NCBI GenBank assembly: GCA_963668175.1
Contig: OY764159.1
Span: 2,176,001-2,240,000 of the forward strand
Length of the DNA stretch: 64,000 nucleotides
Source: Syntrophales bacterium
Lineage (GTDB): Bacteria > Desulfobacterota > Syntrophia > Syntrophales > PHBD01
Direction of reading: 5' to 3'
Shown piece by piece: positions 1 through 64,000 of this stretch. A program made the position numbers and the translations under genes. Positions within the stretch are counted from its first letter, which is position 1. The number at the start of each line of letters is the position of its first letter. The notes below the pieces were generated by a model. That model was not told the origin of the DNA and did not search any database. It saw only the letters and a program-made list of their open reading frames with translations.

Positions 1-19
1 GCTGTTTTTCAGCCTGCAT
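1..19 (-). CDS. Possible 5' end of a gene running off the left edge (MQAEKQ...)
   Basis: Minus-strand ATG at 19 preceded by purine-rich AAAAGGCAGG; only 6 codons visible. Confidence 0.3.
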
Positions 20-224
20 CTTATACCTGCCTTTTTTATCATAGGTGCCGATAAATAAGAAGACTATCTTTCGCGGCGCCGGTCGATTTGAAGATCAAAG
101 ACCGGATTTGCAGGGTTGGCTTTCGGCGGTGCGGGCCGCCGGAGGGAGGCGGGCGGCCCGGGCATCTTCTTCGCCGGAAAACGCAGGCGGCGGGCTGAGC
201 GGGGATATCACACGGCGTTGGACG

Positions 225-278
225 GGGGGGCGCAGGGTATCAGGCGGCAGCGGGGGGCGCAGGGTATCAGGCGGCAGC
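225..278. repeat. Perfect 27-bp tandem direct repeat (2 copies)
   Basis: GGGGGGCGCAGGGTATCAGGCGGCAGC at 225-251 and 252-278. Confidence 0.9.
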
Positions 279-289
279 CGGGGCCGCCG

Positions 290-730
290 TTACGCCGGAT
301 TTTTATGCCGGCGCAGAAACTCGATAACGAAACCGATATTAAACGTTATGGCTTCGCAGGTCAATGCCTCGCAGAGATGGGGCGGATTGCTTTCGTGAAA
401 GCCTTCCGGGCGCAGTTCCCTGCAGAGCAGGGATTTGAACCGGTCCTCGAACCGGCGCGCATATTCGGCGCAGGCGTCCACGACGATTTCGTCGGCAATG
501 CCCCTGGCCCTTCCCACGATCCCGATGAACATCAGGTTGCCTTCCACCAGGCCGCACTGCGCCCCGTGGCCACCGGCGCCGTGCATGCCGAGGGCCGCAT
601 CGACGACCTGGCTGGAGAGATCGACGGAAAACAGTTCCGACAGGATCTTCAGGTTCGCCGTGGCGCAGTTGATGTCGTCCCGCCAGTAGTATTTATTCAC
701 CCGGCCCTTAACGAAGTCGTCCATTTTCAT
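290..730 (-). CDS. C-GCAxxG-C-C family putative redox-active protein
   Basis: NCA...GMHGAGGHGAQCGLVEG...LLCREL...HLC Cys pattern; start trimmed to MKMDD. Confidence 0.8.
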   Translation of the reverse strand: MKMDDFVKGRVNKYYWRDDINCATANLKILSELFSVDLSSQVVDAALGMHGAGGHGAQCGLVEGNLMFIGIVGRARGIADEIVVDACAEYARRFEDRFKSLLCRELRPEGFHESNPPHLCEALTCEAITFNIGFVIEFLRRHKNPA

Positions 731-972
731 CCTGCTGCCTGTGCTGGGGCCAGCAACGCGCCTCCCACGAGCCCGCCCCGCCGTGCTTCCGGAAGCATTA
801 TACCGAGTTCCGGGAACACGTGGTTCATGGTTGTTCCTCCCCGTCTCAAGGCCGCGGTGCAACTGCCGCCGCCCGAAGGAGGGGGCTTTTCCCGGCCGGA
901 AGAATGCGCCGCCGGGCTATCGGACCGTTCCGTCGAAGGCCGTCCAATCGCGCTCAACCTTAACAGAGGGCA

Positions 973-1431
973 TCACCTGGGACAGCTCAGGGTTATCTGC
1001 TTGTTAAAACCGGCTTCAGGCGGAACCGAGGTCCTGTGGACCCTTTCGTCGCCGCCGCATCGCCATTCGGCCACGTAATCCTTTCCGCACCCCACGGCGG
1101 GATCGCCTATCGTCACATAGCTGATCGTGTAGACGCAGTTACTCTTGTTGTTGCAGGCCTGGGCCAGGTGGTCCGTTTTGTTCCCGTAAGACGCGCCGCA
1201 GTTCTTTCCGTAAGTTCCGGCAACGACGACGATGGCGCCTCGCCGCGATGAGGACGCGGCGATGTCTCCCTGAAAATCGATGCTTTTGATATTGCGGGCC
1301 GGCTGGTCGAGTCTGAAAATCTGCGATGAACCGTCATTGAATATGACCGTCAGGCTGTCTTCGGCATTGGCCATAATGGCCCCGGTCAAGAACAAACAAA
1401 TCGCGAGCAACGAGGTAAAAAATCTTTTCAT
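973..1431 (-). CDS. Secreted protein with SUEL-type (galactose/rhamnose-binding) lectin-like domain
   Basis: Signal peptide; A-x-YG-x-N-C...C-x5-C...GDPAVGCGKDY-x4-C pattern typical of SUEL/Gal_lectin domains. Confidence 0.7.
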   Translation of the reverse strand: MKRFFTSLLAICLFLTGAIMANAEDSLTVIFNDGSSQIFRLDQPARNIKSIDFQGDIAASSSRRGAIVVVAGTYGKNCGASYGNKTDHLAQACNNKSNCVYTISYVTIGDPAVGCGKDYVAEWRCGGDERVHRTSVPPEAGFNKQITLSCPR

Positions 1432-1565
1432 AGTCTTCCGCCCCTTTCCTGGATGTGTAATGTGAATGGTTTGTATAGCTTAAAACCCTGAAGGCCCGAT
1501 TTTTCTACGAACACCCCCGGCGGGAACCGGCGTGCCGGGCCGATTTCGCCTTTTCCCTGCAATGT

Positions 1566-1955
1566 TCAGCCGTCCTTTTCGATTGTGTCCCTCAGTTCCG
1601 TCAGCAGTTGCACTGTTTTCTCCGTTCGCCGCCGATTTCCGCTAAGGCCCATATCCACGGTTTCAATGTCCCATAGGTACCTGAACAAATCATGTTCCGA
1701 TGTGCGGCGAATGAGTTGACCGCAAATGTGAGCGACATAGGAATCATACTCACCATGTGCCTCAGAAATGCCGGATACGCTGATCGGGTCCCATTCCCTC
1801 ATCAGGATTTCGCGGATGGCGAGTTGATACTCGCGGACTCGTTTAGAGTAATGCATCCTGCCCAACCTTCTCCGTCCGGGGTGCACAGCCGGGACGCAAT
1901 TTTTCCCGTCCTTGTTGTTGGAGTTGTTCATGTCGCAAGCCCTTTCGCCGCCCAA
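1566..1955 (-). CDS. Hypothetical protein (WDPI...EYDSY motif, DUF1871-like); start uncertain
   Basis: ORF with EWDPISV and EYDSYV motifs. Confidence 0.55.
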   Translation of the reverse strand: MGGERACDMNNSNNKDGKNCVPAVHPGRRRLGRMHYSKRVREYQLAIREILMREWDPISVSGISEAHGEYDSYVAHICGQLIRRTSEHDLFRYLWDIETVDMGLSGNRRRTEKTVQLLTELRDTIEKDG

Positions 1956-2030
1956 GCCGATATAAACGCCCCAGGCTGAATGCGACGTGTCCCGGTAAGA
2001 TATCGGAAAGGCCGATGTCCTGTCACGCGA

Positions 2031-2669
2031 TCAGTCCGGCCTCCTGCGGCCGGTCATGAGAAATACGGAAAAACGCCTCGTTTCCCCGTCGCTCCCCGGT
2101 TTCACGACTTCTGTGGCGCGCGCGTCCCGGATGTCGTCGAATCCCGCTTTCGCAAAGATCCTGCGCAGCGCCTCCCGGTCGAATCCGGCATGGAATACGC
2201 CGGTCTTGTCTTCGTGAAAACGGCCGCCTTCCAGGTCCAGATCGGCGACGCACAGATGGCCGCCGGGCGCGGCGACGTTATGGAATTGCGCGAAAAGGGG
2301 TTCGATCTTCTTGATATGGTGAAGGGTCATGTTGCACAGGACAAGATCGTAACGTCCCGTCAGGACATCTCCCCGGTCGAGATCGGCCAGTTGCGCACGG
2401 ACGTTGTTCGACCCCAGCTTGGCGGCCTTCGCCTTGAAGACGTCGAGCATGCCCTGCGAACTGTCCACCCCCGTCACGGAACGGACAAGGGGCTGCAGCC
2501 GGAATGTCACGAGTCCCGTGCCGCAGCCGAAATCCATCACGTCCATGCCGGGCGTCAGGGCGATCCTTTCCGACACGGCCCGGGCGATGTCGTCCGCCAG
2601 GCGGACCCTGCCCGGATTTTCGTCCCAGGAGGCGGCCGCCTTATCGAAGTCGCGTTTTTCCGTGCTCAT
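2031..2669 (-). CDS. Class I SAM-dependent methyltransferase
   Basis: MDFGCGTG motif I, VDSS, MTLHH. Confidence 0.9.
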   Translation of the reverse strand: MSTEKRDFDKAAASWDENPGRVRLADDIARAVSERIALTPGMDVMDFGCGTGLVTFRLQPLVRSVTGVDSSQGMLDVFKAKAAKLGSNNVRAQLADLDRGDVLTGRYDLVLCNMTLHHIKKIEPLFAQFHNVAAPGGHLCVADLDLEGGRFHEDKTGVFHAGFDREALRRIFAKAGFDDIRDARATEVVKPGSDGETRRFSVFLMTGRRRPD

Positions 2670-2780
2670 CGTAAGGACTCCTTTGTTCCGTTACTGTTCC
2701 CTTATCCTGTACCGCCGCAACGCGCACAACGAGGAGACTCAGCCGCGAAACGAACCGGCCGCCTGCACACGGCGGGACGG

Positions 2781-2874
2781 CGGGACTTTCGATCGTACGG
2801 GAACGCTACCCGGCAAGCTCCGCCGGGACTTTCGATCGTACGGGAACGCTTCCCGGCAAGCTCCGCCGGGACTT
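2781..2874. repeat. 43-bp tandem direct repeat (2 copies plus 8-bp partial), intergenic
   Basis: CGGGACTTTCGATCGTACGGGAACGCT(A/T)CCCGGCAAGCTCCGC at 2781-2823 and 2824-2866, then CGGGACTT. Confidence 0.9.
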
Positions 2875-2917
2875 CCCCCCGCGTGAAACGCATGTATCGT
2901 TTTCAGCCTTGCTCAAT

Positions 2918-3952
2918 CTATTTGACGCCGGAGACGCAGCAATCGCTTCTATTGGCCGGGGGCACGGAATTCTTAAGCCAGCAGCGGGCGGAAGGCCCCT
3001 GGACGCCGGGCTTGACGTATGTCCAGGCCCTGCAGTTGCGTTCCTCCGCGCAGGCCGCCATGCATAATTCCGGGTTGGCCCTCTGGAGGTCGAAGTTCCT
3101 GAAGTCCATTCCGGGGCGGTCCGTGTCGAATTCCATATCCGTGCGGGATACCTGTCGATTCTTGACGCCGGAGACGCAGCAATCGCTTCTATTGGCCGGG
3201 GGCACGGAATTCTTAAGCCAGCAGCGGGCGGAAGGCCCCTGGACGCCGGGCTTGACGTATGTCCAGGCCCTGCAGTTGCGTTCCTCCGCGCAGGCCGCCA
3301 TGCATAATTCCGGGTTGGCCCTCTGGAGGTCGAAGTTCCTGAAGTCCATTCCGGGGCGGTCCGTGTCGAATTCCATATCCGTGCGGGACACCTGTCGATT
3401 CTTGACGCCGGAGACGCAGCAATCGCTTCTTGTGGCCGGGGGCACGGAATTCTTAAGCCAGCAGCGGGCGGAAGGCCCCTGGACGCCGGGCTTGACGTAT
3501 GTCCAGGCCTTGCAGTTGCGTTCCTCCGCGCAGGCCGCCATGCACAATTCCGGGTTGGCCCTTTGGAGATCGAAGTTCCTGAAGTCCATTCCGGGGCGGT
3601 CCGTGTCGAATTCCATATCCGTGCGGGATACCTGTCGATTCTTGACGCCGGAGACGCAGCAATCGCTTCTTGTGGCTGAGGGCACGGAATTCTTAAGCCA
3701 GCATCGGGCGGAAGGTCCCTGGACGCCGGGCTTGACGTATGTCCAGGCCTTGCAGTTGCGTTCCTCCGCGCAGGCCGCCATGCACAATTCCGGGTTGGCC
3801 CTTTGGAGATCGAAGTTCCTGAAGTCCATTCCGGGGCGGTCCGTGTCGTACTCCATGTCGCTCGATCTTCTATCGGCTGACGCCCCTGGACAGGATAGGC
3901 TCAACAACAATAAGATCAGAATGACTACCTTGAGCGTAAATATCTTCTTCAT
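2918..3952 (-). CDS. Secreted protein with four tandem PAN/Apple (PAN_4-like) domains
   Basis: Signal peptide MKKIFTLK...; 4x DRPGMDF...CMAAC-x5-C-x-AWTY...CWLK...SG; RBS AAGGAGG. Confidence 0.85.
   Translation of the reverse strand: MKKIFTLKVVILILLLLSLSCPGASADRRSSDMEYDTDRPGMDFRNFDLQRANPELCMAACAEERNCKAWTYVKPGVQGPSARCWLKNSVPSATRSDCCVSGVKNRQVSRTDMEFDTDRPGMDFRNFDLQRANPELCMAACAEERNCKAWTYVKPGVQGPSARCWLKNSVPPATRSDCCVSGVKNRQVSRTDMEFDTDRPGMDFRNFDLQRANPELCMAACAEERNCRAWTYVKPGVQGPSARCWLKNSVPPANRSDCCVSGVKNRQVSRTDMEFDTDRPGMDFRNFDLQRANPELCMAACAEERNCRAWTYVKPGVQGPSARCWLKNSVPPANRSDCCVSGVK
2922..3857. repeat. Intragenic 240-bp tandem repeat, about 4 near-identical copies
   Basis: Unit starts TTGACGCCGGAGACGCAGC at 2922, 3162, 3402, 3642. 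Confidence 0.95.
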
Positions 3953-4327
3953 CCCTTCCTCCTTTGCTTGTCCGGTTTCGCATTGGCCCGTTGTTTCGCC
4001 CGGTTTTATTAAAGTTTCTCCCAACGGCGTTTGTACCGAATGAAATCGACCCGCCCGCGAATCGTGTACCATATTTGGAGCAAGGATTCTATGTTTACCT
4101 TATGGCGGGCTTATCGATAATCGGCTGAAATGCTTGCGTCTGACTGAAATTGCGGTTCATCGACTATGGGAGGAATACGGGAGAAAGGCCCCTGTTGGCT
4201 TCAGCTACGAATCGTTGAAATACATGACAAAATTGCAGCGTAGATTACAGCTTGAAAGCGCGGGGAAGACAAGCATGCAGAGCCAAAGATGATCCTGCCT
4301 TCTTGTCTTCAAAATTCTAAATGGATA

Positions 4328-5272
4328 TTATTTACGAAACTTATGCCTTGCCGACACCACAATCCCCAAGCCGAGGCCGAGAAGCAATACGGTCGCAGGT
4401 TCCGGGACGGGGGCGGTGCTGAGACCGCTTTCGCTTGTAAATATGATATTCGGGTCCAAAGAAGTCGTAAGTACGGTAAAAGGATCGGTGGCGTCTACAA
4501 ATCCTCCGTTGACGACTGAGCCGATACCAGTAAGAGAGGTAAAAGTGAGACCGGCATAAGCTGTAAAGAGTGCATCGTAGGAGAAGTAAACAGTGTCGCC
4601 TTCAATTTTAATGGTCACAGGTATGTAGGTTGTGCCCAGAAGCGTCGTTCCGTTAAAGTGTTCCAGGCTTGCAGATGCCTCAACGAATCCGGGACGGCCT
4701 TCTTCTGACAGGCGGAAATAAAAACTGTAACTCTCCGAGCCGCTGTTAAATTGATAGAGGGCACCGATTGTGGCTCCACTCATCAGGCCTAAGGAGCCGT
4801 GCTGCCGTAGACTTACTGAAACGGGAACCCCCTGTGACGGCAGCGATGTCGCACAACTCAGCGGGGAAGTGCAACTCCATGTATCCTGATACCAGGAACC
4901 TGATACCCCCTGTCTCACATAGTCGGGTTCCCTGTAAACCGTGCTGATGGCCAAACCGGCCTGGATAATAGTGTAAGACTTGTCGGTCGCAGCATCGTAA
5001 TAGATGCCGTTTTGCACGTAAGACTTTGCATAATTATCGGTGTTGAGCGTGTATGAACTGCTCGCTGTGTCATGCTCATCTAAGTACGTCTGGGACGATC
5101 CAACAAGGTAGCTGTGACTGCTGCCGTTGCCGGCCGTCGCCGTTACCGGCAATACGAGAAACGCAATATGCGTCGGCAAGAGTGTGAGCATGATGAGGAT
5201 TGATGAGAAGAATTTTACCCGCCATTTGCCGCGACTATCCATTAAGATCGATAACTCGGTTTTTCTTGTCAT
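4328..5272 (-). CDS. PEP-CTERM sorting-domain surface protein (Ser/Thr/Gly-rich)
   Basis: C-terminal VPEPATVLLLGLGLGIVVSARHKFRK; hydrophobic N-terminal segment; lower GC. Confidence 0.9.
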   Translation of the reverse strand: MTRKTELSILMDSRGKWRVKFFSSILIMLTLLPTHIAFLVLPVTATAGNGSSHSYLVGSSQTYLDEHDTASSSYTLNTDNYAKSYVQNGIYYDAATDKSYTIIQAGLAISTVYREPDYVRQGVSGSWYQDTWSCTSPLSCATSLPSQGVPVSVSLRQHGSLGLMSGATIGALYQFNSGSESYSFYFRLSEEGRPGFVEASASLEHFNGTTLLGTTYIPVTIKIEGDTVYFSYDALFTAYAGLTFTSLTGIGSVVNGGFVDATDPFTVLTTSLDPNIIFTSESGLSTAPVPEPATVLLLGLGLGIVVSARHKFRK

Positions 5273-5311
5273 TTCACGCCCCCCCTGAAGGATATTTCGC
5301 AACGAAAGATT

Positions 5312-5327
5312 AGCAATATAAATGCCA
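5312..5327 (-). promoter_or_regulatory. Sigma-54 (-24/-12) promoter of the PEP-CTERM gene
   Basis: TGGCAT-TTATA-TTGCT, 39 nt upstream of the ATG at 5272. Confidence 0.8.
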
Positions 5328-5390
5328 TGATTGATCTTGCTGATATGCATGCGGTTTTTTCTCTGACGCCCTTGGGGTGTGTCTTCTTGT

Positions 5391-5407
5391 TGTAAAGAAT
5401 ATTAACA
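5391..5407 (-). promoter_or_regulatory. Proximal enhancer box TGT-N8-TTTACA (PrsR-type bEBP site candidate)
   Basis: TGTTAATATTCTTTACA on the minus strand. Confidence 0.7.
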
Positions 5408-5490
5408 GTTCTCATTGCGATGAAACATATATCAAAACAAATACAATGCTTCATTCATAAATAATAAATATTTAAATAAATATAATATTA

Positions 5491-5507
5491 TGTAAAAATA
5501 TCCTACA
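5491..5507 (-). promoter_or_regulatory. Distal enhancer box TGT-N8-TTTACA
   Basis: TGTAGGATATTTTTACA on the minus strand, exactly 100 bp from the proximal box. Confidence 0.7.
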
Positions 5508-5777
5508 TAATGAAAGTTAATATCACACTTCGGGTTTCCCTTTTCTCCAATAGTCCGTGTTGGCTTCAAGTTTACCTTTCGCATATCACTCAACGCGGTC
5601 CCTTCTGTCATGAACCATAGGCGTATCTATTTGAAATGTGGAAAGGATTATATATGATGATAACCAAGACTTCAGGAAGTTATCGGTAAGACGCCCGCTG
5701 TCCGATTCGTCTGCTGTTTCTCGCCGCGGTGCGATCCCGGGGGGGCGAGGGTAACGATTTTTAAGCAACCTGAATGA

Positions 5778-6848
5778 TCATCCGAGGCAGCCGCCGAGGA
5801 CCCGCAGGAAATTGCCGCCGACGTAGGCGGCGATGTCGCTTTGGGTCAGGCCCGCCTCCCTCATGGCGGCCACCAGTTTCGGAAGGGAGAGAATGGAATC
5901 CCAGCCGGCCACGACGTTGGGGAGCGAGCCGCCGCCGTCGGTGCCGAGGCCGCAATGCTCGATGCCCAGGCGGTTTTTCATCAGCAGGATCTCCGCGGCC
6001 CAATCCTTCAGCGTCGTTCTCTGCAGCGTACCCCTGGATACCGCATACGGCCACGTGCAGACGAGCCCCCCATGCTTCGCGATCGTTTCCATCTCCGGCC
6101 ATGTCCTCAGCCGCTGGGAGTTCTTCGTCTCATAGCCGTAGGGAAGGGGGCTGGTGTGGGAATCGACGACGGGGGCCCGGCTCGCCTCGACGATGCTCGC
6201 AAGCGTCCCGGTTTTGGCATGGGCGACGTCGATCAGGATGCCCCGCTCGTTCATCCGTTCCACCACCTTCACGCCGAAGGGCGTTAAAGGGCCGTCGTTT
6301 TGGGACCGCTGGTTGAAGCCGATGGCGTTGTTGTGGTCGTGCATCAGGGTGATCATCCGGACGCCGTAATCGTAAAGCCTGTCCAGGTTTTCCATCCTGC
6401 CCTCCAGGGCGTCGGCCCCCTCGACGGCCATGACGGCTCCCGTGGCGTTGCCCGGCGCCGTGACGGATTTGAGGTCCGCCGCCGAAAGAACCCGCTTCAC
6501 CTTCCCTTCGTCCTCCAGGCCCTTGACCATCCGGAGCTGGCCCACGGTATCGGCGAAAGGCAGGCCGAAGCGGTTCGGGTAGAGCGTCAGGTCCCCCACC
6601 GCCGAAAAGGAGCACACCGCCATCCCGACCTTCTTCATCATGTCCACGGTCGGCGTCGTGGCGTCGCGCCGGTTGACGCCGAAGAGCTGGTAGGGGTGGG
6701 CATGGGCGTCGGCGATTGTCAAACCGCGCAGCTCGCTCATGTCTTCCCGTGAGAAGGCGCTTCCCGGCAGCAGGCAGGAAGCGAAGCCGCAGGCTCCGGC
6801 GGCAAGTGCCGCCCGCACACCATATTGCAGAAATTCCCTCCGTTTCAT
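5778..6848 (-). CDS. Tat-exported membrane dipeptidase family (peptidase M19) protein
   Basis: MKRREFL twin-arginine signal; DAHAH, VEGAD, IDVAH, DSHT, GTDG motifs. Confidence 0.85.
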   Translation of the reverse strand: MKRREFLQYGVRAALAAGACGFASCLLPGSAFSREDMSELRGLTIADAHAHPYQLFGVNRRDATTPTVDMMKKVGMAVCSFSAVGDLTLYPNRFGLPFADTVGQLRMVKGLEDEGKVKRVLSAADLKSVTAPGNATGAVMAVEGADALEGRMENLDRLYDYGVRMITLMHDHNNAIGFNQRSQNDGPLTPFGVKVVERMNERGILIDVAHAKTGTLASIVEASRAPVVDSHTSPLPYGYETKNSQRLRTWPEMETIAKHGGLVCTWPYAVSRGTLQRTTLKDWAAEILLMKNRLGIEHCGLGTDGGGSLPNVVAGWDSILSLPKLVAAMREAGLTQSDIAAYVGGNFLRVLGGCLG

Positions 6849-7226
6849 ATCGCTCCTCGTCAGTCCATGGATGCCGGACAGCGGCTTGCGCCGCGTGCTT
6901 CGCACCGCCGTCCGCGATCCGCCTTATGGTCCTCTGCGCGACGGACGGCTTCACGCCGGGGCCGCGATCGCCGGAATCTGCGGCATGTTTTCCCGGCAGG
7001 ATTCCGGGAAGCGGATTATACCATATTTCAACTTGTCCCGCGACTGTCCCGCCGGAGAACGCGGGCCGGGGAAGCGCGGGGCCGGAGAGGGGGTCCCGGC
7101 GCATACATCCGGGAACGGACGGTTTTCAGAATATCGCCTGGCGAAAAACTTGCAAATTCGAGGGAGAACACGTTAAAGTGTGCTTACAGCAAACACAAAT
7201 TCCTTTGTAAGGGGAGGGCCGGCGCC

Positions 7227-8180
7227 ATGATATCTTCCAGCAGGGAGACAAGCGTTCAAGTCGCGGTGGTCCAGGCCGCCGCAGTGCCGTTCGACACCGA
7301 TGCCTGTGTCGAGAAGGCGATACGGCTGATTGCGGAAGCCGCCGCCGCGGGTGCAAAAGTCATCGTCTTTCCGGAGGCGTTCATTGTCGGATATCCGAAG
7401 GGCCTGAGCTACGGACTCGTTGTCGGGGCGCGCGATCCCGTCGGGCGCGAAGAGTTCAGGCTTTACCTCGACGCGGCCATCGAGGTTCCGGGCCCGCATA
7501 CAGAGCGGCTCGGCGAGGCCGCGGCGGCGCATGGATGTTACGTCGTCATGGGCGTGATCGAACGCGAACAGGGCACGTGTTACTGCACGGTGCTTTTCTT
7601 CGGCCCGGACGGGCGGCTGCTGGGCAGGCACCGCAAGCTCATGCCGACGGCTTTGGAGCGGATGATCTGGGGCTTCGGCGACGGCTCGACGCTGACGGCG
7701 GTCGACAGCCCCTACGGGCGCATCGGCTCGGTGATCTGCTGGGAGAACTACATGCCGATGCTCCGGATGGCGATGTATGCAAAGGGCGTCGCGCTGTATT
7801 GCGCCCCCACCGCCGACGACAGGGACACGTGGCTCGCGTCCATGCAGCACATCGCCCTGGAAGGGCGCTGCTTCGTCCTGACTGCATGCCAGTTCATCCG
7901 CAAAAAGGATTTCCCGGATACCGTGCGCGTTTTCCTCGGCGATTCCCCCGACTCGGTGTTGATGCGCGGCGGAAGCGCCATCGTCAGCCCGCTGGGGAAG
8001 GTGCTCGCGGGGCCTCACTTCGGGGGCGAGACCATCCTGACCGCGACGCTCGATCTCGGCGAGATAGCCCGCGGGAAGTTCGATCTTGACGTTGTCGGCC
8101 ATTACAGCCGGCCGGATATCTTTCGGCTGCACGTGAACGAAGCGCCCATGCGCCCGGTCGTTGCGAAAACGGAAGACTAG
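7227..8180 (+). CDS. Nitrilase (carbon-nitrogen hydrolase)
   Basis: FPEAF, HRKLMPT, ICWENYMP (E-K-C triad), GHYSRPD; RBS GGGGAG. Confidence 0.92.
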   Translation: MISSSRETSVQVAVVQAAAVPFDTDACVEKAIRLIAEAAAAGAKVIVFPEAFIVGYPKGLSYGLVVGARDPVGREEFRLYLDAAIEVPGPHTERLGEAAAAHGCYVVMGVIEREQGTCYCTVLFFGPDGRLLGRHRKLMPTALERMIWGFGDGSTLTAVDSPYGRIGSVICWENYMPMLRMAMYAKGVALYCAPTADDRDTWLASMQHIALEGRCFVLTACQFIRKKDFPDTVRVFLGDSPDSVLMRGGSAIVSPLGKVLAGPHFGGETILTATLDLGEIARGKFDLDVVGHYSRPDIFRLHVNEAPMRPVVAKTED

Positions 8181-8327
8181 CTCTGCCGGTGGGGCCTCGC
8201 GCCTCGTCGCACGGCGCGCTCCCGACAGCCGCGCCGCAACGGGAGCCGGGATTCCGGATTGAACGCGGCGCCCGGATCGGCCGGAAGGCCGGTTGGCCGT
8301 CGTGAATAAATCGCCGGCTCTCCGGCA

Positions 8328-9215
8328 TCACGCGCCGGCCTGCGCCGTGTGCTTCGCGATAGCGTCCACGATCTGCGCCCAGACCCCCTGCGGCATGTCG
8401 TGCCCCATGCCCTCGACGATCAGGAGTTTCGCCCCCGGTATCGACTTCGCCGTGTCTTCCCCTCCCGCGACGGGTATCAAGGGATCGTCGGCCCCGTGGA
8501 TGACAAGCGTCGGGGCCTTGACGGACGCGAGCTTCGGCCTCCGGTCGCCGCCGGCGATGATGGCTGCGTTCTGGCGCGCCATGCCCTGCGGGCAATAGGA
8601 CCGGTCGTAGCTCTTCTCCATGAACTTCCGGATGTTCTCTTCCTCGAACGGAAACCCGGGGCTCCATATGCGCCGCCATACGTTCACGTAATGCTCGGCG
8701 TACGCCCCGCGTTCCTCGGGCGCGGGCGCCAGGAGGGCGGCGATGGCGTCCTGCCTCCCGAAGGGCAGGGCGGGATTGCCCGTCGTCGACATCATGGACG
8801 TCAGGCTGAGGACATGCTCCGGATGGCGGAACGCGACGATCTGGGCGATCATGCCGCCCATGGAGGCGCCGCAGATATGGGCCTTTGCAATGCCCAGGGC
8901 GTCGAGGAGGCCGGCGGCGTCGTCCGCCATGTCGTCGAGGGTGTAGGCCGTCTCCACCTTGCGGCCCAGCATGGCGGCCTGGAAGACGGCCATGAGATCG
9001 GGCGCGCCCGCCTCGTCGAACTTGGTCGAAAGGCCGACGTCCCGGTTGTCGAAACGGATGACGTAGAGGCCCCTCTTCGCCAGCAAGTTGCAGAACCCGG
9101 AATCCCAGACGATCATCTGGGCGCCGTTTCCGGCAATCAGCAGCAGCGCGGGGGCGGAGCGATCTCCGAAGGTGTCGTATTCGATTTGGATTCCATTCGC
9201 CGTCACGTTAGGCAT
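8328..9215 (-). CDS. Alpha/beta hydrolase
   Basis: FDNRDVGLS, GASMGG nucleophile elbow, HGADD, MGHD. Confidence 0.92.
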   Translation of the reverse strand: MPNVTANGIQIEYDTFGDRSAPALLLIAGNGAQMIVWDSGFCNLLAKRGLYVIRFDNRDVGLSTKFDEAGAPDLMAVFQAAMLGRKVETAYTLDDMADDAAGLLDALGIAKAHICGASMGGMIAQIVAFRHPEHVLSLTSMMSTTGNPALPFGRQDAIAALLAPAPEERGAYAEHYVNVWRRIWSPGFPFEEENIRKFMEKSYDRSYCPQGMARQNAAIIAGGDRRPKLASVKAPTLVIHGADDPLIPVAGGEDTAKSIPGAKLLIVEGMGHDMPQGVWAQIVDAIAKHTAQAGA

Positions 9216-9459
9216 GGCTTGCTCCTTTTCCTGTTCGTATGATGGATTCGACGTCCGGCCCGGTTTTTCTGCGGACATCCATAGAAGCGTACATGATTTC
9301 GGCGGAATTGGAAAGGGCATATAACGGGCGGGACGATGCCCGTATCCTATGGCTGCAAGGATACGGGAACGGAAGACAGGGACGGCGCCGTGTCGAAAAG
9401 GCGCGGGGGATTTTTCCCTTGCGGAATCGCCGGGCTGAAAAGCGGGGCGGATGCCGCCG

Positions 9460-12400
9460 TCAGGCGTTGTATTGGATCGGAATCCTGACGGTAAAGGTTG
9501 TTCCTGTCCCTGCCGTGCTGTCCACGGCAATGGTGCCGCGGTGCTTCTCGATGATGCTGTAGGCGACGTGCAATCCCAGGCCGGTTCCCTTGCCCACCTC
9601 CTTCGTGGTGAAGAAGGGGTCGAAGAGCTTCGGCAGATTTTCCGGCGGTATCCCCACGCCCGTGTCGGAAATCCCGATCTCGATGTATCCGCCGTCGGAC
9701 TTTGTCGAAATCCGGATTTCCCCTTTATCCGGGATCGCCTGGGCCGCGTTGACCAGGAGGTTCATGAAGACCTGGTTGAGCTGCTGCGGATATCCCAGAA
9801 TGCGGGGGATGTCGCCGTAATCCTTGCGCACGACCGCCTTGTACTTCAGCTCGTTCCAGACGATGTTGAGCGTCGATTCGATGTTTTCGTTGACGTTGAA
9901 AGCGGTCTCTTTTTCTTCGCCGGGGTGGGCGAAGTTCTTCAGGTCCTGGACGATGCGGGATATCCTCCCCGTTCCCTCCTGCGATTCGCCGATCAGAGCG
10001 ACGGCGTCCTCGTGGATGTCGTCTATTCTCACCCTGGCCTCGAATTCTTCGATCTGCCGCACCCGGTCGCCGATCGCCGCGGGAATGTCGTCTCCCGGGT
10101 TCATACCCCTCAGGGACGACAACAATGCCTTGTATTGGCCGCCGACGCCGATCATGTCCTTCACATACTCGGACAGCGTGTTCAGATTGCTGCTGACGAA
10201 GGCCGTCGGGTTGTTGATCTCGTGGGCCACACCCGCGGCGAGCTTGCCGATGGAGGCCATCTTTTCCGCCTGGAGCAGCTGGATATGGGACATCTTCTTG
10301 TCGGTTATGTCTTCGAAGATGGCGACGGTTTTATCGCCGGCGGTCTTCCCGGTCCGGCTGGACGTCACCTTGCAGACGATGTTTCTTCCGTCCCGGCGGA
10401 GGCAGTGGATTTCCGTTTCACTGCGGGGCGAGGATTCGCTTGCGGTCTCCGCGAGGAGCAGGCTCATCATGTCGCGGCATTCGTTCTTGTGCTGGCAGAA
10501 AATGTCGAGCGTGTTTCCGATAAGCTCCTCCGGCTTCCAGCCGAAGACGTCCTCCGCCGCGTCGTTGACGAAGAGGATGCGGTCGTTCTGAAGGCCGACC
10601 ACCACATGCGGGATGGCCGACATGATGGAGGATTCCAGCGCCTGTATCTCCTCAAGGCGGGTTTGCGATTCCTTGAGATCGGTCACATCCAGGGCATTGC
10701 CGAGGATGGCCGGGCGGCCTTCGTGGACGATGGGGGTGAGAATCTGGGAAATCCATCGGATCAGGTTCTCCCTGGTGACGATGCGGTACTCGTAGGCGGT
10801 CGTGCGCGTCCCGTTGAGCATTTCCCTTGCGTATGCAGCGCACATGGCCCTGTCCTCGGGATAAATCATGAAATCGGCGTCGCGGCCCCGGAGGTCCTCC
10901 ATGTAGCCCGTGTAGGCGATGGCGTGTTTGTTGATAAAGCGGAACTTGCCGTCCTGCACGATGAAGACCACCCCCACGGAGCTTTCCGTAAGAATCCGGT
11001 AGAGCATCTCGGAACGCTTGCGTTCGGTGATGTCGCGGACCGTCGATTGCAGGATCGTTTCCCCGCCGTACGCAAAAGAAGAGAGCAGGACCTCGGCATG
11101 AAATTCCTCGCCGCTTTGCCGCCGGTGGACCCAGTCGAACCGTTCATGCCCGTTGGCGTAGGCCGCCCGCATATGCGCCGACGCGGCTTCCCGGGAATCC
11201 CGCCCGTCGGGCTGCGTCGGGGGCGAAACGTCGTAAACGCTCATTTCGAGAAATTCGCCCCTCTCCCGGATGCCGAATATTTCCAGGGTGCGGTCGTTGC
11301 AGTCGATATACCTTTTCTCGTCATGGAGCATGATCGCATCGTTGGAGCCTTCGTAGATGGCGCGGAATCTTCCTTCGCTCTCCTTCAACTCGGCCGTGCG
11401 CTCCTGGATACGGTCCTCCAGCTCTTCGTTGGCGCGCTGCAGGTCCCGTCTCGCCTTGTCGCGTTCCCGCTCCCTCTCTTCCAGTTCTCCGGCCATATCG
11501 TCGAAGGAACGGGCCAGGCGGCCGAGTTCGTCGTCCGTATGGGGCAGCTCGGTCCGGGCGTTCAACTGGCCTTCGCCGATGCGGTTTGCCGCCGAGACCA
11601 GCGTCCGTACGGGATTCAGGATGGTGAAGCGGAACAGTAACAGGGCGGCAGCCACCGTGGCGCAGGCCAGGGAGGCCATGATCAGGAATTGCAGGGCCAT
11701 ATGGCGGTTGACCGCCTCGGACAAGGCGGCTTCGCTCGTGCCCACGGCGATGAAGCAATACGGGGGTCCGTTTTCCCGGAGGCTCAGGCGCTTGAATGCG
11801 TTGACGCGCCGGATGCCGTCGCTGCTCATCTGCCGGTAGACGCCCTGATCGGCCTTCCCGTTCATGACGGCCATGGCGTTTTCGGCCAGCGGCATGCCGG
11901 GCATGGCGTCTTTGTGCTCCGGCCAGCGGAACAGGCGCACCCCGCGGTGGTCGGCGATGGCAACGGCGGCATCCTTCGGCAGTTTCAACTGCTTGATGAA
12001 TTCTTCGTAGCCCCCGATCTTGAAGGCGACGATGACGACGGCCGACAGCTTCCCGTCCGCGTCGACGACGGGATAGGTGAAATTAAGGGACGGCGTTTTG
12101 GAGAGCCGGCCCACGACATACTCGCCGACGGAAAGATCGAGCGTCCTGAGGACGTCCCGGAAATGCTTCCTGTCCTTGAGATTGATGCTGCCCGGCGCGA
12201 AGGGCTGGGAGGCGGCGATCAGGATGCCGTCGGGGCGGGCGAGGCTGATGTTGGTGTATTGGGGGTTCTTGGCGATCAGCCTGGCGAAAAGCTCGTTGCA
12301 GGCCTTGACGTTCATCTTTTTGACCTCGGGGTATTCGGCGATGGTGTTGAGGATCTGCCGGATGGCCGCCGTATTCTCCTCCTGCTGGCTGGCCAGGGAC

Positions 12401-12564
12401 TGGGCTACGATCAGCATCTCCTTTTCCGCCGCCTCGATCCTGCTGTCGCGCTCGTGAAACCCCGCCAGCGCAATGATGACGAGCGCCGGCAGCAAAACGC
12501 ACAAAATCAGCAGGATGGCCTTCGTGCGGAGCCCCCAGTTGAATTTTCTTATCGGGTTGGCCAT
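9460..12564 (-). CDS. Sensor histidine kinase (dCache-HAMP-multiple PAS-HisKA-HATPase)
   Basis: Two TM segments flanking a Cache-like region, HAMP ([10 protein letters not shown]), PAS repeats, AHEINNP, NLLVNA, DTGVGI, GTGLGL. Confidence 0.92.
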
Positions 12565-12729
12565 GGGTCGTCCTTTCGGGAAACGGTTGCTATCGGAACG
12601 GATGAATCTGCTTAATCAACGCCTGTGCGGTCTTTTCGAAATCGACGGATTGCCTTGTGCATGCGGATGATGACATTTTCCGGGTTATATTGAGCAGCTC
12701 CGATTGGAAGTTATCTTCGGAGTTAGAAC

Positions 12730-12745
12730 AGCAATATCCATGCCC
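12730..12745 (-). promoter_or_regulatory. Putative sigma-54 promoter upstream of the histidine kinase
   Basis: GGGCAT-GGATA-TTGCT. Confidence 0.6.
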
Positions 12746-12862
12746 TGTTCGCGCCATGTCCCGATAACAGAAAAAACCTATTCATATCTTGATGTTATCT
12801 AATCATGTGTCCGTGGCGCGCCGTGACCGGTCCTGACGGACAGGAGTCCTATTCTTCTGTGA

Positions 12863-12896
12863 CCGGAACATGTCCGGGAATCCGGACATATTCCGG
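12863..12896. promoter_or_regulatory. Long inverted repeat containing TGT-N12-ACA; candidate enhancer/operator
   Basis: CCGGAACATGTCCGG-GAAT-CCGGACATATTCCGG (14/15 arm match), about 120 bp upstream of the sigma-54 site. Confidence 0.5.
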
Positions 12897-13143
12897 GTGC
12901 GATGTGCATGCCCGGCATACGGTCCGCAGCATTCCGCATGCGGACTTCGAGAGAAGTGCGGGAGATAAGGCGTAAGAAGGCACGGCGATGCCGTTTGTCT
13001 CCGATAGTCAAGCGGCGCATCGCGGGCTTTCGCCGCTTTTCCTGACATTATCTTTACGGTTTCCCTTTCGACTTTTACACCTTTTTGACGGTTGCCGGCT
13101 TATATTATAAGCGGATGAAAGAATCCGGAAAGGCGGTGCGGCG

Positions 13144-14103
13144 ATGGACGGCGAAAAGCAGGAAAGCAAACCGGCGAATAGCGCTTCCAGGCGAAGGAGA
13201 TGGGGCGTTGCCCTGGGGCTGGCGTTTTGTATCGTATTGGCGGCATTGCTGTATTGGTACGGTCCGGCGTTCTTCGGGCCGGGCGGCCGATCCGGGAGCG
13301 TCTTTGCCGTCTCGGCGAAGAAGGCGGAAATCGTGCCCCGGATGCGGACGAACCTGCTCAAATCGGTCGAATACGAGAAAAGCGCCGTCATGGCCGTCAC
13401 CGACGAGGAATCGAAGGCCTTTGCGGACCTGTCGAAGAAGTCGGCGGACGACGTAGATCGGGATTTCCGCGAACTGAGGGCGCTCGTCGGCCGGGAGGGA
13501 ACGGACCGGGAGCAGAAGCTTTTGGGCGATTTCGACGCCTGCTGGCAGCATTTCAGGAAGATCGACGAGGTGCTTTTGCCTCTCTCCGTCGAGAACACGA
13601 ACCTGAAAGCGGCAAGCCTGTCGCAGACGAAGGGGTTCGCGGCGGCCCAAAAATTCGGCAGGGCGCTTGCCAAGGCGATAGGTGCCGGCGGCATGCCGGA
13701 CCGGGCGGATGCCCGGGCGGCAAGGCTTGCCTACCGGGCCCTCAATGCCGTCTTCACGATCTACAGCCTCCAGGGACCGCACATCAGCGAGGCGGAGGAC
13801 AGGAAGATGGACGAGATGGAGGCGGTCATGAGAGCGAACGCCGCAGAAGCGAAGCGGTCGCTTGCCGCCCTTGCGGCGCTTGTCGGCAGGGAGGGGAAGG
13901 CTTCCCTCGAAGAGGCCGACGCGGCCTTCGCGGATTTCATGGCCGTGCATGCGGAGGTGGTCAGGCTGTCGCGTGTGAACAGCAACGTCAAGTCGCTGGA
14001 GCTCTCCCTGGGTGAGAAGCGCAAGGTGACCGCCCAGTGCGACGACATCCTGAACGCGCTGCAGGAGGCCATATGGAACAGGGCTTCCAGGGCCACCCGG
14101 TAG
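13144..14103 (+). CDS. Membrane-anchored protein with two four-helix-bundle (MCP sensor-like) modules and no signalling domain
   Basis: One N-terminal TM; internally repeated helical module (LS-x-xN-x-N-x-K-x3-LS). Confidence 0.65.
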   Translation: MDGEKQESKPANSASRRRRWGVALGLAFCIVLAALLYWYGPAFFGPGGRSGSVFAVSAKKAEIVPRMRTNLLKSVEYEKSAVMAVTDEESKAFADLSKKSADDVDRDFRELRALVGREGTDREQKLLGDFDACWQHFRKIDEVLLPLSVENTNLKAASLSQTKGFAAAQKFGRALAKAIGAGGMPDRADARAARLAYRALNAVFTIYSLQGPHISEAEDRKMDEMEAVMRANAAEAKRSLAALAALVGREGKASLEEADAAFADFMAVHAEVVRLSRVNSNVKSLELSLGEKRKVTAQCDDILNALQEAIWNRASRATR

Positions 14104-14112
14104 CGTCTGCCG

Positions 14113-16128
14113 CTACTTCTTCTTGACGAATCCCAGCTTGAACGAGAATCTCCCGGCCGGGCCCGCGGCGTTGAGCTTGTCGGCGTCGTAGGTCTCCCCG
14201 GGATGCAGGCACCAGCGCTGCGAGTACGAGAACGCGGCGAGCTTCGCCTTCAGGGCGTCGCCCGTGATCTCATACTGGTACGACATCAGGCCGCTCTCCT
14301 TGCCGCCGTTCAGGTAGAAGGGGTTCTTGTACGCCAGGGGGACGTCCTTGAGCGTATAGGTATAGCTGAAGCTGTCGCGTTTATCGGGCAGGTCCCAGCA
14401 CTCGCTCGCGTAGGCGACCGGCTTCCCCTTCCATTCGAGATGCACGGTGATTTCCCTGATCGCCGCGCCCGCCGGGTCGATGCTCCCCGTCGCGGTCAGC
14501 TTGTAGTCCCCCGGCCACCAGTCGCTGCCGTACGGCATGGGGAACGAGGCCATGTACGGGAAGTTCGTGCGGTGCGACGCATCCAGGTGCGCCGTGCCCG
14601 AGAATGCGAATTTTACGCCCTCCCAGGTCAGCTTGGCGTTTTGGAAGACGTCGGTCATGGCGTTGATCTTCGCAATGGGTGCATCCGGTCTCGTCAGTTT
14701 CGGATCGAGGAATTTCGGCGAGACCTCGGCGCTGAAGTTGATCATGACGCCCTCGGCCCCGGCGGGCGTGTCGGCGCCGGGACGTTCGGCCTTCGCGTCC
14801 TTCTGGGCCGGGGATGCGACGGACGTTTCGACCGCCGCGTACTGGAGGTCGGGAACGGACGACGAAGCGACGGCCTCCATCTTCAGGACGCACGTCGGGC
14901 CTTCCGCCTTAAGCTTCCACTCCTTCGTTTGGGCGGCGCCCCCGGCGGGGATTGTGCCGAGCTGCTGGACGGGGCTTTCGGAAACGATGGCGCATCCCGT
15001 CGGGACGAGCTGCGCTTCCGCCTGGCTCATGGTGCCGTTTCCGCGGTTCCGGACCGTGCCCCTGGCGACGATAAAACCGTCCTTCCCGGCCGCCTCTATT
15101 GTCGGATCCAGGGCGGAAAAGGACGCCCGCCACATGGTGTAGACGGCCAGGATCGCGCGGTTGACCATCGGCTGGGGATCGTCGAAATACTTCGTCAGAT
15201 CGGCCCGGCACGCCGCCGCCGCCGCTTTCGCCTGATCGGCCGCCTGCGCGCCCTGGACGTCCGCGGCGCCCTTCCAGGCCGGCTTCCCGTTCTTCCAGCC
15301 GCCGTCGAAGCCGTTAAGGTTGTAGGGGCCGGGGTTGATGGTCACCTCCCAGGCTATATGGCTGGGGGTCTGGGTATGGAGGCCCGCGTCGCCGTTGTAG
15401 TACCACGGGTCGAACCAGTCCACGCCCGCGGCGAAGAATCGGTCGATCTCCGTCCGGAAGTCGTTGCTCAGGAATTTGACGGGCGTCAGGTAGCCGAGCT
15501 TGACGGAGCCCTTGACGTCGTCGTCGAGATATACGTGGCCCTCGTACTTGGTCCCCTTGTAATGCTCGAGCTGCTGCGCCAGGATTTTCTTCGCCGTCTC
15601 CAGGGTGGCGCCGTTGACGTGGTAGGGGCAGTGCATATCCGCGAGGAAGTGTGCGCTCCAGGCCCCCGCCTTCGGCAGGACCTCCTTCTTCCCGGTCAGC
15701 ATGCCCTCGGCCAGATAGCGGTAATGTCGCCGGACCGCGTCCGGCCCTCCGCCTTCGCCGGTTTTCGGGTTGTAGTAGTGCCACGAGAAGGGCGAATTCC
15801 CCTTGGCGTCGGGCCCGGGTCCGTCGAGGAGGCTGATGTCGGGCAATATGCCGTAGCCCGCGCCCGTGTACTGGGCCGTGCCCCAATAGACGCCTTCGTG
15901 CTTCATCATGTCGTCGAGCGTGGGAAATTTCCTCGGATCGAAGGCGGGGTCGGCCTGCAGGAGCCGGTAGGCCTCCTTCATGATGTGCTGGTGCGTGGTG
16001 GCCGGCGCGAGGACGCCCCAGGCGTGGGCCCTGCCGGACGTAAAAGGCAAGGCGAGCCATACCGCAAGAAGGAGTACAAGACAGGGGTATCCCCGGCGAA
16101 TCCGCATAAGGCTTCTCGTCGTCGTCAT
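14113..16128 (-). CDS. Secreted protein with N-terminal Zn-dependent phospholipase C/P1-nuclease-like domain plus unknown beta-rich domains
   Basis: AHA-W predicted mature N-terminal Trp, THQH, WHYY, HFLADMHCPYH, HIAWE metal-ligand pattern. Confidence 0.6.
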   Translation of the reverse strand: MTTTRSLMRIRRGYPCLVLLLAVWLALPFTSGRAHAWGVLAPATTHQHIMKEAYRLLQADPAFDPRKFPTLDDMMKHEGVYWGTAQYTGAGYGILPDISLLDGPGPDAKGNSPFSWHYYNPKTGEGGGPDAVRRHYRYLAEGMLTGKKEVLPKAGAWSAHFLADMHCPYHVNGATLETAKKILAQQLEHYKGTKYEGHVYLDDDVKGSVKLGYLTPVKFLSNDFRTEIDRFFAAGVDWFDPWYYNGDAGLHTQTPSHIAWEVTINPGPYNLNGFDGGWKNGKPAWKGAADVQGAQAADQAKAAAAACRADLTKYFDDPQPMVNRAILAVYTMWRASFSALDPTIEAAGKDGFIVARGTVRNRGNGTMSQAEAQLVPTGCAIVSESPVQQLGTIPAGGAAQTKEWKLKAEGPTCVLKMEAVASSSVPDLQYAAVETSVASPAQKDAKAERPGADTPAGAEGVMINFSAEVSPKFLDPKLTRPDAPIAKINAMTDVFQNAKLTWEGVKFAFSGTAHLDASHRTNFPYMASFPMPYGSDWWPGDYKLTATGSIDPAGAAIREITVHLEWKGKPVAYASECWDLPDKRDSFSYTYTLKDVPLAYKNPFYLNGGKESGLMSYQYEITGDALKAKLAAFSYSQRWCLHPGETYDADKLNAAGPAGRFSFKLGFVKKK

Positions 16129-16196
16129 GCGTCAAGACCTCTCGACCGTTTATTGGTTTTCGATGCCGTGAATATAGGGCAGGGGGCTTTCCCCTG

Positions 16197-18731
16197 TCAA
16201 AGGATATTTGGCGTCTCTCGCGAAAGCGTTCCCGGATGGACGATCTCTTTTACCGCCAGGGCAAGGTCTTTCAGGGAAACGGGTTTCATGAGCAGTCTGC
16301 GGACGCCGATTCTCCGGATTTCCTCGTCGTTGAGCCGGTGGCTGAAGCCTGTGGTCAGGATGATCGGCGTTTCGGGGCGGATTTTCAGGATTTCCCGCGA
16401 CAGGGTGGTGCCCGTCATGTGCGGCATCGTCATGTCGGTGATCACGAGATCGAACCGATCCGGATGCGTCCGGAAGGCTTCCAGGGCGTCGCCGCCGCTC
16501 AGGCGGACGGTGACGTCGTAGCCCAGGGAGGAGAGCATATCCCTGCCGAGAAAGGCGATGGGCTCCTCGTCGTCGACGTAGAGGATGCGGCCGGCTCCCC
16601 GGGGGAGGACCGCCGGCTCTCTTCCTTTCAGGCGTTCGGCGGCGTCGATCAAAGGCAGGTAAACGGTGAAGACGGCTCCGCCGCCCGGTTCGCTTTCCAC
16701 ACAGACGGACCCGCCGTGGTCCTTCACGATGCCGTAAACGACGGACAGCCCGAGCCCCGTTCCCTCGCCCGCCGCCTTGGTCGTGAAGAACGGGTCGAAA
16801 ATATTGTCCCGGATGGCCGGATCGATCCCTTCGCCGGTGTCGGTCACGGAGAGCTGCAGATAAGCGCCGGGCTCCGTTTCCGGACTGCACGCCGGATCGT
16901 CGGGGGTCAGCATGTGCCGGGAAAGATGCACGGCGAGGACGCCCGATTCGTTTTCCCGCATGGCGTGGACCGCGTTGGTGCAGAGGTTCATCAGTATCTG
17001 GTGGATCTGGGTGGGGTCGGCCAGGACGGTATCGTGCGGGGCGTCGAACGCTGTTTCGATATCGACGGTCGTGGGAATGGAGGAACGCAGCAGCTTCAGC
17101 GCCTCTTTGACGATCGGCGTCACGGCCACCGGAATCTTCTCCTTTTCCCGCTGGCGGCTGAAGGTGAGAATCTGCGTGACCAGGTCCCGGGAGCGGTTGC
17201 AGGCGTTGAGGATCTGATCCATATAGGGATGGACCTTGTCGTCCGACGTCCTGAATTTCGCCAGCTCCGCGTAACCCATCATGGCCGAAAGGATGTTGTT
17301 GAAATCGTGCGCGATGCCTCCCGCCAGGGTGCCGATGGCCTCCATCTTCTGCGCCTGGCGCAGATGCGTTTCGAGCCTGACCGCCTCCGTGACGTCCCTC
17401 TTCAGCGACACATAGCCCACGAGTTTGCCGGACGCCGTGAGGAGCGGGCTGATGGTCGCGTCCTCCTGATAGAGGGTGCCGTCCTTGCGGCGGTTCGTGA
17501 AGCGCCCGGTCCAGACCTTGCCCTCCTTGATCGTATTCCAGAGATTTTCGTAGAACGCCGGTCCGTGGACGCCGCTCTTGAGCAGCCTGGGCGTCCTGCC
17601 TATCGCGTCCTCGGCGGCGTATCCCGTGATCTTTTCGAAGGCCGGATTGACGTATTGGATGACGCCCTCCCGGTCGGTGACGATGATGTTTTCGGCGGCC
17701 TGTTCTACGGCGATGCTCAGACGCACCAGGTCTTCCTCCGCTTTCCGGCGGTCGGTAATGTCCAGCGCCGTCCCGATGAGGGCGGGCTTCCCCTTGTATT
17801 GGGTCAGGGACCCGTAGATTTCGACGTTTTTGACCTTGCCGTCCCTGGTCCGGGCGCGGAATTCGTAGCGCCGGGCTTTCTCTTCCCCTTGCAGCCGCTT
17901 GCGGTTGTTCTCTTCCACCAGCGGCAGGTCTTCCGGATGGATGATGGCCGAAAGAGGCAGGCGGTCCACGATCTCTTCGGGCGTATAGCCCAGCGTCTCG
18001 GCGAATTCCGAATTGACATACCTGAAGAGGCCGTCCTGGTACAGGTAGATGCCCACCATCGACTTTTCCGCCAGGTCGCGGAATTTTCCCTCCGACTCCT
18101 TCAGGGCTTCCTCCGCCTTCTTGCGTTCCGTGACGTCCAGAAGGACGCCGTGATGAAGGATGCGCCCTTCTTCCCGTTGCGGCGTCGATATCCCGTGGAA
18201 CCACAGCAACTCGCCGCCGGGTTTGACGAAGCGGCCCTCGAACCGCCATGGGCGGCCTTTGGCTGCGGCATCCTGGAGCGAGTCCCGGAAGCGGTTGCGG
18301 TCGTCGTCGGCAATCCGCTCCGTGAAGGAGGCGAGGAACGACCCGGGATCGACGGGCAGCGCGAACATGTCCGGTGACTTTTCGCTCACGTAGGTCATGC
18401 CGTATGCCCCGTCATTCGAGACGTACATCTGAAATATGACGCCCGGCACGTTCTTGGCGATGTTCTGCAGGAAGGCTTCACGAGCCTGGAGGGTCCGGTT
18501 GATCTCCATCAGCCGGTTCAAATATCTCCGGATGAGGATATAGAGGAGGGACGACGTGACGACGATGAAGAGAAAGCCCTTGACGATGGCGATCTCGGTC
18601 ATGACGGCGGGGTCCTGGACGAGCCAGCCGAGGATGGTGTCGGAGAAGTATATCCACAGCCCGCTGACAAGGGCATAGATGCCCACGATCTTCAATATGG
18701 TGAATTCGTTTGCGTTATGCCGGCCGTTCAT
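16197..18731 (-). CDS. Hybrid PAS sensor histidine kinase/response regulator
   Basis: 2 TM, 3 PAS, AHDFNN, NLCTNA, GTGLGL, C-terminal receiver (VDDE...TDMTMP...KP). Confidence 0.92.
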
Positions 18732-18869
18732 GGCGATTCTTTCGATGTTCCCTGAAATCCGCAACAATGCCGGTAGGGGTTGGGTTTATCCGCGGGATGC
18801 TCCGCACGACACTTCTCCTCCGGACCGCTGGTTTTGCCGTATGCATCGCCGAGCCGTCTTACTTGATCA

Positions 18870-18885
18870 ACCAATAATCGTGCCA
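18870..18885 (-). promoter_or_regulatory. Possible sigma-54 promoter (variant -12)
   Basis: TGGCAC-GATTA-TTGGT upstream of the hybrid kinase. Confidence 0.45.
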
Positions 18886-19081
18886 GGGACGGTACGGGAA
18901 GGGTATGAACGGATAAATGCTTAATAATCGGATGCTTGCATGAGTGTAAAGGGCGGTCCGGGCCCGCGCGGAATCCATCGGCGCCGGATTCCGCGTCCGT
19001 TCAGCCCGGGATGTATCCGGGACGGCGGGAGAGGCGGGGCGGGCGGCCGGACTCTGCCGGTAAGGCTCCGGTTCGACCGGG

Positions 19082-19657
19082 CTAGATATTGATTTCCCTG
19101 ATGTGGATTTCCATGCGGTCGGCGATGTCCACGATGGAGGATTCGTATTTGACGGGATAGCCGAGGGAGGCGAAGACCCGCTTCATCCCTTCGTTCCGGT
19201 AATCGAAGGCGATTTCCATGACGGCAATCCCCTTGGTCCTGGCGACGGCGACGACTTTCGCGGCCATGAGGGACCCCAGGCCCTTCCTCTGCCAGTCGTC
19301 ACGGAGCGTGACCGTCAACTCGGCGCGGTCCGTGCCCTCCGTGACGATGTAGCGGCAGGTGCCGACAATGGCTTCCTCTCCGCCTTCCGTCACGACGGCG
19401 GCGAGGCCGAAGTGGGTGACATAGTCGATCTCCACGAGATTTTTGAGCATTTCGGGACGCAGATGTTCCAGGTGGGTCAGGAAGCGGAAATAGATGGTCT
19501 CGGGCGAGAGCCTCCGGAAGAGATCGAGGATGAGCGGGCCGTCGGACGGTTTGATCGGCCGCAGGAAGACCCGTGAGCCGTCTTTCAGGACGATCCGTTC
19601 CTCATGTTCGGCGGGATAGGGATGGCCGGTCTGCGTGGGCTGCATTTCGGCGGACAC
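19082..19657 (-). CDS. GNAT family N-acetyltransferase (resembles the GNAT domain of Pat-type proteins); start 19657 or 19645
   Basis: LRPIKPSD...LSPETIYFRF...DDWQRKGLG. Confidence 0.85.
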   Translation of the reverse strand: MSAEMQPTQTGHPYPAEHEERIVLKDGSRVFLRPIKPSDGPLILDLFRRLSPETIYFRFLTHLEHLRPEMLKNLVEIDYVTHFGLAAVVTEGGEEAIVGTCRYIVTEGTDRAELTVTLRDDWQRKGLGSLMAAKVVAVARTKGIAVMEIAFDYRNEGMKRVFASLGYPVKYESSIVDIADRMEIHIREINI

Positions 19658-19812
19658 TCCTGCAACGTTCGGCGGCGTATCTTAAGAAGCCAACCAATCC
19701 TTCATGTTCGAAATACAATCAGGTCGAGGGCGAGAAAGAAGTATCTGATCGGACGAAATGCCGTTGGGATGATTGATATGATGATAAACAAAAACGTCAG
19801 CGTCGTCAATTC

Positions 19813-20820
19813 TTATGGACCGGCCCTGTAAGCCACGGGCGGACCGATTTTTACCATTTCTTCTTTGGCAAGGCGTATGGCCTCGTCTATCTGCATCTGC
19901 GTCATGGACTTCGAGTTTATCTTCATGCCTTCCTGCGCATTCTTGTCTCCTGATTGCGCGGCGATATAGAACCACTTATATCCCTGCACATCGTCCTGCT
20001 TGACGCCTGCGCCTTTGGCATAGCATATCCCCAGCATGACCTGCGCGTTCGTAACGCCTTTCAGCGCCGCCTTACGATACCACTCGGCCGCTTTTTTCTC
20101 ATCGCGCTCGACGCCTTGGCCGTCGTAATATTTTCCGGCGAGGTTAAACATCGCTATGGCATCGCCTTGATCTGCCGCCTTTCGATACCACCCGACGGCC
20201 TGGTCGTGATCCTCCGGCACGCCGCGGCCTTTAGAGTACATCATGCCAAGGTTGTTCTGGGCGCCTGCATGGCCTTGATTCGCCGCCTTCCGATACCATT
20301 TCACCGCCTCCAGGTCATCCCGTGGGACGCCTAGGCCTTCAGCAAAACATATCCCGAGATTATACTGGGCATCGGCAAAGTTCTGCTCTGCCGCCTTTCT
20401 GAACCACGCCACACCCTCTTTGGGATCGGCCGGCACACCTCGACCCTTGACATAGGACACGCCAAGGTCGTACTGGGCCTTGGCATTGCCCTGCTCCGCC
20501 GCCTTGCGGAACCACTTGATGGCCTCTTCGTAATTGACCGGTGTGCCCAGGCCCTGCGCATGCAGGGCGCCCAGAAAATGTTGTGCATCGGCATCGCCCT
20601 TCTCGGCCAGCGGCAGCAACTCCCTGCGAGCAGCATCGTAGTCTCTCTTTTCCAGCATGGACATGTAGCCGGGCTTCTGCGGCTGATCCGTTTTTGGAGC
20701 GGTGCCCTGAACCGACTGTTGGCTATCGCATGATGAACAGAACAAAATGACCAGGATCGTGAGGGCGAAGAACGGGGCGTGAGTTATTCCGCGATGTCGT
20801 GAACGTGCAGGTTTATGCAT
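19813..20820 (-). CDS. Sel1-like repeat protein, probable lipoprotein
   Basis: About six AQxxLGxxYxxGxGVxxDxxxAxxWxxKAAxQG repeats; FCSSC lipobox-like segment. Confidence 0.9.
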   Translation of the reverse strand: MHKPARSRHRGITHAPFFALTILVILFCSSCDSQQSVQGTAPKTDQPQKPGYMSMLEKRDYDAARRELLPLAEKGDADAQHFLGALHAQGLGTPVNYEEAIKWFRKAAEQGNAKAQYDLGVSYVKGRGVPADPKEGVAWFRKAAEQNFADAQYNLGICFAEGLGVPRDDLEAVKWYRKAANQGHAGAQNNLGMMYSKGRGVPEDHDQAVGWYRKAADQGDAIAMFNLAGKYYDGQGVERDEKKAAEWYRKAALKGVTNAQVMLGICYAKGAGVKQDDVQGYKWFYIAAQSGDKNAQEGMKINSKSMTQMQIDEAIRLAKEEMVKIGPPVAYRAGP

Positions 20821-20918
20821 GGTCTCGTCTCTTTCTTTGGGAAATATTCAGGGAATCCATATACAATCACGGAACGCACTGCCGGTGCGTCATCGTTTTT
20901 TCCTGCGCGTCTCCCGCC

Positions 20919-21425
20919 TCAAAGCCAGCGGCGGACGCGCGCCTTGTAGCGGAGGTATTCCTCGCCGAACCTCCGTTCCAGGTAACGTTCCTCGCCCGCG
21001 ATGACATAGAAGTTGATAATCGCGACGGCGGCGGGAAGCAGGACCAGCGCCCAGAAGATATCGAACCAGAGGGCGAACGCGGCGTGGAGAAGGGCGAGGC
21101 TCACGTACATGGGGTTGCGGGTGAAGCGGTACGGCCCGTCGGTGGCGAGGGCGGTTGTCGGCCGGATGGGAAGCGCGCTGGTGCCGCGGCGGCCGAACGC
21201 GGCAAAGCTCGATGCGGCAAGCAACGCCGCCACGCCTGCGCAGAGACCTGCCACGATCCGTGCCGCCGCCTCCGGAAGCACATGGACCGGAATCCATTTC
21301 TGCATGACGAAGCCCGCGGCGAAAACAGCCATGTAGATCAACGGCGGCGGTATCCGCGCGCGTCCGTGATAAGCGCTGTCGCCTGTGTCGGCTGAGCTAT
21401 TATTCCGTGAATCGCTGCTTTCCAT
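20919..21425 (-). CDS. Isoprenylcysteine carboxyl methyltransferase (PEMT/ICMT) family membrane protein
   Basis: GPYRFTRNPMY, EERYL, YKARVRRW. Confidence 0.9.
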   Translation of the reverse strand: MESSDSRNNSSADTGDSAYHGRARIPPPLIYMAVFAAGFVMQKWIPVHVLPEAAARIVAGLCAGVAALLAASSFAAFGRRGTSALPIRPTTALATDGPYRFTRNPMYVSLALLHAAFALWFDIFWALVLLPAAVAIINFYVIAGEERYLERRFGEEYLRYKARVRRWL

Positions 21426-21434
21426 TGACGACGC

Positions 21435-22394
21435 TCACTTCATTTTGTTCAGTTTTTTGACTTCCTTCCAATAGACGCTTTCGCTCAGTTGCTTGCGGAA
21501 TTCTTTAAGGAACTTGTCTTTCCCCTGTATAGCCGGCGGCCACGCCTCATGGAACAAATCCCGGGCCGCCCGCGCGTTGCCGCTGTAGATGAGGTCCAGC
21601 ATCGTTTCCCAGAGCAAAACGGGAGGCCCGTCTTTTTTCCACGCTTCATCGCTCCGTATCCGGGCAATCGCATCGGACAGGAAGGATGGAATGGGCGCCG
21701 GCTTCACCATCAGTTCCCGCGCGAATCCGTACTTGCCGTTCTTGTAGCGAAGATAGACTTGGGGCGCAGGCGATGCCGCGAAACTCGCGTTCCAGTAGGC
21801 AAATGCGAAATCCCAGGTGGCGAAAACCAGCCCCTTCTCTCCTTCGACTTCCCGAAAAACGGAATTCTCTCCGTGTGCGGCGTCGATGGTCGCGATCTTG
21901 CGAAACCTCTTGCCTATTTCGAAGACATGATAATAGTAGCAGCAATGCGCGCCGCCGGACCACTCGCTTATGACCAGATTCGGGACACCCCGGCCCGTTA
22001 TGTCCCTGCCCATGGCTATCAGGTCGGCGTTGATGGGCGGTTCATCGGAAGCCGCGTCCTGGTCTTCCCGCTTTTCCCGGACGCCGTCGAGGATATGGCC
22101 GACATTGAAATTGTGCCCTTTTTTTCTATAGAGGGCTTTGCCGTTACGGAGGATTTCGAAATACCCCTCGTCGGTGTCTTGGTGATAAAGAAAGATGCGG
22201 ACCGTGTAACGCCCATAAGACTCTTCATCGTGGAATCCGTATACGCTCTTTCCCGAGGCAAGCGCTTGTCCGTAGAATAGAGCCGGCATCAGGAAAAGGG
22301 CGATGCTAATCATCCATAGACGATGCGATGAAGCGGAGCGCCGGTTGCAGCAGCCTTGCAGCCGAGTTCGAGTGTATATGGAATCCCTGCGCAT
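21435..22394 (-). CDS. Hypothetical exported protein (SGGAHCC motif); start uncertain
   Basis: 3' part of ORF 21435..23018 not overlapping the MBL gene; hydrophobic signal-like segment. Confidence 0.65.
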   Translation of the reverse strand: MRRDSIYTRTRLQGCCNRRSASSHRLWMISIALFLMPALFYGQALASGKSVYGFHDEESYGRYTVRIFLYHQDTDEGYFEILRNGKALYRKKGHNFNVGHILDGVREKREDQDAASDEPPINADLIAMGRDITGRGVPNLVISEWSGGAHCCYYYHVFEIGKRFRKIATIDAAHGENSVFREVEGEKGLVFATWDFAFAYWNASFAASPAPQVYLRYKNGKYGFARELMVKPAPIPSFLSDAIARIRSDEAWKKDGPPVLLWETMLDLIYSGNARAARDLFHEAWPPAIQGKDKFLKEFRKQLSESVYWKEVKKLNKMK

Positions 22395-22419
22395 GTTTCC
22401 TCTTCCTGTTTTCACCGCC

Positions 22420-23424
22420 TCAATAGGCCGTCTTGGGTTTCGCGTCCTCCACGATGACCGTGTAATCCACGGGTACGAAGGTATAGGTGTCCTTCCCGTC
22501 GGCCCGGATGTGGCCGATGCCGGGGAAGGGCAGGTGCATGCCGGCGATGAGGGCCTTGTTCGCGGCGGCCTTTTTGAAGAGCGCAAGCCTCGCCTCGACG
22601 GCCTGCTTCGGGTTCGTGTCGAAGCTGATCGCCACCCTGGGGCGGGCGAACTGGACCGCCGTGTCGTGGACCATGTCGCCGGTGACGAGGAGCGACGCCT
22701 TGCCGTCGCCGATTTCATAGGCCGTGTGCCCCGGCGTGTGCCCCGGGATGGGGATCGACTTGATGCCGGGCACCGGCGAATCGCCGTTTCCGAAGGTCTT
22801 CCATGTGCCCGCCGCGACAAACGGAGCCGCCAGATCGCGCGCCATTTTGAAGAACTTCTTGAATTCGGCCGGCGCCTTCTCCTCCGAGGCGGGGTCGATC
22901 CAGAAGTCGCTTTCCGCCTTGGCGACATAGACGACCGCGTTCGGGAAGGCAGGCTTCCCTGCCGCATCGAGGAGCCCGCCCACATGGTCGCCGTGCAGGT
23001 GGGTGATGACGACGGCATCGACCTGGGCCGGGTCGTAGCCCGCCGCCCTGAGGTTGCCCATCGCCCTTCCCATCGTCGGGCCGAAGACGCCGCCCGCGCC
23101 CGTATCGACCAGCACCAGCTTCGAGCCGGTATTGACGAGGTACGTGTTCACGGAGGTCTGCGCCCCGGGGGCGATGAACATGCGGTTGTGGAGCTTTTGG
23201 ATTTCCTGTTCCGTTGCGTTTTTCATGAGCTTATCGTTCAGCGCGACGTAGCCGTCGTAAAGGGCCGTCACCTCGAACGATCCCACCATGAGGCGGTAGA
23301 AGCCCGGCGCCTGCGTCTTGACCATGGGGGCTTCGGCCCCGGCGAATGAAGATAGACAGAAGATCAACAGGCCGGCCCATACGATGCCCGACCGCTTCCG
23401 TGTGACGGATGATATGCTTTTCAT
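22420..23424 (-). CDS. MBL-fold metallo-hydrolase (methyl-parathion hydrolase-like), exported
   Basis: THLHGDHVGG, GHTPGH, GDMVH, MHLPFPG; signal peptide; RBS AGGAGG. Confidence 0.9.
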   Translation of the reverse strand: MKSISSVTRKRSGIVWAGLLIFCLSSFAGAEAPMVKTQAPGFYRLMVGSFEVTALYDGYVALNDKLMKNATEQEIQKLHNRMFIAPGAQTSVNTYLVNTGSKLVLVDTGAGGVFGPTMGRAMGNLRAAGYDPAQVDAVVITHLHGDHVGGLLDAAGKPAFPNAVVYVAKAESDFWIDPASEEKAPAEFKKFFKMARDLAAPFVAAGTWKTFGNGDSPVPGIKSIPIPGHTPGHTAYEIGDGKASLLVTGDMVHDTAVQFARPRVAISFDTNPKQAVEARLALFKKAAANKALIAGMHLPFPGIGHIRADGKDTYTFVPVDYTVIVEDAKPKTAY

Positions 23425-23629
23425 CCCATACCTCCTGTTGGATTGGTTATATTTTGCTTATGCTTCGCGAACTATAGGGAAGACGGGGCGGCGTGTCAAC
23501 CGGAATTCTGGACGTGGACGGACGGCGATCCGGAAGCGAAAAATAAGGCTTGGGCGCGCGGACGGCAAATGTGGTATGGAAATCCGCCGCCCAGGCGGCG
23601 ATCAATCCGAGACGAAAGACGGAGGGCTT

Positions 23630-24370
23630 ATGAACGGACTCGTATTGCGGAAAGACGACAACGGCTTGTGCACCCTGACCCTGAACCGCCCCGACAAGAT
23701 GAACGCGCTGAACATCGAACTGTTCCGGGAATTGCGCGGCCATGTCGACGACCTGGCCCGGCAGAACGACGTTATCGGCTGCGTCGTCCTGCGGGGGAGC
23801 GGCCCGTGTTTCTCGGCGGGGAACGACCTCAACATCGTGGGCCCCTACGCGGACCCCCTGATGAAGCGCTTCCGGGCGGAGACGGTCACCGCCCTGGCGA
23901 ACCTGCCCCAGCCGGTCATTGCGGCGGTCCACAGCCATTGCTACACGGGCGCCCTGGAACTGGCCCTGGCGGCGGACCTCATCGTCGCGGCCCGGTCGGC
24001 CAGGTTCGGCGACACCCACGCCAAATGGGCCGTGACGCCTTACTGGGGGATGAGCCAGCGCCTGCCGCGGCGCATCGGCGTGTCCAAGGCGAAGGAGATG
24101 ACGTTCACGGCGAAGACGTATTCGGGGGAGGAAGCGGCGGCCATGGGCCTCGCCGATATGTGCTTCCCGGACGAGAGCTTCGACGCGGAGATCGCGTCCC
24201 TGGCCCGGACGATCCTCGCCAATTCGTGGTTCACCCACCGGGCCTTCAAAAGGCTCTTCGAATATACCGACGGCATGTCCCTGAACGACGGCCTGCGCTA
24301 CGAATTCGACAATAACGAGGGCCCGGGGCCCGACGCGGCGGAACGGCTCGACGCCTTCCTGAAGAAATAG
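23630..24370 (+). CDS. Enoyl-CoA hydratase/isomerase family protein
   Basis: LNRPDKMNAL, FSAGNDL, GALELALAADL; RBS GGAGGG. Confidence 0.9.
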   Translation: MNGLVLRKDDNGLCTLTLNRPDKMNALNIELFRELRGHVDDLARQNDVIGCVVLRGSGPCFSAGNDLNIVGPYADPLMKRFRAETVTALANLPQPVIAAVHSHCYTGALELALAADLIVAARSARFGDTHAKWAVTPYWGMSQRLPRRIGVSKAKEMTFTAKTYSGEEAAAMGLADMCFPDESFDAEIASLARTILANSWFTHRAFKRLFEYTDGMSLNDGLRYEFDNNEGPGPDAAERLDAFLKK

Positions 24371-24445
24371 GCGGAGAAGTGCGGCGCCGCTTGACGGGCA
24401 GGCGATGCATTTAACATTATCGCCGACCGGCCGCCGAAGAGGGGC

Positions 24446-24775
24446 TCAGCCCCCTTCCCAGCCTTTGAAGCCCTTCAGCGTCGCCGTGAGCCGGGGATAA
24501 TGGTAGACTTCGTAGACCGTCTCCGTTCCCAGGATCTGGTCGATCCTCTTCTGGATCTCCGCCCGTTCCGGCGATTTCAGCCACTGCTCCCAGGACTCCA
24601 GGCTGTCCCACGAACTGACGACCAGGTATTCCGGAACGTCCGCCCTCCTCAGGGTTTCGCTGGACACGTATCCGGGGCAGGAAGCCACCCTGGAGCGGAG
24701 CTGGTTGATGAGCCCCAGTAAATCCTGTTCCTTTTCCTCCTCCACCTTCCGCCTGATAAGGACTTTCACCGACAT
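24446..24775 (-). CDS. Antibiotic biosynthesis monooxygenase (ABM) family protein
   Basis: PGYVSSETL...VVSSWDSLESW; RBS GGGAGG. Confidence 0.8.
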   Translation of the reverse strand: MSVKVLIRRKVEEEKEQDLLGLINQLRSRVASCPGYVSSETLRRADVPEYLVVSSWDSLESWEQWLKSPERAEIQKRIDQILGTETVYEVYHYPRLTATLKGFKGWEGG

Positions 24776-25038
24776 GTCGCACCTCCCTGACGGTCTGGGT
24801 CGCAAGCGGCGCCTGCGCGGCCGGATACGGGCGGGTTTCGGGTCGACCTGCGCGGAGGTCCCGCCCGCCGCCTTCCGGCGATGCGCGATTGCCCCTGGTT
24901 CATGGTTGGTTGCCCGGTTGCCGGTCCGGCCTCCGCCTCGTTTTCGTTGCGAAGCGGTGCGGCCCCTGCACGGAAAGCCTGACTGCCTTTTATGATGCTG
25001 GATACGCGTTGACCCTGTTCACGGCGGCTTGCGGCCGC

Positions 25039-25202
25039 TCGACTATCGCGGCTGGTCCCGGTCTGGAAGGTTGGTTGATGCGGTTTGACTTGACGGCCCT
25101 CGCCTTCGGGCAGGCGGGCTTGCTTTTGCCGTGTCCGGAGATGCGCTCCGCGGCGGCAAACATGCGTCTGCATGCTTCGCATCGATATTCATGCGTTGCC
25201 AT
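25039..25202 (-). pseudogene. Frameshifted FmdB-family zinc-ribbon protein
   Basis: RBS AAGGAGG, MATHEYRCEAC...PACPK; adding one T (AAG-[T]GC) restores CPKCEGRQVK...FQTGTSRDS. Confidence 0.65.
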
Positions 25203-25354
25203 GGGGTCCCTCCTTTTCTGCAAAACGGCGGTTTCCCGCGGGACGGAACGGCGTGTTGACCATGAATACGCGGCGATCACGCTTTACGGCTTTATTATAA
25301 GGCAGGCGGGCGCGGCTGTCAATGCGGCGGGAAGAACACTGTCAATTCGTCATA

Positions 25355-25906
25355 TCAATACCCGTAATTCTTGATCATCAGGATCTCCGACTGCTTTTCA
25401 CAATCGTATATGACCAGGATGTAGTGCATTTTTGTAGCCATCATTCTTTGCATTACGACGTTCAAGCATTGAGGGTGGTCCATGAGGGACGATTTATACA
25501 TGAGCGTCTTTCCATTATCCAGAAGCCACAGATTGCCGTACTCCCGGAATTCTTTTCGGCGCTTGTTTCCGTATGGCTGCAAATCGTTCTCGGATAAAAT
25601 CCGGCGACACTCGCTCGATACTTCCGGGCTCGTATAGCCCGGTTTCGGCGTCATCCGAAGATAATTAGAGCTGCGGGTGTGTGCTTTTATAAAGACGAGG
25701 AAGAGATAGGACAGAATAAGGAAAGCCGGAACAAGAAGCGCTATAAAGACCTTAATGGTCCTTCTTATTCCCGGACGTTTGTTCTCCGGGGCATCTTGGA
25801 TTCGATCCATCGCAATTGTCCGTGCCTCTTGAGGTGCAGTACTTATCCCTGTGTACCCGACAAAACGCATCACAATATTATGAACAAGTATCATAATTGT
25901 ACGCAT
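25355..25906 (-). CDS. Hypothetical single-TM protein, lower GC; start may be MDRIQD near 25810
   Basis: ORF with one hydrophobic segment. Confidence 0.5.
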   Translation of the reverse strand: MRTIMILVHNIVMRFVGYTGISTAPQEARTIAMDRIQDAPENKRPGIRRTIKVFIALLVPAFLILSYLFLVFIKAHTRSSNYLRMTPKPGYTSPEVSSECRRILSENDLQPYGNKRRKEFREYGNLWLLDNGKTLMYKSSLMDHPQCLNVVMQRMMATKMHYILVIYDCEKQSEILMIKNYGY

Positions 25907-26113
25907 AAATCAATGTCAGTTTCTATATGATATCCTGCCTTTGAATGAGGACGGTGGCGCGTCGGATTTGGACGGGGGATCCATTGGCCGGTGAGGATAA
26001 CATTGCGGAGTATGCAAAACACACGGGGGATGCTGGAGGCAACGCAACCATCGCGATGCGCCAAGACGGGCTTGCGGGCGTGGCGCGGATGTTGAGGGCG
26101 TCGCGTGCCGCCG

Positions 26114-26437
26114 TCAGCGGGTTTTCTTCTTGTAAGCGATACCCCAGGAGGCCAGGGCGTCGAGGACCGGCTTCAGGCTGTAGCCCGTTTCGGTCAGGGT
26201 GTACTCCACCCGCGGCGGCACCTCGGCGTAGACGGTGCGCGTCAGAAGCCCGCAGGCCTCCATGGTGCGGAGCTGGGCGGTCAGGACCTTCTGCGAAACG
26301 CTGCCGACGGACTTTCTCAGTTCGCCGAAACGCTTCGTGCCCTCCATCAGATCCCTTAAAACCAGGACCTTCCACTTGTCGCCGATGAGCATCAGGGTCG
26401 TCTCGACGGGGCAGGCGGGCCATCTTTTTTCTTCCAT
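26114..26437 (-). CDS. HxlR-family winged-helix transcriptional regulator
   Basis: CPVETTL...IGDKWK...KRFGEL...SQKVLT...PPRVEYTLT; RBS GGAGG. Confidence 0.93.
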   Translation of the reverse strand: MEEKRWPACPVETTLMLIGDKWKVLVLRDLMEGTKRFGELRKSVGSVSQKVLTAQLRTMEACGLLTRTVYAEVPPRVEYTLTETGYSLKPVLDALASWGIAYKKKTR

Positions 26438-26468
26438 AGCGAACCTCCAACATGTCAATACCGCTTAA

Positions 26469-26504
26469 TAGTATCTGAAAGGATACTACAGCACAAACTT
26501 GTGC
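26469..26504. promoter_or_regulatory. Two adjacent palindromic operators in the divergent HxlR promoter
   Basis: TAGTATC-N6-GATACTA (26469-26488) and GCACAA-AC-TTGTGC (26491-26504). Confidence 0.65.
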
Positions 26505-26591
26505 CTACTTTACAAAAACTCTGTACAGACATATCGTACCTTCAACGGCCGGCATTTGCAAGCCGAAACATCAGCCAAGGAGGCAACCACT

Positions 26592-26993
26592 ATGAAAGAA
26601 GTCGTAAAATTTTTGAAAGAGAACCCCGTCCAGTACCTCGCGACCGTCGGCCGCGACGGCCGCGCGAAGTGCCGCCCCTTCATGTTCTGCTTCGAGCGGG
26701 AGGGCAGGCTCTGGTTCTGCACCGGCACGATGAAGGACGTCTACCGGGACATGCAGGCGAACCCCCATGTCGAGGTCTGCGTCGCAAGCCCGGCCTACGC
26801 CTGGATGCGCCTGAGCGGGAAGGCCGTGTTCGAGGACAACCGGGCCGTGAAGGAGGCGTGTATGGAGAACCCCATCGTGAAGGGCGTGTACGGCGACGCG
26901 GGGAATCCCGTCTTTGCCGTATTCTTCCTGGCCGATGCAAAGGCCGTCATCGCCGACTTCTCCGGCAAACCGCCGGCGGAGTATGCCTTGTGA
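26592..26993 (+). CDS. Pyridoxamine 5'-phosphate oxidase-like FMN-binding protein
   Basis: YLATV...CRPF...LWFCT...K...NPHVEVC...WMRLSG; RBS AAGGAGG. Confidence 0.88.
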   Translation: MKEVVKFLKENPVQYLATVGRDGRAKCRPFMFCFEREGRLWFCTGTMKDVYRDMQANPHVEVCVASPAYAWMRLSGKAVFEDNRAVKEACMENPIVKGVYGDAGNPVFAVFFLADAKAVIADFSGKPPAEYAL

Positions 26994-27113
26994 ACCTGCC
27001 GGCGGCCGCAAAAAGAAAGTCCCGGAACGCGATCCGTTCCGGGGCCGGTCCGGTTTCTCTCTCTTTCCGCGCGCCGCGCCGTATGCGGTTTTTACGGCAT
27101 TCCCCGCGGAAAT

Positions 27114-27500
27114 TCACCTCTCTTTGCGGGGGTAAAACAGCCGGGGCGCAAGGAGAATCCAGAGGAGGAAGATGACCCAGACGCGGCCCGCAGAGAGATC
27201 GTAGTCGCGGAGAACGGCGGCGAGGGGCTTGCCGGCCAGGACAAGGCCCATGAAGAATTCGAACGCCACGGTGAGCAAAAGCCAGACGGCCCCGATCATA
27301 AGTGCATAGCGCCGCGACAGCGGCGGCCACCGGCGGACGACGAAACGGATGAAAAGGCCCATGAGCGCCGATCCGATGAGTGTCGAGAGCTGGTGGGCGC
27401 GAAGCTCGGGCATGGCCTTGGCAAAGGTGAATTGGCGCAACGCGCCGTTCGCAATCGCGATGGCCAGCATGGCGAACCAGGCCAGGATATAGCGAAGCAC
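27114..27500 (-). CDS. Hypothetical integral membrane protein (about 4 TM)
   Basis: Hydrophobic ORF with NGALR, HQLST, FEF; RBS AAGGAG. Confidence 0.75.
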   Translation of the reverse strand: MLRYILAWFAMLAIAIANGALRQFTFAKAMPELRAHQLSTLIGSALMGLFIRFVVRRWPPLSRRYALMIGAVWLLLTVAFEFFMGLVLAGKPLAAVLRDYDLSAGRVWVIFLLWILLAPRLFYPRKER

Positions 27501-27551
27501 GGGGAATCTCCTTAAGGAGCGTGTTTCGTCGATGCGTGCGACGTTCCGTCT

Positions 27552-28445
27552 CTATTCCGGAAGGGACGCGGCCTTGCGGCTTTTCCCCGGCGGGGCGGGA
27601 ATCTTCGCTTCGCAGGGGACGCCCGCCTGACAGAAGCCGCAGCCGTAGCCGTCGAAGCCGTAATGGACCGCCGTATATTCGGCGGTCTTCACGAGGTAGT
27701 CCATGCATTTCTTCTTGTCGTGGCCTTCCGGGCCGATCGCCCCGGCGGGGCAGCGCTTGATGCACTTTCCGCAGCGGCCCTTCCCCGAGAAGAAGAGGCA
27801 GTAGGCGCGATGGTCCGTGTAGGGGCGCGGCGTCGGCGGGACGTCGATGCGGGCGATGACCGACCCGCAGCGGTGGGAGATGCCCCGGGCCGTGATGAGG
27901 GCGTCGTTCAGGGAGAAGGTGCCGAGGCCCGCCGCGTAGGCGGCGTGACGCTCCGACCAGACGGAGGCGTAAGGGTACCGCGTCAGGATGTCCGTGTATT
28001 TCATGTGCCAGTGGGGCGAAAGGAGCGGGGCCATGGCCTCGAAGCCCGCGGCCGCCAGCGTCTCCACGACGTGCCGGCGGAGCTTCGCGTTCACCTGCTC
28101 GCCGAAGATGCGAGCCCGGACCCAGCTCTCCGGGGGATCGGCCTTCGCCTTCCGGATTGCGGAGCGGGTCTTTTCCGTGTGGGGCAGGACCCAGCTTACG
28201 ACCGTCAGCTCCTTGGCTTCCGCCTGCGAGCGGGGGAAGGCCAGGCCGAACCACTCCCGGGGCGTCCAGTGGAACGGGCCGACGACGTCCTTGTACGTCG
28301 CATAGAGGGGATCGTCTCCCCGGGAGAACCCCACGAGCGGGTCGTCCCAGGCCCGGTCGTTCTCCCTGTTTTGAAGGGTGTTCTCCGGAGAACTGCCGAT
28401 GAAATCCCGGATCGTCCCCTCCAGCCATGCCGCGCGGTCGTCCAT
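27552..28445 (-). CDS. Epoxyqueuosine reductase (QueG)-like 4Fe-4S protein
   Basis: SERHAAYAAGLG, C-x-K-C-x3-CP, CGFCQAGVPC. Confidence 0.8.
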   Translation of the reverse strand: MDDRAAWLEGTIRDFIGSSPENTLQNRENDRAWDDPLVGFSRGDDPLYATYKDVVGPFHWTPREWFGLAFPRSQAEAKELTVVSWVLPHTEKTRSAIRKAKADPPESWVRARIFGEQVNAKLRRHVVETLAAAGFEAMAPLLSPHWHMKYTDILTRYPYASVWSERHAAYAAGLGTFSLNDALITARGISHRCGSVIARIDVPPTPRPYTDHRAYCLFFSGKGRCGKCIKRCPAGAIGPEGHDKKKCMDYLVKTAEYTAVHYGFDGYGCGFCQAGVPCEAKIPAPPGKSRKAASLPE

Positions 28446-28627
28446 GTGCGTCTGTTCCCTTCCCGTCGATGGGGGCATCATACGCCTTTTGACTTTCCGT
28501 TTCAACCGGGGCGTGTCTGTCAGCCGCAGGACGGGGCAGCGCTGCGTTTTCGGGGGGGTATCCCGGAAAAAGACGGCGGCCGCGAAATCGGCGGTCCTTG
28601 CGCGGGACGGCGGCGGGGAAGGAATGC

Positions 28628-29674
28628 TCAGCGGGCCTTGAAGAGCATGACCAGTTTTTCGAAGAGCTCTTTCTGGAGGCTGTGGGGGACCAACTGGTCC
28701 CGCATGGCCTTCAGGGCTTCGAAGGAGGGCATGGCTTTCTTGTAGGGGCGCTTGGCCGTCATGGCGTCGAAGATATCGGCGATGGCGCAGATCCGGCCGT
28801 AGATGTGGATGTCGTCCCCTTCCAGGCCGTAGGGATACCCGCCGCCGGCGATCTTTTCGTGGTGCTGCAGGACGATCAGCTTGAGCTCGTCGGTCGTCTG
28901 CCGGGCGTCTTCGAGGAGGCTGAAGCCCATGGAGGGATGCTGCTTCATGACCGCCATCTCCTCGTCGGTCAGTTTGCCCGGCTTGTTGATGATGTCCAGG
29001 TCGACGTGGACCTTGCCTAGGTCGTGGAGGAAGTACCCCGCGCCCAGGGCGTGGAGGTCGTGGGCGTCCGATTGGCCGAAGACGCTTTTGGAGAGCGCGA
29101 CGGCAAGGATGCCCACGGACACCGAGTGGATGTAGGTGGTATAGTCGTGGCTCGAAATATTGATCAGGTGGAAGGTCGTGGCGTCGTCCCGGAGGATCAT
29201 GTCCACCAGGTCGGTCGTCGCCTTCTTGACGGTCTGGATGTTGGTGGCGGTGGGCTGCTCCAGGAGCCGCTGCATCATGGTGACGGAATATTCCCGGACG
29301 AGGGTGGCCTTCTTCTCCGGCTCCAGGCGCCGGTCGTGGATGACCTCCGGGAGTTCGTCGGGGACGACGGGTGCGGGTGCGGGCTTGGGCGCCTCCACGG
29401 CCGCCTCCACGGCCGCCCGGACGGCTTCCTTCGGTTCTTCCCGCAGTTCCACCCGGAGGGCGGGCTTGGGCTGCGGGGACGGTTCGGATTCGAAGATACT
29501 CCGGTCGGGATCGATCTGGACGGTCCTCAGCCCCAGGCTCCTGAGCCTTTCGATGTCAGCCTCGGACGCAATGATAAAGCGGTTCTTGAGGAAGGGATGC
29601 CGGAGCCACCCCAGGTCGAGCATGACGTACATCCCGACTTTCAATTTACTCAAAGGAACGCTTTTCGTCGTCAT
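28628..29674 (-). CDS. HD-GYP domain protein with N-terminal DUF3391-like domain (c-di-GMP phosphodiesterase)
   Basis: LKVGMYV...W..HPF; HDLGK, HHE, GYPYG, RPYK. Confidence 0.9.
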   Translation of the reverse strand: MTTKSVPLSKLKVGMYVMLDLGWLRHPFLKNRFIIASEADIERLRSLGLRTVQIDPDRSIFESEPSPQPKPALRVELREEPKEAVRAAVEAAVEAPKPAPAPVVPDELPEVIHDRRLEPEKKATLVREYSVTMMQRLLEQPTATNIQTVKKATTDLVDMILRDDATTFHLINISSHDYTTYIHSVSVGILAVALSKSVFGQSDAHDLHALGAGYFLHDLGKVHVDLDIINKPGKLTDEEMAVMKQHPSMGFSLLEDARQTTDELKLIVLQHHEKIAGGGYPYGLEGDDIHIYGRICAIADIFDAMTAKRPYKKAMPSFEALKAMRDQLVPHSLQKELFEKLVMLFKAR

Positions 29675-30068
29675 CGGGAGGCACCGTACTCATTATGGCG
29701 GCCGCGCCCGGGATCTGCTCCGGGATATGCCGCCGGGGCCGGGGATGTTCCGCTTCCCCGGCGCGTTGCGCCCATTGGCGCGGACCCGATGCCGTCAAGA
29801 AGGACGCCGTTATGTCCGTGAAAGCCCCGCCGACGCGTCGAACGGCGTCTATATGCTCCAACCCCCGGTGTCGATCCAAACATGCCTTATTTTAAGGTCG
29901 CCCGCTGCCGTTGTCAATCGGTAACTCGTGAAGCCGCACCGGATGCCGCTTCAGGGGCGCGTAACGGCGGCGGAGGACCGGCCGGTAAACGAAAATGAGG
30001 CTCCCCGGAGCCCGTCGTTTCCGATCGTAATATCGAATAAGGTTTTTCCGCTTCCAGCAGCGCCGGTT

Positions 30069-31355
30069 TTACGTACCGTGCTCGCCGATGATCGGCAGTC
30101 TGATGGTGAATGTCGTGCCGCGCCCCGGTTCGCTCTGCACGTCGATGTTGCCCTCGTGGCTTTCGATGATGCGATACACGATGGATAATCCCATCCCCAG
30201 GCCCTTGCCGACATCCCGCGTGGTGAAGAACGGATTGAATATGTCCTTGATGACGTCCGCCGGGATGCCCACGCCGTCGTCCGAAATCGCGATATTGATG
30301 AAATTGTCCACCGCTTCGGTCGTTATGGCGATGGTCCCGTCGGGCTTTATCGCCTGGCTTGCGTTGAGGATCAGGTTGAGAAACAGCTGCCTCAATTGCC
30401 TGGGATTCGCGAACGTCATCGGGATGCTGCCGAGGTTGTCGACGACGCGGCCTTTCTTGCGGAGTTCCTCATCGAGCAGCACCAGGGCCGTTTTTATCTC
30501 CACATTCACGTCGACCATGCTGTGCTCGCTTGCGCTGGACTGGGCGAACTCCCGCAGCCTGGAGACGATGTCCTTGATCCGGTTCAGGCCGCTCACCGAA
30601 TCCTCGATGACTTCCGGCAGGTCGGATTTCAGGTAACGGTAATCGTCGCTGCGTATGATGTCCTGCAGCCCCTCGAGGATGCCGTGCGGCCCCGACTCCC
30701 CTTGCGCGGTGGCCGTCACCAGCTTCTCCATCGCGTCGATATAGCCGACAAGATCGGCGACATACTGCCGCATAGTGCCCAGGTTGCTCAAGATGAAGGC
30801 CGCCGGATTGTTGATCTCATGGGCCACTCCTGCGGCAAGATGGCCGATGCCCGCCAGCTTTTCGGCGCGGACGAGCTGGTTCTGGGCCTGCTTCAGCTTT
30901 TCCATCGCTTCTTTCAGATCGTCCAGCGCCTTTTCCCTGTCCTCGACGATTCTGCACAGCTCGATTCCCGCGACGATTTCCCCTTCCTTATTCCGGAGGA
31001 CGGACGCGATATTCTCGAAACGGAAGGGAATGCCGTCTTTCGTGATTCCTACCCGCAGCGCCTTGGATATGTGTCCGGTCCGATAGGACTCGACGATCGG
31101 ACAGCCTTCGCATACGGCGTCCCGCTTCTCGTAGATCTTGTAGCAGTGCTCCCCGACGTGCGCTCCGAAGTTGTCGATCATGAACCGGTTCTGGTAGACG
31201 ATCCTCATGTCCCGGTCCTGGATGCTGAGGCCGTCTCCCAAAGATTCCATGATGTTGTCCAGGATGCCCGCCGGGTTTTCCAATAATTCTTTGGCCGCAT
31301 TGAAGCAGTCGTTCCGGTCCGTCTCGCTCAGCAGGCACTCGATATGCTTACTCAT
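30069..31355 (-). CDS. Cytoplasmic PAS sensor histidine kinase
   Basis: Cys-containing PAS (CYKI...CEGCP), AHEINNP, NLILNA, GLGMGL. Confidence 0.9.
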   Translation of the reverse strand: MSKHIECLLSETDRNDCFNAAKELLENPAGILDNIMESLGDGLSIQDRDMRIVYQNRFMIDNFGAHVGEHCYKIYEKRDAVCEGCPIVESYRTGHISKALRVGITKDGIPFRFENIASVLRNKEGEIVAGIELCRIVEDREKALDDLKEAMEKLKQAQNQLVRAEKLAGIGHLAAGVAHEINNPAAFILSNLGTMRQYVADLVGYIDAMEKLVTATAQGESGPHGILEGLQDIIRSDDYRYLKSDLPEVIEDSVSGLNRIKDIVSRLREFAQSSASEHSMVDVNVEIKTALVLLDEELRKKGRVVDNLGSIPMTFANPRQLRQLFLNLILNASQAIKPDGTIAITTEAVDNFINIAISDDGVGIPADVIKDIFNPFFTTRDVGKGLGMGLSIVYRIIESHEGNIDVQSEPGRGTTFTIRLPIIGEHGT

Positions 31356-31777
31356 GGGTTTCGTTCCTCCTGGAATACAGGCCGGGCGGCGGATAAAATA
31401 AGGAAGACCGCAGGTTAACATGCGCAGCCCGGATTGCCGTACGATTGACTGGAATCGTCTCGTCGACGATATTCAAACGTGATTTAAAAAATAAGCAAAT
31501 TCTATTCCCGAACCAGGACCCGGACATTTGATTCCGGGGGCGGCATCCTGGACGGGAACCACGCGTCCGGACCGCATGCCATACGCGCCCGGCCCGGAAA
31601 ATCGTCTGAAATGACAAGGCCGGACAGGCTTTTCCGTCGATCCGTGCCGTCATAGGCGGACTCGGCGATTATTCTTTATAATCGCGTATCTGTGACGGAT
31701 AGTTCTTCAGGGAGATCGTCGCGGAGGCGGATGCGGCCGGGGCTGGATGCGGACCGGGGGGCGGCGGGACCGAAGAT

Positions 31778-31816
31778 AAAAAAGAGGCGCCGGGACGGTC
31801 CGGTCCCCGGCGCCTT
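31778..31816 (-). terminator. Rho-independent terminator downstream of the flavoprotein gene
   Basis: AGGCGCCGGG...CCCGGCGCCT stem followed by a T-run on the minus strand. Confidence 0.75.
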
Positions 31817-31843
31817 CTTATAAACGGCGTATCTTAAAACGGT

Positions 31844-33340
31844 TTACGCGACGGGTTTTTCCTTCGCCACCGTCCGGGCGCAGAGCTGGCCGAAGACGAG
31901 GCAGTCCACCGTGGCGTTATGGCCGAGGCGGTTCGCGCCGTGGGTCCCTCCCGTCACCTCGCCGGCGGCGAAGAGTCCGGGGATGGGCTTGCCGGTGCGG
32001 TCGATGACCTCCCCCGTCGTCCCCTTCACGAGCAGGCCGCCCATCGTGTGGTGGCGCTGCATGGCCCGGCTGTTCCCCTGGAAGGGGCCCGTCCGGATGG
32101 GGGTGAGGACCGACGGATGCTTCCCCAAAACCGCGTCCTTCTTTGCATCGCAGGCGGCGTTGTATTCCCGGACCGTCGCCACGAGGCTTCCCTTGGGCAG
32201 GTTCAGTTTCGCTTCCAGCTCTTCGATGGTGTCGGCCTTCATCTCCGGCAGCGGCTCGAAAAGCGGCTGCGCGAGGACGGCCTCCTTGATGACGTCGCGG
32301 CGGGCGCTTTCGTCGACGAAGCGCTTGCCGTCCTTGTTGACGAAGATCCGGTAGGGCATGCTGGCCGAGGCCTTGCGCACCTCTTCGCTCTCGATGAGGT
32401 AGAAGCTGGCCTTGTACGGCGGCTTCACGTCGTTCAGCGGGATCGCCTGGATGTAGTCCATGTGGAGCGTATCCGCGCCGACGTCCTGGGCGAACTTGAT
32501 GCATTCCCCCGTGGCCCCCGGGTGGTTGGTCGTTCCCGTCGAGGCGAGGCGGCGGTCGAGCTGGGTCACCCAGGCGATGTTGGCGCCGAATCCGCCGCTG
32601 GCGAGAATGACGCCCCGCCTGGCCTTGAAGTACATCTTCTTTCCCTTGAGCTTCACCTCGACGCCGAGGACGCGGCCGTCCAGGGGCTTTTCCCGGACGA
32701 AGCCCGTCACTTCGTGCCCGAGGAGCACGGGCTGGCCGATCCTGTCCATTTCATCCAGCATGGCATGGATATTGGCCGCCCCCATCTTCCAGTTCCGGCC
32801 TTTCGCGTCCTTGTAGGTGCCGGGATAATGCGTCCGCTCCCAGAGGGCGCCGTAGCCCCGGACGACCTTCTCCGGCCATTTGACGCCGAGGCGCTCGAGG
32901 TAGTTCACGGCGTCCTCGAGGGCATGGTCCACGAAGTAGCGGACCTTTTCCGGATCGTTGATGTTGTCGCCCCCTTCCATCGTGTTCTTGAAATGCAGAT
33001 CCGTGGAATCCTCGATGCCCTGGCGGTTCTGCCGCACCGGGTCCACGGCGTTCGCGCCTCCGTGGGCGATGACCGAGTTGCCGCCCGCGACGGGCATCTT
33101 CTCCAGCACGACGACGCTCATCTTGAGCTGGCGCGAGACGATCGCCGCGGCGAGTCCCGAATAGCCCGACCCGACGATCACGACGTCCGCCGTCTGGTCC
33201 CATTTCTTCGGTACGGGGACGGCCTCGGCGCGGCCCGGGGAGAGCGACATCGCTCCCACGGCGGCCCCGGCCAGGGCGGTTGTTTTGATGAAATCCCTTC
33301 TTGACAGTTTTCCCTTTTGATTCTCTTCTCTCGTTTTCAT
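31844..33340 (-). CDS. Tat-exported flavocytochrome c-type FAD-binding reductase (fumarate/urocanate reductase family, no heme domain)
   Basis: SRRDFIK; VGSGYSG; GGNS; HHTMGG; GLFAAGEVTGG.HGANRLG. Confidence 0.88.
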   Translation of the reverse strand: MKTREENQKGKLSRRDFIKTTALAGAAVGAMSLSPGRAEAVPVPKKWDQTADVVIVGSGYSGLAAAIVSRQLKMSVVVLEKMPVAGGNSVIAHGGANAVDPVRQNRQGIEDSTDLHFKNTMEGGDNINDPEKVRYFVDHALEDAVNYLERLGVKWPEKVVRGYGALWERTHYPGTYKDAKGRNWKMGAANIHAMLDEMDRIGQPVLLGHEVTGFVREKPLDGRVLGVEVKLKGKKMYFKARRGVILASGGFGANIAWVTQLDRRLASTGTTNHPGATGECIKFAQDVGADTLHMDYIQAIPLNDVKPPYKASFYLIESEEVRKASASMPYRIFVNKDGKRFVDESARRDVIKEAVLAQPLFEPLPEMKADTIEELEAKLNLPKGSLVATVREYNAACDAKKDAVLGKHPSVLTPIRTGPFQGNSRAMQRHHTMGGLLVKGTTGEVIDRTGKPIPGLFAAGEVTGGTHGANRLGHNATVDCLVFGQLCARTVAKEKPVA

Positions 33341-33573
33341 TCTCGACCTCCTGTAGTCAGAACACGCACTAAGATTATCCGGATAAGGGATTGATTTGAT
33401 AACGTGTCGAAAGGGTTAGCAGGAATGGCGATGCCGTGTCAACGGAATAATGGCCGCCGGGACGATTGCAGGACAGGAGGGGGGCCGGCCGGCGCGTATC
33501 GTAGATCGGTAAATCGTGAGAACGGCGTTCGCCCGCCGTCAAGCGATGATTCGTTCGGCCTAGGGGCGAGGCG

Positions 33574-33861
33574 TCATTCCAGGAACTCGAATTCCGATAT
33601 CCACTCGTCGAGTTCGGCCCGGATTTCCGGCGTCAGCGGGTATGCCTCCATGAGGAGGTCGTGCAGCTCGGGGGCGAGGGCGCGGACCTCGCCGTAATCG
33701 GGGGCGGTGGCCATAAGCTGGCGCAGGCCGATGGAGACGTCGAGCCCCCGGTCGCGGAAGGCCTCCCACGTGCGGACCCGGTCGATCCAGGCGAAGTCCC
33801 ACCCCGTTTCCGGCAGGGGCGGCAGGGCCTCGTACCGCCTTCTGATATCGTCTTGATCCAT
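33574..33861 (-). CDS. Hypothetical protein
   Basis: 95-aa ORF with host-like codon usage; RBS AAGGA. Confidence 0.65.
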   Translation of the reverse strand: MDQDDIRRRYEALPPLPETGWDFAWIDRVRTWEAFRDRGLDVSIGLRQLMATAPDYGEVRALAPELHDLLMEAYPLTPEIRAELDEWISEFEFLE

Positions 33862-33904
33862 GTTTACCGTTCCTTGTGACCATGTCCCCGGATTGCGGCC
33901 GGGG

Positions 33905-33979
33905 ATTGGTTACTTCTTTGCTTCTTCCTGAGCGCCCGGGTCCGTTATTTTTTTCCTTCTGCGGGCCCGTTCGCGGCGC
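33905..33979. repeat. Direct repeat copy A (75 bp, 71/75 identical to 34661-34735)
   Basis: ATTGGTTACTTCTTTGCTTCTTCCTGAGCGCCCGGG...GCGGCGC. Confidence 0.9.
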
Positions 33980-34024
33980 TGAAAATCGGCCGGAGCGGCG
34001 CATTAACAAATAGGATTTCGGAGA

Positions 34025-34411
34025 TTATTGAAAAAAGCGCTCCATCATTGGAACATCCGATAAATAGGTATCGATTTTCCTGATGAGGCCGGAATCGATC
34101 GTGAGAACCGTTGCAAGTTCTTCGTCGAGTATCCGACCGTCCGGCTTGGTTGCAGTGTTATGCAGGGAAAGCGTTATGCCGAACTGACCGATTAATATGT
34201 AATGAAGCTCCGTTTTAGTGCCATGTTCGATGATGGTTTTGACCCGTTCGACGACGGCATCGATGCCGACAGCAACACCTGAAATTTTGCCGTTGCCCGG
34301 AAGGCTCCAATGAATATCTTTATGCAGCAGCCGTGTTATGCGTTCGAAGTCGCGAGCTGCATAGGCTGCCAGGAATTCCTCGGCGATTTTGCGATCTGCT
34401 TGGTTTGTCAT
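34025..34411 (-). CDS. SnoaL-like/NTF2 family protein, lower GC
   Basis: FLAAY...DIHWSLPG...SG...G; RBS AAGGAG. Confidence 0.85.
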   Translation of the reverse strand: MTNQADRKIAEEFLAAYAARDFERITRLLHKDIHWSLPGNGKISGVAVGIDAVVERVKTIIEHGTKTELHYILIGQFGITLSLHNTATKPDGRILDEELATVLTIDSGLIRKIDTYLSDVPMMERFFQ

Positions 34412-34606
34412 TTCTTCTCCTTTGTGTTCGTTCGGTCATGCCGGGACCGACTGTGTCATACCGCAAGAACGTACGCGGTGCGGTCTGCAAGGCATCCATC
34501 CATGAAGTGTCTCGCGGGACTTCGTGTTCATATCCCATATTCCGGAAAGAACATCAATGATTGCGGCTCGAAAATTCGTATATCCGTCAAAACCGCCGGA
34601 TGCTCT

Positions 34607-34735
34607 CTTTCAGGAAGCAAGCTGCGGATAACGAGGCGGCCGGTTTGATGCGGTCCGGGTATTGGTTACTTCTTTGCTTCTTCCTGAGCGCCCGGGGCCG
34701 TTATTTTTTTCCTTCTGCGCGCCCATTTGCGGCGC
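34607..34735. repeat. Composite repeat copy B: 34607-34659 matches 35678-35730 (47/53) and 34661-34735 matches 33905-33979
   Basis: Direct alignment by eye. Confidence 0.9.
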
Positions 34736-34867
34736 GCGGCGCTGAACGCCGCGAATGGGGCCTGACAGGCGTGAAAAGAAGGTTACGGTGTGTCCGGAGA
34801 GAAATGGTTCACCTACAAAGAGTGAGTCATGGCAGCTTATCGGAAGTAAGCATTACGGATCGAAAGA

Positions 34868-34957
34868 GAGTAACACCAGCGTAACCAGCGCGGGCGTGAC
34901 CACCTGGCAGAAAAAGCACCGCTATCTACCCGAGTCGGGTTCACGCATTCGTTAGCC
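34868..34957 (-). mobile_element. Integron attC recombination site (solitary)
   Basis: R'' GGCTAAC, 5-nt spacer, L'' CGTGAACC, CGAC, variable loop, L' GGTTACG, 5-nt spacer, R' GTTACTC; L'' minus one G is the exact complement of L'. Confidence 0.8.
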
Positions 34958-35419
34958 TCTCGCTTTATCTATACGATCAATCAGTTCCACAATATCCGGG
35001 TTCTTCTTAAAAGGAATGAAACTCATAGGCGGTGAAAAGCTCAGATCTTCTCCAAGTTCGGTCATTCGGCGAAGAGTTATAGTCACTCTTGGCGGGCTAA
35101 CCATTACAGAGTAACTGACATTCTTGATTTCGTTCAGGTTGACCCGGACCTCTTTCTGCCCGTTCTTGAAAAGCAGTGAGGTACCTTCGTCATACACTTC
35201 GTTGATGAGGTCGAAAACCAGTTTCTTCATTATAAAATAGAAGAAGGCCACCATGAAAAGGGGCATGATGATTGGCATAACCGAAGCTAATGAGTAGAAA
35301 TTGGAGCCTTTGGACATCTGAAACAAGGCCGTTACCATGAACAAGCCCAGACATCCGAACAAAAAAATGGGATAAACGGTCTTTAACAGGTATGTGGTTT
35401 TTGATGACAATCTCTTCAT
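34952..35419 (-). CDS. Hypothetical 2-TM protein, AT-rich, integron cassette-like
   Basis: Stop codon TAA lies inside the attC R'' box. Confidence 0.8.
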   Translation of the reverse strand: MKRLSSKTTYLLKTVYPIFLFGCLGLFMVTALFQMSKGSNFYSLASVMPIIMPLFMVAFFYFIMKKLVFDLINEVYDEGTSLLFKNGQKEVRVNLNEIKNVSYSVMVSPPRVTITLRRMTELGEDLSFSPPMSFIPFKKNPDIVELIDRIDKARG

Positions 35420-35446
35420 GTCTATTTTTCAGGATTGACAATTAAT

Positions 35447-35588
35447 ATACCCAATGGGTATTTTCCTATGTTTTGCGCTATACTAATTTATTTTAGGGAA
35501 AATAAAAAGATATTTATCTTGTGAAATCAAGTCTAGCTCTTACCATTGGGTATTTTATGTTAATAAAGACTAAATACCTCGGTGGTTT
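35447..35588. promoter_or_regulatory. AT-rich region with repeated ATACC-N5-GGTAT operator-like palindromes
   Basis: Perfect ATACCCA-A-TGGGTAT at 35447-35461; CCATTGGGTATTTT near 35543; ATACC-TCGGT-GGTTT at 35574-35588. Confidence 0.5.
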
Positions 35589-35677
35589 TTACGGTAATAT
35601 TGTCCAACGCAAGAAAAATCGCCTTCAATGATTACCGATTGGAAGATGCATTGTATTATTAGATCCGGATTACGCAG

Positions 35678-35730
35678 CTTTCAGGAAGCAAGTTGCGGAT
35701 ACCGGTGCCCCCGGTTTGATGCGGTCCGGG
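35678..35730. repeat. Direct repeat copy C (53 bp), immediately downstream of the ferredoxin gene stop
   Basis: CTTTCAGGAAGCAAG...CCGGTTTGATGCGGTCCGGG also at 34607-34659. Confidence 0.9.
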
Positions 35731-35736
35731 GCGCCG

Positions 35737-36744
35737 TTATTTCTTTTCTGTTTCCGGTGTGCCCGGCGTGCGCGGTGCGGCTGACTCTGCGGGTTTGTCG
35801 CGAAGCTCGGCGGGTTCGGCCGTGACGATCCCTTTCCGGGCCTTGAATTTGTTGAAGCCGTAGAGCTTCGTGCCGCTCATCTCCATCTCCATGGCCTCGG
35901 TGGGGCAGTTGTTGAGGCAGCCGAAACAGGCGATGCAGCGGTCGCGGTCGATCGCGGCCGCATCGATGTCGATTGCCTTGACGGGGCAGACGGCGGCGCA
36001 GGTCCCGCAGCGGATGCAGATGCTCCGGTTGATGGCGTGCTTCGCGATCCGCGATTTTGACAGCCTCGCAATGGGCAGGGCGGCGGCGAATTCCCGGAGG
36101 GTGACGTTCCGCGAAAACGTTATGGCCTGGACCTTCCGGATGCGATCCAGGACGGCCGCGCTGAAGGCGCGGACGCGCTCGTACGTCGCCTCGTCCGGCA
36201 GGTGCATGTGGCCCTCGATGCCGGGGCCTTTCCAGTCCGGGAAGGGGAAGGTGCCGATGTTCATGAAGGCGTCCAGTCCCACGGGGACGCCGCCTTTCTT
36301 CGTCAAGCGTTCCAGGATCGAGCAGCCGGCATTGTGCTGGTTCCCTTCCGGGCCGCCGAAGGAGACGTAGGCGGCGGCCGCAATGCCGTCAAGAACGGGC
36401 AGGCCGTCCAGCCATTGCCTCACGTTGGACGGGGCGTCGTAGTACTGGACGGCCGACCCGACGACGACGAGGTCGCAGCCGGGAAGGGCCGCGATGTCGA
36501 ACCGTCGCATGTCGCCGGAGGAAACGGTCAGGCCCGCCAGCTCCAATCTGCGCGCGATCAGCCGGCCGTACCGCTCCGTGTGGCCCGTCTGGCTGTACCA
36601 GAGGACCGCGGCCTTGCGCGGGTCCTTTGTCCTGAGGGGCTTCGCCGCCTCCTGCGTCGCATAGTGCGAACAGCCCGCAGGCCCCAGGGACAATGCCGCA
36701 ACCGCCGCCGCCCCCTTCACGCAAAACGATCGTCTCGTTTCCAT
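35737..36744 (-). CDS. EFR1-like flavodoxin-ferredoxin fusion with Tat-like lipoprotein signal
   Basis: TRRSF...AGC; WYSQTGHT flavodoxin loop; two CxxCxxCxxxCP. Confidence 0.85.
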   Translation of the reverse strand: METRRSFCVKGAAAVAALSLGPAGCSHYATQEAAKPLRTKDPRKAAVLWYSQTGHTERYGRLIARRLELAGLTVSSGDMRRFDIAALPGCDLVVVGSAVQYYDAPSNVRQWLDGLPVLDGIAAAAYVSFGGPEGNQHNAGCSILERLTKKGGVPVGLDAFMNIGTFPFPDWKGPGIEGHMHLPDEATYERVRAFSAAVLDRIRKVQAITFSRNVTLREFAAALPIARLSKSRIAKHAINRSICIRCGTCAAVCPVKAIDIDAAAIDRDRCIACFGCLNNCPTEAMEMEMSGTKLYGFNKFKARKGIVTAEPAELRDKPAESAAPRTPGTPETEKK

Positions 36745-36889
36745 GGTTTCCTCGCTTGTGCGTTTCGTCCGTGTTGTGTATAGAGAATGACATATCAATT
36801 ACAACAGCAGACGGCGCAAAGCAACGGGTTTGTTGCGCCGGGGACGCCGTTCCTGTTCCGATACGGAAACGCAGAAGCCGGAGGGGACG

Positions 36890-37741
36890 ATGATCGTCGA
36901 TTGCCATTGCCACGCCTTTACGGAGCAGGTCGTCCGCAATGTGGTTTCGCGGACGGCGCTGGTGGCGGAACTCAAGCTGGACCCGGAAGCCGGGCGAAGG
37001 GCCGACGCCCGGATTTTAAGCGAATCGGCCGTTGCGCACGGCATCGACTGGTGCATCCTTTTCCCGACGGCCCCTCCGCAGGGTGTGAGGGAGGAGAACG
37101 ACCGCAGCATCGCCGCCGCTTCCTCTCATCCCCGCCTCCGGACCCTGGCGACGCTCCACCCCCGGATGGACGGCCTGGCGGCAGAACTGGAACGGATGCT
37201 CGCCCTGGGGATCGCCGGGTTCAAGTTCTCTTCGTTCTCGCAGCGCTTCGATGTCCTGTCGGAGGAAGCGGGAAGGATGTTTGCGGTTCTGGAAGACGCG
37301 GCCGCCTCGGGCAGGTCGTTCATGGTCGTCCTCGACACGTTCAACCGGGCCGACGTCCACTTCGGGGCCCGTCCGGAGCACATCGCGACGCCCGCGAAGC
37401 TCAACGCCGTCGTCGCCCGCCATCCCGCCCTTTCCTTCCTCGCCGCCCACATGGGAGGCCTCGCGGCCGACTTCGGCCTCATCCGCCGCGACCTGAAACC
37501 GGCCCCTAACCTTTTCCTCGACACGTCCAACGCCGCGCACGTCCTTGCGGAAGGTCAGTTTGTCGAGCTTCTGAAAATCCACGGGGCCGATCGTATTCTT
37601 TTCGGCACGGACTGGCCGTGGTTCGATCACGGCTCCGAAATGGCGCTGATCGACGCCCTTCTGGATTCGGCGGGATTCAGCCGGGCACAGAAAGACGCCG
37701 TTTTCGGCGACAATGCCGCCAGGCTCTTTTCGCTTGACTGA
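36890..37741 (+). CDS. Amidohydrolase family protein (Amidohydro_2-like)
   Basis: IVDCHCH, AAHMGG, LDTS, ILFGTDWP, GDNAARL; RBS GGAGGG. Confidence 0.88.
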   Translation: MIVDCHCHAFTEQVVRNVVSRTALVAELKLDPEAGRRADARILSESAVAHGIDWCILFPTAPPQGVREENDRSIAAASSHPRLRTLATLHPRMDGLAAELERMLALGIAGFKFSSFSQRFDVLSEEAGRMFAVLEDAAASGRSFMVVLDTFNRADVHFGARPEHIATPAKLNAVVARHPALSFLAAHMGGLAADFGLIRRDLKPAPNLFLDTSNAAHVLAEGQFVELLKIHGADRILFGTDWPWFDHGSEMALIDALLDSAGFSRAQKDAVFGDNAARLFSLD

Positions 37742-37831
37742 ACAAAGAAAACACAGAGGAAGGGGAAGAGAGAAGACCGTCAGGGCCGGGCGGCCGTAAC
37801 GGCGGTCGACGAACGGTCGCTGATCCGGCGC

Positions 37832-38116
37832 CTATATCGGCTTCCAGCCGGTGAGACACAGCATCTTGAAACCGAACAGGTTTTGAAGGCCGATCGCCAG
37901 GGGAAAGGGCGACTCGAATCCGACAGGCAGATACACTTTGACCTCGTTGACGACGGACATGCTGTAGTCGCCGGCGTTTTTCGGTATGCCCCGTCTCACG
38001 GACGGACCAAGGTTGATGCGCCCTCAGCAAAGACGCGAGTTCCCCGTGGTGAACAGGTGCACAACGCCGCCTTTGGTCAGCAGGTAATCGCGGGCGGGAT
38101 CGGTGATGGTAAGCAC
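37832..38116 (-). CDS. Probable selenoprotein, HesB-like CC/Se-motif family (94 aa, Sec at codon 31)
   Basis: GTG start with AAAGG RBS; MLTITDPARDYLLTKGG...RLC-U(TGA 38024-38026)-GRINLGPSVRRGIP...VYLP...LFGFKMLCLTGWKPI; frame open for 63 codons after the TGA; absent from the ORF track. Confidence 0.8.
37990..38006 (-). promoter_or_regulatory. Candidate bacterial SECIS hairpin
   Basis: TCCGTC-CGTGA-GACGGG; loop starts 23 nt after the UGA, with G at loop position 2. Confidence 0.6.
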
Positions 38117-38559
38117 GACGATGCCTTTCTGTTTTTTGCTTTACGCCGGTCCGCAATGACCGGGCCGTTTCATTATTCAAAGGGACCCGACCAGTAAGCC
38201 GGGCGTTGCCTTCCCCTGCACCATTTCTTCGCTGGAAGAGACCCCCTCCCCGGAATCAAGCGTTATGGCCTTCCGCTCAAGACTTCCGGCCGTCCGCCGT
38301 CAGATATCCCAACGACCGTGACATTATAGCACGGAAAGGGGGGATTTAAGAAAACAACTTTTCGCGATGCGATCTTTATTAAAACCCTCGGCGATGGGCA
38401 ATAAAACAGAATGGGAGCGGGAGAGCTTCCGCAATATTCAGGACCGGGGGCGATTTCCATCCGGAAAGGAATAAGACGCCCTGATATCGGGTGGAAGAAC
38501 AGGTTGCCCTCCGATCAGGAGCAGGCATCGCCGGAATGCTTTGATTCTGCCGGGCCGTT

Positions 38560-39087
38560 CTATCTCTGTCTCTTCGCGATTTCTTTCAAACGGCTGCCGG
38601 CGAAAGGCTGGAAGGCGAACTGGGCCTCGGACTGGATGCTCGGGCAGCACATGGCGTCGCTCGGCGCGTAATTCTTTGTCGGTACGGCAACGACGACGTC
38701 GTTCTTCGATCGTCTCATTTTGATGTTGCCGGATTCGACGGCGCGTATGCCCTTGCCGCCCACGGCCATGACGTCGATCAGGCTCATCCTCGGCGGGCGG
38801 CCCGCCGCTTCGGCATCCAGGGACGCAAAGACGGCCATGTACTGGATGTGATTGTTGCCGCCGCCGAAGCCCTCAATCGTGAAGACCGCAACAGCCACGG
38901 TTGTGCCGTCCCGGTCCGTCGCGATCCGGATACCGCGGTATTCGGGGGACGAGACGGAATGCGAATCGCCCAGCATCGCCGCCAGCGCCGTCACCCTGGC
39001 GCCGACGTCGTCCCTGATCGCCCGGTCGTCGGCATGAGACAGAACGGGAACAAGTACCAGCAGTGCAGCAAGAATAAATCTTTTCAT
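38560..39087 (-). CDS. Hypothetical secreted protein (DAMCCPS motif)
   Basis: Signal peptide MKRFILAALL...SHA; RBS AAAGGA. Confidence 0.75.
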   Translation of the reverse strand: MKRFILAALLVLVPVLSHADDRAIRDDVGARVTALAAMLGDSHSVSSPEYRGIRIATDRDGTTVAVAVFTIEGFGGGNNHIQYMAVFASLDAEAAGRPPRMSLIDVMAVGGKGIRAVESGNIKMRRSKNDVVVAVPTKNYAPSDAMCCPSIQSEAQFAFQPFAGSRLKEIAKRQR

Positions 39088-39163
39088 GTCTTCATTCCTT
39101 TCGGCGTAACGCCTCGATGGCGCGGGGATTCCCGCAAAAAACGTCCGGCGCGGCTTTGCGCGG

Positions 39164-40195
39164 TCAGGCCGCCGTGTCGTCGTCCCCGCCGATGAAGAGT
39201 CTCCGGCATTCGCGGACATCTTCGCGCTGTTCGGGGGTGTCGCCGGTGGCGCTGTAGTGGCACGTCGTGCAGGGTGCGGCCTTGGGCCCATAGCGGTAGA
39301 GGGCCTTGCGCCAGGCGACGAAGCGGCTGTTCGACCAGAGGAGGAAGATGTCCGTGTCCGCTTCGATCCGTCCCAGGACGTACTTTTCATGTTCCGGCAG
39401 GTCGGGGTAAATGTTGCAGCAGGGCAGCACCCGGCCGTCCCATTCGACCTGAAGCTCCGTGAAGGAGATGAGGCAGGGGTCGGTGCGCGAGTAGTTGGTC
39501 GCGAAGGCGAGGCTCTGCCCCCGGTCGAGCATGTTCGGGACGCCGTCGGCGTTCCGGTAGTAGTAGTCGATGGCGTTCCACGACACGAGCATACCTTCCC
39601 CCGCGTCCACGAAGGCGATGCGCGCGTCCTCCCTGTTTTGCATGTAGTGAAAAGCGAGGCCGAGGCGACGCAGCGCCTCGTCCTGCCTGTGGAAGATGCC
39701 TTCGGGGGCCGTTTCGCCCGGCAGGGCGTGGGTCGTCGCCAGGATCTGAGACACGCCCGCCGCCTTCAGTTCGAAAACGATTTCCTTCGTCAGGTAGTCG
39801 CCGTTGGTGACGACGGCTACGGTGACATCCGGGAGTGCGGCCCGTATTTCACGAACGCGCCTGAGGGCGTAGTCCTTGTCTGCGAGGGGCTCGTTGTACC
39901 GGTGCAGGGCGACCCTTCCCGCGTAGCCGATGGACCTGAGCTGATCGAGGATGGAGGCCATGACGCCGTCGTCGATGAGGTTCCGGGCGGAGCGCCTGTC
40001 CGTGACGGCGTTGGGGCAGTAGGGGCAGACCCGGTTGCAGTAGCTCGATATGGATATCTCCACGTTGGCGACGGAGGCCTTGAACAGCCGGGCCGCCGTG
40101 TCACGGTCGAGACGGTCCTGAAAATGTTCGCGATAGATGTTGACGACCACGTGCCTGCCCCCGGTTGCGCCGTGAAGTATGAGACTTGTCTCCAT
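39164..40195 (-). CDS. Radical SAM protein with SPASM/twitch domain
   Basis: CNRVCPYC, YNEPL, TNGDYL, C-x9-DG.VLPCC...C..C. Confidence 0.9.
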   Translation of the reverse strand: METSLILHGATGGRHVVVNIYREHFQDRLDRDTAARLFKASVANVEISISSYCNRVCPYCPNAVTDRRSARNLIDDGVMASILDQLRSIGYAGRVALHRYNEPLADKDYALRRVREIRAALPDVTVAVVTNGDYLTKEIVFELKAAGVSQILATTHALPGETAPEGIFHRQDEALRRLGLAFHYMQNREDARIAFVDAGEGMLVSWNAIDYYYRNADGVPNMLDRGQSLAFATNYSRTDPCLISFTELQVEWDGRVLPCCNIYPDLPEHEKYVLGRIEADTDIFLLWSNSRFVAWRKALYRYGPKAAPCTTCHYSATGDTPEQREDVRECRRLFIGGDDDTAA

Positions 40196-40465
40196 CGCCG
40201 TACCCTTTTTCCGGGAACTTGTCAATTGCCGGAGAAGGGCTGGCTGCCGGCGGCACATCGCCGGTGCGAAGTCCGGACGTCCGTCCGGGCGGCAGCAGCG
40301 CCCCCTGCCGGGACCGGCTTTTCCGTTGCTTTTCGGCCCCGATTCCGTTAAAGGTAGGAACGCGCCGGGGCAGTCCCGGGCTGCGTATCGTCCGCGGCGG
40401 GTTGCCCGCCCAGCGGGTTTGGGGCCGGCCTTTGCGGCAAACGGCGCCTCTTGGGGAGACCCGCA

Positions 40466-41494
40466 ATGAACGTCCTTTTCCTGACATACCCGTATCCCAA
40501 TTATGTCCCCGATCTGCTCCTCCACGGCCTGAGGAAACTCCTGGGACCGGCGGTCGTCGATTACCCGAGGAAGGACAGCCTCTACCGGGGCGAGATCTTC
40601 GGCGTGGCCCCGGAGGATCAGCTGATTTCCCGTCTGTTCCCGCCGGAGGACACCGCCATCGACCGGGAGGACATCGCCGGCAAAATCGAAAAGGGTTTCT
40701 TCCGATACATCGTCTGCGACAGCCGCCTGGTGGCCGAAACGGTCGCGACGGACGGCGACCGCGCCCTGATGCGTTTCGGCGGCATCCGTTCCATCCCGCT
40801 GTTTCAGGACGAAACCCGGCCCCTGCCGCGGGGGCTCGCCCTCATCGACGGGAACGATTACCCCTTTCCCATTCCGCCCGGCCCCTACGTCGTCTGCCGG
40901 AGAGAGACGGACGGGACCGACGGCACCGTTCCCCTGCCCATGGCCCTGCCGGAGGAGATCTGGCAGTGGATTCACGCCTACAGGAGAGAGCCCAAGGCCT
41001 ATTCCGTGGGTTTCCTGGGCAGCAACCGGCCCTTCTTCCACGGCGAAGACCGGAGCGGCCTCATGGAAGCCATCGCCGCGCGCTACCCCGACAGCCTGCT
41101 CGGTATGTCCGCGATCCCCACGGCGGATACGCCGAGCCCCTCGGGCAGGATGGGCCGGGACGACTATTACCGCGGCCTCCAGCAGTGCCGCGTCGTCCTC
41201 AGCCTGCGGGGCGAGGGCTACGACACGTTCCGGTTCTGGGAGAACGCGGCCTGCTCGGCCGTGCACGTCGCCCAGCGGATGCCGCTCTACATTCCCGACG
41301 ATTTCGAACACGGCCGCAGCATCCTCCGGTTTTCCGACGCGGACGAGATGATCCGGCTGATCGACATGGTCCTCGACGGGAGCATCCGGGGCGAATGGAT
41401 CGTGCAGGAGAGCCACCGCCGTCTTGCCCGATACCACACGACGGAAAGGCGGGCCGCCTATTTCCTGGACAGGATGAAGGCGTCTTTTTCGTGA
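40466..41494 (+). CDS. Glycosyltransferase-like protein (GT-B C-terminal, CgeB/exostosin-like)
   Basis: VGFLG...R...Y...L...RVVLSLRGEGYDTFRFWENAAC. Confidence 0.7.
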   Translation: MNVLFLTYPYPNYVPDLLLHGLRKLLGPAVVDYPRKDSLYRGEIFGVAPEDQLISRLFPPEDTAIDREDIAGKIEKGFFRYIVCDSRLVAETVATDGDRALMRFGGIRSIPLFQDETRPLPRGLALIDGNDYPFPIPPGPYVVCRRETDGTDGTVPLPMALPEEIWQWIHAYRREPKAYSVGFLGSNRPFFHGEDRSGLMEAIAARYPDSLLGMSAIPTADTPSPSGRMGRDDYYRGLQQCRVVLSLRGEGYDTFRFWENAACSAVHVAQRMPLYIPDDFEHGRSILRFSDADEMIRLIDMVLDGSIRGEWIVQESHRRLARYHTTERRAAYFLDRMKASFS

Positions 41495-41531
41495 AGGCGG
41501 AAGGACAGGGCTGCCGGTCTTTCTCGATTGG

Positions 41532-42557
41532 TCATCGGCTGCGTCTGCGTCCGACGACGCGGAGGCTCAAGGCGGCCGTGACCTCGACGAAACCTTCCGG
41601 TCTTTCCAGCAGTTCCCGGTAGAAGGCGGATACGCCTTCGCTGGCCTCGACGTCGTGAAAGGCGATGAGGCCGTCCCGATGGACGAATGGCGACCAGCAC
41701 TCGAAATCCCGCTTCGAGGCTGCGTAGGAGTGGTCCCCGTCTATGAAAAGAAGGCGGATGGGCCGGTTCCATCCCAATACGGCCTGTTCGGAAGGGGCGA
41801 CGATCGGGTCGATCCAGTCGGCCACGCCCATGGCTTCGATGTTATGCCGGAAGCGGCGATACGTCGAGCCCTCTTCGAGGATGACCTTCTCTTCCTGGTT
41901 CTCCGGCGACCCCTGGAAGTGATCGACGGCCGTCACGCATTCCCGCCCCTTGCTGCGGGAGCCCGCGGCCAGGCAGTAAGTCGATTTTCCCATCCATGAG
42001 CCGATTTCCACGATCTCCCCGTTTCCGCCGCCGTCCGCCGCCAGCATCGAAAGGGTGTAGCCCTCGAGGCACCTCAGCCAACCTTCGAGCTGAAAAACGG
42101 TCCGGCAGAACGGCGGGAAATCTTTTTCCAGGCCGTCGAAGATGCCGCGCAGTTCCGGGAAGTCGCGATGGACCTTCAGGGCCGCCCTGCTCGCCACGAC
42201 CGCGTCAGCCATCTCTTCCACGCGGCCGTTGTCTTCCAGCATCGTGACGAGATTGAAAAACGGTCCGGTATCTTCGGGGACCAGGGCTATTGCCTGACGT
42301 AAGAAAGCGGCGGCTTCGTCGAATCTCCTCAGGCGCCAGCTGCATTTGCCCATGTTGTTGAGGGTGCGGTAGTCTCCGGGGCGGAGTTCGAGGGATTTGT
42401 TATAGCAGGCAAGGGCGCGGTCGTCCTCGCGGCGCTCTTCGAAGGCGTTTCCGAGGGCGAAGTACCATTCGGCGTTGTTCGGGTCGGACGCTATCCTTTC
42501 CATGATGAAGGATATCCGTTCGTCCGTCGCGAAGTCGGGGACTTTCGTCGATGTCAT
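41532..42557 (-). CDS. TPR repeat plus class I SAM methyltransferase (Methyltransf_24-like)
   Basis: N-terminal TPRs; VEIGSWMGKST, VDHF, FIDGDHSY, FHD. Confidence 0.85.
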   Translation of the reverse strand: MTSTKVPDFATDERISFIMERIASDPNNAEWYFALGNAFEERREDDRALACYNKSLELRPGDYRTLNNMGKCSWRLRRFDEAAAFLRQAIALVPEDTGPFFNLVTMLEDNGRVEEMADAVVASRAALKVHRDFPELRGIFDGLEKDFPPFCRTVFQLEGWLRCLEGYTLSMLAADGGGNGEIVEIGSWMGKSTYCLAAGSRSKGRECVTAVDHFQGSPENQEEKVILEEGSTYRRFRHNIEAMGVADWIDPIVAPSEQAVLGWNRPIRLLFIDGDHSYAASKRDFECWSPFVHRDGLIAFHDVEASEGVSAFYRELLERPEGFVEVTAALSLRVVGRRRSR

Positions 42558-42803
42558 AACCCGTCCGTTTGGGGTCCGAAAGGAATTATGCCATATTCGG
42601 GGAGGAACGGCAACGGCGATTATTCGTTCGAAGGGAAGCCTGTTCCCCGTTTGGAACCGCATGCCCCGGCTTGCCCGCCCGATGAGCGCAGCCAGGCGTG
42701 GCCGTTTCCGCAGGCGTCCCGATTTTTCCTTGCTTTATGAAGGAATAAGATGCACGCTGTTTCACACCGGCGAAAACAATAACGCAAACGCGAGAAGTGC
42801 CGC

Positions 42804-43457
42804 ATGCAAACCGACCGTCCAGCCTGCAAAATCTGTTCAGGGCCGGCCCAGTTGTTCTACAGGGACTGGCGCAGCTTTTACATATGCCCGGTATGCTTCT
42901 TCGTCTTTACGGCGGAAACCATCGGCGAGGATCAGCAACGCACGCATTTCGCCTCGCAGGATATGCAGGAGCCGGACTTCTGGAATAACGAAGCCGAGAA
43001 GTATATCCGGTTCGCCGGGCAATTTGTCGAACCGGGGACGATACTCGATTTCGGGTCCGGCAGAGGCTGCCTGTCCGAGGCGTTGAAGGCCATGGGCTTC
43101 GATGTCTCGTCCTTTGAACCCATGATACACGGCCGTTTCGACCGGCAGGCCTATCCCCGTCAATTCAACCTGGTCATCGCCAACCAGGTGATCGAGCACA
43201 TGACGGACATCGTCAGCGAGATCGGGAACATCCTCCCCGTCCTCGAACCCGGCGGCCTGCTGTTTTTCAGCAGCCTGTTCACCGATCACTTCATCTTCGA
43301 CCGCGATTCGCCGGAGTACTTCAAGAACTGGTGGTACAAGGACGATCCGACGCACGTATCCTTCTACTGTTTTCTGACATTGGACCAAGTCGGCAAACAT
43401 ACGGGCCTGAACATCGTCGGTTACGGGCCCAACGCCGTCGCGCTCATGCGGGCCTGA
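42804..43457 (+). CDS. Class I SAM methyltransferase with N-terminal zinc ribbon
   Basis: CKIC...CPVC; LDFGSGRG; VIEH; WWYKDDPTHVSFY. Confidence 0.85.
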   Translation: MQTDRPACKICSGPAQLFYRDWRSFYICPVCFFVFTAETIGEDQQRTHFASQDMQEPDFWNNEAEKYIRFAGQFVEPGTILDFGSGRGCLSEALKAMGFDVSSFEPMIHGRFDRQAYPRQFNLVIANQVIEHMTDIVSEIGNILPVLEPGGLLFFSSLFTDHFIFDRDSPEYFKNWWYKDDPTHVSFYCFLTLDQVGKHTGLNIVGYGPNAVALMRA

Positions 43458-43595
43458 CGTCTTCGGTTCGCTGCCGTCTTGCTCCCCCCGATTCCTTAAC
43501 GTGCCTCACGGACGATTCCGATGCATGCGCCTCCGCTGCCGGCACGCTTCGCGTCGTCAGGCTCCGGACAAAAAGCCGGGGGAAGGTCCGGTTCC

Positions 43596-44261
43596 CTATT
43601 TCGCGAAACCCACCGTCTGGGCGAGGATGATCGTCTGGCCGGGCTTGAGCTTCATGATCGGCGCCAGCGCCGCCTTGTCCACATAGGCGCGGACGACCGT
43701 GGCGAGGCCCGCCGAGGCGCAGTAGAGGTAGACGTTTTCGCTGATGAAGCCCGTAGCCGCCGCCGCATAGAGGAGCTTGATCTCGTCGGTCTTGCCGCCC
43801 GACTTCGTCATGTCCGCCACGTAGATCAGGTTGAGGGGGACGTCCTTCACATAGGCCTGCGTGCCCGCCGCCGCCCGGTGGTCCCCCGATGCGACCAGTT
43901 TCAACTGGTTGGCCTTGGCATCGTAAAGGTAAATCCCCTTCTCCATGACTGCGTAGACGTCGATTTCCTGCTTGTTGTTGGCCGTGGGCGCCGTGCGTTT
44001 CCCGGAATCGGCGCGGCTGACGCCGAAGGCCGCCCACAGGAGGTTGGAAAGGGTCTGCGGGGGGAGCGGCTGGTTCGTGTATGTGCGCGTGGACGTCCTT
44101 TTTCCCAGGAGTTTCAGGAAGGGATCGGTGTCCGTCTGGGGCTTCATGAGCTGCACGGTCGCCTCCGCATCGGCGGCCGCCGATCTTTCAACGGAGCAGA
44201 TCATGCCCGCAACGAATAAAACCAAAGTTACGGTTGCCAGCAGACCAATATTCTTTTTCAT
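43596..44261 (-). CDS. Nitroreductase family protein with signal peptide
   Basis: KRTSTR...LLWAAFG...RTAPTA...ENVYL; RBS AAGGAGG. Confidence 0.88.
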   Translation of the reverse strand: MKKNIGLLATVTLVLFVAGMICSVERSAAADAEATVQLMKPQTDTDPFLKLLGKRTSTRTYTNQPLPPQTLSNLLWAAFGVSRADSGKRTAPTANNKQEIDVYAVMEKGIYLYDAKANQLKLVASGDHRAAAGTQAYVKDVPLNLIYVADMTKSGGKTDEIKLLYAAAATGFISENVYLYCASAGLATVVRAYVDKAALAPIMKLKPGQTIILAQTVGFAK

Positions 44262-44468
44262 CGTGAGCCTCCTTGTTCAAGTTAAAGGTTGTTGAAGAAC
44301 GGTGTGCCTCTGTGAAGACTATAAGCGAATGGCGGCTTCGTGTCAATGGCGCGGGCTGGACAGGCGGATTCGGGGCTTCAGGCGGCGGCGGTTTCGGCCC
44401 GTTTTCGGAACGCAAACGCGGAATTCCGGGCGCGGCCGGGTGCGATGGAAATGCGCCGGTTCCCTCTC

Positions 44469-45395
44469 CTATCTGAACGAAGCCGGTTTCTGGTGGCAGC
44501 GAAGCCCCGCGATGCGTTCGAGTTCCGCTGCGTTTGCGGCGGATACGTGCCAGCCGTCGGCCTGCAGGGTGAAGCGGAGCGGCGCCGCCGCGAAGGCCGT
44601 CTCTTTTTTCGACGCCTTCTGTTCAACGACAAGGACAAGATCGAAACCGGGATAGAAGGACATGTGCCAGCCTTTGAAGAAAGGCGCGATCTGGCCGGGC
44701 TGTGACGCGGCGCTGCCGCGGCATATAATCTCCACGGCGGGTTCGTCGCAGCCCACGTTGGCGACGAGGAGTGCGAACGGCGGGTTGATGCCGTCGTTCA
44801 AAACGAGCATCCGCTTGCCGTCCGGCGATATGGCAACCGTATCGACGCCGTTGTGGGCGTAGAGGGTTTTGCCGTTCTTCGGGTTGACGAAGAAGGAGCC
44901 GGGCGAATCGTGTTGGTAAAGGGCCTCCACGCGGTAGAAGCCGTTGTGCGCCGCTTTCCCCAGGTACATGAAATGACGCGCGTCGCCCTCGGATTGATCC
45001 GTGGCGGGCAGGGACCAGTCCTTGAAGACGACAGGCGGCCCCGATTCCGGCTTGACGGTGAGCGTCTGCCCGTCGCGGCTTATGGCGGCCTTGTCGGCTT
45101 CGATGCGCGCCGGCTCGGACTTCGGCGCATACATGTCGGAGATGGAGACGACCTTCGGATCGCTGCGGCCGAGCTGGGGGAGCCTTAAAATCTGCCGCGC
45201 GGCATCGAGGGCCAGCTGGTCCGTCTTGGCCGGCGCGTTGCTCAGGAGCGGGTGCTTCGCGTCCTTCAGATATCCGGACAGGTTCGCGACGCCGGGGCTG
45301 TCGGCGGACATTTTCTCCTCGGCCGGACAGGGCGCAGCCAGGCCGATGACAAGGGCCAGGAAGGCGGCTGCGGCTATATAAAGCGAACGATACAT
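44469..45395 (-). CDS. Hypothetical secreted protein
   Basis: Signal peptide; host-like codon usage. Confidence 0.7.
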   Translation of the reverse strand: MYRSLYIAAAAFLALVIGLAAPCPAEEKMSADSPGVANLSGYLKDAKHPLLSNAPAKTDQLALDAARQILRLPQLGRSDPKVVSISDMYAPKSEPARIEADKAAISRDGQTLTVKPESGPPVVFKDWSLPATDQSEGDARHFMYLGKAAHNGFYRVEALYQHDSPGSFFVNPKNGKTLYAHNGVDTVAISPDGKRMLVLNDGINPPFALLVANVGCDEPAVEIICRGSAASQPGQIAPFFKGWHMSFYPGFDLVLVVEQKASKKETAFAAAPLRFTLQADGWHVSAANAAELERIAGLRCHQKPASFR

Positions 45396-45410
45396 GCCAA
45401 ACTCTTTGCC

Positions 45411-46373
45411 TCAATCGATCAGAGAAAGCAATCGCTTTTTTTTCTCTTCTTCCAGCCACGACGAGCGTATCGCATTTGCCGAGAGCACTTTCAAATCCTG
45501 CTTTGAAAACTGCAAATGTTTTTCCATCATGTCGTACTCGCCGGAAAGCGAATTGCCGAACATCTTAGGATCGTCCGTGTTGATGGAGACCAATATCCCG
45601 CGGTCGAAATACCGCTTGATGGGATGGGACGCCATATCGGGCACGACTTTGGTGCAGACGTTGGAATAGGGGCACATTTCCAGCGGAATCTTGTGACCGG
45701 CGAGATAATCGAGCAGGCCTTCGTCTTCGAACGCCCGCGTGCCGTGGCCGATGCGTTCCGCCCGCAATGCCGTCAGGGCGGCCCGGATGCTCGGGGCCCC
45801 CGCCGCTTCGCCCGCATGGGCGGTCGTATGGAATCCCAGCTTCCGGGCGTGTTCGAAAGCGTCTTTGTATAATTCGGCCGGAAATTCGTTCTCGCTTCCT
45901 CCCAGCCCTATACCGACAACGCCCAGGTTTTTGACCTCGTTTACCTCCTCAAGCGTACGCATGGCATTCTCGGGGCCGTAATTCCTGACCAGGTCGATAA
46001 TGAGCGCAACCTCGATCCCCGCCACGCGGTCGAGCCCTTTTCTGACCGCCTGCGTTATCTCCCGGACATCGAGGCGGAAATTCCTGAAATCGGATGGGGA
46101 ATAATGGACTTCGGCATACAGGATTTTCTGGTTCCTGAGATCGAGGGCGAACTGTTCCGCGATGAACGTGAAATCCTCATACTCGCGAATGAAGGCGCTC
46201 TTCCACATCCAGGTTTCAATAAAATGACCGAAATCCGTAAATCGAAAGCGCTTGACGAGCGCATCCATGTCCGGCACGGACGGATCGCCTCCATATTTCC
46301 GGATAAGCTGCCAGAGGGCTTCGTAAGGGATGGCGCCTTCCAGGTGCAGATGGATTTCAACGAGAGGCAGCAT
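45411..46373 (-). CDS. add: Adenosine/adenine deaminase
   Basis: HLHLEG, HAGE, RIGHG, CPYSN, NTDDP. Confidence 0.9.
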   Translation of the reverse strand: MLPLVEIHLHLEGAIPYEALWQLIRKYGGDPSVPDMDALVKRFRFTDFGHFIETWMWKSAFIREYEDFTFIAEQFALDLRNQKILYAEVHYSPSDFRNFRLDVREITQAVRKGLDRVAGIEVALIIDLVRNYGPENAMRTLEEVNEVKNLGVVGIGLGGSENEFPAELYKDAFEHARKLGFHTTAHAGEAAGAPSIRAALTALRAERIGHGTRAFEDEGLLDYLAGHKIPLEMCPYSNVCTKVVPDMASHPIKRYFDRGILVSINTDDPKMFGNSLSGEYDMMEKHLQFSKQDLKVLSANAIRSSWLEEEKKKRLLSLID

Positions 46374-46438
46374 GAGCGTATCCTTATTCTGCTTATGCAG
46401 GCGCACCAGGGGGCATGCCCGCGGGAGCGTCCCGCCGT

Positions 46439-48535
46439 TTATTTGAAGAACACCCGGCAGTCCACGACGGACAGGCCCTTGCCCGCCCCGTGAACGATGA
46501 CGGGGTTGAGGTCGATCTCGGCGATCTCCGGCACGGCGGAAAGCAGCCGCGCCACGCGGCAGATCAGGTCGGCCAGGGCGTCGATGTCGGCCTTGGCCCG
46601 GCCCCTCGCCCCCTGCAAAACAGGGTAGGCTTTGAGCTGCGTCAGCATGTCCGCCGCTTCGCTCTTCGTCACCGGGGCGAGGCGGATGGCCGTGTCCTTG
46701 AATATTTCGAGGAAGACGCCGCCCAGGCCGGCCGTCACGATGGGGCCGAAGACGGGGTCCTGGCGGCCGCCCACGAAACATTCGACGCCCTCCGCCGCCA
46801 TGGTCTGGACGAGAAAGCCGTCGATAGTCGGTTTATCAGGCAAAGCCCCGATGGCCTTTTCCATTGCGCCGACGGCCGCGGCAAGCTCCGCCGGGCCTGC
46901 GATCCCGAGCTTCACACCGCCCACGTCCGACTTGTGCGAGGCGTCGCGGGAGAGGAGCTTCACGGCGACGGGATAGATCATTTTCAGGCCTTCCGCCTCG
47001 CGGGCGGAACGGACGACCGTGCAGGGAACGCTTTCTATCCCCACGGCGGCCGCGATATCCAGGGCCTCGTCGGTAAGCGGTATGCGCTTTTCGGCGTTGC
47101 ACCGCGCGCGGACGGCCGCAATCTTCTCCGTATCGACCGGGTCCGCCGGATACGCCCCGCGCCCGTCCCGGGCCTTCTTCTCTTCATGGTACGTCGCGGA
47201 GACGTCGAGGGCCTTGACCGCCGCAAGGGGCGTCATGAAGACGGGATAGCCCTGGTTCTTCGCGATGTCGAGGCGCTCCTTCGCGTCGGTGATGAGGGCG
47301 ATGGCGACGGGTTTCCGGTACTCCTCGACCATGCGGCCGACGTTCGCCAGGAACGTCCGGGACATTTCCGCCTCGTAGCTCGACGCGTAGACATGGTTGA
47401 AGAGGACGCCGTCCACGTCTGGAAGCTTGAGCGTCTCTTCCAGGATGCGGATGAAGATCGTGTAGTCGAAGATCTCCCCGAGGTCGAGGGGGTTCTGGTG
47501 GGCGATGACGCGCGTATGGTAGATCGTCTTGACCTTCTCGATGAACGAGGCGGGGAAGTCGACGAGGGTAAAGCCGTATTTCGCGCAGGCGTCGGCCGTG
47601 AGGACCGCGTGCCCGCCGGAGCGCGAGAGCACCGCGACGCGGCGGCTTTTCATGAGGGGCAGGCGGACGATCTTGACGGCGTTGATGAGATCGCCGTCGT
47701 CCTCCGCGCGGATCACCGCGGCCTGCCGGAAGCAGCCGTCCACTACGTCGTCGCCGGCGGAAAGGGCCGTCGTGTGCGACCGGGCGATGGCGGCGGAGGC
47801 CTCGCTGCGGTTGGATTTCTGGACGACGAGGGGCTTGCCCGAGGAAACCGCGAGGTCGAAGAAGGCCCGGCCCCGCTTGAAGCCTTCGAGGTACAGGGCC
47901 ACGACGTCCGTCCCGGCGTCCTTGAGGAAATAGTCGAGGATGTCCACCTCGTCCACCTGCAGTTTGTTGCCGACGGCGGCGAACTTCCCCGGGACGATGG
48001 CGTTGTCGCCGAAGGTCGCCAGGTGGGTCGCGCCGACGCCGCCGCTCTGGGCGATCATGGCGACGCGGCCGCCCTTCGGCACTTCCGCGAAGAAGGCGAA
48101 GGGCATCATCATCCGGATGTCGAAGTTGATCGTCCCGATGCAGTTGGGGCCGATGAAGCGGATGCCGTACCGGTTCGCGATCTCAAGGACCTGCTCTTCC
48201 AGGGTGTGTTCCCCTTCCGTATATTCGCTGAACCCGCCGGATTCGATGACGACGTGGGTGATCCCCTTGCGCCCGCAGGCCTCCATGAAACCGGGGACGG
48301 TCTGGGCCGGGGAGATGATGACGGCGACGTCGGGCACCTCCGGGAGCTTCTCGACGCTGTTGTAAACGGGGACGCCGCCGACGTTCCCCTCCTCGCGGCC
48401 GACGCCGTAGAGGGCCCCCTCGTAGCCTTGCTGCTTGTTGTTCAGAAGGATGATCTGACCGAGATTCAACTTGGTCACCGAGGCGCCGATGACCACCATG
48501 CTCTGCGGATAGAAAAACTTGTCCATGCCGTTCAT
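46439..48535 (-). CDS. Acetate/acyl-CoA ligase (ADP-forming) family, fused alpha-beta
   Basis: CoA-binding VIGAS, GPNC, QSGG, LYLEG, SHT phospho-His motif, ATP-grasp HKSDVGGV, DLNP. Confidence 0.9.
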   Translation of the reverse strand: MNGMDKFFYPQSMVVIGASVTKLNLGQIILLNNKQQGYEGALYGVGREEGNVGGVPVYNSVEKLPEVPDVAVIISPAQTVPGFMEACGRKGITHVVIESGGFSEYTEGEHTLEEQVLEIANRYGIRFIGPNCIGTINFDIRMMMPFAFFAEVPKGGRVAMIAQSGGVGATHLATFGDNAIVPGKFAAVGNKLQVDEVDILDYFLKDAGTDVVALYLEGFKRGRAFFDLAVSSGKPLVVQKSNRSEASAAIARSHTTALSAGDDVVDGCFRQAAVIRAEDDGDLINAVKIVRLPLMKSRRVAVLSRSGGHAVLTADACAKYGFTLVDFPASFIEKVKTIYHTRVIAHQNPLDLGEIFDYTIFIRILEETLKLPDVDGVLFNHVYASSYEAEMSRTFLANVGRMVEEYRKPVAIALITDAKERLDIAKNQGYPVFMTPLAAVKALDVSATYHEEKKARDGRGAYPADPVDTEKIAAVRARCNAEKRIPLTDEALDIAAAVGIESVPCTVVRSAREAEGLKMIYPVAVKLLSRDASHKSDVGGVKLGIAGPAELAAAVGAMEKAIGALPDKPTIDGFLVQTMAAEGVECFVGGRQDPVFGPIVTAGLGGVFLEIFKDTAIRLAPVTKSEAADMLTQLKAYPVLQGARGRAKADIDALADLICRVARLLSAVPEIAEIDLNPVIVHGAGKGLSVVDCRVFFK

Positions 48536-48555
48536 GCCGTCCTGCTCCTCTCCTT

Positions 48556-48699
48556 ACGGGACATTGAAAAACGCCCATCTGTGGCGTTGTTTATCACCTT
48601 CAGGTGACGCAACAAGCCTCGTCATTCAACATACGTCTATGTATGCCTCATTCCTCAGCTGTTGCACGCCTTGCATCCGGGCATTTTTGAACGGCCCGT
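48556..48699. mobile_element. 144-bp MITE/REP-like element with imperfect terminal inverted repeats
   Basis: ACGGGACATTGAAAAACGCCC vs reverse complement of right end ACGGGCCGTTCAAAAATGCCC (17/21); internal hairpins TCACC-TTCA-GGTGA and CATAC-GTCTAT-GTATG. Confidence 0.6.
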
Positions 48700-48833
48700 T
48701 TAATTAAACTGACTTGCGGTCAGTCTTACTACCATAAAAGGAGGAGGAATGCCGCTATTTTCATGACGGCCGCGATGGATATTGCATTTGATAATAGCAA
48801 ATCAAGATGTCTGGAATGAAAAACGCCGGAAGC

Positions 48834-48850
48834 TGTCGGTATGCTTTACA
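48834..48850 (+). promoter_or_regulatory. Distal enhancer box TGT-N8-TTTACA
   Basis: TGTCGGTATGCTTTACA. Confidence 0.7.
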
Positions 48851-48933
48851 TTCTCCAAGACGGCCGGATATCCTTTGCTATCGCCTGTTTTGCTTTGTTT
48901 TTGTATTATAAAGTATATAATGCATCATTAATC

Positions 48934-48950
48934 TGTCAATGTATTTTACA
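48934..48950 (+). promoter_or_regulatory. Proximal enhancer box TGT-N8-TTTACA
   Basis: TGTCAATGTATTTTACA, exactly 100 bp after the distal box. Confidence 0.7.
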
Positions 48951-49015
48951 AATGACTCATGATCTATCAAAGCGTGCAAATCGATAGTCCATGGAAAATC
49001 AGATAGATACAGATC

Positions 49016-49031
49016 AGGCATGAGGATTGCT
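49016..49031 (+). promoter_or_regulatory. Sigma-54 promoter of the PEP-CTERM array
   Basis: AGGCAT-GAGGA-TTGCT, 36 nt upstream of the ATG at 49068. Confidence 0.75.
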
Positions 49032-49067
49032 TATATTTATATGATATTATATAGGGGGGATGACAAT

Positions 49068-49559
49068 ATGAAAAGGAAACTTTTTCTGTGGGTCGCCTGT
49101 CTGAGCCTGATCGTAGGGTTTCCGGCGACGAGCTCGGCTGTTACATACACGTTTTCAGCTACTTATACTTTCGGTACAGGGGTCGGCTCATTTACTCTCG
49201 ATATACCGAATTATATCTCAGCCGATACGACCTTTCTTCCGGGTACGGATTTGACGTGTTCGAATTGCGTGCGCGTTCAGTTCATGATCGATGCCGAAGC
49301 GAGTCATCTTGCGTCAACTCACGACAGTGTCATAGCATATTCAGTCCCGGAATATGGAGGTACCTGCTATTACTACTTTCCTAACGGATCATTTGCGGTT
49401 GACGGAACCTATTATTACGAAGCATTCGGTATTAATCATAGCGCAACGCTGATTGTGAGTAGTGGAACGCCTGCCGCGGTTCCCGAGCCGGCCACCATGC
49501 TGCTTTTGGGTCTGGGCCTCGCCGGTGTCGTTTTTGCGAGAGGGAAGTTCCAAAAATAG
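49068..49559 (+). CDS. PEP-CTERM surface protein
   Basis: Signal peptide MKRKLFL...SSA; VPEPATMLLLGLGLAGVVFARGKFQK. Confidence 0.92.
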   Translation: MKRKLFLWVACLSLIVGFPATSSAVTYTFSATYTFGTGVGSFTLDIPNYISADTTFLPGTDLTCSNCVRVQFMIDAEASHLASTHDSVIAYSVPEYGGTCYYYFPNGSFAVDGTYYYEAFGINHSATLIVSSGTPAAVPEPATMLLLGLGLAGVVFARGKFQK

Positions 49560-50499
49560 TCATCGGTGTATTAAGGGGACTGCCCCTATTGTTTCTTAAT
49601 CGTCATATTTATATATGGGGGTATAATTGATGCGCAGGACGTTGAGAATTGCAATACTGCTGGCGGCTCTATTCGTCGTTACGATGGATGCAAATGTTTA
49701 TGCGGCTCCGATATTCGAGTACGAGCTCTGGATGCAGTCCAAAACGAGCCTCGATCAGGGGCATGTCGAAATCATGGGGAAGATTGTCAACAAAGGGACA
49801 GCGACGCTCGATTTAGGCAATTCCTCGGCTGGTTGGGGACCCTGGCCCGGCGATCTGGTAGTACCGCCTGTTTATGAATATCCTACCAACCGTGTGCCTG
49901 AACATCTTCTGCTCGTACCCGGCGAAACGTTTGACTTCCTGTGGTTCAGCGCAACGATTATCAAAGACGAGTCTATGTGGGCGGGATTATTGTTTCAAGG
50001 CGCTTTTAATTTTGTTCCCTACGGCTCCGGCTGGAAGTGGACTACCGGGGGATGCCTCCCCGGAATTATTGTTACAAGCGAATGGGTTATCGGCCCTGTC
50101 GGGGAATTGACATGGAATGTGACGACTATAAACCTGGACACTGCCGGCAAGTATATGAAGATCACGCCGTTTGAGCCCGTTCCCGAGCCGGCCACCATGC
50201 TGCTTCTGAGCCTTGGCCTCGCCGGTGTCGTTTTTGCGAGAGGGAAGTTCCAAAAATAGTCATCGGTGTATTAAGGGGACTACCCCTATTGTTTCTTAAG
50301 CGTCATATTTATATATGGAGGTATAATTGATGCGCAGGACGTTGAGAATTGCAATACTGCTGGCGGCTCTATTCGTCGTTATGATGGATGCAAATGTTTA
50401 TGCGGCTCCGATATTCGAGTACGAGCTCTGGATGCAGTCCAAAACGAGCCTCGATCAGGGACATGTCGAAATCATGGGGAAGATTGTCAACAAGGGGAC
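49479..50499. repeat. Near-identical direct repeat of about 320 bp with a 700-bp period (49479-49799 / 50179-50499)
   Basis: Unit = PEP-CTERM tail + intergenic spacer + first ~57 codons of the next gene. Confidence 0.92.
49630..50259 (+). CDS. PEP-CTERM surface protein (paralog 1)
   Basis: Signal peptide; VPEPATMLLL tail. Confidence 0.92.
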   Translation: MRRTLRIAILLAALFVVTMDANVYAAPIFEYELWMQSKTSLDQGHVEIMGKIVNKGTATLDLGNSSAGWGPWPGDLVVPPVYEYPTNRVPEHLLLVPGETFDFLWFSATIIKDESMWAGLLFQGAFNFVPYGSGWKWTTGGCLPGIIVTSEWVIGPVGELTWNVTTINLDTAGKYMKITPFEPVPEPATMLLLSLGLAGVVFARGKFQK

Positions 50500-50956
50500 G
50501 GCCACGCTTGAATTGGGAGGTTGGGCTGCCTACCGTGGCGTTCCGGGTCCTTTGGATTGGCCGCCTCAGAATCAAAGCCCTCTTTACCAACTGGCCCAAC
50601 ATGGTCTGCTCGCATCGGGAGAATCTCTTGACTTTATATGGTACAGCACAACTATAAGTATGAATGTATCGATGTATGCGGGGATGCTTTTTGAAGGAGG
50701 TTTTGGCTTTTTACCATACGGCTCCGGATGGAAGTGGACATTAGGGGGATTCGTTCCCGAACTTCTTGCCGCAAGTGAATGGGTTAACGGGCCTGTCGGA
50801 GAATTAACATGGAATGTGAAGACGATAAACCTGGATAGCGTGGGACAATATTTGAATATCACGCCGTTCGAGCCGGTCCCCGAGCCCGCCACGATGCTGC
50901 TTCTGGGCCTTGGCCTCGGCGGTGTTGCGGTCGCCAGGAAGAATTTCCGGAAATAA
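50330..50956 (+). CDS. PEP-CTERM surface protein (paralog 2)
   Basis: N-terminus nearly identical to paralog 1; VPEPATMLLLGLGLGGVAVARKNFRK. Confidence 0.92.
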   Translation: MRRTLRIAILLAALFVVMMDANVYAAPIFEYELWMQSKTSLDQGHVEIMGKIVNKGTATLELGGWAAYRGVPGPLDWPPQNQSPLYQLAQHGLLASGESLDFIWYSTTISMNVSMYAGMLFEGGFGFLPYGSGWKWTLGGFVPELLAASEWVNGPVGELTWNVKTINLDSVGQYLNITPFEPVPEPATMLLLGLGLGGVAVARKNFRK

Positions 50957-50979
50957 TATTCATTCAACTGATATAATTG

Positions 50980-51012
50980 AAAAGGCAGGGCGCTTCGGAC
51001 CCTGCCTTTTTT
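50980..51012. terminator. Bidirectional rho-independent terminator
   Basis: AAAAGGCAGGG-CGCTTCGGA-CCCTGCCTTTTTT between convergent genes. Confidence 0.85.
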
Positions 51013-51028
51013 GTTTTTATCCTCCGAA

Positions 51029-52330
51029 TCAATGTATACTTCGTTTTCGGCAGTATCCGTGCGATGCGGGTTGACGGCCCGTTATCTCCTCAATCTGTTC
51101 CAGGCCGTGATAGGCGAATGTGTACCCGGAGCCGATGTCCTTGCAGGCAACGACGATGCAGATGCCCTCTCGTCCCTCTTCCTCGCTGACGGCTGCATAA
51201 CGACGTTTCTCTTCCTCTGAAAAGAACAACTCGGGCTCCTCGTTTTCGATGAAGAAACGCACCCACACGTTGATCTCTTTTTCCCGGTATTCGGCAAGAA
51301 AGGCGGGCATGTCGGTCTGCTCGCCGTAATCGGCGTATCTTGTGATCTTCATCCTGTTATGGATCAGTGTGAGACCCACCGCTTGCACGCCTGAAGGTAA
51401 ATCGGAGAGATACTCTTCGGCCGCGATTACTTTCGGGATGGTATCGTAAGCAGGCGCTCCGCGTCCCAGCGCCGCCCAGGATTCGGGATCGTCCACCTCT
51501 TTGACGGCGTATCCCTGCATCCAGAGCGTACCGCGGATCGTATCCCCGGTCTGCGGCCTGTAGCCTTTCAGGACATGTTCCGAAGCGTAAAGGTTGATCC
51601 TGAAATTCCGGTTGTCGCCCATCTTCATTTCGACGGGCATGCGGCAGATTTCGATGCCGTCGAAGCGGAAATAGTCGACGTCTTCCACCACGGTTTGAAA
51701 TTGCGCATCCTCGGGAAAGTCGTCATCCATGAATATAAGTGTGCCCAATTGGCTTACGTCTATTTTTACGGAGCCTATGGCGCCGACATCCGCATCGGGG
51801 TTCTCTTTCAGGGCCCTTTCGCGCTCGATCGCCAGGATGGGACCCCTGCTGACGGTTATTTCCGTTTCGACTAGTTTCTCCAGGCCGTATGCGATGGCGG
51901 CCAGGGAGAATTCGTATTTCCCGCCGGTCCTCAGGATGAATCGATTCCTGAAATAGAGGGGCTCGAAAAAGGAGAGCACGCCCCCGGCGCGGCTGACGCC
52001 CGTCACGGTCGTCTCGCAGACTTGCGGCAGGGTTTTGAGGTCCGTAATTTCCATGACATTCGGGACGCCGTCCCTGAGGAACGGATAGGCCGTCATAAGC
52101 ACATTCTTGTTCTTTTCCGGGAATTTCTCCACGACGGCGAGACAGCCGACGGGGGCGTCGCCGTACTCGATGCCCAGAAAAGTGTTCTCCGCGGGATGTG
52201 CGTCCTGGTATTGCTTCTGCTCGTCGGTGACGGGTGAGAGCGCCCCCTCGACAAGGATCGTCGTGAGCATATTGACGAGGGGTTTCTCGATGCTCCCCAA
52301 CAGCGCCGTCCAATGGTCCCCGTGGCCCAT
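51029..52330 (-). CDS. Hypothetical protein (433 aa, acidic)
   Basis: Long ORF with RBS GGAGG; no motif recognised. Confidence 0.75.
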   Translation of the reverse strand: MGHGDHWTALLGSIEKPLVNMLTTILVEGALSPVTDEQKQYQDAHPAENTFLGIEYGDAPVGCLAVVEKFPEKNKNVLMTAYPFLRDGVPNVMEITDLKTLPQVCETTVTGVSRAGGVLSFFEPLYFRNRFILRTGGKYEFSLAAIAYGLEKLVETEITVSRGPILAIERERALKENPDADVGAIGSVKIDVSQLGTLIFMDDDFPEDAQFQTVVEDVDYFRFDGIEICRMPVEMKMGDNRNFRINLYASEHVLKGYRPQTGDTIRGTLWMQGYAVKEVDDPESWAALGRGAPAYDTIPKVIAAEEYLSDLPSGVQAVGLTLIHNRMKITRYADYGEQTDMPAFLAEYREKEINVWVRFFIENEEPELFFSEEEKRRYAAVSEEEGREGICIVVACKDIGSGYTFAYHGLEQIEEITGRQPASHGYCRKRSIH

Positions 52331-52445
52331 GTCATTATCCTCCGCGTTGTCAAGCGTACTCGCGCATGCGGCGTTCCGAAGGGAATCGTATGAATCGCAC
52401 AGGGCGCGTATTCCCGGGGCATGTGCCGCTTTTTACCTGATATAC

Positions 52446-54437
52446 CTACGGCGACCGGACGAGGCGGAAGCCCAACCAACTGAGCCTCAACGTCGAGGGG
52501 CCGCAATTGCGGCTCTCGACCTCTCGTTTTACCATCCAATCGTTATAGGCGCCGCCGCGATAGACCCGGCATTTCCCATCGGACGGTCCAAAGGGATCGG
52601 TAACGCTGCCGGACGGATAGTCGCCATACCAGTCCTGGACCCATTCCCAAACGTTTCCCGACATGTCGTACAGCCCCAGGCCGTTTGGCGACTTCAAGCC
52701 TACCGGGTGTGTTTGGTTGCCAGAATTGTCATTGTTCCAGGCATAGTTGTCGAGCTTTGACGCATCGCTGGTTCCGGCGTATGCCTCCCGCTTTCCGCCG
52801 CTCCGGGCGGCGTATTCCCATTCCGCTTCCGTCGGCAGCCGGTACAGGGTTGTACCCTCACTCATGTTCAGCCTGCGGATGAATTCCTGGACATCGTCCC
52901 AACTTACCTGCTCCACCGGGCAGTCGTCGCCGCAATCTTTGAAGTATGACGGATTGTTTCCCATCACCCGTTTCCACTGGGCCTGCGTCACTTCGGTGGT
53001 CTGCATGTAGAAGGGGCGGCTTATCGTCACTTGATGGGGCTTCTCATCGCTTCCTTTTCCCCCCATGGTGAATGTCCCGGCGGGAACGAAGACGAAGGCC
53101 GCCCCTAGGGTGCGGCTGGCGAAAAGTTCATCGATGGTCTGTTTTGGGGGACTGGCCGCTTTCGGCGCAGTGCCGCCGGCGGAGCGCACCGGCAGCACGC
53201 GGGAATTGGAGGCGTTCGACTGCAAGGCCGTGTTCACGCTTCCGTATTCAAAATCGAAGAAGTTGGCAGAAGGCCAGATATTTTCTGCCGCCCAGGCGCA
53301 ACAATTGGTCAGGTGGATCGAGGCGGTAAGGCGGTAATAGTTTATGCCCTCTATCTCTCGATCGAAAAGCGTATTTAATTCGTTCTGTGTCGGCATCCGC
53401 CAGTCCGTATAGCCGCCGCCGCGATACTCTTTACAATATGATTTTGCGTCGGACCAATTGATGTTCGACCCGTTGTCCCTTGCCGCCCACATGAGGCCGG
53501 TTCTCGTATCCGTCACGGTGCCGTTGCCGTTGTCGATAAACCTACCGTCGTTTTTAATCTCCTTCTGCGGCTTTTCTGTTTGAACGGCCGATTTCGGTGC
53601 CTTGTCGTCGCGGACTGCGGCAGACGGCGTCGCGGGGAGCAGCGCAGGCGCGGCAGCAGCCGTTTTTTCGCCCGTCGCGCCGGGGACGAAATAGAAGTCC
53701 CCCTTGAGGGAGGAGAGTTCCCACGGCACCTGTTTGCCCCTCGTCTGTGCGTCCAGCTTGACGCGGACGTGCTTGAAGACCTGCTCGATGCCCACGCCCG
53801 GCTGCTGCATGTTTTCCAGGAGGGCCGCCGTATAGGGGCTGTTCCTCCCCTTGCCGTCCTGAGCCACGCTGCCGGGGCTCGTGGAGTAGGAGATGTACGT
53901 GCCCGTCGGGGCGGAGCTGACGACGGCGAGGCCCCTGGTCGTGCTCCTGTAGTTGCGGGAGAAGGGATTGTCGCGGCAGGCGTCGAGGATGACGATGTTG
54001 AGGCCGTTCTTGGCGTTTCCCATCTCGTCGAGGACGCGGTTCGCATCGACGGCCCTGTACTTGAGGTCCGTCTCCTTGTTGATCCGGGCATCGACGGGGA
54101 TGAGGTAGTTCGCACCCTTGACCCGCACGCCGTGGCCCGCATAGAAGAAGAGGCCGACGCCGCCCTGTTTCAGCTTCTTGCCGAAGGCCTCGATGGCCTC
54201 GTCCATCTCTTGGAGCTTGGCGTTTTTGAGGAGCGTGACCTTGAAGCCGAGCTTCGTAAGCTGCGCCGCCATGTCCGCCGCGTCGTTGGCGGGATTTTTA
54301 AGCGCGCCGGTGGAGTAGGCGGCGTTGCCGACGACGAGGGCCGTGCGGTTTTCCGTTGCAGCGGAAACGCGGGGCGGAAACAAAAACAGGAAAAGCAGAA
54401 AAGCAACCGAAACGATCCTGATCAAGGCAGACTTCAT
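52446..54437 (-). CDS. Secreted caspase-family (C14) peptidase fused to DUF1566/Lcl and FGE-sulfatase (SUMF1-like) domains
   Basis: ALVVGNAAY, YAGHG, LDACR; TVTDTRTGLMW...DWRMPT; RLPTEAEWEYAAR, DMSGNVWEW, GFRL. Confidence 0.9.
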   Translation of the reverse strand: MKSALIRIVSVAFLLFLFLFPPRVSAATENRTALVVGNAAYSTGALKNPANDAADMAAQLTKLGFKVTLLKNAKLQEMDEAIEAFGKKLKQGGVGLFFYAGHGVRVKGANYLIPVDARINKETDLKYRAVDANRVLDEMGNAKNGLNIVILDACRDNPFSRNYRSTTRGLAVVSSAPTGTYISYSTSPGSVAQDGKGRNSPYTAALLENMQQPGVGIEQVFKHVRVKLDAQTRGKQVPWELSSLKGDFYFVPGATGEKTAAAAPALLPATPSAAVRDDKAPKSAVQTEKPQKEIKNDGRFIDNGNGTVTDTRTGLMWAARDNGSNINWSDAKSYCKEYRGGGYTDWRMPTQNELNTLFDREIEGINYYRLTASIHLTNCCAWAAENIWPSANFFDFEYGSVNTALQSNASNSRVLPVRSAGGTAPKAASPPKQTIDELFASRTLGAAFVFVPAGTFTMGGKGSDEKPHQVTISRPFYMQTTEVTQAQWKRVMGNNPSYFKDCGDDCPVEQVSWDDVQEFIRRLNMSEGTTLYRLPTEAEWEYAARSGGKREAYAGTSDASKLDNYAWNNDNSGNQTHPVGLKSPNGLGLYDMSGNVWEWVQDWYGDYPSGSVTDPFGPSDGKCRVYRGGAYNDWMVKREVESRNCGPSTLRLSWLGFRLVRSP

Positions 54438-54640
54438 CGATGCATTCCCCCCTCTTATTCGATGAATCGATTATATTCCCTTCATACACCAATCGTCCGG
54501 AAAAAGGAAAAGGAATGTGTATACACTCGTCGCCGGCCCGCCGCCTCCCGCCGAGGGAAACCGAACGCGTCCCGTCCCCGAAATAACCGTTTTGCCGCGA
54601 AGCGGGCGACTAACCCGAAGCGCCGCCGCCCGCCGTGCGG

Positions 54641-55030
54641 CTATTCGAAGGCGTTCGAGAAGGCGAGCCACAGCGGAACGAAGTAAACGCCGTTTTTGAA
54701 GTTGAGGAGATCGAACGTCCAGCCGCCGTAAACGATGCACCGTTCCGCCGCGCTCTGGCGGGCCTGCGCGTTGTCGTCCACATAGACGGGATAGGTGCGG
54801 CACGTTACGATCTCGCGCTTCCAGATCGAATCGTAGGTGGTCACGCACTCCTCTTCGTCGCCGACATACCTCGACTTCTTGGGATAGGCGTCGGCCGCGT
54901 CGTTCCAGCACTGGTTGTAATCCGCCTGGAAATTCCTGTCCGGGTGGCGCTCGTTGATCCACGTGCCGCAGCCGGTTAGGCCGAGGATGAACACGGCGAC
55001 CGCGCAGATCGTGACGGTGGTCTTTCTCAT
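54641..55030 (-). CDS. Hypothetical Cys-containing lipoprotein
   Basis: LTGC lipobox; RBS GGGGGA. Confidence 0.75.
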   Translation of the reverse strand: MRKTTVTICAVAVFILGLTGCGTWINERHPDRNFQADYNQCWNDAADAYPKKSRYVGDEEECVTTYDSIWKREIVTCRTYPVYVDDNAQARQSAAERCIVYGGWTFDLLNFKNGVYFVPLWLAFSNAFE

Positions 55031-55109
55031 AAAATATCCCCCCTTCTGCCGCTGCGGGCGGCATGAAATATCTTATTGAAAACCGACGATGGAACTGCCC
55101 TTATGTAAA

Positions 55110-55125
55110 AGCATCATCCATGCCA
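55110..55125 (-). promoter_or_regulatory. Possible sigma-54 promoter of the lipoprotein gene
   Basis: TGGCAT-GGATG-ATGCT. Confidence 0.45.
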
Positions 55126-55203
55126 TGCACCGCCAGCATTGCAACATGTTAATATGATTCACGATACGAGAAGTGCCTGACGGTATGGGCGCCCCTTGGG
55201 TGG

Positions 55204-55251
55204 GCATGCAATGGATACTATGTATCCATTACATGCATAATATGTATCCAT
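55204..55251. promoter_or_regulatory. Long inverted repeat plus extra half-site in a divergent promoter region
   Basis: GCATGCAATGGATAC-TAT-GTATCCATTACATGC (14/15); TATGTATCCAT repeated at 55219 and 55241. Confidence 0.55.
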
Positions 55252-55421
55252 ATGGGCAATAAGTATGCACAGAAAGCAAAGTTCGATGTATTGCGGCAGC
55301 TTGCCGGTATTCAATATATAGAAATGAGTATAAAAAATGGTTAAAAATAATAAAATATACATATTCCATCTTGACAACGTACATAATGTATGGCAAGGGT
55401 GTCGCCATAGACGGAACGCTC

Positions 55422-56936
55422 ATGGCCCCTATTGTCAACATCATATCAAAAACGTCGAAAACATTGTGGATATTCTACTGCGGTCTGGCGCTGTCGACCA
55501 TCGCCGCAGCGCTGAAATATCCCGGCCAGGTATATTCCTATATTCTGTTTTCCATCGTTTTTAACGCCCTGCTCTTCATGGGGTTCAGGAAGAATAAGAT
55601 CTTTTTCGACACCTTTATCGGGATTCTCTTCTGGCTTGGGTTCTGGCTGAAATATACGTTCGTGCTCCTGTTTTGCGGTTATATCTTTGTCGAGCCGATC
55701 GGCGACTTCGATTATTCGGGGATTTCGTCCGATTACGCCCTTCTGGTCTGCACCGTGGGGGGCGTTGCCTTGATGATGGCCAGTTGCGTGAGGGAAAGAT
55801 ACCTGCTGCCGCGCGAATTGCACGATCAAACCGCAAAAGACAATTATATCGCCTTGCTGTATCGCGACTACCGAAAGCTTGTTCTTGCGTCGTTCGTTCT
55901 GCTCTTCATCTTCATTGCCGCGTCAAACGTATGGTTCGGCATCTATCAAAGGGGCCTCTCTTCGAGAACGGTGCTGCTTCCGGGCCTTAAGGGCGTCTAT
56001 ACGTGGCTGTTGCTGTTCGGTATGGCTTCCTTTTCCTCCGTGATTATCGATTCCGAGTTGCGATACAAAAGCAATATTTATCTGGCGGCGACCATAGGCT
56101 TGCTGGAGAGCTTTTTTTCCAGCGTGTCCATGCTGAGCAGGGCCATGATTGTCAATGCCGGCTTTTTGATGTTCGGGGCGAATGAAGTGGGAAAAAATAA
56201 AGCGGGATCCATGAACGGCAGGTTTAAAATCGCGATGCTTGCGATATTCATCGCACTGTTTGTCAGCTCCGTTTTCATGGTGAACGTCGTCAGGGGAATT
56301 TCATACAGCACGGAAGATAGTACGCAAGATAGTACGCAAGAATCTTTGAACGCGTCCTATTTAAGCAACGCAAAGAATGCGGCGTATCTGATAAATGTCG
56401 CGTACAAAGCAACGTATCGGTTATGCCTGAATCGCTGGGTGGGCATTGAAGGGGTTCTGGCGATATCGAGCCATGGAAATCTGGGACCGGATCTGTGGGC
56501 GGAAGTATGGCGGGAGAAATATTCGGATTATGGGACAAGTTATTTCGATAGGGAAATTGCCAAAGCGCCATATCGAGGAATGAATTCAGTCAGGCATCAT
56601 TTCATAACCATGCCCGGTATATTGGGTTTCTTCTATTATAAAGGATCGTTGCCGTTCCTGTTTGCCATGATGTTTGCCGCAGGCATGCTCGGCGCCCTTA
56701 TAGAAATAGGCGTTTATAAAACCGCCGGATCGAACCTGATATTATGCTCGGTGATCGCGGGGACGGTGGCGTACCGTTATGCCCATTTCGGCTATGCCCC
56801 GGGGCAGAGCTACCTGCTGTTCGGCTCGATTTTCGCCAATATCTTTATCATTTTCCTGCTTAATAAAATATGCAAATCCGTAGTGACCAGGAACGGGCGC
56901 ATCAAGGTTTCCGCCGCATCGATATCCGCCGCCTGA
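55422..56936 (+). CDS. Polytopic membrane protein, possibly a Wzy-like polysaccharide polymerase; start uncertain (55371-55422)
   Basis: About 11-12 hydrophobic segments, SR motif after a TM, large loop near the C-terminus, lower GC. Confidence 0.55.
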   Translation: MAPIVNIISKTSKTLWIFYCGLALSTIAAALKYPGQVYSYILFSIVFNALLFMGFRKNKIFFDTFIGILFWLGFWLKYTFVLLFCGYIFVEPIGDFDYSGISSDYALLVCTVGGVALMMASCVRERYLLPRELHDQTAKDNYIALLYRDYRKLVLASFVLLFIFIAASNVWFGIYQRGLSSRTVLLPGLKGVYTWLLLFGMASFSSVIIDSELRYKSNIYLAATIGLLESFFSSVSMLSRAMIVNAGFLMFGANEVGKNKAGSMNGRFKIAMLAIFIALFVSSVFMVNVVRGISYSTEDSTQDSTQESLNASYLSNAKNAAYLINVAYKATYRLCLNRWVGIEGVLAISSHGNLGPDLWAEVWREKYSDYGTSYFDREIAKAPYRGMNSVRHHFITMPGILGFFYYKGSLPFLFAMMFAAGMLGALIEIGVYKTAGSNLILCSVIAGTVAYRYAHFGYAPGQSYLLFGSIFANIFIIFLLNKICKSVVTRNGRIKVSAASISAA

Positions 56937-57072
56937 ACCGGTCCGCTGCCGTTAGCGGCGTCTCCTCCTGTTCCGGCCGCCGGGCGGGCCGCTGCGATCC
57001 CGGCGATATCGGTGCCTCCTTCGTTCATCCCCGGTCATGACCCGTTTCCCCATCCAAAAAGGTGCGATTTGA

Positions 57073-57097
57073 CGGTTGACGGACGCGCCGTCAACCG
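57073..57097. promoter_or_regulatory. Perfect 10-bp inverted repeat overlapping TTGACG -35-like boxes
   Basis: CGGTTGACGG-ACGCG-CCGTCAACCG upstream of the C-N hydrolase gene. Confidence 0.5.
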
Positions 57098-57136
57098 CTA
57101 ATGTGACGGCCGAACGATACCAAGGAGGAACTCGAA

Positions 57137-58189
57137 ATGAACATAACGAACAAGCACGCAGGCGTATCGGTGTTGATCGCGGCGGTTCTTTTGCTTTGCG
57201 CTTATCAGGCGGCGGCCTGCACGAGGGTCGTCTATCGCGGGCCGAACGGGACGACCATGACGGCGAGGTCGATGGACTGGAAATCGGATACGAAGAGCAA
57301 CCTGTGGCTCTTCCCCCGGGGCATGGAGCGCGACGGCGCGACGGGCCCTAAAACCGTGAAATGGGTGTCGAAATACGGCAGCATCGTGACGTCCTTCGGC
57401 GACAACGGCACCACGGACGGCATGAACGAAAAGGGCCTGGCGGCGAATCTCCTGTGGCTCGCCGAGTCGGAATACCCGAAGATCGACCTGACGAAGCCGG
57501 CCATCTCCATCGGCGCGTGGGTGCAGTACGTCCTGGACCATTTCGCTACGGTGAAGGAGGCCGTCGATTTCCTGCGGAAGGGGACCTTCGCCGTTTATTC
57601 GGACAAGATGCCGGGGAGCGACTTGAGCGCGACGCTGCACATGTCCATTTCGGATGCCTCGGGCGACAACGCCATCTTCGAATACATCAAGGGGAAGCTC
57701 GTCATCCACCACGACCCGTCCTACCAGGTCATGACCAATTCGCCGATCTTCGAGAAGCAGCTTGCGCTCGCCGAGTACTGGCGTGAGATCGGCGGGACGA
57801 CGATGCTGCCCGGCACGAACAGGGCGGCCGACAGGTTCGTGCGCGCGTCGTTCTACATCAACGCCATCCCCCGGACCGACGACACCTATACGGCGCTGGC
57901 CGGCGTCATTTCCGTCATTCGCAACTGCTCCGTGCCTTACGGCATCTCCACGCCCTCGCAGCCGAACATCTCCAGCACGCGCTGGCGGACGATCGCGGAC
58001 CAGAAGAACCTGGTCTATTACTTCGACAGCGTGACGACGCCGAACGTCTTCTGGGTCGATCTCACGAAGGTCGATTTCTCGAAAAAGGCGAAGACGAAGA
58101 AGCTGTCGCTCGTCAACAACGAGATCTATGCGGGCGATGCCGGGAAGGCGTTCAAGGAGGCCGCGCCGTTCGTGTTTGCGGGGATCTAG
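57137..58189 (+). CDS. Linear amide C-N hydrolase (choloylglycine hydrolase/penicillin V acylase family), exported
   Basis: Signal peptide then Ntn Cys in CTR...RSMDW; DGMNEKGL; MTNSP; DRFVRA. Confidence 0.92.
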   Translation: MNITNKHAGVSVLIAAVLLLCAYQAAACTRVVYRGPNGTTMTARSMDWKSDTKSNLWLFPRGMERDGATGPKTVKWVSKYGSIVTSFGDNGTTDGMNEKGLAANLLWLAESEYPKIDLTKPAISIGAWVQYVLDHFATVKEAVDFLRKGTFAVYSDKMPGSDLSATLHMSISDASGDNAIFEYIKGKLVIHHDPSYQVMTNSPIFEKQLALAEYWREIGGTTMLPGTNRAADRFVRASFYINAIPRTDDTYTALAGVISVIRNCSVPYGISTPSQPNISSTRWRTIADQKNLVYYFDSVTTPNVFWVDLTKVDFSKKAKTKKLSLVNNEIYAGDAGKAFKEAAPFVFAGI

Positions 58190-58417
58190 GCGGAAGGCGT
58201 CCCGGAGAACCGCGCCGGATCAGGGCCGGACGGCTCCAACACGCGGGCGGCGCGCCCGGCGGCGGGATGCGTGCATTCGTGAATCGGCCGTTGCGTTGGA
58301 CGGCATGCCGGTAGACATGCCTGCGCTGCGCCGGAACGTCCCCTGATTTTCGAGTGGACACGCGGCGCCGAAAAGGATTATAAACGGAAAAAATACATTC
58401 AAGGGGAAATAGAGAAC

Positions 58418-58990
58418 ATGGCTGTATCGTCTTATACTTGCAGTGTCCGTCAGGGGTTTAATTTCGAGAAAGATAAGCAGGAGTACGTCGGTCATATCGT
58501 TTCCTGCAAGGTGGGGAACGATCAGTTCGACGCCGACCTCAACGTGGCCAATCCGGAAGACCCGGCGAAGACGGTCAAGGCGTTCGGCATCGTGTCCTAC
58601 ATCGGTTGGAACGGCGGCTACGCAGACGCGATTCAGTTTTCCTGCCAGGTCTCCAACGCCAACAAGACCAAGATCGCGACCTTGACCCACAAAAGCCTCG
58701 CCAACACGGAGGTGCTCTTCAAGTTCAACATCTACGATTACGATCCGAAGGAGAAGAAGTATTATAAGTGCTTTCACTCCAACGACGCCGAGCTGAAGGG
58801 TCTCGTGTTCAAATCGGGAGGGGAACTCGCGATGCGGATCGACATGGACCAGTCCATGGAGATCGTATCGCCGAAGAACTTTATGTTCACCCTCGGCGTC
58901 ATGCCCCAGGATGTGAACATGGAAATCCACATGGCCGTTTCCGTATCCGACAAGTTCGTCAAGAAATGGGGCGTGGAAGTGGCGAAGTAG
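58418..58990 (+). CDS. Hypothetical beta-rich protein (QGFNF-x-KD...YDYDP...SPKN...WG)
   Basis: 190-aa ORF with strong C/G-ending codon bias; RBS AAGGGG. Confidence 0.8.
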   Translation: MAVSSYTCSVRQGFNFEKDKQEYVGHIVSCKVGNDQFDADLNVANPEDPAKTVKAFGIVSYIGWNGGYADAIQFSCQVSNANKTKIATLTHKSLANTEVLFKFNIYDYDPKEKKYYKCFHSNDAELKGLVFKSGGELAMRIDMDQSMEIVSPKNFMFTLGVMPQDVNMEIHMAVSVSDKFVKKWGVEVAK

Positions 58991-59158
58991 GGGCGTCCGG
59001 GAAAGATCGGTCCGTAATCATTCGGGGAAGAAATAAACGAAGAGAATAATCAGTCGCGCCGCGACGGTTGCCGCATTTTGCCGCGCAGTTCCGGAAAGCC
59101 GGAACCGCGGGAATGCCGGAAGGGTGCGGTATGCGAAGGAAAAAATGACCATTATAGG

Positions 59159-59749
59159 ATGATTATCCCGTTGAACAGCGAATTCGAGAAAATAAAATCC
59201 ATTTTGTCCAAACTGCGATCTGAATATATGTCAGGCTGTAAAAAGGCCGATATTGACCCCAATATCCCAATTACAGAACGGGATATCGTGGCCGAGATTT
59301 ACGGAAGGCTGAGAAAGGAATTTCTCAAACACAATAATTTGGCTGTGCATTGTGAGGTAAAACCGGCTCCGAATGTCAATGCATCGACTGATGTCTTGAA
59401 AGGTCTGCCGAGAATAGATGTAGCTATTCTATCCGATAAAGGTAACCGCACTTGGATTTCAGAGGCCGAAATCCTTCAAGCAAAATATAAGAAAGGTGAT
59501 ATTGAGGCAAGGTTCTCATCAATTCCCTATGAATTCTTCCACACCGCAATAGAAGTGAAGATTCAGAGTAATGTGAAGGATGCAAAGAGGGATATTGATA
59601 TTCTGAAACAGCTTTACGTCTCTTCAAAAAGTGCATGCAATTGTTTCTTTGTCTTGCTGAACGCAAGGGGTTCAAGAAGAGATCATGATGCTATTAAGGA
59701 ATATGGTGATGGGGAAAATATCTGCGTTATCGAGTATACTCGGGGATAA
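59159..59749 (+). CDS. AT-rich hypothetical protein with PD-(D/E)xK nuclease-like motif
   Basis: TERD...CEV...RIDVAIL...AIEVK...DI pattern. Confidence 0.55.
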   Translation: MIIPLNSEFEKIKSILSKLRSEYMSGCKKADIDPNIPITERDIVAEIYGRLRKEFLKHNNLAVHCEVKPAPNVNASTDVLKGLPRIDVAILSDKGNRTWISEAEILQAKYKKGDIEARFSSIPYEFFHTAIEVKIQSNVKDAKRDIDILKQLYVSSKSACNCFFVLLNARGSRRDHDAIKEYGDGENICVIEYTRG

Positions 59750-59827
59750 TCTGCACCATAAATCCGGGACTACCACCCCCTGGCCGGTGAACCGCGTTCC
59801 GGGATTTTGCCCTGGCCTGCAATCCAG

Positions 59828-60763
59828 ATGAATAGAAGACAATTCCTGAAAACCCTGGCCGCGGGCGCGATAAGCACGGCCGTCGGCCGTCCCGGCCTTT
59901 CGTTCGACGGCCCCAAACCGCAGATCGCAATCACCGTCGACGATTTCAATATCTCCGGCCTGTCGGAGGCGGAGGCGGCAAGGCGCAGCCGCGCATTGCT
60001 CTTCGCCCTGCGGTCGCACTCGTCCCTGAAGGCCGCCGCGTTCGTCTGCGCGAAATACACGGACAGCGCCGTCGGCCGCAACCTCCTGCGGGAATGGGGC
60101 GAGAGCGGGCACATCGTCGCGAACCACACCTATGCCCACCGGTCCTACCACGATTGCGATTTCACGGAATTCAGCGGGGATGTCCTGCGCGCCGAAAGGG
60201 TCCTGGAGGCGATACCGGGCTTCCGGCGATATTTCCGGTTCCCCCAGCTCAAGGAGGGCGACACGGCCGAAAAGCGCGATGCGATGCGGGCGTTCCTCAA
60301 GCAGCGCGGCTATCGCATGGGATACGTGACCGTCGATGCGTCGGACTGGTATATCGACCGGCGCCTGCGCGAACGCCTTGCCCGCAATCCGGGGCAGTCC
60401 CGCGCCGCCTACAGGGATTATTACCTCGATCACCTGTGGGACAGGGCCGCCTATTACGACGGCCTGTCGCGAAAAGTCCTGGGGCGGAGCGCCAGCCACA
60501 CGCTGCTTGTCCATTACAACCTGCTGAACGAGCTGTTTCTGGGCGACGTTCTCGATATGTTCGCGGCCAGGGGCTGGAAGCTTGTCGATGCGGGGGCGGC
60601 GTTTGAGGATGCCGTCTTTTCGGCCGCGCCGGACGTGGTGCCCGCGGGCGAAAGCATCGTATGGTCTTTAGCCAAGGCGTCGGGCAGGTTTGACGATGCC
60701 CTGCGCTACCCGGCGGAGGACAGCCGATACGAAGAACCGGAAATGGACCGGCTCGGGTTGTGA
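59828..60763 (+). CDS. Tat-exported polysaccharide deacetylase (NodB homology)
   Basis: MNRRQFL; AITVDD, ANHTYAH, FRFP, LLVH. Confidence 0.88.
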   Translation: MNRRQFLKTLAAGAISTAVGRPGLSFDGPKPQIAITVDDFNISGLSEAEAARRSRALLFALRSHSSLKAAAFVCAKYTDSAVGRNLLREWGESGHIVANHTYAHRSYHDCDFTEFSGDVLRAERVLEAIPGFRRYFRFPQLKEGDTAEKRDAMRAFLKQRGYRMGYVTVDASDWYIDRRLRERLARNPGQSRAAYRDYYLDHLWDRAAYYDGLSRKVLGRSASHTLLVHYNLLNELFLGDVLDMFAARGWKLVDAGAAFEDAVFSAAPDVVPAGESIVWSLAKASGRFDDALRYPAEDSRYEEPEMDRLGL

Positions 60764-60782
60764 GGCGGGCTTACTCCTGCGA

Positions 60783-61460
60783 TTATATGTTTTTCACGGC
60801 GACATAATATCTTTCGCCGAAACGCAAGATGAAAAAAATGAACTTATCCTGCTGCTTATCGGATAACATCCTTTCAAATTCCTCCACGGTTCGTACTTCC
60901 CTCCTGTTTATTTCGATGATGATGTCGCCTCTTCGCAGGCCTGCGCGGTCGGCGGGGCTTTCGGGCTGAACGCGGCCGATAACCAGTCCCGACGCCGTAT
61001 CGGCGCTCACGGTCAAGCCGAGATATTTTGTTTTATCTGCATCCCGGCGAGGCGGTTGAAACGAGTCTTTCTTCAATCGCACATGTTCCTCGCATCGATC
61101 ATCCACATAATCGTAGACGATTTTATTGTTCAGGATGAAAGCACAACCGCTTTTTCGACCGGCGCGCCCGCCGATATTATCTTCGGCCTGGAATGAATAA
61201 GTCGCCCAATATCCGTATAAAACATCCATCCCGCGATCTATGGAAATCCAACCCTCCTGCGGCATGTCGACGCGAAGATTCTTCATGCTGCCGGGATCTT
61301 TCAATGTCTCTTTGAGTAAACTTCCCACAAGCTGCTCGACGTTCGCCGGCTTTGCGCCATAATCGGCAATCTGGATTTGCTCCGGCGCGGGTCTTAAAGG
61401 ACAGCCCATGAGCAGGACGACGGCGAAGAACAGGATGGATATAGAAAATATAATTCTCAT
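60783..61460 (-). CDS. Lipoprotein with C-terminal PDZ domain
   Basis: LMGC lipobox; LKDP.S; YLGL...VQPESPADRAGLRRGDII. Confidence 0.85.
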   Translation of the reverse strand: MRIIFSISILFFAVVLLMGCPLRPAPEQIQIADYGAKPANVEQLVGSLLKETLKDPGSMKNLRVDMPQEGWISIDRGMDVLYGYWATYSFQAEDNIGGRAGRKSGCAFILNNKIVYDYVDDRCEEHVRLKKDSFQPPRRDADKTKYLGLTVSADTASGLVIGRVQPESPADRAGLRRGDIIIEINRREVRTVEEFERMLSDKQQDKFIFFILRFGERYYVAVKNI

Positions 61461-61618
61461 ATTTATCCCCCCCAATCGATGCGTTGCATTGCGTATGGCG
61501 CGCGATATCCGGAGCACCGGGCCTATCGAGACGGGCCGTCGGGCCGGACTAATGAAGTGCCGCGTCCCCCGGACCGAGAGGCGCGCCCTGACTAGGGCTG
61601 ATGGCATTTCCGGAATGG

Positions 61619-61867
61619 TCAGATTACATTTTTCAGATAACGAAATATTTTTTTGAAAGTTAAATAACCGACATAAATTGTTGCGATGATTCCTATAGCA
61701 ACAATCAAAGCAACTGTTGTTTCAGGTAAATGTGAAATAAAAGGCCAAAATGCGAAGGTTGTAAAAAACATTACCATTTGGGCTGCAGTTGCTGCGATGC
61801 AAATTGAAAGACCTATTATCCCCAACTTTCTCATTAATGAGTCTTTCCTGTCCCGGTTGTTTTCCAT
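61619..61867 (-). CDS. Small AT-rich 2-TM protein
   Basis: 82-aa hydrophobic ORF. Confidence 0.5.
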   Translation of the reverse strand: MENNRDRKDSLMRKLGIIGLSICIAATAAQMVMFFTTFAFWPFISHLPETTVALIVAIGIIATIYVGYLTFKKIFRYLKNVI

Positions 61868-61934
61868 AGGCTTTGTTATATCCGCATCGGGATCGAATCA
61901 ATGAAGGATGCTAGATCCGGAATGCGATTCGGCT

Positions 61935-62315
61935 TCAGCTCTCATCGACAATCGACACGATGAGTCCGTCTTTCAGAACGAATTCGGATTTCCCCGGCAT
62001 CGAGATCGTATCGCCGGCTTTGAGGCCGTCGGGCATGTCTTTCGCGAGGACTGCGGTAAAATCGATTTCCGCGATAACCTTCTCCCCGGCCGCTTCGATG
62101 GATTTAAGAGATTGCGTCCTCGTCCGGAAGAATTCCGCGGATTGCCGGGCGAGTCGTTCAAGCTCCCGCTTGCCGGCGGTCCGGACGTTCGCCTCCCCGC
62201 CCGCGATATTGGCGAACCGGACATCTTCGGACATCAGCGCCAGCATGGCATCGATGTCGAACCTGTTGTAGGCGTCGATATACTTTCTGACGATTCGTTC
62301 CCGATCGGTTTGCAT
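61935..62315 (-). CDS. SnoaL-like/NTF2 family protein
   Basis: YIDAYNRFDIDAMLALM..DV.F; RBS AAGGAG. Confidence 0.85.
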   Translation of the reverse strand: MQTDRERIVRKYIDAYNRFDIDAMLALMSEDVRFANIAGGEANVRTAGKRELERLARQSAEFFRTRTQSLKSIEAAGEKVIAEIDFTAVLAKDMPDGLKAGDTISMPGKSEFVLKDGLIVSIVDES

Positions 62316-62437
62316 GGCCATCTCCTTCAAACTCCTCTAAAGCGCAACTTTCATCGTCGCATTCCGGATTACCAGGCGGAGCGGCAATCGATAAGCACGA
62401 CGGCCCCGGAACGGTCCCGGCACGACATAAAGGCAGG

Positions 62438-62821
62438 TCATTTGACGCATACGATTTTGCGCAATACGTCGACGGGCATCTCTTCCGTGATGTCGTGCCA
62501 TTGCGCATTGGTGCGGCCGGAATCGGTCGATCCGTCTTCAAGAAACAGCGTGAGTTCCAACGGCCTGTATCGCTTCTTTGCGCAGTCGATTTCGCAAATC
62601 GAAATCGACGATTTCACGTAAGCGGGTTTATTCGGGTGCTTTTTGGGCGTCCGGTATATCGCTTTAACGGGCATCAGCTTATTGTTTTCGTCCGTTGTCT
62701 CCACGCTGCTTCTATCGTAATAGAGCGCAAACTCTTCCTTCCCGGCGTACTGGACCCATTCGGCGGCGTGGGCCATGCCGCCCGCGAGCATGAAGCATAA
62801 AACCAACAGAACCTTTTTCAT
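62438..62821 (-). CDS. Secreted surface-adhesin E-like protein
   Basis: Signal peptide AHA-AEW; YYD..S; EIDC; W..I...C terminus. Confidence 0.7.
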   Translation of the reverse strand: MKKVLLVLCFMLAGGMAHAAEWVQYAGKEEFALYYDRSSVETTDENNKLMPVKAIYRTPKKHPNKPAYVKSSISICEIDCAKKRYRPLELTLFLEDGSTDSGRTNAQWHDITEEMPVDVLRKIVCVK

Positions 62822-63009
62822 TTCTTCGCCTTCTTTTGGTGCGCCGTAACGGCTTGTCGAAAAACCCGGGATATTCTCCTGGAGACCGCCAACTCAGATT
62901 ACCCCGCCATCAGCCCCAGGACGGAGCTGAAGTTTGCCGGTGTCGTCACGGGCGTCATCCGAAAGTATCACCAATGATGAAAACCCTGCAAACAGGGATC
63001 TCCTCTAGG

Positions 63010-63981
63010 TCAACAGTTACCATAATGGTATATAAAGGCCGCCACAGAATCTGCATTATATGTGTAAGCTAAATCGCTGTTCTTTTTGCATCCTTTTTCA
63101 ACACACTCTTCCATTACCAGGGTCTTGTTATCGCCCCATGCAAAACTAATTTTATATTTGTTGTCGTCGCCGCCGCAATAATCATGGTCCGATTTATTTT
63201 CTGCATCCTTGCCGTGGTAAAAGTATGATACATCTTTTGTAGCCGAATACTTATGGCTTGCCTCGTGTATCAGAGCGAAAACCGCGAATTTATTGGGATC
63301 CTCTAAAACTGTTTTACTTCTTATATGAATTACATTCTTTTTCTTATACTCCTTTTTTTCCTCCTCGGTCATCTTATCCGTTTTTTTATACTGAAAATTC
63401 TTAACTGTTAAATTGTGGATCTCCGAAAAATATTCAAAGTAATCAACATTTTTGACGTTTGATGAATATGGATGTAATTTTAAAAATCCCTTCTCGTTTC
63501 CCACAAAACCCTCACGATCATCACCCGTGTATGGCTTCACCGCAATCTCTTTTTGCAGCAGTCCTGCGAGGGTCAGATATAGTATAAGCGAAAGGGGTTC
63601 TTTTACTTGAATTTTAGATTCTTTGTCCTTTAATCTCATAAATGCCTTCAATCCCCAGTCGAATCTTTGCCATTGAAGCGATTGCTTAAATTTAAGGAAC
63701 CCAAAATTCAAATCTGATTGTTTTGGTTTTGGCGGAGTTTCCCATAGGTCTGATTTCGGCGCAGCGAGCTCTAAAAAAGAGTGAATTGTCTGATAAGTTC
63801 TCGCAACCATCGTTTTTGTGCATTCTAATATGATATTCTTTTTTATTTCCTGGTCAATTTTGCGGATTCCTATAGATAGGTTTGTGTCATATGCCGGATC
63901 GCTTTTCCCCGCCCTATTTATTTTTACTTTGATTATATCATCCGGTCCCATTTTAAAGGCGATTTTGTTCCCATTGCACAT
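63010..63981 (-). CDS. AT-rich M35-like (lysine-specific/deuterolysin) zinc metallopeptidase; may be 5'-truncated by the window edge
   Basis: LIHEASH-x3-TKD-x2-Y and NADS motifs; frame open to the window end. Confidence 0.65.
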   Translation of the reverse strand: MCNGNKIAFKMGPDDIIKVKINRAGKSDPAYDTNLSIGIRKIDQEIKKNIILECTKTMVARTYQTIHSFLELAAPKSDLWETPPKPKQSDLNFGFLKFKQSLQWQRFDWGLKAFMRLKDKESKIQVKEPLSLILYLTLAGLLQKEIAVKPYTGDDREGFVGNEKGFLKLHPYSSNVKNVDYFEYFSEIHNLTVKNFQYKKTDKMTEEEKKEYKKKNVIHIRSKTVLEDPNKFAVFALIHEASHKYSATKDVSYFYHGKDAENKSDHDYCGGDDNKYKISFAWGDNKTLVMEECVEKGCKKNSDLAYTYNADSVAAFIYHYGNC

Positions 63982-64000
63982 TCTTCCGCTCCTTTTCGTT

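Follow-up and report, generated by a model that had tools for sequence, protein, structure and literature searches.

The window analysed here, a 64,000-nucleotide stretch from a Syntrophales bacterium, carries on its minus strand, at 37832..38116, a 94-codon gene with a GTG start and a TAG stop (37834-37832) that is assigned, from its reading frame and an HMM match, to the CC/Se-motif family (NF041239) and that would encode a 94-aa selenoprotein; in close relatives a Met stands at the same start position. Codons 30 and 31 are TGC-TGA (38024..38029, minus strand; the TGA at 38026-38024), very likely read as Cys30 followed by Sec31, with Cys-Cys aligned at this place in homologues and a TGA at the same place in relatives, and 63 sense codons separate the TGA from the stop. 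A weak Shine-Dalgarno-like AAAGG on the same strand (38124..38128) lies 7 nt before the start. The GTG start, the AAAGG ribosome-binding site, the Cys before the TGA, the 63 further codons and the translation quoted in the original prediction were all confirmed in the sequence, as was its remark that the ORF track had missed the gene: the standard list of open reading frames (at least 60 aa) is without the 38116-37832 gene. Ordinary gene finders cut the gene at the internal UGA, an annotation miss that is corrected here. Two shadow ORFs that overlap the gene, 37677-38180 on the minus strand and 37883-38197 on the plus strand, were rejected because relatives keep the Cys-TGA frame.

The gene stands alone, with a convergent amidohydrolase gene downstream and, upstream, a 444-nt gap and an unannotated ORF. 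Further upstream, at 39164-42662, lies an unrelated cluster encoding a radical SAM/SPASM protein, a glycosyltransferase-like protein and a TPR-methyltransferase fusion. By eye, a possible extended -10 promoter element, TGCTATAAT, can be made out on the minus strand at 38323..38331, about 205 nt upstream of the start, which would imply a long leader of about 200 nt; a two-hexamer promoter scan returned 0 sites and did not call TGCTATAAT. The leader (38331-38117) has no riboswitch or 6S RNA match in a search of 35000-41000 against Rfam, in which the single sub-threshold match, to lin-4, falls outside the leader and was taken as chance, and its folding is like that of its shuffles (z 0.04). A small GC hairpin is present in the leader at 38167-38147.

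The protein obtained by reading through the TGA matches the NCBIfam model NF041239 ('CC/Se motif family (seleno)protein') at 57.8 bits (cut-off 40, E 8.6e-16) over residues 2-91 (profile 3-91 of 91), that is, on both sides of the TGA, and the same model scores 53.2 bits on the DNA with the stop read through. A HMMER search of 1.84 billion representatives returned 68 relatives at E <= 0.001. Because the NF041239 match covers both sides of the TGA and 68 relatives were found, the read-through frame is far beyond chance. We aligned the 50 near-full-length relatives with the query (alignment A2, 51 rows) and excluded the other 18, which were fragments or else long or repetitive proteins; all 51 rows match NF041239, and Cys occupies positions 30 and 31 in at least 90% of them, so that the search for homologues with Cys at the aligned position, proposed with the original prediction as a check, returned Cys-Cys proteins. 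Fragments in the database are split at this point: P0052, with 77% identity, runs as far as the aligned Cys, and the sequences of P0002, P0003 and P0013 begin after that Cys. Other searches yielded little: Pfam holds no family for the protein, none of its families matching more than 1 of the 51 alignment members; a PDB sequence search with profile A2 gave 0 matches at E <= 10; a word-indexed homologue search retrieved two 3' fragments only; a single-protein exact-peptide scan of metagenomes produced 209 pattern matches and 0 confirmed ones; and a genome-contig scan with alignment A3, built on a Cys-Cys pattern, found 2 loci, both Cys-Cys as that pattern dictates.

The assignment to the CC/Se-motif family, which the original prediction had drawn from the layout of residues, is thus borne out by the NF041239 score above cut-off, and the gene is a new member of an already catalogued family, not a new kind of system. 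The family appears as a predicted selenoprotein family in Table 1 of a 2026 review of prokaryotic selenoproteins, with the motif CxxU and WP_265736915.1 as its representative (PMC13188914), and a hypothetical protein of Moorella thermoacetica in the table of another paper belongs to it (PMC9312934). The window protein has the same length as NF041239 members and, like them, a Cys-Cys/Sec loop near residue 30, but its motif is a vicinal CU, not the CxxU of the review. Since CU, UC, UxC and lone-U forms pass or approach the NF041239 model, the difference probably reflects variation within the family, CxxU being the table entry for one representative and not the definition of the HMM. Among the papers searched, only PMC13188914 names NF041239, PF28096 or the family, and none gives a function; neither the main text of bioRxiv 10.1101/2022.07.06.499078 nor that of PMC13326102 names it. 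A vicinal Cys-Sec form is thereby added to a family tabulated as CxxU, although original predictions or supplements beyond the literature covered may already list CU forms.

In metagenomes, a search for Cys-TGA-Gly plus the next eight codons with third positions free, a pattern that shows recurrence and not frequency, identified 32 loci: in 26 the frame runs through to the same C-terminus, in 2 a contig end truncates it and in 4 it is broken. The loci comprise 21 distinct 60-nt stretches, the window counted. When no TGA was demanded, 17 of the 401 genomes in a sample of the phylum matched NF041239, and a single TGA falls in the same loop in 17 of the 22 matches, most often in the form Gly-Sec with no Cys ahead of it. 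The match rate was 65/251 genomes in the class of a Pelosinus record (G490; Pelosinus belongs to the Negativicutes), whose top 30 loci, again with no TGA demanded, comprise 12 CU, 14 CC and 4 G-U-C genes. In the organism's own order 28 of 251 genomes match, and the 10 closest other loci are 6 CU and 4 CC; in its own family, no NF041239 member was found in the 8 genomes searched.

Several further forms were seen among the relatives. A subfamily in the same phylum (L018-L029 and L033-L035) has a lone Gly-Sec without an adjacent Cys; its proteins carry a C-terminal Cys, frequently within A-A-C or A-C-C, that could restore an IscA-like ligand set. At L095, L096, L098 and L099 the motif is G-U-C, with Sec first in the pair and one extra residue, and the hairpin described below keeps an unchanged distance from the UGA. 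At L076 (G555:C1:2420787-2421340) a CU gene is followed directly by a second, more distant homologue in tandem. The deep part of the family tree has little resolution, with 15 of 40 inner branches starred, and for this reason we draw no conclusion as to an ancestral Sec or Cys state.

The complete 4.57-Mb genome encodes SelA, SelB and SelD above cut-off together with a tRNA-SeC(tca), so that the check for selA, selB, selC and selD proposed with the original prediction found a complete set; selD is itself of the Sec type, with one in-frame TGA of its own. Because selA was present in 5/5 TGA-form genomes tested and equally in 5/5 Cys-form genomes tested, its presence does not separate Sec from Cys forms. 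The genome carries CU, CC and SW versions of the family. The SW version, outside the window (L002, G000:C1:882239-882517, plus strand), shares 53% identity with the window protein and clusters with its gene at 100/91 support; it has AGC-TGG (Ser-Trp) in place of TGC-TGA, retains part of the hairpin (-11.5 kcal/mol) and shows TCG at the usual start position with AGGAG before it; by its sequence it looks like a duplicate that has lost both active-site residues, either a pseudogene or a gene of changed function. The CC version (L001, G000:C1:766344-766622, plus strand; NF041239 70.2 bits) is more distant and sits after proA, nadD and a small ORF, neighbours that were named from reading their sequences.

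Against this background we weighed the possibility that the TGA is a true stop, that is, a recent nonsense allele, a sequencing error in a Cys-Cys gene, or the end of a 30-aa peptide, with the 3' part a separate fragment. A single base change turns TGC or TGT into TGA, Cys-Cys homologues exist in selA-bearing genomes (all five tested), including the Cys-Cys paralog of this genome, and the sister paralog L002 looks decayed. Nevertheless, the TGA is found at this very codon in genes that average about 56% nucleotide identity and come from at least two separate lineages sampled, the frame is kept on both sides of it, the hairpin codons are constrained in TGA genes only, and every TGA-form genome tested has selA. 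As for a read error, contigs of runs X1 and X2, which stem from one sample that is possibly the source, are identical to the window at the locus, letter for letter, and show no difference at the TGA; run X1 also holds a depth-2 contig of a relative of about 87% identity that spans the site, whose letters at the TGA were not read. Taken with these observations, a true stop is very improbable.

A putative bacterial SECIS hairpin lies within the coding sequence at 37987..38009 (minus strand), as indicated by folding, by constraint on synonymous sites and by the difference between TGA and Cys genes. In this TCCGTC/CGTGA/GACGGG element a 6-bp stem pairs 38006-38001 with 37995-37990, extended by two outer pairs, and the loop CGUGA (38000-37996) starts 23 nt after the UGA and has a G at position 2, followed by U. 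The hairpin is the minimum free energy (MFE) structure of both a 32-nt stretch (-10.9 kcal/mol) and a 67-nt stretch, and folding 52 nt from the UGA onward favours another pairing. The constraints listed for bSECIS elements are a loop of 3-9 nt, a stem of 4-16 bp, a G in the first two loop positions, a spacing of 16-37 nt and an MFE <= -7.5 (PMC13188914); in the window hairpin the loop is 5 nt, the stem 6 bp, the spacing 23 nt and the energy -10.9 kcal/mol. Our own implementation of this rule was passed by the window site and by the selD of the genome, and it was also passed by 239 of 1500 random TGA triplets of the genome, a low specificity that tempers the predictor check proposed with the original prediction. 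Folding was no more distinctive at this single site, with z -1.06 against shuffles (28/200 of which fold as well) and p = 0.137 against synonymous recoding of the gene itself. Because shuffles and 239/1500 random TGAs do as well, the window hairpin alone proves little: it is weak and not beyond chance. The SECIS-like hairpin of the original prediction therefore stands in its structure, its 23-nt spacing and its loop G, but not in its single-site significance.

Comparison between relatives is more telling. In a dereplicated set of 12 CU genes, whose mean nucleotide identity is 56% and whose GC3 spans 0.32-0.76, the most frequent third base accounts for 0.85 of codons at the 5 four-fold sites in the hairpin compared to 0.48 at the 11 four-fold sites outside it. 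In the class of G490, TCC for Ser39 and GTG for Val40 are each used by 11/12 CU genes compared to 2/14 and 3/14 CC genes, respectively, and the mean hairpin energy is -10.6 in CU and -3.7 in CC genes. The hairpin beats a synonymous-recoding null at p <= 0.05 in 9/12 CU and 0/14 CC genes of this class, a comparison in which the null is GC3-matched but the groups include close kin and differ in GC3 (0.54 vs 0.36), so that 9/12 vs 0/14 overstates independence. The corresponding counts are 0/4 for the G-U-C genes and, in the own order, 3/6 CU vs 0/4 CC. A consensus fold of 18 CU sequences gives this hairpin again; covariation support is thin, as changes on both sides occur in 2 of its 7 pairs and 4 of the 18 rows break one pair. 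Across the relatives compared, the hairpin tracks the UGA, being retained in UGA-bearing relatives only.

By established bacterial Sec biology, SelB bound to a hairpin just 3' of the UGA would deliver Sec-tRNA(Sec), and by this analogy we regard recoding of the UGA through SelB, the in-frame hairpin and Sec-tRNA as almost certain. The selenoprotein claim of the original prediction is thus supported by the family match, the Cys/TGA pairing, the full Sec machinery and the hairpin that co-occurs with the UGA in relatives, a body of evidence that comes from comparison of genes and genomes.

An AlphaFold2 model computed from the 51-row alignment has a pLDDT of 88.4, the motif residues 21-40 being the least confident (pLDDT 70-72). 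In Foldseek the top 12 rows are almost all of the IscA/SufA/HesB type, with E values of 0.01-0.39 and TM scores up to 0.63 (the latter for a SufA row at E 0.015), and no row reaches E <= 0.001, the best being at 0.01. VIA-align placed IscA first (Z 9.4, rmsd 3.2, 87 aligned), followed by SufA (9.0) and DsrR (8.6), with 2.7 for the best unrelated chain. An IscA/HesB fold is therefore predicted for the selenoprotein from these model comparisons; a shared fold shows no function. A profile comparison with the genome's IscA-like protein places the motif opposite that protein's first-cysteine loop, at a low probability of 11% (pairwise E 0.0026). The HesB-like character proposed in the original prediction accordingly holds at the level of fold, in both Foldseek and VIA-align, but not at the level of sequence, with no match at the locus to TIGR01911 (cut-off 66.35 bits) at E <= 1 and none to PF01521. 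Elsewhere in the genome, an IscA/HesB-like protein that ends in CGGGCSCC (L100, G000:C1:4440826-4441164, minus strand) scores below the TIGR01911 cut-off and is not picked up by PF01521.

How far the likeness goes can be judged against known systems. The A-type carriers IscA, SufA and ErpA (PF01521) and DsrR resemble the window protein in predicted fold (Z 8.0-9.4 over 83-87 residues) but share 6-13% identity with it, PF01521 gives no match to it, and the window gene, unlike A-type carrier genes, lies outside any isc/suf/nif operon. A-type carriers have three conserved cysteines (PMC10301553), whereas the window protein ends in GWKPI without a C-terminal cysteine pair, and its Cys87 is not conserved. 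The protein thus looks like an A-type carrier in fold but, because the C-terminal cysteine pair is absent, is not a classical three-cysteine member. The HesB-like selenoprotein family TIGR01911 (UxGP), which has been shown to be a selenoprotein in Methanococcus and whose function is unclear (PMC11097638), is similar in its small IscA-related fold and in its Sec, which lies in the same N-terminal loop and precedes Gly and Pro, but its motif differs from CU and its HMM misses the locus. Other CU selenoproteins, namely those of the SAO system, HgcA and the YbdD/YjiX forms of DUF466, share the vicinal Cys-Sec, a dipeptide described as relatively rare (bioRxiv 10.1101/2022.07.06.499078), but they give no sequence family match to the window protein and differ in fold class or motif position; no SAO locus was found among the genes scanned around the window gene. 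Our main reading, to which we assign a probability of roughly 0.9, is that of a stand-alone NF041239 gene whose UGA very likely encodes Sec, giving a 94-residue protein of predicted IscA/HesB fold in which Cys30-Sec31 is the likely reactive site.

Since none of the window neighbours (amidohydrolase, flavodoxin/ferredoxin, radical SAM and putative exported protein) recurs in the fetched loci, a function finds no local support. As a best guess, held at somewhat less than even odds, the protein could be a thiol/selenol accessory for metal or Fe-S enzymes, small and soluble, whose vicinal thiol/selenol would bind a metal or Fe-S ligand or reduce client cysteines, and which in an anaerobe would aid the maturation or protection of such enzymes. 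The redox character that the original prediction ascribed to the selenoprotein is, likewise, something we infer.

Gene neighbourhoods in relatives point in two more specific directions. The first is hydrogenase maturation. In the class of G490 the gene lies directly after hyaD-hupH of a [NiFe]-hydrogenase operon in 8/12 CU but 0/14 CC loci, with overlapping stop and start in two of the hupH-linked loci and one CU locus lacking upstream DNA, and the order hyaD-hupH-family gene recurs in 7 of the 32 metagenome loci. This arrangement fits a true Fe-S carrier, a dimer or tetramer in which four thiol/selenol ligands from Cys-Sec pairs replace the three cysteines of IscA and for which the hydrogenase small subunit would be one client. 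The modelled IscA/SufA fold over the whole chain and the alignment, at 11% probability, of the motif with the first-cysteine loop of the IscA-like protein argue in the same direction, as does the finding that hydrogenase small subunits in E. coli depend on the A-type carriers IscA and ErpA (PMC3283652). However, the single Cys/Sec loop without a C-terminal pair contrasts with the three cysteines of A-type carriers (PMC10301553), many family members have Sec but no neighbouring Cys (G-U-G/A/R), and the hydrogenase link is confined to genomes that are related to one another, with no family gene adjoining the hydrogenase operon of this genome. We therefore consider a true carrier unlikely.

The hyaE gene normally lies between hyaD and hyaF/hupH. 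In the hyaABCD-hupH operons that are closed by a Cys-Sec gene, there is no hyaE-like gene between hyaD and hupH. A further speculation, to which we give about as little weight as to the carrier, is that the Cys-Sec subfamily represents a selenium-using, truncated A-type-carrier fold that would act as a dedicated maturation factor, handing over or protecting the Fe-S clusters of the small subunit via its vicinal Cys-Sec.

The second direction is cstA, which lies within about 1.5 kb of the gene in 7 of 22 own-order loci (CU at L101-103, CC at L108-110 and another CC subfamily at L121) and also adjoins it in one metagenome lineage as well as in L030 and L031, two distant members. By analogy with YbdD/YjiX (DUF466, with a C-terminal Cys-Cys or Cys-Sec), the protein might assist CstA, the pyruvate/peptide transporter, as a small regulatory or accessory partner: in E. 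coli, CstA works with the small protein YbdD as a pyruvate uptake system (PMC5847655), and DUF466, which adjoins cstA, has Cys-Sec forms too (bioRxiv 10.1101/2022.07.06.499078). On the other side, the orientation to cstA varies between tandem and divergent, the cstA of this genome is about 0.8 Mb from the window gene and has no family gene adjoining it, none of the 30 loci in the class of G490 has cstA nearby, and the protein is unrelated to DUF466 (no Pfam match). Such a partnership is, to our mind, improbable, and less likely than either hydrogenase-linked proposal; the general thiol/selenol accessory remains our best guess.

For the family, the comparison of CU and CC genes offers a clean case of a putative SECIS accommodated in the synonymous codons of G-P-S-V-R-x-G and lost in Cys-Cys relatives. 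The predicted IscA fold together with the hupH and cstA neighbourhoods provides testable leads on family function, and the maturation-factor reading, if true, would give this IscA-fold selenoprotein family its first defined client.
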